Shown here piece after piece: positions 1 to 64,000 of a stretch of DNA of 64,000 bases. The translations under genes were made by a program, and so were the position numbers. Location: assembly GCF_009914755.1 (NCBI RefSeq), contig NC_060925.1, one strand, 5' to 3'. The first letter of the stretch is position 1. Each line of letters begins with the position of its first letter. Origin of the DNA: the human T2T-CHM13v2.0 reference genome, Homo sapiens. The notes under the pieces were generated by a model that did no database searches, had not been told where the DNA came from, and saw only the letters and a list, made by a program, of their open reading frames with translations.

Positions 1-3000
1 TTAGATCTTTCCTGCTTTCTCTTGTGGGCATTTAGTGCTATAAATTTCCCTCTACACACTGCTTTGAATGTATCCCAGAGATTCTGGTATGTTGTGTCTT
101 TGTTCTCATTGGTTTCAAAGACCATCTTTATTTCTGACTTCATTTCATTATGTACCCAGTAGTCATTCAGGAGCAGGTTGTTCAGTTTCCATGCAGTTGA
201 GCCGTTTTGAGTGAGTTTCTTAATCCTGAGTTCTAGTTTGATTGCACTGTGGTCTGAGAAACAGTTTTTTATAATTTCTGTTCTTTTACATTTGCTGAGG
301 AGTGCTGTACTTCCAACTATGTGGTCAGTTTTGGAATAGGTGCGGTGTGGTGCTGAAAATAATGTATATTCTGTTGATTTGGGGTGGAGAGTTCTGTAGA
401 TGTCTGTTAGTTCCGCTTGGTGCAGAGCTGAGTTCAATTCCTGGATATCCTTGTTAACTTTCTGTCTCGTTGATCTGTCTGTTGATGGTGGGGTGTTAAA
501 GTCTCCCATTATTATTGTGTGGGAGTCTAAGTCTCTTTGTAGGTCACTAAGGACTTGCTTTATGAATCAGGGTGCTCCTGCATTGGGTGCTTATATATTT
601 AGGATAGTTAGCTCTTCTTGTTGAATTGATCCCTTTACCATTATGTAATGGCCTTCTGTGTCTCTTTTGATCTTTGTTGGTTTAAAGTCTGCTTTATCAG
701 AGACTAGGATTGCAACCGCTGCCTTTTTTTGTTTTCCATTTGCTTGGTAGATCTTCCTCCATCCCTTTATTTTGAGCCTATGTGTGTCTCTGCACATGAG
801 ATGGGTTTCCTGAATACAGCACCCTGATGGTTCTTGACTCTTTATCCAATTTGCCAGTCTGTGTCTTTTAATTGGAGCATTTAGCCCATTTACATTTAAT
901 GTTAGTATTGTTATGTGTGAATTTGATCCTGTCATTATGATGTTAGCTGATTATTTTGCTCATTAGTTGATGCAGTTTCTTCCTAGCCTTGATGGTCTTT
1001 ACAATTTGGCATGTTTTTGCAGTGGCTGGTACTTGTTGTTCCTTTCCATGTTTAGCACTTCCTTCAGGAGCTCTTTTAGGGCAGGCCTGGTGGTGACAAA
1101 ATCTCTTAGCATTTGCTTGTCTGTAAAGTATTTTATTTCTCCTTCACTTACAAAGCTTAGTTTGGCTAGATATGAAATTATGAGTTGAAAATTCTTTTCT
1201 TTAAGAATGTTGAATATTGGCCCCCACTCTCTTCTGGCTTGTAGAGTTTCTGCTGAGAGATCAACTGTTAGTCTGATGGGCTTCCCTTTGTGGGTAACCC
1301 GACCTTTCTCTCTGGCTGCCCTTAACATTTTTTCCTTCATTTCAACTTTGGTGAATCTGACAATTATGTGTCTTGGAGTTGCTCTTCTCGAGGAGTATCT
1401 TTGTGGCATTCTCTGTATTTCCTGAATTTGAATACTGGCCTAACTTGCTAGATTGGGGAAGTTCTCCTGGATAATATCCTGCAGAGTGTTTTCCAACTTG
1501 GTTCCATTCTCCCCGTCACTTTCAGGTACACGAATCAGACGTAGATGTGGTCTTTTCACATAGTCCCATATTTCTTGGAGGTTTTGTTCATTTCTTTCTA
1601 TTCTTTTTTCTCTAAACTTCTCTTCTCACTTCATTTCATTCATTTCGTCTTCCATTGTTGATACCCTTTCTTCCAGTTGATCGCATCAGCTACTGAAGCT
1701 TTTGCATTCGTCACTTAGTTCTCGTGCCATGTTTTTCAGCTCCATCAGTTCCTTTAAGGACTTCTCTGCATTGTTTATTTTAGTTAGCCATTCATGCATT
1801 TTTTTTTCAAGGTTTTTAACTTCTTTGCCATTGGTTCAGACTTCCTCCTTTAGCTCGGAGTAGTTTGATCTTCTGATGCCTTCTTCTCTCAACTCATCAA
1901 AGTCATTCTCTGTCCAGCTTTGTTCCATTGCTGATGAGGAGCTGCGTTCTTTTGGAGGAGGGGAGGCTCTCTGATTTTTAGAGTTTCTGGTTTTTCTGCT
2001 CTGTTTTTTCCTCATCTTTGTGGTTTTATCTACCTTTGACCTTTGATGATGGTGACGTACAGATTGGTTTTTGGTGTGGATGTCCTTTCTGTTTGTTAGT
2101 TTTCCTTCTAACAGTCAGGACCCTCAGTTGCAGGTCTGTTGGAGTTTGCTGGAGGTCCACTCCAGACCCTTTTTGCCTAGGTATCAGCAGCGGTTAGCTG
2201 CAGAACAGTGGATATTGTTGAACTGCAAATGCTGCTGCCTGATTGTTCCTCTGGAAGTTTTGTCTCAGAGGAGTATCTGGCCATGTGAATTGTCTGTCTG
2301 CCCCTACTGGGAGATGCCTCCCAGTTAGGCTACTCAGGGATCAGGGACCCACTTGAGGAGGCAGTCTGCCCGTTCTGAGATCTCAAGCTGCGTGCTGGGA
2401 GAACCACTACTCTCTTCAAAGCTGTCAGAGAGGGACATTTAAGTCTGCAGAGGTTACTGCTGTCTTTTTGTTTGTGCCCTGCCCCAAGAGGTGGAGCCTA
2501 CAGAGGCAGGCAGGCCTCCTTGAGCTGTGGTGGGCTCCTCCCAGTTTGAGCTTCCAGGCCGCTTTGTTTACCTACTCAAGCCTCAGCAATGGTAGGTGCC
2601 CCTTCCCCAGCCTCGCTGCCACCTTGCAGTTTGATCTCAGACTGCTGTGCTAGCAATGAGCGAGGCTCTGTGGGCATAGGACCCTCGAAGCCATGTGTGG
2701 GATATAATCTCCTGGTGTGCCATTTGTTAAGCCCGTTGGAAAAGCACAGTATTAGGGTGGGAGTGACCCAATTTTCCAGGTGCCATCTGTCACCCCTTTC
2801 TTTGACTAGGAAAGGGAATTCCCTGACCCCTTGCGCTTCCCTGGTGAGGTGATGCCTCACCCTGCTTCGGCTCACACACAGTGCACTGTACCCACTGTCC
2901 TGCACCCACTCTCTGGCACTCCCCAATGAGATGAACCCGGTACCTCAGTTGGAAATGCAGAAATCACCTGTCTTATGCATCACTCATGCTGGGAGCTGTA

Positions 3001-3041
3001 GACTGGAGCTGTTCCTATTTGGCCATCTTGGCTCCACCTCC
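1..3041 (-). mobile_element. L1PA LINE-1, 5' half (5'UTR, ORF1, start of ORF2); continues beyond window start
   Basis: Minus-strand ORF1 (PQRYSSRRATPRHIIVRF) and ORF2 endonuclease start (MTGSNSHITILTLNVNG). L1 5' terminus GGAGGTGGAGCCAAGATGGCC at about 3021-3041. ORFs are disrupted. Confidence 0.97.
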
Positions 3042-3539
3042 TGTCTTAAAATTCTTTCATTACTATATGTTAACTTATGTGAACATGATATCTCTCTGTT
3101 TTCATCCATAAAAATTAAAAAATTAGAAAAAAGTTGGTGTCAAACCTGTCTTATTCTAGCAATAAGTAATATTCATCCATAAATATATGACTAATTGAAG
3201 ATAATTTCAATTTCATTCATCTCATTAAGAGATGTATTTTCAATGCAATTCTATTCTATACACTTAATAATAACATTAAAATTTGTGATATATTTTGGCT
3301 GTTTTTATCAATCTTGAATTTATAATAATAATAATAACTTCATCTAGAGGAGAGCTTTTAACATATGGAGGTTAGAGTCACAGAAAATTAAGTTTTTTAA
3401 AATTTCAATTGGTATAAAATTTTTATTGGAGCAAAGTATGTGTGAGAGGGTGATTAATAAAAGATTTTCAAGTATAAAACATAATAAATTACCATAAAAT
3501 TATGTAAAGAAAGTGAGGTGAAAATATGAGTTTAAAGTG

Positions 3540-5962
3540 TGATATGATTTGTCTGTGTCCCTACCCAAATCTCATCTTGAATTTTAACTCCCACAGTTCC
3601 TCATAGGAGGAACTTGTTGGGAGGTGATTGAATTATAGGGGTGAGTCTTTTCTGCATGGTTCTCAGGATAGTGAGTGAGTCTCACGAGATGTGATGGTTT
3701 TAAAAATGGGGGTTTCCCTGCACAAGCTCTCTCTCTCTCTCTTTGCCTGCTGCCATCCACATAAGATGTGACTTGCTCCTCCTTGCATTCTGCCATGATT
3801 TTGAGGCCTCCCCAGCCATGTGGAACTGTAAGCCCAATGAACCTCTTTGTTTTGTAAGTTTCCCAGTCTCAGGTATGTCTTTATGAGCAGCATGAAAACA
3901 AACTAATGCAGTAAATTGGTACCACTAGAGTGGGGCGTTGCTGAAAGTTTTTGGTGATACATCATTATATGAATTTTGAGGTAAGACTTAGCTGGAATAC
4001 AAGAAATTATGTAACATTGTATTTAAAATTCTTTCATTGTTGTGTGTTAACTTATGTGAGCATGTTATCTCTCTGCTTTCTTCCATAAAAATTAAAAAAA
4101 TTAATTAATCCTGAAAGTGTGGGAATGACTTTGGAACTGGGTAACAGGCAGAGATTGGAACAGTTTGGAGGGCTCAGAAGAAGACAGGAAGATGTGGGAA
4201 AGTTTGGAACTTCCTAGAGACTTGTTGAATCATTTTGACAGAATTGCCAATAGTGCTATGAACAATAAGGTCCAGGCTGAGGTGGTCTCAGATGGTGAGA
4301 AGGAACTTGTTGGGAACTGGAGCAAAGGTGACTCTTGTTATGTTTTAGCAAAGAGACTGGTGGCATTTTGCCCCTGCTCTAGAGATCTGTGGAACTTTGA
4401 ACTTGAGAGAGATGGCTTAGGGTATTTGGTGTAAGAAATTTTTAAGCAGCAAAGCATTCAAGAGGTGACTTGAGTGCTGTTAAAGGCATTCCGTTTTAAA
4501 AGGGAAATAAAGCATAAAAGTTCAGAAAATGTGTAGTCTGACAATGTGATAGAAAAGAAAATCCCATTTTCTGAGGAGAAATTCAAACTGGCTGCAGATA
4601 TTTGCATAAGCAATGAGGAGCTGAATGTTAATCACTAAGACAGTGGGGAAAATGTCTCCAGGGCATGTCCAAGAATTTTGCAGCAGCCCCTTCCATCACA
4701 GGCCCAGAGGTCTAGGAGGAAAAAATGGTTTTGTGGGCTGGGACAAGGTCCCCATGCTGTGTGCAGTCTAGGGACTTGGTGCCCTGCGTCCCAGCCACTC
4801 CAGCCATTTCTAAAAGGGACCAAGTTACAGTTTGAGCCATGGTTGTGGAGAATGCAAGCCCCAAGCCTTGGCAGCTTCCACATAGTATTAAGCCTGAGGG
4901 TGCACAGAAGTCAAGAATTGAGGTTTGGAAACCTCCGCCTAGATTTCAGAGGATGTATGGAAATGCCTGGATGTCCAGGCAGAAGTTTGCTGCAGGGATA
5001 GGGCTCTCATGAAGAACCTCTGCTAGAGCAGTGTGGAAGGGAAATGTGGGGTTGGAGCCCCCCCACAGAGTCTCTTCTGGGGCACTTCCACCTAGTGGAA
5101 ATGTGAGAAGAGGGCCACTGTTCTCCAGGCCCCAGAATGGTAGATCCACAGACAGCTTGCACTGTGTATCTGGAAAAACTGCAGACACTCAACACCATCC
5201 CATGAAAGCAGCCAGAAGGGAGGCTGCCCAAGACCATGTGAATCCACCTCTTGCATCAGTGTGACCTGGATGCAGGACTTGGAATCAAAGGAGATTATTT
5301 TGGAGCTTTAAGATGACTGCCATGCTACATTTTGGACTTGCATGGGGCCTGTAGCCCCTTTATTTTGGTCAATTTCTCCCATTTGGAATGGCTGTATTTA
5401 CCCAATTTCTGTACCCCCATTGTTTCTAGGAAGTAACTAACTTGCTTTTGCTTTTACAGGCTCATAGGCAGAAGGGACTTGCTTTGTCTCAGATGAGATG
5501 TTGGACTGTGGACTTTTGGGTTAACACTGAAATGAGTTAAGACTCTTGGGGACTGTTGGAAAGACATGATTGGTTTTGAAATGTGAGGACATGAGATTTG
5601 GGAGGGGCCAGAGTTGGAATGGCATTGTTTGGCTGTGTCCCCACCCAAATCTCATCTTGAATTGTAACTCCCACAATTCCCACCTGTCATGGGAGGAACC
5701 TGGTGGGAGGCAATTGAATTATGGTGGTGGGTCTTAATGAGTCTCATGATATTTGATGGTTTTAAAAATGGGAGTTTCCCTTCACAAGCTTTCTCTCTTT
5801 GCCTGCTACCATCCACGTAAGATGTGACTTGCTCCTCCTTGCCTTCTGCCATGATTGTGAAGCCTCCCCAGCCATGTGGAACTGTCCAATAAACTTCTTT
5901 TTTTTTGTAAGTTGCCCAGTCTCAGGTATGTCTTATCAGCCACTTGAAAATGGACTAATACA
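3540..5962 (+). mobile_element. Full-length THE1 (MaLR) element: LTR 3540-3910, internal region, LTR 5620-5962
   Basis: Two homologous LTRs (TGATATG..CCCAAATCTCATCTTGAATT...CTAAT(A/G)CA), THE1-int sequence between them, and a 5-bp TSD AAGTG/AGGTG with 1 mismatch. Confidence 0.93.
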
Positions 5963-6769
5963 AGGTGAAAAATGAATTATGTATTTTTTGTCTAAAAATG
6001 TTTGCTTATGTATTTTTTAAATGGATGATGGTAAATATTAAATTCTCATATTTAATTCCCATAGATATACTGAAAAGGGTGATATAATAGGTTCATTTTA
6101 AAGTGTCAATATCTACAACATACTAGAAATTGTATTGTTTGGAACTACTTAAATTTATGAGGAAAATTTTAGATGTTGGCTTAAAAGTATGTAGTATGGT
6201 TATGCTGTTGTTTGAAATTCTTTTGTGGGTGGGGTTTGCAAAAGCACATTCTTAGAATGCTATGTGAAAGACCTCAAGATTTTCTGATAGTGAACATTTT
6301 CTAGGATGTTGAGGATACTAAGAATTATAGAATGAGTACATGAATCATTTGTGTGCTGGGAAGAAGGTATTAACAGTCTCCATCACAGAGATTGGGCTTT
6401 GTGGCAGATTAGTATAAGCATGAGTTTGTTGTCTGGATCACAAAGAAGCTCCACTTTTAAAAAGTATTTCTCACTGGTGATCTGTTTGCTTGTTCTTAAG
6501 GGATTCCCAGGGGCAATGAATTTTTTGGAAATAGGAGAAGATATTATGTGCCATCTCAATAGCCTCCCCACTCTACAATATATTTGATTCAGAACCCCCC
6601 AGAATAGAATCACACACACCTTTCTCATGTCATAAATCATCCATATCAGAAATATGTATAATCTAAATTCTGTAGAATGGGTTTGTTTTGTCTTAATTGA
6701 AGGTTGATTGATTAAAGAGACCTTTACAAATAGCCATAACTTTTCTTTTCACTTATATTTAATATTTTC

Positions 6770-7340
6770 AGCTCTTAACTAACATATATTAAGCTGCTCA
6801 TAATGTGTACAATTTGATGTTTGACATATGTACACACTCATGAAACTATCACCACATCTAAATAATGAACATATCCATTATTCTTTAAAGTTTCCGATTC
6901 ACATATTAATGGTTGTTAGGTTTTCAAATGAGTTGATCCATTTATCATCATAAACTGTCCTTTTTCTATCTCTGATAATATTCTTTGTTTTAAAGTCTAT
7001 TTTACATGATATTAGTAAAACCAGTCGAGTTTTTAATGCTTAATATTTGTATCATTTTTCTTTTTCAATCAATCCATCAATCTGCTCTCACATTATGTGC
7101 CTTTAAGTTTAATGTGGGTTTTTTTTGGTAGATAACATATAGTTGTGTCTTGCACTTATATCCATTCTGACAACGTGTACTTTTTAATTGGTGTTTAGTC
7201 CTTTAACATTTATTATAATTATTGATAAATTGGATTTAGATCTATTGTTTTACTGTTTGTTTTCTGTTTGTTCTTTCTTTTTTTGTTATTCATCTATTCC
7301 TCTTTCTTGCCTTCTTTTGGATTAGCTGATTAATTTTGTT
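6770..7340 (-). mobile_element. Ancient L1M fragments
   Basis: Degenerate L1-like T-rich sequence (TTTAAAGTCTATTTT..GATATTAGT); boundaries approximate. Confidence 0.55.
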
Positions 7341-7359
7341 ATGTTTTCTTTCGAAACCC

Positions 7360-7551
7360 CACCTCAGAGCCTTCCACCTCAGCCACCCAAATGGCTGAGC
7401 CTGTAGGCACACACCACCACACCTGGCTAACTTTTGTTTTAGTCAACATGGGTTTCTCCATGTTGCCCAGGCTGGTCTTAAACTGCTGCACTCAGCTTGC
7501 CTTGGCCTCCTAAAGTGCTGGAATTGCAGACATGAGCTGCTCTGCCCAGCT
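7360..7551 (-). repeat. Partial old Alu (AluJ-like)
   Basis: CCTCCTAAAGTGCTGGAATTGCAGACATGAGC and CCATGTTGCCCAGGCTGGTCT Alu motifs. Confidence 0.8.
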
Positions 7552-8295
7552 GTAACTTTAAAAATTATACAACTTGATAGAAGGTGCAGCAAGATGGCCA
7601 AAGAGAAGCCTCTAGCATTCATTTTCCCTGCAGAAAAATCAAACTGAACAACTATCCACACAAAAAGCACCTTCCTAAGAACCAAAAATCAGGTGAGTGG
7701 TTCACATCACTTGGCTTTAATATCCTATTAAGGAAAGAGGCACTAAAGTGGGTAGGAAAAACAGTCTTGAATCACCTACACCACCCCTCCCTGATTCCAC
7801 AGCAGTAGCTGCTTGGCATGGAGAGAGAATCTGTGTGCTTAGGAAAGGGAGAGTGCAGTGATTGTGGGACTTCGCATTGGAACTTGGTGCTGACCCATGT
7901 TGCTTTTTTACTGGAAAACAACATGGGGCAGAACCCGCAGAGGGAGCATATTTAGATTAGCCCAAATCAGAAGCAGATCATTCTGGTAAGCCCTGCTAAA
8001 GCCCTGGACTAAAGTGCTATGGGGTCTTAAGTAAACTTGAAAGGTAGTCGAGGCCACAAAGACTGCAATTGCTGAGCAAGTCCTGGTGCTATGTGGGGCT
8101 CAGAGCCAGTGGACTTTGGGTACATGCAACCTAATGAGACACCAGCCAGAGTGGTTGAGGGAGTGCTTGCATCACCCCTCCCCAACTCCAGGCAGTGAAG
8201 CTTACAGCTCCAGGAGAGACTGCTTCTCTCTGCTTGAGGAGAGCATGGGGGAAAGCAAAGAGGACTTTTTCTTGCAACTTGGATATGAGCTCAGC

Positions 8296-8951
8296 TGAGG
8301 TGGGAAATTAAAGAAAAATAAAATTAAAAAGAAAGAAAAATAAACTTTCCTGTATTAGGCTGACTTGTCCCAGAGGCAGCAACAGGCACAGCCCAGACCC
8401 AGGAAAAGTCTTGATAATATTATCTAATGTGCTCTGGAGACTCCTCCAGCACTCCCTCAACATAGGGAGAAGAAAAACAAATTTTCCTTTGTTTTATGGT
8501 ATGAGTTTATAGATTCTTCTTCTCTGTAACTAGTAACTTCAAGTATTCTGTTTTATCTAAGAAGTACGGCGAAGGTCATGAGAAGCCTAAGCGGGCCTGA
8601 ACTCCAGCTGTCTAGGCACCATAGTGAGGGTTATGGGATAAGCCCGTGCCTAGGCAAACCTAGATAATGGACCTCTGGGTTGCATAGCAATGGTGGTATG
8701 CAATCCTGAGTTATGAACCTGTTACAATTTGATTAACTGTCTTTGTCCTGCCTCTGTATTCCTGCTTTCATGCCACTGTAAGCTTGCTTCAAGTTATCCC
8801 ACCCCGTTTTGTGAAGTGCATATAAAAGTCAAGTGCTGTCTTTGTTCTGGGCCTGGTCTTTGGAGGTGAGTCTGCTGGGCCCGAGTGCACTCAATAAAAG
8901 ATTCCCCTGTTTTAACCCAAGGTCTCTCTCATCCTCATAAATCCCACAACA
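8296..8951 (+). mobile_element. Solo ERV LTR (ERV1-class), 656 bp
   Basis: TG...CA termini, TATAAAA at 8821, AATAAA at about 8893, and a 4-bp TSD CAGC (8292-8295 / 8952-8955) splitting the L1MA 5'UTR. Confidence 0.9.
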
Positions 8952-10532
8952 CAGCCACAATAAATAGAGCACCAGGAAGAGCGCTGAGGCCTCCATCTCA
9001 GGCCTTAGCTCCTAGAAGACATTTCTAGACACATCCTGGGCTAGAAGGAGACCTACTGCCTTGAAGGGAAGGACCTGTTTTTGGCAGGATTCTTCACCTG
9101 CTGACTAAAGAGCCCTTGGACCCTGAATAATCAATAGTGGTAGCTATGCTGTACATTCTGCAGGCCTTGTGAGAGATTCAGAGCTGTGCTGGCTTCAGGT
9201 GTGACTTAGCACATTCCCAGCTGTGGTAGCCATGGAGAGAGACCCTTCTGTTTAAGGAAAAGAGAGGGACAAGTAAAGGGGACTTTGTCTTGCAACTTGG
9301 GTACCAGCTTGGCCAGTGGGGCAGAGCACTAAGTGGTCACTTGGGGGTCCCCGATTCTAAACTTTGGCTCCTGGATGGCATTTGTGGACCTGCCCTGGGC
9401 TAGAGGGGAGTCCCCTGCCATGAAGAGAGACACTCAGGTCTGGCAGCATTCACCACAAACAGACTGAAGAGCCCTTGTTCTTTGAGTAAACATCAGCAGT
9501 AGCCAAGCAGTACTTGCTGTAGGCCCGGGGCAGTTGTGGCCCTGGGGAGAGACCTCTGTGCTTGAGGAAAGGGGAGGGAAGAATAGGAAGGATTTTGTCT
9601 TGTGGTTTTAGTGCCCAGTTCAGCTGCAGTAGAATACAGCAGTAGGTAGATTCCAAAGGTTCTCCACTCTAAATCCTGGCTCTCAGGAAGCATCTCCAGA
9701 CCTGCCCAGGGCTGGAGGCAACTTGCCACTCTGAAGGTAAGGACAAACCTGGTTAGATTTGCCACTTGCTGATTTGAGAGCCCTAAGGTCTTGACTGAAT
9801 ACAGACGGTAGCCAGGCAGTGGTCACTGTGGGTCTTGGGAAAGACCAAGTGCTGTTATGGCCTCAGGTCTGACAGAGCACAGTCCCAGTGGTGGTGGCCA
9901 CAGGAGTGCTTGTGTCATCCCTCCCCCAGCTGCAGGCAGCTCAAGGCAGAGATAGAAAATCTTTTCGTTTGTGGGAAAGTAAGGGAAGAGAACTTGAGTC
10001 CCTGCCTAGCAATCCAGGGAATTCTCCTGAATATTACCCAAGACCACCAAGGTGGTACCTCTATGAGTCTGCAAGAGCCACAGCATTACTGGGTTTGGGG
10101 TGTCCCCCAAAGCAAATATAGCTGCAATAACCAAATATTTAGATCATAATACCCAAGTTCCTTCAAATATCTGAAAAGGTTTCCCAAGAAGGATGGGTAG
10201 AAATAAGCCCAGACTGAGAAGAGTACAATAAATACCTAACTCTTCAATGCCCAGACACTCATGAATGTCCATAAGCATCAGGATCATCCAGAATAACATG
10301 ACCTGACTAAATGAACTAAATAAGGCACTAGTGACAAACCTTGGAGAGACAGAGATATGTGACCTTTCAGGCAGATAATTCAAAATAACTGTTTTAAGGA
10401 AGCTTAACAAAATCCAATATAATGCAGATAAGGAATTTAGAATCCTATCAGATAAATTTAACAAAGGGATTGAAATAATTATAAAGAATCAAGCAGAAAT
10501 TCTGGAGTTGAAAAATGCAATTCATATACTGA

Positions 10533-10856
<324 letters not shown>

Positions 10857-13550
10857 CACATCAGAGTCTCTTAACAGCAGACTAGATCAAGCAGAAGAAA
10901 AAATTAGTGAGCTTTAAGACAGGCTATTTGAAATACACAGCCATAGAAGACAAAAGAAAAAGAAATAGAAAAAGAATAAACAATGTCTACAGGATCTAGA
11001 AAATAGCCCTCAAAAGGGCAAATCTAAGTGCTATTGGCCTTAAAGAGGAGGTAGAGGGTGTAACAGAGAACTTCTCAAACCTAGAAAAAGATATTAATAT
11101 TTAAGTACAAGAAGGTTATGGAATCCCAAGTAGATATAACCCAAACAAGACTAACTGAAGACACTTAATAATCAAACTCCCAAAGGTCAAGGATAAAGAA
11201 AGGATCTTAAAAGCAGCAAGAGAAAAGAAACAACAGAAAGAAGCTCCAATATGTCTGACTGCCGACTTCTTAGTGGAAACCTGAAAACAGGACCGGATAG
11301 AGTGCCATGACATACATAAAGTGCTGAAGGAAAATAACTTTTATCCTAGAGTAGTATATTCAGCAAAAATATCCTTCAAACATGGAGGAGAAATAAAGAC
11401 TTTCCCAGAGAAAGAAAAGCAGGGATTTTATCACACCAGACCTATTCTACACGGAATGCTAAAGGGAGATATTCAATCTTAAAGAAAAGGATGTTAATGA
11501 GCAATAAGAAATCATCTGAAGGTACAAAATTCACTGGTAATAGCAAGTAAACAGAAAAACACAGACCATTATAATACTGTAGTTATGATGTGTAAACTAC
11601 TCATATTTCAATTAGAAAGACTAAGCAATGAACCTATCAAAAATAATAATGAAAACAACTTTTCAAGACATAGACAGTATAATAAGTTACAAATAGAAAT
11701 GACAAAAAGCTAAAAAGTGGGAAGATTAAGTTAAAGTATAGGGTTTTTATTAGTTTTCTTTTTGCTTGTTTATTAGTTGGTTTATGTAATCAGTGTTAAC
11801 CTGTCATCAGTTTAAAATAATGGGTTACAAGATAGTATTTGCAAGCCTCATGGTAACCTCAAATAAAAAACATACAAAATATACACAAAATATAAAAAGC
11901 AAGAAATTAAAACATACCATGAGAAATTCATCTTCAGTAAAAAGAAGACAGAAAGGAAGGAAAGAAGGAAGAGAAGACTACAAAATAACCAGAAAACAAA
12001 TAATAAAATGGCAGGAGTAAGTCTTTATTACAAATAATAACATTGACTGTAAATGGACTAAATTCTCCAATCAAAGGCACAGAGTGGCTGAATGGATGAA
12101 AGAACAAAGACCCAACACATCTGTTCCTTGGAAGAAACACACGTCACCTATAAAGACACACGTAGGCTGAAAATTATGAGATGAAAAAGATATTCCATGC
12201 CAATGGATACCAGAAAACAGCAGGAGTAGCTATATTTATATCAGACAAAATATATTTCAAGGAAAGAAAACTATAAAAAGAGACAAAGAAAGTCATTATA
12301 TAATCATAAAGGGATCAAATACAGCAATGGGGTATAATAAATGAATATATATGCACCCAACACTGCAACACCCAGATATAAAGCAAATATTATTAGAGCT
12401 AAAGAGAGATAGTTCCCAATACAGTAATAGCTGAAGACTTCAACTGCCCACTTTCAGCACTGGAGAAATCATCTGGACGGAAAATCAATAAAGAAACATT
12501 GGACTTAATCTGCTCCATACACCAAATGGATGTAATAGATATTTAAAGACATTTCATCTGCTGGCTGCAGAATACGCATTCTTCTCCTTGGCACATGGAT
12601 CATTTTTAAGGATCGACCATACGTTAGGCCACAAGACAAGTCTTAAAAAGATTGAAATCATATCAAGTATCTTTTTTGACCACAATGGAATAATACTAGA
12701 AATCAATAACAAGAGGAATTTTGAAAACAATACAAAAACATGGAAATTAAACAACATGCTTCTGAATGAGTAGTGGGTCAATGAAGAAATTAAGAAGGGA
12801 ATTAAAAAATTTATTGAAACAAACGAATATGGAAATACCACATACTGAATTCTATGGGTTACAGCAAAAGCAGTAGTAAGAGGAAAGTTTATAGCTGTAA
12901 GTCCTTACATCAAAAAAGTAGAAAAACTTCAAATAAACAACCTAATGTTGCATCTTAAAGAACTAAAAAAGCAAGCTCAAACTCACAATTAGTAGAAGAA
13001 AAGAGATAATAAAGATCAGAGCAGAAATAAATGAAATTGAAATAAAAAATACAAAAGATCGATGAAATGAAAAGTTGACTTTGGGAAGATAAACAAAACC
13101 AACAAAGCTGTGGCCTAACTAAGATAAAAGAGAGAAGGCCCAAATAAATAAAATCAGGAATGAAAAAGAAGACATTAAAACTTACAATACAGAAATTCAA
13201 AGGATCATTAGTGGCCACTATGAGCAACTGTATGCCAATAAATTGGAAAACCTAGAAGAAATGGATAAATTCCTGGACACATGCAACCTAAAAAGACTGA
13301 GCCATGAAGAAATCCAAAACCTGAACAGACCAATAACAAGTAATGAGATTGAAGCCATTATAAATAGTCTCCCAGCACAGAAAAGGCTGGGACACAATGG
13401 CTTCACTGCTGGGCTTGACCAAATATTTAAAGAAGAACTAATACCAATCCTACTTAAACTATTCAAAAAGTAGAGGAGGAGGGAATACTTCCAATCTCAT
13501 TGTATGAGGCCAGTATTATCCTGATATCAAAACCAGACAAGACACATAAA

Positions 13551-13582
13551 AAACAAACAAACAAACAAACAAACAAACAAAA
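13551..13582 (+). repeat. (AAAC)n microsatellite
   Basis: Direct reading of the sequence. Confidence 0.9.
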
Positions 13583-14217
13583 TACAAGTCAATATCCCTG
13601 ATGAATATGGAGGCAAAAATCCTCAACAAAATACCAGCAAACCAAATTCAACAACTCGTTAAAAGATCATTCAACATTACCAAGTGAGATTTATCCCAGG
13701 GATATAAGGATGATTCAACATATGCAAATAAATTGATTTGATCCATTAATCATCAATAGAATGAAGGGCAAACATCATATAATCATTTCAGTTGATGCTG
13801 AAAAAGTCACTGATAAAATGCAACATTCCTTAATGATAAAAACTCTCAAAAAACTGTGTATGGAAGCAACAAACCTCAACACAATAAAAGCCATATATAA
13901 CAGACCCACAGCTAGCATCATACTGAATGGAGAAAAAGCTGAAATCCTTTCCTCTAAGATCTGGAGCAAGAGAAGAGTGCCCATTTTCATCACTGTTATT
14001 CAACATAGTACTGAAAGTCCTAGCTAAAGCAATCAGAAAAAAGAAGGAAATAAGGAGCATCCAAATTCTAAAGGAAGAAATCTAATTATCTTTCTATGCA
14101 AATGCTACGATTTTATATTTGGAAAAACCCAGAAATTTTGCCAAAAAACTATTAGAAGTGATAAACAAATTCAGTAAAGTTGTAGGATACAAAACCAACC
14201 AACAAAAATCAGTAGCA

Positions 14218-15272
14218 ACCCCTGCCTTTTTTTGTTTTCCATTTGCTTGGTAGATCTTCCTCCATCCTTTTATTTTGAGCCTATGTGTGTCTCTACACGT
14301 GAGATGGGTTTCCTGAATACAGCAAACTGATGGGTCTTGACTCTTTATGCAATTTGCAATTTGCTGGTCTGTGTCTTTTAATTGGAGCATTTAGTCCATT
14401 TACATTTAAAGTTAATATTGTTATGTGTGAATTTGTTCCTGTCATTATGATGTTAGCTGGTTATTTTGCACATTAGTTGATGCAGTTTCTTCCTAGTCTC
14501 GATGGTCTTTACATTTTGGCATGACTTTGCAGCGGCTGATACCGGTTGTTCCTTTCCATGTTTAGCGCTTCCTTCAGGAGCTCTTTTAGGGCAGGCCTGG
14601 TGGTGACAATATCTCTCAGCATTTGCTTGTCTGTAAAGGATTTTATTTCTCCTTCACTTATGAAGCTTAGTTTGGCTGGATATGAAATTCTGAGTTGAAA
14701 ATTCTTTTCTTTAAGAATGTTGAATATTGGCCCCCATTCTCTTCTGGCTTGTAGAGTTTCTGCCAACAGATCCGCTGTTAGTCTGATGGGCTTCCCTTTG
14801 TGGGTAACCCGACCTTTCTCTCTGGCTGCCCTTAACATTTTTTCCTTCATTTCAACTTTGGTGAATCTGACAATTATGTGTCTTGGAGTTGCTCTTCTCG
14901 AGGAGTATCTTTGTGGTGTTCTCTGTATTTCCTGAGTTTGAATGTTGGCCTGCCTTGCTAGATTGGGGAAGTTCTCCTGGATAATATCCTGCAGAGTGTT
15001 TTCCAACTTGGTTCAATTCTCCCCGTCACTTTCAGGTACACCAATCAGATGTAGATTTGGTCTTTTCACATAGTCCCATATTTCTTGGAGGCTTTGTTCA
15101 TTTCTTTTTACTCTTTTTTCCCTAAACTTCCCTTCTCACTTCATTTCATTCATTTCATCTTCCATCACTGATACCCTTTCTTCCAGTTGATTGCATCAGC
15201 TCCTGAGGCTTCTGCATTCTTCACGTAGTTCTCGAGCCTTGGCTTTCAGATCCATCACCTCCTTAAAGCACT

Positions 15273-15278
<6 letters not shown>
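14218..15278 (-). mobile_element. Inverted L1PA segment (ORF1 3' part to ORF2 start) of the composite insertion
   Basis: Minus-strand ORF1 peptide 14509-15006; starts directly after TSD AAAAATCAGTAGCA; TCTCTG microhomology at the inversion junction 15273-15278. Confidence 0.95.
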
Positions 15279-23747
<8,469 letters not shown>

Positions 23748-26134
23748 AAAAATCAGTAGCATTTTATATGCCAAAAGAAAACAATTGGAAATATAAACCA
23801 AGAAGGTGATCTCATTTACAATAGCTAAAAAATTCCTAAAAATAGCTAGGAATTAAATTAACCAAACAAGTGAAAGATCTCTACAATGAAAACTATAAAA
23901 TATTGATGGAAGAAATTGAAGTAGACACACACACAAAGAAGATATTCCGTGTTCAGGAATGGAAGAATCAATACCATTAAGACATCTATACTACCCAAAG
24001 TAACCTACAGATTCAAAGCCATCTCTATCAAAATACCAATGACATTCTTCACAGAAATAGAAAAAATAGTACTAAAATTTATATGATACCATAGAAGATG
24101 CAGAAAAGCCAAAGCTATCTTTAGCAAAAAGCACAAAACTAGAGGAATCACATTACCTGACTTCAAATTATGCTACAGAGCTATAGTAAACAAAATAGCA
24201 TGGTAATGGCCTAAAAACAGACACATAGATCAATGGAACAGAATGGAGAACCCAGATGTAAATTCATAGATCTACAGTGAATGCATTTTTGACAAAGGTA
24301 CCAAAAACATACATTGAGGAAAGCACAGTCCTTTTAGTAAATGGTGCTGGGAAAACTGGATATCCACATACAAAATAATGAAACTAGACCTGTATCTCTC
24401 ACCATACACATGGATTAAATGAAAATGGATTGAAGAATTAAATGTAAGACCTCAAACTATGGAACTACTATAGGAAAACACTGGGGAAACTCCCTAGGAC
24501 ATTGGACTGGGTAAAGATTTCTTGAGAAAAATACCTCCAAAACATAGGCAACCAAAGCAAAAATGGACAAGTGGGATCATGCCAAGTTAAAAAGCTGCAA
24601 AGCAAAGAAACAACAAAGTGAAGAGACAACCCAGAGAATAAGAGAAAATATTTGCAAACTATCTACCTGACAAGGGATTAATAACCAGAATATATAAGGA
24701 ACTCGAACTACTCAACAGGAAAAAATATAATAATCCCATTAAAAATGGGTAAAATATCTGAATACACATTTCTCAAAAGAAGGCATACACATGGCAAACA
24801 GGTATATGAAAAAGTTCTCATCATCATTGATCTTCAGAGAAATGCAAATCAAAACTGCAATAAGATATCATCTTACCCCAGCTAGAGAGGCTTTTATATA
24901 AGAGACAGGCAATAACAAATGCTGGCAAGAATGTAGAGAAAAGGGGACCTTCATACACTGTTGGAGGGAATGTAAATTAGTACAACCACTATGGAGAACA
25001 GTTTGGAGGCTCCTCAAATAACCAAAAACAGAACTACCATATGATTCAGCAATCTCATTGCTAGGTATATACCCAAAAGAAAGGAAATCAGTATATTGAA
25101 GAGATATCTGCACTCCCATTTTTATTGTAGCACTATTCACAATAGCCAAGATTTGGAAGCAGTCTAAGTGTCCATCAACAGATGAATGGATAAAAAAATG
25201 TGGTACATATACATAATGGAGTACCATTCAGCCATAACAAATGAGATCTTGTCACTTGCGACAACATGGATGGAACTGGAGGGCATTATGTTAAGTGAAA
25301 TTAGCCAGGCACAAAAAGACAAACATTGTATGTTCTTACTTATTTTGGGAGCTAAAAAGGTAAAACAATTAAGCTTATGGAGGTGGACAGTAGATTGATG
25401 GTTACTAGAGGCTGGAAATGGTAGTGGGGTTGGGGGAAAGTAGAGATGGTTTTGTACCCACTAACGTGGGTACAAAAATAGATAGACTGAATAAGAACTA
25501 GTATTTGATAGCACAACAGGGTGACTACAGCCAACAATAATTTATTGCACATTTAAAAATAAAAGAGTATAACTGGATCGTTTGTAACACAAAGAAAGCA
25601 TAAATGCTTGAGGTATTGGATACTCCATTTACTCTCAGGTGATTATTACACATTGTATGCCTGTATTAAAATACCTCATGTGCCCCATAAACATGTATAC
25701 CTACTATATAACAAAACACAGAAAAAAAGGAAAAAATTGCATAATTGTAGTAATAGGGTAGTATTATTTTAGGCGATAGATCTTCAAATTCTTTGCTTAA
25801 ATAAGTAATCTAGCAGTATCAAGGGTTTTAGTTATTGTTTCTGCAATCGTGAAAAAGGGGAAAAATATAATATTCCTTTTGGGCTTAAAGAAAAAAATCA
25901 GAATTGATTATATATATTAGAAAACAGAGATGTTAAACATAAATATTATGGCAACAATTATTAAAAAGAAAACGGTATGGAATTACAAACATTTTTGAAA
26001 GCTAAAGGTTATTTTCATGGGCCTTAGCAAGATCCTTTGAAGTCTAGATGTCTGTAAGACACTTCTGTTTTAAAAAAAATTTTGCAAGCCTAGCTTCCAA
26101 AAATGGAGAAGAATTTGGAAAGGGAGCATGTCCC

Positions 26135-26400
26135 ATGTTATAGGCTGAATTGTGTCCCATGATGATTCCATTGTTGGAGCCCTAACTCCCAGTTCCTCCG
26201 AATGTGACTACATTTGGAAACAGAATCTTTAAAGAGATAAAGACCAGATATAGTCTCATAGACAGAGGGAAGACCATGTGAGGGTGGAGCAAGAAGAGGG
26301 CCACCTGCAAGCAAAGGAGGCAGGCCTCACAAGAAACCAATTTCTGTTGTTTAACATACCCAGTCTGTGATTTTTTAAATGACGGTCCTGTAAAGGAATA
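26135..26400. mobile_element. MLT1-type MaLR LTR fragment
   Basis: TGTTATAGGCTGAATTGTGTCCC start and GAATGTGACTACATTTGGAAACAG motif. Confidence 0.65.
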
Positions 26401-27959
26401 CATCCACTGTTGGCAAATTTTTCGTCTAGGAGAGGATTAGTCGTTAAGCAAGAGAGCAAACACGCATATAACAGGCATTGCAAGATAAGTAAACATTTAC
26501 GCAGCATTTTCAGAACATATTGGGAAAATAAAAGTCTTCCTAGCATAATATTTGTAAAGAATCCTCTTAAGGAGAACGTTGAGCAATCACATAGCAAAGA
26601 GTGTCTTCACCTACTTTCTGTATGATAATAAGGGCCCTGACAAACAAAAAAGCAACATTAATTACAACTGATACAAGAGTACCCCTGGCATCTCCCAAGT
26701 GTGTTACCTGTTATCCTTTAGTTATTGCTAGAACTGGTGAGAACTACTAAGCATGGCTAAAAAGATGTTGTCTGATTGCCCAAGAATTCTCATCAGCTTC
26801 TCACTGAGGAGTTAGGAGAAGTTGATACCTGAATGAGGTGTCATATGTGGTGCTCATTATGTCCAGGCAGTTTTAATCCTTTTTTATACCTTCATACATT
26901 CCTGAATTAAAAAATCACTTGAGATATTCTCACGAATATATGGTCTCACTGTCTAGGTCCTGCCTGATTATTGCAGACAAAAGTCTTGTGCTCAGAGTGA
27001 GCAAAGCCCTGCAAACAGTGAAAATATGGAGAAGAAAGATTTAATCAGGTTCATTCATTTCCCTATACTTTCTCTCATGAGAGAATTATCACACTCTATG
27101 ACTGATTTACAGGTTTCTTTCTGTAGAGTTTGAGCTTTTATCTGTCTACTCTTTGTAATCTAAGTGTTTAGCATAACATTTGATATTTGTAGATGATTGT
27201 TTATAACTGAAATATAATAACTGAAATATAATAAAAAGGAACTTTGCTTTCTATTGTCTTATATTCTGAGTTACCTACATCTTTAAGTTTTTTTCTTCAC
27301 TATGAAAAATAAAGATTATTTTAAAAACTCATTAATTCTGCTTTGGTGCTTTTGCCTTTTCTGAATCTAAACATTCATGTCTTTCATTATTTCTGGAAAA
27401 TTTTCAGCCATGCTTTCTTTAAATATTTCCTCTTCCAATTGTGTGTTTTGTCTTTTAATGAAATTCCTATTGGGCTCATATTGGATTTCATACTAATTTT
27501 CATATATCTTAACTTCTTTCGTATTCAACACTTCTTTATCTCTATATTGCATTAGAGGAAATTCTTCAGCTCTCCCAATTTAGAAGTCTTTTTAAATTGC
27601 TTTCTGTCTTTGTTGTTTAATCTACTCATTGAGTTTTTATAGTAATTAGCGTTTATATTTCTAGAAGTTTAATTTGCTTTAAAATATGTTTGATATTTTT
27701 TGATAATGTCTTTTCAAACCTTTTGACTTTAAGGTTTTAAAATATAAATTCCTCTATATGTGATATCTTAGGGAAATGAAACTATTTATTCTGTCTGCCA
27801 ACTTTCCTTCATCATGGAATCTTTCTCCCTGTGCTAAGTTTGGATGGTGACCTCATCTTAGGAAAGGCTTTTTGTGAAATATCCTTTGCAGCTTGTATTG
27901 AGGGTGGTTCTCTTGAGATAACTTTGCTTTAAATTCCACCAGGTGGCACACCTGGAATT

Positions 27960-27963
<4 letters not shown>

Positions 27964-27990
<27 letters not shown>

Positions 27991-28271
27991 GAGACAGAGA
28001 CTTGCTCTGTCGCCCAGACTGGAGTGCAGAGGCGCGATCTTGGCTCACAGCAACCTCCGCCTCCTGGGCCCAAGAGATTCTCGTGCCTAGGCCTCCTGAG
28101 TAGCTGAGATTACAGTTGTGCGCAACCACGCCTGGCTAATTTTTGTCTTTTTAGTAGTGACAAAGTTTCGCCATGTTGGCCAGGCTGGTCTGAAACTCCT
28201 GAACTCAGGTGATCCGCCCGCCTAGGCCTCTCAAAATGCTGGGATTATAGGTGTGAGCCACTGTGCACAGC
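27964..28271 (-). repeat. AluS within old L1M remnant
   Basis: Alu dimer with (GTTTT)n tail; TSD TGGAATTAC(A/T)TTT. Confidence 0.92.
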
Positions 28272-29234
28272 ATGGAATTACTTTTAAAATTAATTTCTTA
28301 GTTTGTGAATTTCAGGCTCATGCAAGTAGATACTTTTGAACTTCAAACTCAGACCTGTGATTAGCAATTCTCAGAAGGAGAAAAACCAAAAAACAATCCA
28401 ATCCATATAATTGGATGGATTTTTTTTCTACTCTATTTGTCCATTCTATCACTGAAGTGAGGATATAGCAGAAGCCTCAGTTGCAAGTCTTATTACCTAT
28501 TTTTTTTTTTTTAAATCCTAAGGCCTTGTTTCCTGATCCAAGTGACTAACAGTAGCCAAACTCCTAGGGATCTATACAAGACAATGCTTAATATGTCCAG
28601 GTGTGGATCCTGTTTGCCTTTCTGGGTTTCCATTTCTTTGCCCCCTAGAGAGCTTTCTTTATTTCATTGTAAATGCAGCTATGCATTTAAAAATAATTTT
28701 TAAAAATCTTGCATTTCTGGGTGTTTTGTGTTAGTATGTCTTTGCAGGTCATGTAGTGTGCTGTCTTTCCAGAAGCAGAATCCCTGGCTGTTTTATGTGT
28801 TACGCACAGAAATCCAAGGGTCATGTGACAAGGCAATGCTTCAGGTTAGGAAAGTGAGTCCAGGAGGAGGGACTGAGGTTAGATTGAATGGATAGGAAGT
28901 ATGAGAAATTGAAGAGGAGGCTCTGGGAGCTGAGATAAAGGCTAAGGGAGGATGACAGTGAAGACAGAGAAGAGAGAGAAAGGTGGAGGAAGAACACATG
29001 TATGGGAAGGAACAGGAGCACAGTAAGACACAAAGAATAAGCCATAGTGATATTAGAGACTATTCAGTTCTTTCAATCTAGTTATTTTACAGATAAAGAA
29101 ACTGAGGCCAAAGTGTTAAGGATCTCTCCAATTCAACACCTCCAACAGGTGTCCCATGTGGGGGTTCATCTTGACTCAGTCTACAGCTCCTTTTACTGTA
29201 AGAGATGTGCGTGAGAGGCCAGCAGCACACAGGC

Positions 29235-29390
29235 AGATAAAGCGAGTCCTTCCAGAAGCCAGAATGGCAAGGAAAAACTTGAAGCAGAGTGAGAGGGAAA
29301 ATGAGAAGCCCAGAAAAGGCATGTGGTTATGAGAGGCAGTGGTTTCTGTGGCCAGGAAATTGAGGTTTCTGTTAGTGAAGAGGAGGAAGT
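29235..29390 (+). promoter_or_regulatory. Candidate haematopoietic promoter motifs upstream of the alternative CD1A exon
   Basis: AGATAA (GATA) 29235, TGTGGTT (RUNX) 29322, GAGGAAGT (ETS/PU.1) 29383. Motif matches only. Confidence 0.3.
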
Positions 29391-29477
29391 CAGATGAGAT
29401 GAGACCATGTGGGGAGGGGAGCTTTCATATCTGGGTTCTGAGGAGAGCTTCAATGGGGAAGGAAGAATTTAGGAGCC

Positions 29478-29502
29478 ATGTTTGCGTTTGGAGGAGCAAC
29501 AG
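29478..29502 (+). CDS. CD1A: Candidate alternative first coding exon of CD1A (MFAFGGAT+G, no signal peptide)
   Basis: GCCATG start, 25 nt, consensus donor AG|GTAAGT in phase 1, compatible with CD1A exon 2. I recall an annotated CD1A isoform starting MFAFGGATG (not verified). Confidence 0.65.
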
Positions 29503-29859
29503 GTAAGTGCTGCTACAGTGAACAGGAACATGCTTTTGGCCTGAACACCAATGGTTCAAGAAAGTGGATCCTGGGGAAAGGTTTGGTGGCAAAGGGAAGA
29601 ATATGGACTTGCCTAGGATAGCTGGGACACCTGTCTGATTGAGTTCTAATCAGGGTATATGTTATTCACACTAGTTTGCTTCTCTGGGGTTTCCTGTGTC
29701 CAGGGAGTACAAAATTATCAGTGATTAGTGATAGCCATCCCCTTCTCTCTTAATTATTTTCCTTTTCTCCAGTTCTGGTCACCTTCCTTACCTATTTTAT
29801 CTCTTGATTTTTGCCTAGCATTCTGCTCTTTCTCAGCCCCCACCCCCAATTTCTCAGCA

Positions 29860-30065
29860 CCCCCAGCCAGCTCCCAAGAAGCCCTGTTCCCTTCTGTTCC
29901 CTCCTTCAGATCCTGCCCTGTACCCATCATAGCTGAGTGAACACTCAGGAGTGGAGTTGGCTGGGAAAATTGCAGACCCACAGTAGGACTACAGCTCTCA
30001 CCAGCTGCTGCCTGCGTCTCTGATAAAGATCAGCTCTGCCCACAGAAAGCTGGGGTGGAGATACT
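29860..30065 (+). pseudogene. Degenerate CD1-family alpha1-domain exon relic
   Basis: Frame from 29904 reads LQILPCTHHS*VNTQEWSWLGKLQTHSR. It aligns without gaps to CD1 alpha1 (CD1D [28 protein letters not shown]; CD1A in this window [27 protein letters not shown]). Preceded by a pyrimidine tract with CAG acceptors. Confidence 0.72.
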
Positions 30066-30271
30066 TGTGGCTTGGCTCCACTTCTCTTTCCAATCTGTGC
30101 CCAACTTCCTCTTCTCCCGCTTCTTCCTTCTTTAGCATCTTTTATTTCCCTGGTGTTTCTGATCAGCTCATAAAACTTTGGTCCCAGAACTCCATTTCTC
30201 AATTAGTTAATTCTCTTTCTTTTCCTTATCAAACCTAAGCTGACTCCTCTTTGCTTTTCTGACCCCATATT

Positions 30272-31553
30272 CAACGGTGTAGGCCACATAATTTGTGGCG
30301 TTGTGCAGAATAGAAATCTGGGGCCCTGTCTTTCTCCATTCAGGCTGCTACAACAGAATACCACAGACTGGGTGGCTTATAAACAACAGAAATTTATTTC
30401 TCACAGTTTCGGAGGCTGGGAAGTCCAAGATCAAGGAAGATTCAGTGTCTAGTGGAGGCCTGCTTTCTGGTACATAGAGTACACTTTCTGGATGTGTCCT
30501 TACATGGTGGAAGGGGTCAGGGGTCTCTCTTGGGTCTCTTATAAGGGAACTGATCACATTCATGAGGGCTCCAATCTCATAATCTAATCACCTCCCAAAG
30601 GCCCCACTTCCTAATAACATAACATTGGGGGTTAGAATTTCAACATATGAATTTTGGGAAGACACAAAGATTCAGAACATAGCAGGTCTGTATTCAAATA
30701 GGCAGGAGAAGAGTGCTTTTAAAGGTATTAAAATATAAAACTTTTTCATTCCTTCTGAAGTTTCTCTCTCTTTCTGTCTCAACCTGTTATGGTGTTTTGT
30801 TTTGTTATTCTTGTTTGTTTAATTTGCTAATGTTGTACCCCTTGGGCACAGGGATACTCACAGTGTGAGCACAGAGGCTCTTAGGTGCCTGGGGGCCGCA
30901 CTCCATGACTCCGGCGCATGCAAGCTGCCCACTGGCTGCTGGGTTCCCCTTGCTGGGAAGAGGAAGTCAGTCTCTCCTTCCCACAGTGGCCACTCCAACC
31001 CTCCACAGATGGGTGACCACCATGAAATTGCAACCACTGTATGGAGATGCACTTGATTCTTGGATCAAGGGTGGGAAAGCATGTCGTCCTGATCTGTCTC
31101 AAAACACTCTGTGGTGCAGCCTGGGTGGGGATGGCTAAAGCCAACCTCTGTGCAGACACTGTGGGATGCATGCCCCCAAATCTTATTCTCCCTGTGTCCC
31201 TGGCAAAAGCAAGGGAATTGTGAAAGGTGATGGCAGAAGGGGCCACCTCTGCTGATGAGATCAGACGGCTGTATGGGCAGACAGTGGCAGGGTAGTGGTG
31301 GACAGGAGGGCAAGAATTGCCTGTGGCCCCAGACATTGGGGAGCAGATGGCAGAGAATCAGTGCTGGGGAGGTGAAGTGATGGGAGCCAAGACCACATGT
31401 CAGCAAAGAAGCCCTCACACAAGTTTTTTTTGGCTCATTTGACTTCATTTATAAAACACACATTAAGATAAAATTATGAAGAATTTAAGGATGATGATCA
31501 TAGGGCATCAACTATGATGCTGCATTGGTTGCGTGCCCCATGAAGCAAGCCCG
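30272..31553. mobile_element. MER45-family hAT DNA transposon interrupted by an MLT1A LTR
   Basis: Start resembles MER45 (CATAATTTGTGG..GTGCAGAATAGAAATCTGGGGCCC); end GCTGCATTGGTTGCGTGCCCCATGAAGCAAGCCCG resembles the MER45 terminus. Confidence 0.65.
30327..30684. mobile_element. MLT1A-type MaLR solo LTR
   Basis: TACCACAGACTGGGTGGCTTATAAACAACAGAAATTTATTTCTCACAG ... ATTCAGAACATAGCA. Confidence 0.85.
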
Positions 31554-32018
31554 GGATATACAATACACCGATTAACTCACTATTTGGGGGATGATCCTGA
31601 CTTTGTCTCTTTACAACCTTCGGAAAATTTTGCCTCTTTCAGACTTTCCATCCTACAACTCTGGTTAGCTCAGTCTTCCCCAACCATTTCTGCCATCTTC
31701 CACCTTGGTCTCAGTCATGCGGATGTCTTGTGCCTGATCAGACCAATGTTGGTCCTCTCTTCCTATCTCTCTCACCTTTTCATTCCCTGCTCTTTGCATT
31801 AACTTGGGAAACATTTGTGTGTGTATGCTAGCTTTAGTGCCCTCATTTTGTTACCTTGGCGTGAAGTCTGCCGTCTCTGCAGCTCTATTTCATTTGAATG
31901 AGGGAGAAGCCTCATAAAGTTTTAAAAGAGCTTTTTAAGGATTACAGTCCCTATATCTCTAAGGTTTTCCCAGGACCCATTCCACATGAGAAATCAGGAT
32001 AAGCTTGCTAAACTTGTA

Positions 32019-32441
32019 CAGCTGACCCTTGAATAACATGGGGGTTAGGAGTGATGACGGCCCCGTGCAGTCAAAAATCCATGTATAACTTTTGACTTTT
32101 CCAAATCTTAACTATGAATAGCCTACTATTGGCTGGAAGCCTTACTGCTAACATAAACAGTTGATGAACACATATTTTGTATGTTATATGTATTATATAT
32201 GATATTCTTAAAGTAAGCAAGAGAAAAGAAAATATTTTAAAGAAAATCAGAAGCGAGAGAAAATATATCTGCTATTTATTAAGTGGATCATCACATGTTC
32301 GTCTTCATTGTCTTCATGTACAGTAGGCAGAAGAGGAGGAGGAAGAGGAGTTGCCTTGTCTTAGTGGTGGCAGAGTCAGAAGAAAATCCACGTGTGAGTA
32401 AATGCACACAGTTGAAACCCATGTTATTCAAGAGTGAACTG
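32019..32441. mobile_element. Tigger2a-like TcMar DNA transposon
   Basis: Terminal inverted repeats CAGCTGACCCTTGAATAACATG / CATGTTATTCAAGAGTGAACTG; TA flank on the left. Confidence 0.85.
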
Positions 32442-32951
32442 CAGTGTGAGGGTTTGAGTCAATCTAGTCTGGAGCTAACTGGGTTTGCTGTTTTGCTGTT
32501 GCTGCAATAGTCTTCAAGTTCCTCTACATTGCTCTGTTCCTAGGGTGGGGCTGGTTTGCCAGAAGGTTTTGTTAATGTCTCCACTCTCAGGTTTTGGTGT
32601 TTCCTTTGTGAAATATCTCTAGAGGACCTACCTCCATGCTTTCCATTCTTCTAGCTGCAGACTCGTCTTGTAATTGATATTTATGATACTGCTTGGGAGA
32701 AGGAGTAAGAGCACTGTCTTTTGTTCTGGTGCAGTCTCATTCTTAGGCAGGTCAGTTGTTTTTGAATTTTTTGAAGTTTTGTCATGTAAGTGTTCCTGCC
32801 TTTCTTCCAGCAGTTTGGGACCTCTAATAGTCTGGAACCAGGATGTTTTCTCGTTCTTTCCCATTGTTTTTCTTCTCCTCAGCTGCAGTGGGTTTTCACA
32901 TATGCCCTGAGGGCAGCAGGGCTTTCTGCCCTTTCCCCACCAGGTTAGGGC

Positions 32952-33220
32952 TTTTTTTTTTCTTTTAGATGGAATATTGCTCTGTCACCCAGGCTGGAGT
33001 GCAGTGGCGCGATCTCGGCTCACTGCAACCTCCGCCTCCCGGGTTCAAGTAGCTGAGACTACAGGTGTGCACCACCACAACTGGCTAATTTTTGTATTAT
33101 TACTACAGATGGGGTTGCACCATGTTGGCCAGGTTGGTCTCGAACTCCTGACCTTGTGATCCGCCCACGTTGGCCTCCCAAAGTGCTGAGATTACAGGTG
33201 TGAGCCACCGCACCCGGCCA
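32952..33220 (-). repeat. AluS with small internal deletion
   Basis: Alu motifs; poly-T at the left end. Confidence 0.9.
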
Positions 33221-33736
33221 CGGTTTTTTTTTTTTTCTATGTTGCAATAGAGGAGATGGGTCTGGTTGGGACTTACTACCCTTCCCATGCAGTAGCTGTT
33301 CTCATACCTCAGGCCCGCATCATGAGAGAGGATTTATCTGGTCTACATCTCTGACCCTAATGTTTCAGAAGACCCTGGTGAGGTTCATAGAAAAAGGCTT
33401 AGAGACTGATGCGAATTTCCCTGTTTTTGTGACTCCCAGGGCTTCTATATACTCATGCTAGCCTTTACTAATTTGTCTAAAATTTTAGCTGAATTCTTAT
33501 TCTTACTGGCTTGTATAATATCTGGCATCTGTCCCAAGTAAACAAGGGTTTGCATTCCATCTGTCCTTTGAGGAGTCTGTCTTTCTTTATATTTTGGGTT
33601 AACTGGTTGCCTTGATATTTCAGTTCTTTGATAAATTCAAGTTATGATTTTGATAATCTGGCTTCAAAAAATTATAAGTATGAAAATGAAGCTCTTTCCA
33701 GCTTTTTGCATGCTAATCTTAACTTTAAAAAAATTA

Positions 33737-34213
<477 letters not shown>

Positions 34214-35120
34214 TTAGCTTCAGATACTTTTTTTTTGAAAACCAAAAAATAGTAAATAGCCCAGACACATTTATATGGATGATATCTACAAAGCACAAAC
34301 ATATATTTAGAAGCCCTTCAACAGTTACAAGCAGCGTAAAAGAGGAATGTAAATGTGTCCGGCAAAGACTCATTTATAACAAAACAACCCTGAAACATCC
34401 AAATAGGACTAATAAAAAGGGATCCTGGGATAAAGACTTTGGAATACTCCATTAACTTCACTGCTCACAAGTTCTGACTAGTTTCTTATAAGTAATAGGA
34501 CATTTATAGCAGGATCTTTTATGTAAATCTCATGCCAGTAACTTGTACTTTTATCCTAAATAAAACTGTATGAGATTCTCATCTCACTACATAGGGTTAC
34601 AAGTAACTTTTATGATATCTTTAAAAAGTTTCATGTTGAATATCACCTCCATAATTAAAAAATGGATGCATAGACTGAATTCATTCATTCATTTGACAAA
34701 TATTCACTAAGCACCTACCACTTGTGAGATACTCTGTTAGGTGGGGATACAGTATGATAACTGTATGGAACTAACACTCCAAGTCAAACATTGAAGTCAA
34801 AATTCTGGGCTGGCGTACATTAGTTAGGAGCCCCCATTTTAGAAAATATTATTTCAAGCAGGCCTTGTTTTTATCCAGAGAGTGTATACAGTATAATAAA
34901 ACTCAGTACACCAAGATTTATATTTCATGGCGTGTTTTTCTCCCTAAGTAGAGAAAAAGCTCCTTCAGTAAAGTGATTGTGTTGTCAACCACTGCATATT
35001 CTTAAGTGTACCAAGATGCTTGACTCCAGGCAGGTGCTAAGAGAGACTGTTGGGTGAGTGAATGTATATCAATGAAAATCAAACAGAGGAAATTTTCTTT
35101 ATATGTTTTAGTGTTCCTGT

Positions 35121-35122
<2 letters not shown>

Positions 35123-35164
<42 letters not shown>
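35123..35164 (+). repeat. Poly(T)42 tract upstream of CD1A
   Basis: Direct count. Confidence 0.95.
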
Positions 35165-35165
<1 letters not shown>

Positions 35166-35761
35166 TGATGGTTACTGGCTCTTCTCTAAGAATAATGGAG
35201 AAAAGGTGTTAGTTTGTACTGTCGCACAGGGCAGTCGTAGGAGACTCTGAAAAAGCAAATAAATCAATGTTAAATCAGAAATGTGAATGTAGTAAGGGGC
35301 TGAAGAGACAGGGGAAGAGAATACATGGGAAAATATTGAAAAGGACAGAGTGATCAAAAAGAGCAGGGACATGGGAGCATTGGGCAGCACACTGGGAGCC
35401 ATTTCACTTTATGCTCTTATTGTATGATTGAGAAAAAAATGTCCTTAGTGGTTAAGTGGCTTTTCAATGCCACATCAGACTTGTTCCATAGCAGTTGAAT
35501 TAGGGGAAGGTGAATAAGTTGGAGGTTGGTGACAAGGAGAGAAGCTGGAACAGAGAGGAGAGTCAGAACCAGAGGGAAATGAGAGACTGAGTAGGCATCT
35601 CAGGGTTTTTGAAGGAGTGGATTTTCTTTGTTGCAGTCAGGGGAGGTTTGTCTGTTGGCTGCAGAAAGAAGTCAGAATAGAGATATCGTGGGGTAGGTTT
35701 GTTTGGAACAGAAATCAAAGACCAATTTTTCTGAGAGAAGGAAATAACATCTGCAAATGAT

Positions 35762-35819
35762 ATGCTGTTTTTGCTACTTCCATTGTTAGCTGTTCTCCCA
35801 GGTGATGGCAATGCAGACG
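35762..35819 (+). CDS. CD1A: CD1A exon 1 (signal peptide)
   Basis: [19 protein letters not shown]+G, donor GTAAG. Confidence 0.98.
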
Positions 35820-35861
35820 GTAAGAACTCTGACAACTGCCCAGTTGGGTGGTGGGTGAAGG

Positions 35862-35930
<69 letters not shown>

Positions 35931-38786
35931 TTTCCCTAGCATATACCTGGAAAGTGAGAGTGCCAGGCTGGTTCCATTCTGACTATCCATGACTCCAGGT
36001 CCCTGAGCTCTTATGAAGGTGGTTGATAAGGCATGGGACTGTGTGGCAAGTGAATGTCTGCTAAGATCATGATGGATCCCCTTTTCTCCAGATTCTGAGT
36101 TCCCGCACTCTGGCACCTTTCTCTCTCCATCCTCTTTCTCAATGTCTTTCTCCCCATTCTATCTGTTCTTTTGTCGCAGGGCTCAAGGAGCCTCTCTCCT
36201 TCCATGTCACCTGGATCGCATCCTTTTACAACCATTCCTGGAAACAAAATCTGGTCTCAGGTTGGCTGAGTGATTTGCAGACTCATACCTGGGACAGCAA
36301 TTCCAGCACCATCGTTTTCCTGTGCCCCTGGTCCAGGGGAAACTTCAGCAATGAGGAGTGGAAGGAACTGGAAACATTATTCCGTATACGCACCATTCGG
36401 TCATTTGAGGGAATTCGTAGATACGCCCATGAATTGCAGTTTGAATGTGAGTTCAGTTTTCTCCATGGAGAGTGGTGAGGTGGGAGAGAGGGGTTGTCTC
36501 AATGTTTCTTATTCCTTTAGGAAACAGCCTGACTCTCTTCTGTATCTTATTCTATTCTTTCCACCATAAAACTGCAATTGCATACTTTTGGGCAAGGGCT
36601 ATCATCCAGACCTTAATTCTCCAAACACTTCTGCTACTTATGAACTCCTCTCTCATTGATTGCAGGGTTGTGCATTATTATCTTTTCTTACAGGTATCCC
36701 AGGACCACCCTTCTGCCTGCCCTACAACCAGATACCTTCAGCTTTCTCACTTTCTCATTCATTCTCTTCAGCAGTCTCTCTATATATACTCAATTGTAAC
36801 CCATTGCATTTAATTCAACCTAAGTTGTTATAATCCCAGTTCTCTTACACCAGGTCCTTGCTCACCCACAGCATTCACATCACCTTCTTTGACCAGTTTG
36901 CCCTCTTCCTCATGTTATTAATCTTTTCCTCCACCTACAGCTCCCACCAATTCCTCTTTCTCTGAATCCCTGACCAAACCAAATTTTATTCCATTATGTC
37001 AAACCCTGCACACTTCCCCCTTCTGCTTCTATAATCTTTGCTTCTACTCATTTCATTTTATATTTTTTTCTCCCTCTTTCCTCTATTTCATAACCCCAGA
37101 TCCTTTTGAGATACAGGTGACAGGAGGCTGTGAGCTGCACTCTGGAAAGGTCTCAGGAAGCTTCTTGCAGTTAGCTTATCAAGGATCAGACTTTGTGAGC
37201 TTCCAGAACAATTCATGGTTGCCATATCCAGTGGCTGGGAATATGGCCAAGCATTTCTGCAAAGTGCTCAATCAGAATCAGCATGAAAATGACATAACAC
37301 ACAATCTTCTCAGTGACACCTGCCCACGTTTCATCTTGGGTCTTCTTGATGCAGGAAAGGCACATCTCCAGCGGCAAGGTCAGTCCTGCACTCTCCCTCC
37401 AAGAAGTTTTGATTTGAAAATCATACCCTTCCACCACCTCCTTCCAATTTAGAATAAGGAAGAGCCACCCAGAAGTGGGAAAGGCTGGGTGCAGTGCCTC
37501 ACATCTGTAATCCCAGTACTTTGGGAAGCTGAGGCTGGAGGACTTCTTAAGGGCAGGAGTCCCAGACCAGCCTGAGCAACAGAGTGAGACCAGTGTCTCT
37601 AAAAAATAAAAATAAGTTAGCCAGTCATGGTGGTACACACCTGTAGTCCCAGTTACTTAAGAGGCTGAGGCAGGAGGATCGCTTGAGCCTAACAGTTTGA
37701 GGTTACAGTGAGCTATAATTTATAATTATGCCACTGCATTGCAGCATAGTGACAGAGTGAGACCCTGTCTCAAAAAAAAAAAAAAGAGAAATGGGAACAA
37801 TGTGTCTATCTAAACTTCTAAACTGTTGTGGAGATATGAAACTCCAAGTCTGTATTTGAATATCTTTTCTGTCCTTTGCAGTGAAGCCCGAGGCCTGGCT
37901 GTCCCATGGCCCCAGTCCTGGCCCTGGCCATCTGCAGCTTGTGTGCCATGTCTCAGGATTCTACCCAAAGCCCGTGTGGGTGATGTGGATGCGGGGTGAG
38001 CAGGAGCAGCAGGGCACTCAGCGAGGGGACATCTTGCCCAGTGCTGATGGGACATGGTATCTCCGCGCAACCCTGGAGGTGGCCGCTGGGGAGGCAGCTG
38101 ACCTGTCCTGTCGGGTGAAGCACAGCAGTCTAGAGGGCCAGGACATCGTCCTCTACTGGGGTGAGAAAAAGCTAAGGCCCAGGCTGGAAATGCCAGGAAG
38201 TGGACCTCAGGCATAGAGGGAGGGCAAGCTGAAAATTTTAGGATTTTAGGGATTATAGCCCAAACATGAATAAAAATAGATAATCTAAGAAATGGAAATG
38301 TTGAAAATGAGGGCCCTGTAGATGCAGGAGGATGCTGAGGGTTAACTGAAGAATCCATCTCTGAGCAGGGATGAGAGAAAAACATAGAAAAAAAGGAGAT
38401 TGGTAAGTTGGATACTCAAATGAAAAAAAGAAGCCCAGGGAATGCAGTGAAATAGGGAGTGGATGAGGTAAAATGGGATGGATTATAACATCCTTGGTGT
38501 CTCCCCAAATTCACAGAGCATCACAGTTCCGTGGGCTTCATCATCTTGGCGGTGATAGTGCCTTTACTTCTTCTGATAGGTCTTGCGCTTTGGTTCAGGA
38601 AACGCTGGTGAGTTCTTTGCATGTGTCTTTCCTACTCTTAGCCTCTACCCCACTTTTCTTCCCATGTTTTTTGTTTTTCTCTCCTCAGTTCTTCTCTCCC
38701 CAGTCCCCTTCCCTCTTGCTCCTCAATTCTCAGCTCCACCTTATTCAGAGTGACTTCTATCTCTGTTCTCATCCAGTTTCTGTTAA
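35762..38786 (+). CDS. CD1A: T-cell surface glycoprotein CD1a (327 aa); join(35762..35819,36180..36446,37100..37378,37882..38160,38517..38607,38777..38786)
   Basis: Exons total 984 nt with GT-AG introns. Translation [31 protein letters not shown]...[11 protein letters not shown]. Leader/alpha1/alpha2/alpha3/TM/cytoplasmic exon layout; short tail lacks a YXXphi motif, as known for CD1a. Confidence 0.99.
35862..35928 (+). repeat. Compound (TC)n(GT)25 microsatellite, CD1A intron 1
   Basis: Direct reading. Confidence 0.95.
36180..36446 (+). CDS. CD1A: CD1A exon 2 (alpha1)
   Basis: [11 protein letters not shown]...YAHELQFE; CAG acceptor, GTGAG donor. Confidence 0.98.
37100..37378 (+). CDS. CD1A: CD1A exon 3 (alpha2)
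   Basis: [13 protein letters not shown]...AHLQRQ; CAG / GTCAG boundaries. Confidence 0.98.
37483..37785 (+). repeat. AluJ in CD1A intron 3
   Basis: Diverged Alu dimer with A tail. Confidence 0.9.
37882..38160 (+). CDS. CD1A: CD1A exon 4 (alpha3 Ig domain)
   Basis: [30 protein letters not shown]. Confidence 0.98.
38517..38607 (+). CDS. CD1A: CD1A exon 5 (transmembrane)
   Basis: [30 protein letters not shown]. Confidence 0.97.
38777..38786 (+). CDS. CD1A: CD1A exon 6 coding part (CFC-stop)
   Basis: CAG|TTTCTGTTAA. Confidence 0.95.
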
Positions 38787-39335
38787 GACACACCATGAGC
38801 CTCCTCGTCACCCTTCTCCTTTTGGGGTGAGAGACCAGCAGCCCAAGGGCTCCAGACACACCTGAACACATCGTGATGATGACGTCCTCTCAACTCTCTT
38901 TGTAAAAATTTTGTTATTTTTGCTTGTTTCTGATTAATGATTGTTTGTCAATATAAGCTCAATTTAATTTTGCAGGATTTGTTGTTCTGACCTGGGTTCT
39001 GGGACTTTTAAATTCAAATTTTATCTCCAGATGGAATGGGGTCCTAGCAACCTCCACATGTTCAACTATTAATGGATCATCAGGCCTGTTTTAGATATCC
39101 CTTACTCCAGAGGGCCTTCCCTGACTTACAAGTGGGAAGCAGTCTCTTCCTGGTCTGAACTCCCGCCACATTTTAGCCGTACTTTGCTAACTGTGCTCCT
39201 CACTTCCTCTTCTTCATTGCAGTTATTTAGATCCCCCCTTTCCTTCTAATTTTTCAGCTCCTTCAATGCAAAGTACATGTATTTTTAATATATGCATCCC
39301 TGGTGAAGGATCTTGCCTGCATGAAACATGTTCTC

Positions 39336-39341
39336 AATAAA
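39336..39341 (+). terminator. CD1A: CD1A polyadenylation signal
   Basis: AATAAA about 550 nt after the stop, followed by GT/T-rich sequence. Confidence 0.85.
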
Positions 39342-39882
39342 ACTCTGTGTTGAATTTATGCCAAATTTGTAGTGTTTTCTTATTCTTTTCCTTCCTGGTG
39401 CTTTTGAAGTAGTTGAGACATTTGATACTCTTCTGCTTAAAAGTCTTCTCACTTGGAGGAAATTTTACACATTCCTAGTTCTATAGTTTGTTCTCTGAGC
39501 TCCAGAGGAGAAACACAATTTTGCCTCTTACTACTCCTATCATTCAACTATAGAGAGCTCTTCGAGTTAAATTATTGTTCCAGGTATGCAAGGCAGGATG
39601 TATATCTTTACTATTCAGTGGTTCAGGGAAAAGCAGCAGAGTTCTCACATTGGAGCTTGTTAGAAAGGTAGAATGTGGGCCTCACCTTAGGTTTACTGAA
39701 TTATAATTTGTGTTTTGGAAAATCAGCAGGATACTCACATGTCCATTAAAATTTGTGAGGCACTGATGCTGGTGATGCCTGAGATGTAGTACAAGTGTGT
39801 CACTGAATTGAAAATGATCAAAAAAGGGAACAAGAGTGTTACTCCTGAAGATTGAAGTGAGATCAAGGCAAGTAATGTACCT

Positions 39883-40812
39883 ACTGCACCTTCTCATTAT
39901 TCATGGCAGTTATGTTGTGTGCAGTTGCTGCAAATACTGAATTTGTGAGCAATGAGCCATTGTTCCCAGGGGAAATACAGGTGTTAGGCTCTTGTGAGAT
40001 TTTTCACAACATTTTTGTCAACTGGTGAATACATAAGCTGGTTTTATGTGTGTTTCTGTTTAAAAACATCTTATTTTATATATGTATATATAATTAATTC
40101 ATTATATGCAGTATTTCTTTATAATAAAACACTATCTACGAAGTGTTTAATATATTCCTGACCTTGGTTAACATGATCACAAATTTCTTTGGTTTTCAGC
40201 TTCACAACATTGCTGTCCACTACACTTAAAAAAAATGGTTGTCATTTCATGAATCCACAAATGTAGCTATTTTCCCATAGCTTCAGCATAGCATTATAGA
40301 TGTTACTTTCCCAAGCAGCCTCACCTACAGATGGGTGAATTTCCTCCCCCTTTTCCTGCATGTACTGCACTGTTGATTTATTTTTATTTATTTATTTATT
40401 TTATTTATTTATTTATTTATTATTTTTATTTATTTATTTATTTATCTCTGTAAGGCATGTCACAGCTTTCTTATGCTTAGGAAAATGCGACAGCACTTAA
40501 GCACTACACTTGGGACCATTTAAGATTGTGAAATCACCAACCAAAAACCCAAAAATGTGCAGAAGTTGGCACTATATAGACTACAAAAAGGACACTTGTT
40601 TACTGTGTGAGAGCTGGAACATGAAGACAAAGCACCACCTTTTTCGACCTTAGTTAGGAACATGTTCTTTGGGGGACTCAAATTTTGTACCTCACTGCAT
40701 ATATTCATGAATGATTGTGAATATGCTATGAATATATATCTAGGGGTTACAAATAAAATTTGGCAAGTAGACAAATTAGCAAATATAACATTTTTGAATG
40801 ATGAGGATTGAC
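39883..40812. mobile_element. MER82/Tigger17-family DNA transposon remnant with (ATTT)n expansion
   Basis: MER82-like ends (TCATTATTCATGGCAGTTATG ... GAATGATGAGGATTGACT). The minus strand of about 40130-40375 gives a decayed Tigger-transposase-like peptide (LHLWIHEM..KLKTKEICDH). Confidence 0.6.
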
Positions 40813-41885
40813 TATTGACCCCAGATGGTAGATGGTAGTATTTGTCAAGATATCCATAGCTAGACTTCAATTACTTTAGGATTCATGAATTCAACAAATA
40901 TTTCTTATGATTCTGCAGGTTGCCACTTTCATTTCTTGTTGTTTATTTCTCAGTTTTCTAGTATAGTAACTTATTAGAGTTGAACTTGGGGAAAAGGACT
41001 TAGCTCTAATTTGTTTAGGATACTGAGAAGAGGGGCCCAAGGCAAGGGAAACATCCAGGCAGACCAGGTGCAGTTGGCAGTGGCTGCGTATATGGAAATT
41101 TTTGGAAACTGAACTTGTAATGGGTGAAGGGGAAAAGAAAAATATGGGATAGAGGAGAGCAAAGAATGGGACAGCTGCAGTCTTTTTACCTGTGTTTGAC
41201 ATGATTGGTTCCAACCCATTTGGGTTTGAATCCACCTTGCCACATTTGCATAGTAGTCATCTGGCTTTTGGTTGGTTGATACCACCTTCAGCTCTAGTGG
41301 TCAGCCTAAGGCAATCATGATAACTCATTCTTTACAATGTGATAGGCTAAAGGATGGAAGGTAACCTGAGATTTAAGCCAATCATCATATAGATCCCACT
41401 TACCCTTGCTCAGAGTGGTGGTTCAGGGCTATGTACTTGTTCTAAAATGACACTGTTTACATGACGCCTGATTCTTGTGTTTGACAATAGGGAAAAGAGA
41501 GGCTCTCTCTTGTCCTGGATGGTATGGTGTGAGGTATAGAGCTTGAAACAGCTCAAGTCATTTTTTTTTCAGCACCAGAGAAATCACACAGGCAAGAAAG
41601 TAGAGGCAACGGACTCTCAGAAGAGTCCAGATTAAACTGTATCCAAAGCCTGAATGAACCCTGGACTTCTCAGTGATGTTAGATGATACATTTCCTTTAC
41701 TGTTTCAGCCTATCAAGTTGGGTTTTCTCCTGTTTGTGCTTGAAAGCATCCTATCTGATGTACATGGACCCTAGGGGACACTTAGCTGATTTTACTCTTG
41801 GTTGAAGTATTCCTCTTTATTTCCATCTTCCTCCTCCTCCCTTCTTGGGATTGGCTATACTTTAAAATTGATTTCTTTTCTTTCG

Positions 41886-42122
41886 CAGGTTGAGTATTCT
41901 TTATCTGAAATGCTTGGAATCACAGGTGTTTCAGATTTCAGATTTTTGGGGGGGCTTTAGAACATTTCCATACACCCACCAGCCGAGCATCCCTAATCTG
42001 GAAATCTGAAACTTGAAATGCTCCAACGAGCATTTTCTTTCAGCATCGTGTCAGTGCTCAAAATGTTTTAAATTCTGGAGCATTTTGCATTTCAGATTTT
42101 CACATTAGGAATACCTGACCTG
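41886..42122. mobile_element. Tigger4a/MER46-like DNA transposon
   Basis: CAGGTTGAGTATTC..TCTGAAATGCTTGG ... ACCTGTA termini. Confidence 0.8.
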
Positions 42123-44029
42123 TAGTTTTTTTCTTATATGTGTGCTTATCTTTTTAAACTCTTACACTGTCCTGTTTTTAACTATGCTGCCTGAATTAAT
42201 TACTCTCTTGAACTTTTCATATATTTCTGACCAGGAATAAAAGTGCTGCATCTGCTGCTAAGTGAGTGACTTTGGAAAGGTTCCCTGATCTTCCTTCTTT
42301 TCTTTGGTTAAATGGAGGCAAAAATATATACTCTTAGGATTTTCATAGGAATGCAAAGGCAACCTAGTGTTATTAAAATGCCAGGAGTTTGGTCTACGGC
42401 CTGCTGCTTGCCACATAAAAACCAGTTACCGAGGCAATGAGTATTGCCTTTAATTGACTGCTGCAGCCGAGGAGATAGGAAATCAATCTCAAATCCATTT
42501 CCTTGATTGACTAAAATTAGGGATTTATAGGGCAGGGAAGAAACAGAACCCTGTGTGGCAAAATAGGAATTAGGGAGAGGTAAGGAAGAAGAATTGGTCA
42601 ACAGCAAGCAGGTGGTTGCTTAAGCAATCATGATGGGTGAGGAGTCTGGCATCTCGTTGTCCAGATGCGGTAGATTGGTAGGTTTTAGTTGTTTTTGACA
42701 AGGTTTAGTTCCCTGGCTGGGAATGTATTGCTAGTAACTTGGCTGCTGTGGGCAGGGAGAGTCTCAAAAGTCCTCCTAAGCAGCTGCCCAACACTTTTTT
42801 GGCTACAGGTGGGTGTTGGTTTTTCTTTCTCTGGCCCTACCTCTGCCAGCCCCAGCTGTGTTTCTGATTGCCTAGGAAGAGCAGCCTTTGAAATGTGTCA
42901 TCTGAGTCTGGATGGGTGAATGTCTTTTGTGGGTACCAGACAGTGGGATCTTCTCCTCTCAATTTGGGGAATTCTGGAGGAATTTCCATTTGCAGGTTGA
43001 ACAAGCCCAACTGATTGATATTGGAACTCGTTGGTTGCTGCAGCAATTGGACAGTGTTTTAGTGATTGCTTGTTTATTTGTGTGTGTTAATATAGTCACA
43101 GGAAATCAGAATTTGATAAACTGATAATATTTTGTAGCACTGTTTGGCTTCAGTGTTCTTTGGAATCTGGAGAAGTTTGGCTTCTCCATGGGTCATGCTG
43201 TTGAGTGAGACAGTGGAACGGTGTTATGGTGTTACATGTATCTAAGCTTTTAGGCTGCTGTTCTAAGCAGGGTTGGACCTGGTTAGTACATGATGTTCTT
43301 CTATAGTGCTGTTTGGCCCTAGTGGTCTTTGGAGCCTGGGGAAATTTAGCCTTTAATAATCAAACGGCCATGGAAACTGCTTTACCCAAATTTTGGTTCA
43401 AAGCTTTCATTGGATTACATATTGGGGCAAACAAACTTGAGCCATGTGAACATGTTCCTAAACCAGTGGTTTGGTATTGCTATCTCATGGCTAGAGTTCC
43501 AAGGTAAAAGCTATTGGATCTTTGTGTGTGTATGTGTATACATGTTTATATGTGTTTATGTGTATGTACATTTATTATGTTGTATGTTGTGTCTACCAAA
43601 TTGGCTTATAAATAAAAGAGCATCTTATACACTAAATAAATAAATCTAAGGAATTTTCAATTTTATGTGACTTAAGTAAATGTTTATTTAAAAAGCTGGC
43701 TTTAAAGTCATTAGTAATAAAAAAATAAGAATGTCTTAACAGTGTTAGAATACATTTTCGTCTGGGTTTTATAATTGTCTTTGCTAGATACTTTGAGGTG
43801 TCAGTGTTTGGCACAGAGGGTTATAAAAGTATAAACCCAGCCAAAACAAAATGATCTTTGTTTGTGTGCCTTCTTTGGCAAATAAGACTAAGTAAATGTT
43901 GTTAGTTTAATAAAAACAGTTGAATCTTCTAAGTTATTGGCAAAAATACCTATGTATTTAAGTTGCTTACTTAGGTGAGCACCTAATATTCATAGGCTAC
44001 AAATAATGGTCAACAGAGCAATAACCTGA

Positions 44030-44382
<353 letters not shown>

Positions 44383-44919
44383 TATAAATTGTTTAAAAAG
44401 ATGAAAGAATTGAATACATGTAAATGGGATACATGCTTGTAGGTGAGCTTTTTGTGTAATTTAAAATCTTAAAATTATTTTTGATGCTTCTTGGATGTCT
44501 GGCTCATTTCCAGTTAAGAAAGGGTTATGATATGGAGAAACATGTTTTTATAAATTGTGGAATGTTTTCATCTATAAAATGCAAATATTTGATAGACAGT
44601 TAAAGATTTCTTGCTTCCTAGTTTTCACTAAAATTTAAGGTTACTAAGAATAAGAATTGTAGTTAATATATAATTTAGTATATAAAACCTGCCAAAGAAG
44701 GTGTTTTCTTATTGAGAAATGGAATAATTTTGTCTAATTCAAATGTTTTCTAAAGTTTGATCCCAATTATGGACTCGAAAAACTTATTTATGAAATAAGG
44801 TAGAAAGGAACCAGCAAGTAGGGAAGAGAGATGTGAAGAAAGTTAAGAACATAAAGATGTATTTTTGGCAAGAAAGGTTAAAAAGAAAAGAGGATAATTT
44901 TATACAAGTATCTTTTCTT

Positions 44920-45548
44920 TTAGACTTTTATTTTAGGTTTGGGGTACGTGTGCAGGTTTTTTATATAGTAAACTCATGTTGTGGAAGTTTGTTGTACAGA
45001 TTATGTCATCACCCAGGTACTAAGCTTAGTACCCAATAGTTATTTTTTTCTGCTCCTCTCCCTCCTCTCATCCTCCATCCTCAAGGAGGCCCCAGTGCGT
45101 GTTGCGTGTTGTTTTCTTCTTGGTGCTCATGAACTCTAATCATTTAGTTCCCACTTAAAAGTAAGAATATGTGGTATTTTGTTTTCTGTTCTTGCATCAG
45201 TTTGCTAAAGATAACGGCCTCCAGCTCCTTCCATGTTCCCACAAAAGATATGATCTCATTCTTTTTTATGGCTGCATAGTATTACATGGTGCATAGGTAC
45301 TACATTTCCTTTATCTAATCTGTCGTTGATGGGCATTTAGGTTGAATCCATGTTTGCTATTGTGAATAGTGCTTCAGTGAACATTTGTGTGCATGTGTCT
45401 TTACGGTAGAATGATTTATATTTCTCTGGGTATATACCTAGTAATGGATTGCTGGGTTGAATGGATATTTCTGTTTTCAGCTGTTGGAGGAATCACCATA
45501 CTTCTTTCCACAATGGTTGAACTAATTTACACTCCCACCAACAGTGTA
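44920..45548 (-). mobile_element. L1 3'-end fragment (older L1PA/PB)
   Basis: L1 3'UTR and ORF2-end motifs on the minus strand. Confidence 0.85.
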
Positions 45549-46446
45549 TGTGTGTCCCCTGAGAAAACAATCTGACAGCATTTTTTTTTTCCTAAAAATA
45601 AATGAATTTTTTAAAAAAAATTTAGGACAAAACAGAAAGTTCAAGCATGACACAGATGCCTTGTTGAAGTCATATGTTGTTTTCTTTCTGTTTCTCTGTG
45701 TGTTTATCTTCATGTACATAAACAGAAAATAAAAAGTTGAAAAGTTTATATAGTAAATATCCTTTAAAAACTGATAGAAAATTGGAGACATTTGACTAAT
45801 TAACATTGTTCACCGTTAAAGCTCTTAGTCTTGATGAAGGTACAATAAGAATTATTATAAATAAATACATTGGCAGTTTGATAATTCTTTTTAAATATAG
45901 TTAAGCCTGAAGCCAGATTTAACATGGAGTCAAATTTTACATAAATGCTTGCATTGCTTTGTTTCACACTGTATTTGTTATTCTACATAGAAAGTACTAG
46001 CACTAAGGTACTTATTGGTTACATGCCTAAAGTGAATTTCTTAATTGCACAAAATGTAGAGTGGTACTGGTGGACTTAAACACATTAATTAGTATATCAG
46101 AAACAGAATATCATATTTTTTTAGGCCCTGGATAACACTGTAGACTCCAAGGTAAACTAAGTAAGAGAAAATTTGGGAGTTATTTTCCTGTTGGTTTTGC
46201 TTTTAATTTTCATTTATTTGCTGTTTGTTCTCCTTTGGGTTTTACTTATATTTACATACATATAAAACAATTGGTGTTTTTTAGTTTCTACTGTAAGGCT
46301 TGTATTTGGTTCTATGAATAGTCATTTTGTTTCCTATGCATTTCCAAAGGCTTATCATTTGCTCTATTTATCTAAAATTCCTAAGCTGTCTTTGTCAAGC
46401 TTCCAAAAATTGGCAGAGGACAGCAGCCATTTAAAATTTGGACTGG

Positions 46447-46733
46447 GGCTGGGTGCAGTGGCTCATGCCTGTAATCCCAGCACTTTGGGAGGCCAAGGTG
46501 GCTGGATCACCTGAGGTCAGGAGTTCCAGTCCAGACTGGACAACATGGCAAAACCCTGTCTCTTCTAAAAATACAAAAATTAGCTGGGGGTGGGATTACA
46601 GTAATCCCAGCTACTCAGGAGGCTGAGGCAGGAGAATAGCTTGAACCCAGGAGATGGAGGTTGTGGTGAGCCAAGATTGCACCACTGCACTCCAGCCTGG
46701 GTGACAGAAGTGAGACTCTGTCCCAAAAAAAAA
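46447..46733 (+). repeat. AluS
   Basis: Alu dimer with A tail. Confidence 0.9.
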
Positions 46734-47044
46734 TAGTTGAATTTTACTTTGTAAAATTAAGAATTTCTCTTCAACAAACTACACACTGAGAAAAATTAAT
46801 GCGTAGACAATTAAGAAAACTATTTGGAATTCTAACAATAAAATGGGTATATATAACATATATGAGATATACACCCATATATGAATTTGGAGATGTTTGT
46901 TGATTAAGTATACATGTGTAGAAACAACAGACCAGACTGTTGCGAAGGTCTTCAAGAAAGTGCTGAATGCAATGCATCAATACACGAAGCATACAGTACA
47001 ATACCTGTATTGCAATTAGAGTTGTACACATCAAATAGTACCAC

Positions 47045-48533
<1,489 letters not shown>

Positions 48534-48699
48534 ACACCATGTGTTAAAAGAACACATAGGCACAGAAGGATGACACATTAATACATTAAAATGTGGGGAA
48601 GGGAAGGAAGTGGGGATAATAAGTAAATAAAATAATATACAGAGGAAGCCCGCTCAGGCCAAATGATATCCACGCCATGAATAGAAGAGAATGAACTCA

Positions 48700-50026
<1,327 letters not shown>

Positions 50027-50249
50027 AAGATTCCAGAGAAGACAGAACACAATACAACAAATCAAAAATTGGAAAATTATGATGCATAGAATGAAGAAAC
50101 TGAATTGGGATAAAAGGGTCGCACCATGGGTAACTTCCCAGGGAAAAATAATAAAAATGCATGATATTGTGTAAAATACTTCTGTGTCTAAGTACAGAAT
50201 CAAAATATCTGCAACATTAAAACTCGGGTTGAAAATGTCAGGGTTTTTC

Positions 50250-52760
50250 ACCCTGATACCAAAACCAGGAAAAGACAATAATAATAATGATTTAAAAAAA
50301 ACTGCAGACCAATATCCCTAATGAACGTAGGTGCAGAAATTCTCAACAAAATACTAGCTAACCGAATCCAACAGCATATCAAAAAGTTAATATATCATGA
50401 TCAACTGGGTTTTGTATCAGGGATGCAGGGATGGTTTAACATATGCAAGTCAATAAATATGATACATCACGTAAACAGAATTAAAAACAAACATATGATC
50501 ATCTCAATAGATGCAGAAAAAGCATTTGATAAAATCTAGCATTCCTTTATGATAAAACCCTCCAAAAAATAGGCATAGAAAGGACTTACCTCAAAGTAAT
50601 AAGAGCCATATATGACAAACCCACCGCCAACATCATACTGAATGGGGAAAATTTGAAAGCATTCCCCTTGATAAGTGGAACAAGACAAGGATGCCCACTT
50701 TCACCACTTCTATTCAATATAGTACTGAAAGTCCTAGCCAGAGCAATCAGACAAGAGAACAAATAAAGGACATCCAAATTGGAAAAGAGATCAAACTGTC
50801 ACTGTTCGCCCACGAGTTGATCACATACTTAGAAAAACCTAAATACGCATCCAAAAAGCTCCTAGATCTGACAAACAAATTCAGTAAAGTCTCAGGATAC
50901 AAAACCAATGTACACAAATCAGTAGCACTGCTATTCACCAACAGTGACCAAGCCGAGAATCAAATAAAAAAACTCAATCCCTTTCACAACAGCTGCAAAA
51001 AATAAAATAAAATACTTAGGAACATTCTTAATAAAGGATCTTGAAAGATCTCTACAAGAAAAACTACAAAACACTGCTGAAAGAAATCATAGATGACACA
51101 AACAAATGGTAACACATCCCATGCTTGGGGATGGGTAGAATTAATATTGTGAAAATGACCTTGCTGCCCAAAGCAATCTACAGATTCAATGCAATTCCCA
51201 TCAAAATATCTTTATAATTTTTCACAGAACTAGAAAAAAGAATCCTAAAATCCATATGGATCCAAAAAAGAGCCCACATAGCCAAAACAATACTATGCAA
51301 AAGAACAAATCTGGAGGCATCACTTCATTCAACTTTAAAGTACACTACAAGGCTATATTTACCAAAACAGCATGGTACTGGCATAAAAATAGACACGCAG
51401 ACCAATGGAGAGCATAGAAAACCCAGAAATAAAGCCATATATTTAACAACCAACTGATCTTTGACAAAGCATACAGAAACATAAAGTAGGAGAAATGACA
51501 CCCTATTGAAGAAAAGGTGCTTGGATAACTGACAAGCCACATGTAGAAGAATGGAACTGGATTCCCATCTCTCAGCTTATGCAAAAATGAACTGAAGATG
51601 GATCAAGGACTTAAATATAATATCCCAAACCATGAAAACTCTGTAAGATAACATCAGAAAAACTCTTCTGCACATTGGCTCAGGAAAATAATTTATGACT
51701 AAGGCCCCAAAAGCAAATGCAACAATAACAAAAATAAATATATGGAACCTAATTAAACTAAAAAGCTTCTGCACAGAAAAAGAAATAATCAGTGGAGTAC
51801 ACAGACAACCCACTGAGTGGGAGAAAATACTCATAGACTATGCATCTGACACAGGACTAGTATCCAGAATCTACATGGGACTCAAATAAATGAGCAAGAA
51901 AATGACAAAAATTCCACCAAAAAATGGGCAAAGAATGTGAATAGACAATTCTCAAAAGAAGATATACAAACAGCTAACAAACATTAAAAAAATGCTGAAC
52001 ATCACTAATCATCAGGGAAATGAAAATTAAAACCACAAAGAGATACCACCTTACTCCTACAAGTATGGCCATAATTAAAAAGTAAAAAAACAAAAGATGT
52101 TGGCCTGGATGTGGTAAGAAGGGAACACTTATACACTGTGGTTGGGGATGTAAATTAGTACAACCACTATGGAAAACAGTATGGAGATTCCTTAAAGAAC
52201 TCAAAGTAGAACTACCATTCGATCCAGCAATCCCACTACTGGGTATCTACCCAAAGGAAATGAGACCATTATATGAAAAAGACACATGCACATGCATGTT
52301 TATAGCAGCGCAATTCACAATTGCAAAGATATGGAACCAACCTAAGTGCCCATTGACCAATGAGTGGATAAAGAAAATGTGGTAGATATTTACCATGGAA
52401 TACTACTAAGCCATAAAACAGAACAAAATAATGTCTTTTGCAGCAACTTGGATGGAGCTGGAGGCCATTTTTCTAAATGAAGTGATTCAGGAATGAAAAA
52501 TCAAATATTGTATGTCTCACTTATAAGTGGGAGCTAAACTATGAGGACACAAAGGCATTAAGAGTGATATAATGGACTTTGGATACTTAGCAGGGGGGAG
52601 ATTGGGAGGGGGTGAGGGATAAAAGACTACATATTGGATACCGTGTACACTGCTGTGTGACGGGTGCACTAAAATCTCAGAAATCACCACTAAATAACTT
52701 ATCCATGTAACAAAAAACCACCTGCATCCCAAGAACTAATGGAAAACAAACAAAAAACAA
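50250..52760 (+). mobile_element. 5'-truncated L1PB-type LINE-1
   Basis: Decayed ORF2 RT/C-terminus; L1PB-like 3'UTR (CACTAAAATCTCAGAAATCACCACTAAA); A-rich tail. Confidence 0.88.
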
Positions 52761-54480
52761 ATTTTTGTATTCTACCAGTAGATGACATTAGAGATTAAAA
52801 TGCCATTTCTGCATATGCTTGTTATTAAAAATTTTGTCTTATGGCTTCCCCCAAATCACGCAGCAGCTCAGAAACCTATCCTTAAATTCACAATAACTTT
52901 TTGGCTCTAAAATATTAAAAATATATTGATAACAATCCAGGAATAGAATCCAGGGTAATATATGGCCAATAAAATAAGATGAAGCCAAGAACAGTGTAAA
53001 TTTTTAAAGAAGTGCCACGATACCCTATACTCTGGTTAGATGTGGGTCACACATTGTTGGAGGTCCATGATAATCAAGACAGGATCAGTTACATACTTGC
53101 AGTGTCTAGAAGATAGACAATGGGCTGTTTAGGAGAATTATAGCTATTCCTGGTCCTGAGGCCACAAGGACATTTCTTCCATCAGAGGAGAAACTGCTTA
53201 ACGCAGTGAACAATGTTCTCAGGAAAGTCCTTTCAGTAAATTTTATGAGGTCCATAGGTCTTTTTGTGATTAAGTCTCTTAAAGTAAGATCATTATGTCA
53301 GCCTATGACAAAGACTGGGAAAAGTAATTCTACACAGCATAACAGGATCTAGTCCAGACATGCAGCTTTCTGATGTTCTAGCAAACCCAAGGGTAGATTT
53401 TGTTATCTGTAGAAATGAATAGATTCCACATCTTTCAAAGATACTGTTTATATTGAACTGATTTAAATTATTTTTGAAGCAGCAGCAACATTTAGATTAT
53501 GTATTCTAACATATACCGGATGTAAAACTATTTTCTATCATCTGTTAAATACAGAACAGTAACTTTGACAATAGGTTGACTTACAAGTGGAATTGGAATT
53601 GGAAATTTCTTGTGGCTTCTGCAAATATCTACTCAAGGACTTCTGCTTGAATCTGAGGCTTGCTCCCGGAAGGCTGATAGCACCCATAGAGAGCACCAAG
53701 ATTCTTCTTGTAATATAATTTTGTTTTTTTTTTCCAAATACAAAGGCACTAGTTGACATAACTACAACCCCCCTCATCCCAATGCACAACCAACTGTACT
53801 TCATAGAGAATGCCAGATATGGCTTTAGACAGGAAACTATTTGAAACAGATATGAATCTTAATATGAGTTTAAAGTGAGAAAAAAGAATACTATGAGTAT
53901 GAAGTAAGAAAAGCAGCCATGGGTCCTTGAGCTATTTCCAGATTGCCCATTCAAGTAAAACTGGTTATTAACTATACACCTGCATAGCTAAATAAATAAA
54001 TGACTTGCCAAATGGGCTATATGGCAGAGAACACTGGTTTTCTCCCAGTATATGTTTGTCACTTCCTCTAGAATAACTGAAACCTGCTGATTATTAGCTG
54101 GGCAGAATAAAAGCTATGTTTCTTGGCACCCTTTGAGCTGATTGTGGTCATGTGATTACAACCTGCCAAATGTGATGTATAACTTCTGCAGAAAGCAGCT
54201 CTGAAATCATGGGAAGTCGATGTGCTCACTTCTTCCCTTCCTCTTATTGGCTGGATGAAAGGTGGATTTGATGGAAAGAACTCTGGCAGTCACCTCAGGG
54301 TATGGGAAGACCACTGGAATGAGGACTAACTGTGGTAAAGACCAAAACAAAACAAAAAAATAAAAACTCTCCCCCGCAAAAGAAGGAAATTGGAAACTGA
54401 GTTCCTGACACCATGGAATGCCACATCAACCCTGCATTGCCTACTCCTGTCTTTTTATAAGAGAGAGAAATGTGGTTGCA

Positions 54481-54787
54481 TTTTTATTTATTTATTTAAT
54501 TATTTTGAGATGGAGTCTTGCTCTGTAGCCCAGGCTGGAGTGCAATAGCGTGATCTCGGCTCACTGCAACCTCCACCTCCCGGGTTCAAGCAAGTCTCCT
54601 GCCTCAGCCTCCTGAGTAGCTGGGACTACAGGCACATGCCACCATGCCCAGCTAATTTTTGTATTTTTAGTGGAGATGGGGTTTCCTCATATTGGCCAGG
54701 CTGGTCTCCAACTCGTGAGCTCAAGTAATCCACCCACTTCGGCCTCCCAAAGTGCTGAGATTACAGGCATGAGCTACTGTGCCTGGC
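54481..54787 (-). repeat. AluS within an old MaLR-like remnant
   Basis: Alu dimer with (TTTA)n tail. Confidence 0.9.
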
Positions 54788-56109
54788 TCCATCTTTTAAA
54801 AGATACTGTCAGTTTGAATTTTCTGTCACTCACAACCAAATTTAACTAATTCAGGATGTCAGCTGAGTATCAATTAATCATCAATAGCATTGGTCTATGA
54901 AATGCTTATTTGAGGCTCTTTATTTTTCTCATTATGATGACCTGTGTGGGTTACTTAATTTTTGCTAAGACAAAACCAAATTTTGATAATAGCACCCAAG
55001 TTATTTGTATTTAAGTTCACTTTCACTTTTGTCTTTATATTTTCTAAAGCAAGGGAGAAAATGCAACTAGCCGTTCCAAAATTTATATGAAAACAAACTT
55101 GTTAGAAATCAGAGGGAACTTCTGGGAAAATGATAGAGTGAAATATTTCATAACCCATTTCACTTAGGTAAATCCCAAGTAGAGAAAGAAACTTCATCTA
55201 TACTGAATCTAGTAAAGAGCTATAACTTACAACAAAAGCCAAGGAGTTTCTATTTTTTATGTTTTCACCCTTTCTACTTTGCCAGAAACACTGAATAGAG
55301 TTTTGTCTTTCTGATTTAAAGAGAGGAAGAGAGAAAAAAATGCCAACTCTGTAGACACCTTCAGAGTTCAGTTTTATCATAAAAAACTGTTTGAATAATT
55401 AGACCTTTACATTCCTGAAGATAAAATAAACATGTAATCTTTTATCTTATTTTGTTCAACAAAATTGTTCAGAAAATCAAAGTGGTAAAAACAATGTAAA
55501 ATTTAACATTTTAATACCGATGTTGTACACTGTTTTACTTAACATTTTGGAGAGTAATTGCCTTGCTCTTCAACTCAGGAAAACACTTTTTTTGTGGCTA
55601 ATGTAATTGGTTTCTGTAACAACATCAGCAAATAAAAGGATGCTGATTATTGAAAAGAAAGTTATAATAAAAGTTGGTATAAATTTTTAGCACACATTTT
55701 TCTGATTTTGAGTATGATGAAAGGTTGATATCTACAGTTTTAATAGAAAAAGTTCAATTCAGGAGAGCGTAAACAAAGCTACTAGGACCTTTGTTAGAAG
55801 ACGACTATAGGGAATAAAGTATTATGGAAATGGAGAATAAAATAATTTGGGAGGAATCTTTTGGTGGAGCCAACCTTTAGAAAACAGGCTGTGGCCATGA
55901 GTCTTTGACCTTGTTGGTGTGCAGTGGCCTATGTCGTTGAATACGACTGGCTTTTATATGCTGTGCGACTGCCTCCTTACCACTGTGGTCTGAACAGGCA
56001 GCTGTAGGACTTTGTTTCTAGTGGCCATTTGAGGTTTTTATTGTGGTAAGTTGTGGCTGTTTAAGATGGGTTTGCTTAAGATGAGTGTTAAGTGGCTCTA
56101 TGTAGATGA

Positions 56110-56540
56110 GTGTCTCAGGTCAGTTGCCGAGGAAACACTCAGATGAGCCTCGGCCTGCAGAATGCTTACTGGGGAGTGTTCTATGAAACAGCACTACCAA
56201 AAGAAAGAGGGAAGCAGGACTGAGCAGTGAGACAAGGAACTGTGATGCAGTTGTAACAGAGGATCTAACAACCTCATAGAGAGTTCTGGAGCTAAGATGG
56301 CCCTTCAGAGGTTTTCTGAAATGAAGTAATGGGCTCATACCTTTGTACTTCTATATTCGATGTGGGCTTTCCCTAGGGAAAGAATGTCCCCTTAGGCAAA
56401 GTGGCTCCCTTCTACATAAGGCAGTTTTTAGAAGGACACATCTGTGAGTAGTCAGCAGCCAACACTCCCTGAAGCTGAGGAATAAGCATCTTCTTCCTGA
56501 AGAGGCTGTATTGCTGGCTGACCACAGCACCCACTAGAGC
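56110..56540. mobile_element. Old ERVL LTR (LTR16-like) fragment
   Basis: GAAGCAGGACTGAGCAG..TGTGATGCAGTTG..GAGTTCTGGAGCTAAGATGGCCCTTCAGAG motif series. Confidence 0.55.
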
Positions 56541-56755
56541 AAGGGTATGTCCTTATGGAAGTATGGATTTACTTGCTGGACCTTAAATAAATGCCTCATA
56601 AACGGTGTCAATATTGTAGACACAGGCCAAGGCCAGAGCAAATCTTAGGAAATATGCATGGGATTCTACAAGCAGTAACCTTAACTAGGCTGCCTCAGCA
56701 TGATGGCTAAAGCAAAAATTCTATTAATGGAACCAGAGACCTCTTAGATATCAGT

Positions 56756-57083
<328 letters not shown>

Positions 57084-57427
57084 GACATCGGATCTTCTAA
57101 AACACCAGGCAGCAAAATAATTATTGCCAGTTTTTGCCTTGATTTTCAGTCCAGACTGAAAGGTCTGCAGTCTAGATGAGATACCTCAAATTTGGTTTGT
57201 CTCCTACATTATTTTAAACTGGTTTCAGGGTCAAGAAGGAGTCCCAGGAATGAACTCACCTTGACTTTATGTGGCTTGTACGGAGGCCCAGGAATCATCT
57301 CCCACTACATAGGTTCAATTTGCCTACACCTGTTATTGCTTAGATCTTTGAGACACAAGTTGTGGCTTCACACATATAAGGATGGTAAATTCTATTAATA
57401 AATAACTAAAAAGGAAATAGAAAGACT

Positions 57428-57716
57428 TCTTTTTTTTAAATTATACTTTAAGTTCTAGGGTACATGTGCACAACATGCAGGTTTGTTATGTATGTATACA
57501 CGTGCCATGTTGGTTTGCTGCACCCATTAACTCATCATTTACATTAGGTATTTCTGTTAATGCTATCCTTCCCCCATCCACCCACCCCACAACAGGCCCC
57601 AGTGTGTGATGTTCCCCGCCCCATGTCCAAGTGTTCTCATTGTTCAATTCCCACCTATGAGTGAGAACATGCGGTGTTTGGTTTTCTGTCCTTGCGATAG
57701 TTTGCTCAGAATGATG
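57428..57716 (-). mobile_element. Short L1PA 3'-end insertion
   Basis: L1PA 3'UTR; degenerate TSD GGAAATAGAAAGACTTCT / GGAAACAGAAGTACTTCT. Confidence 0.88.
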
Positions 57717-58227
57717 GGAAACAGAAGTACTTCTGTTTCTAGAAATGTTATACTACATAATTTGGACCAACTCTCTTATCAAGGATGTCTAGAAAAAACA
57801 ATAAAAATATAAAATAAAACCTGCCTCAAGGCATCAAAGAACCCACAAAAGGGAGATGGATTATTGGGTTAATATCTGGGAGAAGAGAGAAACTCATAGT
57901 GATGAACCCTGTATTTGGGGCTGCTTTTCTCCCCAGAGGCATCTACTGATTCCATGAGAGGCACTAATGAGACTGAAAAGCTAAGCTTTTAACAGACTTG
58001 TAAATCTTCAAAGATATAATTGAAGCCCACATTTTAAATTGGGAACTTAAGGGGTTAATTCCAGCAGTAAGTATAAAACAGAAGGAGAATAACCTGTGCA
58101 GGGATTACAACACAGTTCCAAATTATCTTAATCTCTGAAATTAATAAAGCAATTTTGATCCAATGCCCTTAAATAAATATAGAGCAAGATAACAGCATCC
58201 TGGGTCCCAAATTATTTCTACATTTTT

Positions 58228-61200
58228 TAAATTTTAATTTTAATTTATTTATTTTTTTATTATTATACTTTAAGTTCTAGGGTACATGTGCACAGCATGC
58301 AGGTTTGTTATATATGTATACATGTGCCATGTTGGTGTGCTGCACCCATTAACTCGTCATTTACATTAGGTATATCTCCTAATGCTATCCCTCCCCCCTC
58401 CCCCTACCCCCCAACAGGCCCCGGTGTGTGATGTCCCTCTTCCTGTGTCCATGTGTCCTCATTGTTCAATTCCCACCTGTGAGAACATGCAGTGTTTGGT
58501 TTTTTGTCCTTGCGATAGTTTGCTGAGAATGATGGTTTCCAGCTTCATCCATGTCGCTACAAAGGACATGACCTCATCATTTTTTATGGCTGCATAGTAT
58601 TCCATGTTGTATATGTGCCACATTTTCTTAATCCAGTCTATCATTGTTGGACATTTGGGTTGGTTCCAGGTCTTTGCTATTGTGAATAGTGCCACAATAA
58701 ACATACGTGTGCATGTGTCTTTATAGCAGCATGATTTATAATCCTCTGGGTATATACCCAGTAATGGGATGGCTGGGTCAAATGGTATTTCTAGTTCTAG
58801 ATCCGTGAGGAATCGCCACACTGTCTTCCACAATGGTTGAACCAGTTTACAGTCCCACCAGCAGTGTAAAAGTGTTCCTTGTTAAATTGATCCCTTTACC
58901 ATTATGTAATGGCCTTCTTTTTCTTTTGATCTTGTTGGTTTAAAGTCTGTTTTATCAGAGACTAGGATTGCAACCCCTGCCTTGTTTTCTTTTCCATTTG
59001 TGTGGTAGATCTTCCTCCATCCCTTTATTTTGAGCCTATGTGTGTCTCTGCATGTGAGATGGGTTTCCTGAATACAGCACACTAATGGGTCTTGACACTT
59101 TATCCAATTTGTCAGTCTGTGTCTTTTAATTGGAGCATTTAGCCCATTTACATTTAAGATTAATATTGTTATGTGTGAATTTGATCCTGTCATTTTGATG
59201 TTAGCTGGTTATTTTGCTCATTAGTTGATGCAGTTTCTTCCTAGCATTGATGGTCTTTACAATTTGGCATGTTTTTGCAGTGGCTGGTACCAGTTGTTCC
59301 TTTCCATGTTTAGTGCTTCCTTCAGGAGCTCTTGTAGGGCAGGCCTGGTGCTGACAAAATCTCTCAGCATTTGCTTGTCTGTAAAGGATTTTATTTCTCC
59401 TTCACTTATGAAGCTTATTTTGGCTGGATATGAAATTCTGGGTTGAAAATTCTTTTCTTTAAGAATGTTGAATATTGGTCCCCACTCTCTTTTGGCTTGT
59501 AGAATTTCTGCCGAGAGATCAGCTGTTAGTCTGATGGGCTTCCCTTTGAGGGTAACCCGACCTTTCTCTCTGGCTGCCCTTAACATTTTTTCCTTCATTT
59601 CAACTTTGGTGAATCTGACAATTATGTGTCTTGGAGTTGCTCTTCTCGAGGAGTATCTTTGTGGTGTTCTCTGTATTTCCTGAATTTGAATGTTGGCCTG
59701 CCTTTCTAGGTTGGGGAAGTTCTCCTGGATAATATCCTGCAGAGTGTTTTGCAACTTAGTTGCATTCTCCCTGTCACTTTCAGGTACACCAATCAGATGT
59801 AGATTTGGTCTTTTCACATAGTCCCATATTTCTTGGAGGCTTTGTTTGTTTCTTTTTATTCTTTTTTCTCTAAACTTCCCTTCTCACTTCATTTCATTCA
59901 TTTGATCTTCCATCACTGATACCCTTTCTTCCAGTTGATCAAATTGGCTACTGAAGCTTGTGCATTCATCACATAGTTCTCGTGCCATGGTTTTCAGCTC
60001 CATCAGGTCCTTTAAGGACTTCTCTGCATTGGTTATTCTAGTTAGCCATTGTCTAATTTCTTTTCAAGATTTTCAACTTCTTTGCCATGGGTTCGAACTT
60101 CCCTCTTTAGCTCCGAGAAATTTGATCATCTGTAGCCTTCTTCTCTCAATTCATCAAAGTCATTCTCCATCCATCTTTGCTCCATTGCTGGTGAGGTGCT
60201 GCATTCCTTTGGAGGAGGAGAGGTGCTCTGATTTTTAGAATTTTCAGTTTTTCTGCTCTGTTTTTTCCCCATCTTTGTGGTTTATCTACCTTTGGTCTTT
60301 GATGATGGTGACGTACAGATGGGGTTTTGGTGAGGATGTCCTTTCTATTTGTTAGTTTTCCTTCTAACAGTCAGGACCCTCAGCAGCAGGTCTGTTGTAG
60401 TTTGCTGGAGGTCCACTCCAGACCCTGTTTGCCCGTGTCAGCAGTGGAGGCTGTAGAACGGCGAATATTGGTGAACAGCAAATGTTACTGCCTGATCATT
60501 CCTCTGGAAGTTTTGTCTCAGAGGGGTACCCGGCTGTCTGAGGTGTCAGTCTGCCCCTACTGGGAAGCCTCCCAGTTAGGCTACTTGGGGGTCAGGGACC
60601 CACTTGAGGAGGCAGTCTTTCCCTTCTCAGATCTGAAGCTGCATGCTGGGAGAACCACTACTCTCTTCCAAGCTGTCAGACAGGGACATTTAAGTCTGCA
60701 GAGGATTCTGCTGCCTTTTGTTCAGCTATGCCCTGCCCCAAGAGGTGGAGTCTACAGAGGCAGGCAGGCCTCCTTGAGCTATGGTGGGCTCCACCCAGTT
60801 TGAGCTTCCTGGCCACTTTGTTTACCTACTCAAGCCTCAGCAATGGGGGGTGCCTCTCCCCCAGCCTCACTGCTGCATTGCGGTTAGATCTCAGACTGCT
60901 GTGCTAGCAATGAGTGAGGCTCCGTGGGCTTAGGACCCTCCGAGCCAGGTGCGGGATATAATCTCCTTGTGTGCCATTTGCTAAGACCATTGGAAAAGTG
61001 CAGTATTAGGGTGGGAGTGACCCGATTTTCCAGGTGCTGCTTGTCCCCCCTTCCCTTGGCTAGGAAAGGGAATTCCCTGACCCCTTGCACTTCCCAGGTG
61101 AGGCAATGCCTCGCTCTGCTTCAGCTCACACTCGGTGCACTGCACCCAGTGTCCTGCACCCACTGTCCGACAATCTCCGGTGAGATGAACCCAGTATCTC

Positions 61201-61294
61201 AGTTGGAAATGCAGAAATCACCCATTTTCTGCGTCACTCATGCTGGGAGCTATAGACTGGAGCTGTTCCTATTTGGCCATCTTGGAACCACCCC
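58228..61294 (-). mobile_element. L1PA with intact ends but about 3.1 kb of ORF2 missing
   Basis: 5'UTR, ORF1 and ORF2 start joined at about 58880 to the ORF2 end and 3'UTR; TSD TATTTCTACATTTTT at 58213-58227 and 61295-61309. Confidence 0.93.
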
Positions 61295-61754
61295 TATTTC
61301 TACATTTTTAAAGTAAATGAACTATATGAAATTATTGACATATGTGAATGACATGTGATATGAGTGGTTCAGTTTTTGGCAGGACAAAGTCAGGAATCCA
61401 GAGCATCATCCAAGAAAATGTATTACTATTGTCTTCACTTGCAAATATCACAGCAAATTATGGTGGAACATTTGTATAGATGACTAATATTACCATCAAA
61501 TAATATAGCATATTACTTAGGGTATAAAATACAAAACTAAACAATTAGGATTATGGTAGATATGATGAATCAAGTAAATTTAATTAAAGTAAGAAATTCT
61601 ATATATTGTCCACTAAGGTTTGACGACATATCCTCAAATATAAGCTAGGTATAGCAGATTATTATTATTAATTTATGTATTTCCAAGTGCATATAATTCC
61701 ATTTAAAACACTTTTTGTGTGTTGAATAAATTTCCCAGTGTATGGAATTACTAG

Positions 61755-61836
61755 AAAAATTATATACAACATTAATAGACAAGTTACAAAAGTTATATAC
61801 AACATTAATAGACAAGTTACAAAAGTTAAATATAAA
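61755..61836 (+). repeat. 33-bp tandem repeat, about 2.5 copies
   Basis: AAAAGTTATATACAACATTAATAGACAAGTTAC repeated. Confidence 0.9.
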
Positions 61837-62077
61837 CAAAATAATTTGAAGATTCAGGATATGACAATGCCACCATGCATGGTAAATATAATTGGCAACA
61901 TCTAAAAGTGTGTGAAAAAATTCAATGTCATTCTATATTCTTTGATCCATTAACAGTCTTTTTTTTCTCTCCTAAACAAATGACATGTTTGCAGTATGTT
62001 AAAAGGCAGGAAAAATTAAGCAAAAAGCCCCAAGACCTTCATATGGTCTTTATTCGCCTGCTGTAAACATTAAGTAC

Positions 62078-64000
62078 TTTCTTTTTTCTTTTTTTAATTA
62101 TATTTTAAGCTCTCGAATACTTGTGCAGAATGTGCAGGTTTGTTAAATAGATATACACGTGCCATGGTGGTTTGCTGCACCCACTAACCCATCATCCAGA
62201 TTAGGTATTTCTCCTAATGCTATCCCTGCCTTAACCCCTCATCCTCTGACAGGCCCCAGTGTGTGATGTTCCCTGCCCTGTGTCAATGTGTTCTCATTGT
62301 TCAACTCCCACTTATGAGTGAGAACATGTATGTTTGGTTTTCTGTTCCTGTGTTAGTTTGCTGAGAATGATGGTTTCCAGCTTCATCCATGTCCCTGCAA
62401 AGGACATGAAATCATCCTTTTTTATGGCTGCATAATATTCCATGGTGTATATGTGCCACATTTTCTTGATCCAGTCTATCATTGATGGGCATTTGGGTTG
62501 GTTCCAAGTCTTTGTTATTGTGATTAGTGCCACAATAAACATACATGTGCATGTGTCTTTACAGTAGAATGATTTATAATCCTTTGGGTATATATCCAAC
62601 AATGAGATTGCAGGATCAAATGGTATTTCTAGTTCTAGATCCTTGAGGAATCACCACACTGTCTTCCACAATGGTTGAACTAATTTACACTCCCACCAAC
62701 AGTGTAAAAGCATTCTTATTTCTCCACATCCTCTCCGGCATCTGTTGTTTCCTGACTTTTTAATGATCATCATCTTTGTGGTGTTCTCTGTATTTCCCGA
62801 ATTTGAATGTTGGCCAGTCTTGCTAGGCTGGGGAAGTTCTCCTGGATAATATACTGAAGAGTGTTTTCAAACTTGGTTTCATTTTCCCCATCACTTTCAA
62901 ATACACCAATCAAATGTAGGTTTGGTCTTTTCACATAGACCAACATTTCTTGTAGGCTTTGTTAGTTCCTTTTCATTCTTTTTTCTCAATCTTTTCTTAA
63001 CGATTTATTTCATTAAGTTGATCTTCAATCTCTGATATCCTTTCTTTCACTTGATCGATTCAGCTATTGATACTTGTGTATGCTTCACAAGGTTCTCTTG
63101 CAGTGTTTTTCAGCTCCATCATGCCATTTATGTTCTTCTCTAAACTGGTTATTTTAGTTAGCAATTCCTGTAACCTTTTTTCAAGGCTCTTAGCTTCCTT
63201 GCTTTGGGTTAGAATATGCTTTTTTAGCTTGGAGGAGTTTGCTATTACCCACTTTCTGAAGCCTACTTTTGTCAAATTGTTAAACTCATTCTCCATCCAG
63301 TTTTGTTTCCTTGCTGGCAAGGAGTTGTGTTCCTTCAGAGGAGAAGAGGCATACTCTTTTTTAGAATTTTCAGCCTTTTTGTTCTTGTTTTTCCTTATCT
63401 TCGTAGATTTATCTACCTTTGGTCTTTCGTTTTGGTGACCTTCGGATGGGGTTTTTGTGTGGACATACTTTTTGTTGATGTTGATGCTTTTTCCTTTCTG
63501 TTTGTTAGTTTTCCTTCTAACAGTTAGGCCCCTCTGCTGCAAGTCTGTTGGAGTTTGCTGGAGGTCCACTCCAGACCCTGTTTGCCTGGGTGTCACCAGC
63601 GGAGGCTGCAGAACAGCAAAGATTGCTGCCTGTTACTTCCTCTGGAAGCTTTGTCACAGAGGGGCACCTGCCAGATGCCAGCAGGAGCTCTGCTGTATGA
63701 AGTGTCTGTCGACCCCTGCTGGGAGGTGTCTCCTAGGCAGGAGGCATGGTGGTCAGGGACCCACTTGAGAAGGCAGCCTGTCCCTTAGCAGAGCTTGAGC
63801 ACTGTGCTGGGAGATCTGGTGCTCTCTTCAGAGCTGGCAGGCAGGAACATTTAAGTCTGCTGAAGTTGTGCCCACAGCTGCCATTTCCCCAGGTACTCTG
63901 TCCCAGGGAGATGGGAGTTTTACTTATAAGCCCCTGACTGGGGCTGCTGCCTTTCTTTCAGAGATGCCCTTCCCAGAGAGGAGGAATCTAGATAGGCTCA
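62078..64000 (-). mobile_element. Older L1PA (about PA7/8) with large internal deletion; continues past window end
   Basis: 3'UTR/ORF2 end 62078-62771 joined directly to mid-ORF1 (ATCTTTGTGGTGTTCTCTG), then ORF1 start and 5'UTR. Confidence 0.9.

What the first reader, a model, noticed from the sequence alone, without database searches (positions are those of the whole stretch)
29860..30065. Fossil CD1 alpha1 exon: remnant of an extra, lost CD1 paralogue upstream of CD1A
Seen: the + frame at 29904-29987 reads LQI-LPC-THHS-*-VNTQ-EWS-W-LGKLQTHS-R. It aligns without gaps to CD1 alpha1 (CD1D [28 protein letters not shown]). The two lost Trp codons are single-base neighbours of TGG (TGA, AGG). LRL* at about 30012-30023 falls one codon short of the conserved L.PW. 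SQE just upstream resembles the CD1C exon start ASQE. A long pyrimidine tract with CAG acceptors precedes it. The ORF track misses it because of the stops. Known: humans have five CD1 genes, and CD1 copy number varies widely among mammals. Inference: this is a relic of a sixth, long-dead CD1 gene in the same orientation as CD1A. I do not recall it being annotated but cannot confirm that.
Basis: partly seen in the sequence, partly recalled or inferred. Interest (0 to 1): 0.82.

Follow-up and report, generated by a model that had tools for sequence, protein, structure and literature searches.

The report
Decayed CD1 gene stump before CD1A
About six kilobases upstream of the human CD1A coding exons lies the decayed front end of an extra CD1 gene (promoter, first exon, first intron and half of the alpha1 exon); it no longer codes for anything, but its first exon is the one RefSeq lists as an alternative CD1A start exon.

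Summary
Window 29873-30023 (+) matches a DNA profile of the five human CD1 alpha1 exons at 35.4 bits, E=2.7e-10, in a 186-kb scan of the CD1 locus. The next non-gene hit scores 2.0 bits, and 0 of 2000 dinucleotide shuffles exceed 6.1 bits.

The relic is larger than reported. A CD1 promoter/5'UTR-like stretch (29284-29450, E=1.1e-5), a first exon and a 368-nt intron with an AG acceptor precede the alpha1 piece at the spacing seen in CD1 genes. That first exon (29427-29502) is RefSeq's alternative CD1A first exon (NM_001320652.2). Its ATG sits where the CD1 start codon is expected.

No alpha3 or transmembrane relic follows. One alpha2-like hit is at noise level.

The stretch is single-copy and is not a repeat.

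A paralogous copy of the 5' block lies 3.6-5.3 kb upstream of CD1C. It is as diverged as CD1A/CD1C flanks, so the relic probably predates the CD1A/CD1C split.

It is nearer CD1E/CD1D than CD1A or CD1C.

Whether it was ever a complete sixth gene or only a partial 5' duplication is unresolved. It is an unprocessed pseudogene fragment of moderate interest.

The parts
28269..29250 (+). Upstream part of the relic block. It is homologous only to the sister block upstream of CD1C (chr1:157421691-157422794), not to the functional CD1 genes.
   Evidence: blastn, collinear hits at 28269-28405, 28534-28739 and 28805-29092 with E from 2e-3 to 1e-10. Pooled identity with the sister block is 67.2% over 1047 nt for the whole block 28269-29707.
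29284..29450 (+). CD1 proximal-promoter / 5'UTR-like stretch. It contains the box GGAAGTCAGA (29385-29394), which CD1C and CD1E share exactly and CD1A and CD1B share as AAGTCA.
   Evidence: nhmmer profile of CD1A/B/C/E promoter plus exon 1: 20.3 bits, E=1.1e-5 in 186 kb. 0 of 2000 shuffles exceed 6.4 bits. blastn to CD1E positions -120..+52: 64% identity, E=1e-7. Alignment, box position. Without CD1E in the profile the hit is only E=0.039.
29427..29502 (+). Relic first exon, which is RefSeq's alternative first exon of CD1A (NM_001320652.2, XM_054339535.1). The ATG is at 29478. Only 25 coding nt remain against 58-61 in CD1 genes, with the same phase 1. The donor GT is at 29503.
   Evidence: RefSeq table. 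MAFFT alignment with CD1 first exons. Extrapolating from the end of the profile hit (29450 = profile position 232) puts the ATG within a few nt of the CD1 start codon; this is inference. The donor region ACAGGTAAG is shared with the sister block as ACAGGCAAG. Predicted N-terminus [16 protein letters not shown].
29503..29870 (+). Relic intron 1, 368 nt (292-360 nt in CD1D, A, B and E). It has a 77% pyrimidine 3' end and AG at 29869-70.
   Evidence: blastn to the end of CD1E intron 1 plus its alpha1 exon: 29744-30014, E=4e-5. The sister block aligns to 29707. Composition and AG. Intron sizes.
29871..30023 (+). Relic of the 5' half of a CD1 alpha1 exon (profile positions 3-152 of 267). Lesions are a frameshift near the start, TGA at 29934, AGG at 29985, a 3-nt deletion near 29998, and TGA TAA at 30021-30026. 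Single-gene queries extend weak similarity to about 30059 (CD1A) and 30092 (CD1E).
   Evidence: nhmmer 35.4 bits, E=2.7e-10. Found in 5/5 leave-one-out and 5/5 single-gene queries. 0/2000 shuffles reach it. Pfam PF16497 genome scan hit at 29880-29999, profile positions 24-62. The 28-aa piece matches only PF16497, E=0.074.
31903..31967 (+). Possible alpha2-exon remnant, not established and listed only as a candidate.
   Evidence: nhmmer alpha2 profile positions 45-112: 6.4 bits, E=0.32 in the locus and 0.012 in the 7.2-kb sub-region. This score equals the best scores that the shuffle controls of the other two profiles gave.

Best explanation
Window 28269-30023 (+) is an unprocessed (genomic-duplicate) CD1 pseudogene fragment. 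It comprises an upstream region, a CD1-type promoter, a first exon, intron 1 and the first ~150 nt of the alpha1 exon of a CD1 copy that is none of CD1A-E.

It is non-coding now. It carries a frameshift, has stops at two of three conserved Trp codons and Arg at the third, and no alpha3 or transmembrane trace follows.

Inferred steps:
- The copy stood upstream of the common ancestor of CD1A and CD1C and was duplicated with it, leaving a second and more eroded relic upstream of CD1C.
- Its lineage is closer to CD1E/CD1D than to CD1A/B/C.
- Its promoter and first exon still fire at some level and splice, in phase, onto the CD1A alpha1 exon. This gives RefSeq isoform 2, whose predicted protein lacks a signal peptide and is therefore unlikely to be a working antigen-presenting molecule.
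For: Shown:
- The alpha1 DNA profile hits at 35.4 bits, E=2.7e-10, ranking sixth after the five genes. The next hit scores 2.0 bits.
- The hit is robust to dropping any gene from the profile and to shuffling (0/2000).
- An independent promoter profile hits 420 nt upstream on the same strand, E=1.1e-5. Spacing is collinear with CD1E.
- Profile position 3 (the first two exon bases lie just upstream, unaligned) maps to 29873, three bases after an AG at 29869-70 that follows a pyrimidine tract.
- In a whole-genome six-frame scan with Pfam PF16497, the site is one of 18 matches. The others are 10 CD1 exons, PROCR, MR1, MR1P1, HFE and 3 unexplained hits. The site matches profile positions 24-62, in register with the true alpha1 exons.
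- The region is single-copy and is not masked as a repeat.
- It retains an intron and a promoter, so it is not a processed copy.
- The first exon coincides with the RefSeq alternative CD1A exon.
- A sister block upstream of CD1C is 67.2% identical over 1047 nt (K2P 0.438). CD1A/CD1C non-coding flanks give 67.0% (K2P 0.436).
- Single-gene scores rank CD1E 25.6 > CD1D 23.1 > CD1A 18.1 > CD1B 15.4 > CD1C 9.0 bits. The tree places the relic with CD1D+CD1E at 86% bootstrap.
Against: - Protein-level scores are below every curated threshold. PF16497 gives 17.4 bits against a cut-off of 35, E=4.2 genome-wide. tblastn gives E=0.03-0.045, no better than two other hits in the window that I take for chance.
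- No alpha3 or transmembrane relic was found, and the alpha2 candidate is at noise level. A complete gene is therefore not demonstrated.
- Promoter homology leans on CD1E alone; E is 0.039 without it.
- Homology of the ATG and the donor lies outside the statistically supported block and is positional inference.
- The tree rests on 153 nt with a 0.58 branch. The CD1D sister grouping has only 54% support and long-branch attraction is possible.
- The sister block has no alpha1 trace.
- No transcript or cross-species data could be examined here.
Confidence: 0.85

Rival explanations
1. A partial 5' duplication that was never a gene. A segment running from upstream of a CD1 promoter to the middle of the alpha1 exon was copied, as happened on a smaller scale inside CD1C intron 1, and it was dead on arrival.
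For: Homology stops inside the alpha1 exon and nothing convincing follows. The locus demonstrably makes 5' partial duplications: CD1C intron 1 holds a second promoter-plus-leader copy, E=1.7e-63. The leader coding part is only 25 nt, and the same donor region is already present in the sister block.
Against: The relic is least like its neighbours CD1C and CD1A and most like CD1E/CD1D. It is therefore not a copy of the adjacent gene's own 5' end. A later deletion of the 3' part explains the truncation equally well. The alpha2-like hit lies on the right strand and side, though it is weak.
Confidence: 0.35
2. Chance resemblance in a pyrimidine-rich, low-complexity stretch.
For: tblastn E-values are only 0.03-1.6, and hits that I take for chance in the same window reach 0.015-0.025. 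Pfam gives E=4.2 genome-wide.
Against: The DNA profile gives E=2.7e-10 with the next hit at 2.0 bits. 0/2000 dinucleotide shuffles reach it. It appears in 5/5 leave-one-out profiles. A second, independent profile hit lies at the right spacing and strand. The exon start coincides with an AG.
Confidence: 0.02
3. Part of an interspersed repeat whose consensus happens to contain the motif.
For: Repeats flank the region: an Alu-like repeat at 27955-28304 and a ~350-bp repeat at 30336-30690.
Against: 29250-30100 finds only itself in the whole genome. No masked repeat of 100 nt or more lies in 28305-30334. Its only relatives are CD1 genes and the block upstream of CD1C.
Confidence: 0.01
4. A selected regulatory module: an alternative CD1A promoter and exon kept by selection, with the CD1-like sequence being functional rather than a fossil.
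For: RefSeq curates a transcript that starts here and keeps the reading phase. The GGAAG-containing box survives in both relic blocks.
Against: The two relic blocks differ as much as CD1A/CD1C non-coding flanks do (K2P 0.438 versus 0.436), so there is no sign of constraint. The sister block has lost the ATG and its GT donor. The predicted isoform has no hydrophobic leader. No paper on this transcript was found.
Confidence: 0.1

Closest known systems
Human CD1 genes (CD1A-E), exons 1-2
   Same: Same order and spacing of promoter box, first exon, a ~300-370-nt intron 1 with pyrimidine tract and AG, and a phase-1 alpha1 exon. Alpha1 identity to the paralogues is 51-58%, against 54-72% among the paralogues themselves.
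   Different: There is no open frame, the leader coding part is 25 nt instead of 58-61, and the second half of alpha1 and all later exons are missing. The relic is not assignable to one isoform.
MR1P1, the annotated MHC-class-I-like pseudogene beside MR1
   Same: It is also a decayed tandem copy of an MHC-I-like gene next to its working relative. It was picked up with internal stops by the same Pfam genome scan (19.4 bits against 17.4 bits).
   Different: MR1P1 is annotated in RefSeq as a pseudogene. The CD1 relic has no such annotation in this window, and its first exon is instead filed under CD1A.
Duplicated promoter plus leader exon inside CD1C intron 1 (chr1:157427599-157427936)
   Same: A 5'-end copy of a CD1 gene lying in tandem with a working gene.
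   Different: The CD1C copy is young and nearly full length (E=1.7e-63) and derives from CD1C itself. The relic before CD1A is old, reaches into alpha1, and is not derived from CD1A.
Relic block 3.6-5.3 kb upstream of CD1C (chr1:157421691-157423374)
   Same: It is the closest relative of the finding's 5' block: collinear over ~1.4 kb at 67% identity, with the same box and donor region.
   Different: It has lost the ATG, the GT donor and any alpha1 trace.

Membership tests
CD1 / MHC class I-like antigen-binding domain (Pfam PF16497 MHC_I_3) | Protein match above the curated gathering score (35 bits) | tested here: not met
   17.4 bits, E=4.2 in the genome scan, read through one TGA. The 28-aa piece gives 13.1 bits, E=0.074, with PF16497 as the only family listed. 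The 20-aa piece gives no match. This shortfall is expected for a 50-codon broken fragment.
CD1 gene family (DNA homology) | Significant nucleotide homology to CD1 alpha1 exons, in register with the exon start | tested here: met
   nhmmer 35.4 bits, E=2.7e-10, profile positions 3-152 at 29873-30023. Found in 5/5 leave-one-out profiles. 0/2000 shuffles reach it.
CD1 gene family (gene architecture) | Promoter/first exon ~300-370 nt upstream of a phase-1 alpha1 exon on the same strand | tested here: met
   The promoter profile hits 29284-29450, E=1.1e-5. The donor is at 29503 and the AG at 29869-70, giving a 368-nt intron. The 25-nt coding part leaves phase 1.
CD1 gene family (complete gene) | Alpha2, alpha3 and transmembrane/cytoplasmic exons downstream | tested here: not met
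   There are no alpha3 or TM hits in 28301-35500. The best alpha2 hit is 6.4 bits, E=0.32 in the locus.
Functional protein-coding gene | Open reading frame across the exon | tested here: not met
   TGA at 29934, TGA TAA at 30021-30026, and 1-nt plus 3-nt insertions near the exon start.
Unprocessed (duplicated) pseudogene | Retains intron and promoter of the parent family, lies in the parent cluster, and is disabled | tested here: met
   It lies within the CD1 cluster between CD1D and CD1A.
Processed pseudogene | Intronless cDNA copy, usually dispersed | tested here: not met
   An intron-1-like sequence separates the exon-1-like and alpha1-like parts.
Interspersed repeat | Many copies genome-wide | tested here: not met
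   29250-30100 finds only itself, and the stretch is unmasked.
A specific CD1 isoform (A, B, C, D or E) | Clusters with one isoform in an alpha1 tree | tested here: inconclusive
   Tested with the human paralogues only. The relic groups with CD1D+CD1E at 86% and with CD1D at 54%, on a 0.58 branch over 153 nt. Other mammals could not be added with these tools.
Orthologue of an intact gene in another mammal | Intact gene at the syntenic position elsewhere | not testable with these tools
   No mammalian genome other than this reference was available.

The most novel reading that the evidence does not exclude
The stump is the last trace of a sixth eutherian CD1 lineage, nearer CD1E/CD1D than CD1A/B/C. 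This lineage sat immediately upstream of the CD1A/C ancestor and was copied with it in one two-gene segmental duplication roughly 100 million years ago. Its promoter has outlived its coding body and still launches leaderless CD1A transcripts.
Probability: 0.3. Interest if true: 0.6.

Novelty: new member of a known kind. Interest (0 to 1): 0.4.

Why it matters
The five-gene human CD1 cluster is a textbook case, and a published BLASTN survey of the human genome recovered only the ten alpha1/alpha2 exons of those five genes (bioRxiv 10.1101/046607, text read).

A sixth CD1-derived unit adds three things:
- It adds a data point to the birth-and-death history of the family.
- It suggests that CD1A and CD1C arose by duplication of a larger unit that already carried this copy.
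- It explains where RefSeq's odd signal-peptide-less CD1A isoform gets its first exon and in-phase ATG.

It does not change what is known about CD1 function. The isoform's biological relevance is untested.

Tried and rejected
- **tblastn.** The five CD1 proteins against the window gave only marginal E-values at the site and comparable hits elsewhere that I take for chance: 28921-29196 and 31129-31239. Those two were not confirmed by any DNA profile and I treat them as chance.
- **Whole-genome BLAST.** A search with 29250-30100 found only the query itself, so it could not show the CD1 relationship.
- **LTR-like repeat as a dating marker.** I considered whether the ~350-bp repeat at 30336-30690 and the LTR-like repeat upstream of CD1C are one insertion copied with the block. 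I rejected this. Their best full-length genome matches differ in identity (77-81% versus 66-69%), neither appears among the other's top 40 matches, and their flanks do not align.
- **Global alignment.** Aligning 29650-30400 with the matching part of the CD1C-upstream block was uninformative.
- **Alpha1 in the sister block.** No alpha1 relic was found there.
- **Global intron alignments.** CD1A versus CD1C introns gave 48-60% identity. I did not use these as a clock because such alignments are noise-limited.
- **Literature.** Searches for a human CD1 pseudogene, an alternative CD1A first exon, NM_001320652 and the CD1A promoter found nothing on this relic.
  - PMC5002277: I saw search passages and all of section 4.
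  - PMC5002281: I saw passages only.
  - bioRxiv 10.1101/046607: I read part 1 of 2.
  - All other papers: search listings only. Supplementary files were not consulted.
- **Searches not spent.** I did not run the search for homologous proteins. The only reference-addressable query (one exon, 88 aa) cannot reach full-length CD1 proteins under the length rule.
- **Recalled, not from any call.** The neutral rate used for the ~100 Myr estimate (about 2.2e-9 per site per year), the label 'LTR/MaLR-like' for the repeats, and the ETS-like reading of the GGAAG box.

Full report
**The observation**

The third frame of the + strand (codons from 29862) reads PSQLPRSPVPFCSLLQILPCTHHS*VNTQEWSWLGKLQTHSRTTALTSCCLRL**.

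I rebuilt the five human CD1 proteins from the RefSeq coding exons. CD1D contains [28 protein letters not shown], and tblastn aligns it to 29904-29984 without gaps at 48% identity.

The three Trp positions carry TGA (29934), AGG (29985) and TGA (30021), and the last is followed by TAA. The DNA profile alignment places a 1-nt and a 3-nt insertion between it and the core, which makes a frameshift.

**Is it more than chance?**

Protein-level evidence alone is not convincing.
- tblastn gives E=0.045 (CD1D), 0.032 (CD1E) and 1.6 (CD1C) in the 64-kb window. Two other hits that I take for chance reach 0.015-0.025.
- A six-frame scan of the whole reference genome with Pfam PF16497 returned 18 matches. 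Ten are the alpha1/alpha2 exons of the five CD1 genes. Four lie in PROCR, MR1, MR1P1 and HFE. Three are unexplained. One is window 29880-29999 (+), at 17.4 bits and E=4.2, with one TGA inside.
- That last hit covers profile positions 24-62, in register with the true alpha1 exons, which start at positions 3-22 of the profile.
- Four non-gene hits in 3.1 Gb make a chance hit inside the ~190-kb CD1 cluster very unlikely. The score is nonetheless below Pfam's cut-off of 35 bits.

The DNA evidence is decisive. I assembled chr1:157310001-157496000 (186 kb, from CD1D to CD1E) and scanned both strands with nhmmer profiles built from each coding exon of the five genes.
- The alpha1 profile finds the five genes and then window 29873-30023 (+), profile positions 3-152 of 267, at 35.4 bits and E=2.7e-10. 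The next hit scores 2.0 bits (E=3.9).
- The hit persists in 5 of 5 leave-one-out profiles (E from 5e-11 to 4e-7). It also appears in 5 of 5 single-gene queries: CD1E 25.6, CD1D 23.1, CD1A 18.1, CD1B 15.4 and CD1C 9.0 bits.
- None of 2000 dinucleotide-preserving shuffles of 29771-30123 scored above 6.1 bits.
- The stretch is not a repeat. No masked repeat of 100 nt or more lies in 28305-30334, and 29250-30100 finds only itself in the genome.

**What surrounds it**

- blastn of 27001-33000 against the five gene loci gave, apart from Alu-type repeats, two collinear CD1E matches. One pairs 29286-29443 with CD1E -120..+52 around its transcription start (64%, E=1e-7). The other pairs 29744-30014 with the end of CD1E intron 1 plus its alpha1 exon (E=4e-5).
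- A profile of promoter plus first exon from CD1A, B, C and E hits 29284-29450 (+) at 20.3 bits, E=1.1e-5. None of 2000 shuffles exceeds 6.4 bits.
- This promoter signal depends largely on CD1E. Without CD1E in the profile it falls to E=0.039.
- The alignment shows the box GGAAGTCAGA (29385-29394), which CD1C and CD1E share exactly and CD1A and CD1B share as AAGTCA.

RefSeq's alternative CD1A first exon (29427-29502, coding from the ATG at 29478; NM_001320652.2 and XM_054339535.1) starts inside this homologous stretch.
- Extrapolating from the end of the profile hit puts its ATG within a few bases of the CD1 start codon.
- Its 25 coding bases leave phase 1, like the 58-61-nt leaders of the working genes.
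- The donor at 29503 and the AG at 29869-70 bracket a 368-nt intron, against 292-360 nt in CD1D, A, B and E.
- Homology of the ATG and the donor is positional inference. It lies outside the statistically supported block.
- The predicted isoform starts [16 protein letters not shown] and has no hydrophobic leader.

**What is missing**

The alpha3 and transmembrane profiles find nothing between the relic and CD1A. The best alpha2 hit (31903-31967, +, 6.4 bits, E=0.32 in the locus) is at the level of the shuffle maxima.

Alpha1 similarity fades after about 30023. It extends at most to ~30059-30092 in the single-gene alignments. A ~350-bp interspersed repeat with thousands of copies lies at 30336-30690 and is not part of the relic.

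**A sister relic and the age**

Comparing 25700-35500 with the rest of the locus revealed a collinear series:
- 28269-28405
- 28534-28739
- 28805-29092
- 29255-29707

These match chr1:157421691-157423374, which lies 3.6-5.3 kb upstream of CD1C. The promoter profile hits that block independently (22.8 bits, E=1.9e-6).

The sister block keeps the GGAAG box and the donor-region sequence, but it has lost the ATG and the GT. It shows no alpha1 trace.

Pooled over 1047 aligned bases, the two blocks are 67.2% identical (K2P 0.438). CD1A versus CD1C non-coding flanks, measured with the same kind of local alignment, give 67.0% over 267 bases (K2P 0.436).

The simplest reading is inference: the extra copy already lay upstream of the CD1A/C ancestor and was duplicated with it. 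At a recalled neutral rate of about 2.2e-9 per site per year, that is of the order of 100 million years.

The LTR-like repeats downstream of each block are not the same insertion. Their best genome matches differ in identity, 77-81% versus 66-69%.

**Affinity**

Over the 153 relic bases, identity to the paralogues is 51-58%, highest to CD1E. The paralogues share 54-72% among themselves.

A K2P+G4 tree with 200 bootstraps groups the relic with CD1D+CD1E (86%) and weakly with CD1D (54%), on a branch of 0.58 substitutions per site. Together with the single-gene ranking, this argues that the relic is not a copy of the 5' end of its neighbours CD1A or CD1C. With 153 bases and only human sequences, however, the lineage is unresolved.

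**Interpretation**

The segment is an unprocessed CD1 pseudogene fragment. It keeps a promoter and an intron, lies in the cluster in the orientation of CD1A, and is disabled by a frameshift, stops and truncation.

Whether it is the stump of a once-complete sixth gene or a partial 5' duplication cannot be decided here. Its dissimilarity to the adjacent genes favours a once-complete gene. The absence of alpha3 and transmembrane traces, and the locus's habit of duplicating 5' ends, favour a partial duplication (see the CD1C intron-1 copy).

Its only present-day activity suggested by the annotation is as an alternative start for CD1A transcripts that would encode a leaderless protein. The equal divergence of the two relic blocks and of the gene flanks gives no sign of selective constraint.

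**Is it known?**

RefSeq lists only CD1A and HMGN1P5 in the window (the finding's annotation).
- A review of mammalian CD1 genes describes the human locus without a sixth element. I read the search passages and all of section 4 of PMC5002277.
- A BLASTN survey found exactly ten unique hits, forming five pairs, in the human genome (bioRxiv 10.1101/046607, part 1 of 2 read).
- Seven full-text searches found no description of the relic or of the alternative exon's origin.
- GENCODE, RepeatMasker family names, cross-species alignments and supplements could not be consulted. 'Not previously described' therefore remains unverified.

Noticed in passing
L009:1691-3374 (chr1:157421691-157423374), 3.6-5.3 kb upstream of CD1C and just outside the window: A second, more eroded CD1 5' relic that is paralogous to the finding's block. 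It has a promoter-like hit (E=1.9e-6) and intron-1-like sequence, but it has lost the ATG and GT and has no alpha1 trace. On the opposite strand it overlaps the terminal exon of a Gnomon CD1B model.
   Followed up: yes
L002:3600-3937 (chr1:157427599-157427936), inside CD1C intron 1: A near-complete tandem duplicate of the CD1C promoter and leader exon (E=1.7e-63; leader part E=1.3e-11), with a TAG at the fifth codon. It lies ~305 nt before the alpha1 exon, which is the usual CD1 intron-1 length. The exon now in use therefore looks like the upstream copy, which would explain CD1C's unusually long 1008-nt intron 1.
   Followed up: partly
window 30336-30690: A ~350-bp interspersed repeat with 5402 first-look candidates and 77-81% identity to its best copies. 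It is LTR-like by recall. Only 30335-30440 appears in the table of masked repeats of 100 nt or more.
   Followed up: partly
window 31903-31967 (+): A weak alpha2-exon-like stretch on the right strand and side of the relic (6.4 bits; E=0.32 in the locus, 0.012 in the sub-region). It cannot be distinguished from chance.
   Followed up: partly
window 29427-29502 spliced to 36180 (NM_001320652.2): The curated CD1A isoform 2 would begin [16 protein letters not shown], with no hydrophobic signal sequence. No paper naming this transcript was found.
   Followed up: partly
window ~35860-35930, CD1A intron 1: A (CT)n(GT)n microsatellite lies just after the CD1A leader exon. It was seen in the multiple alignment.
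   Followed up: no
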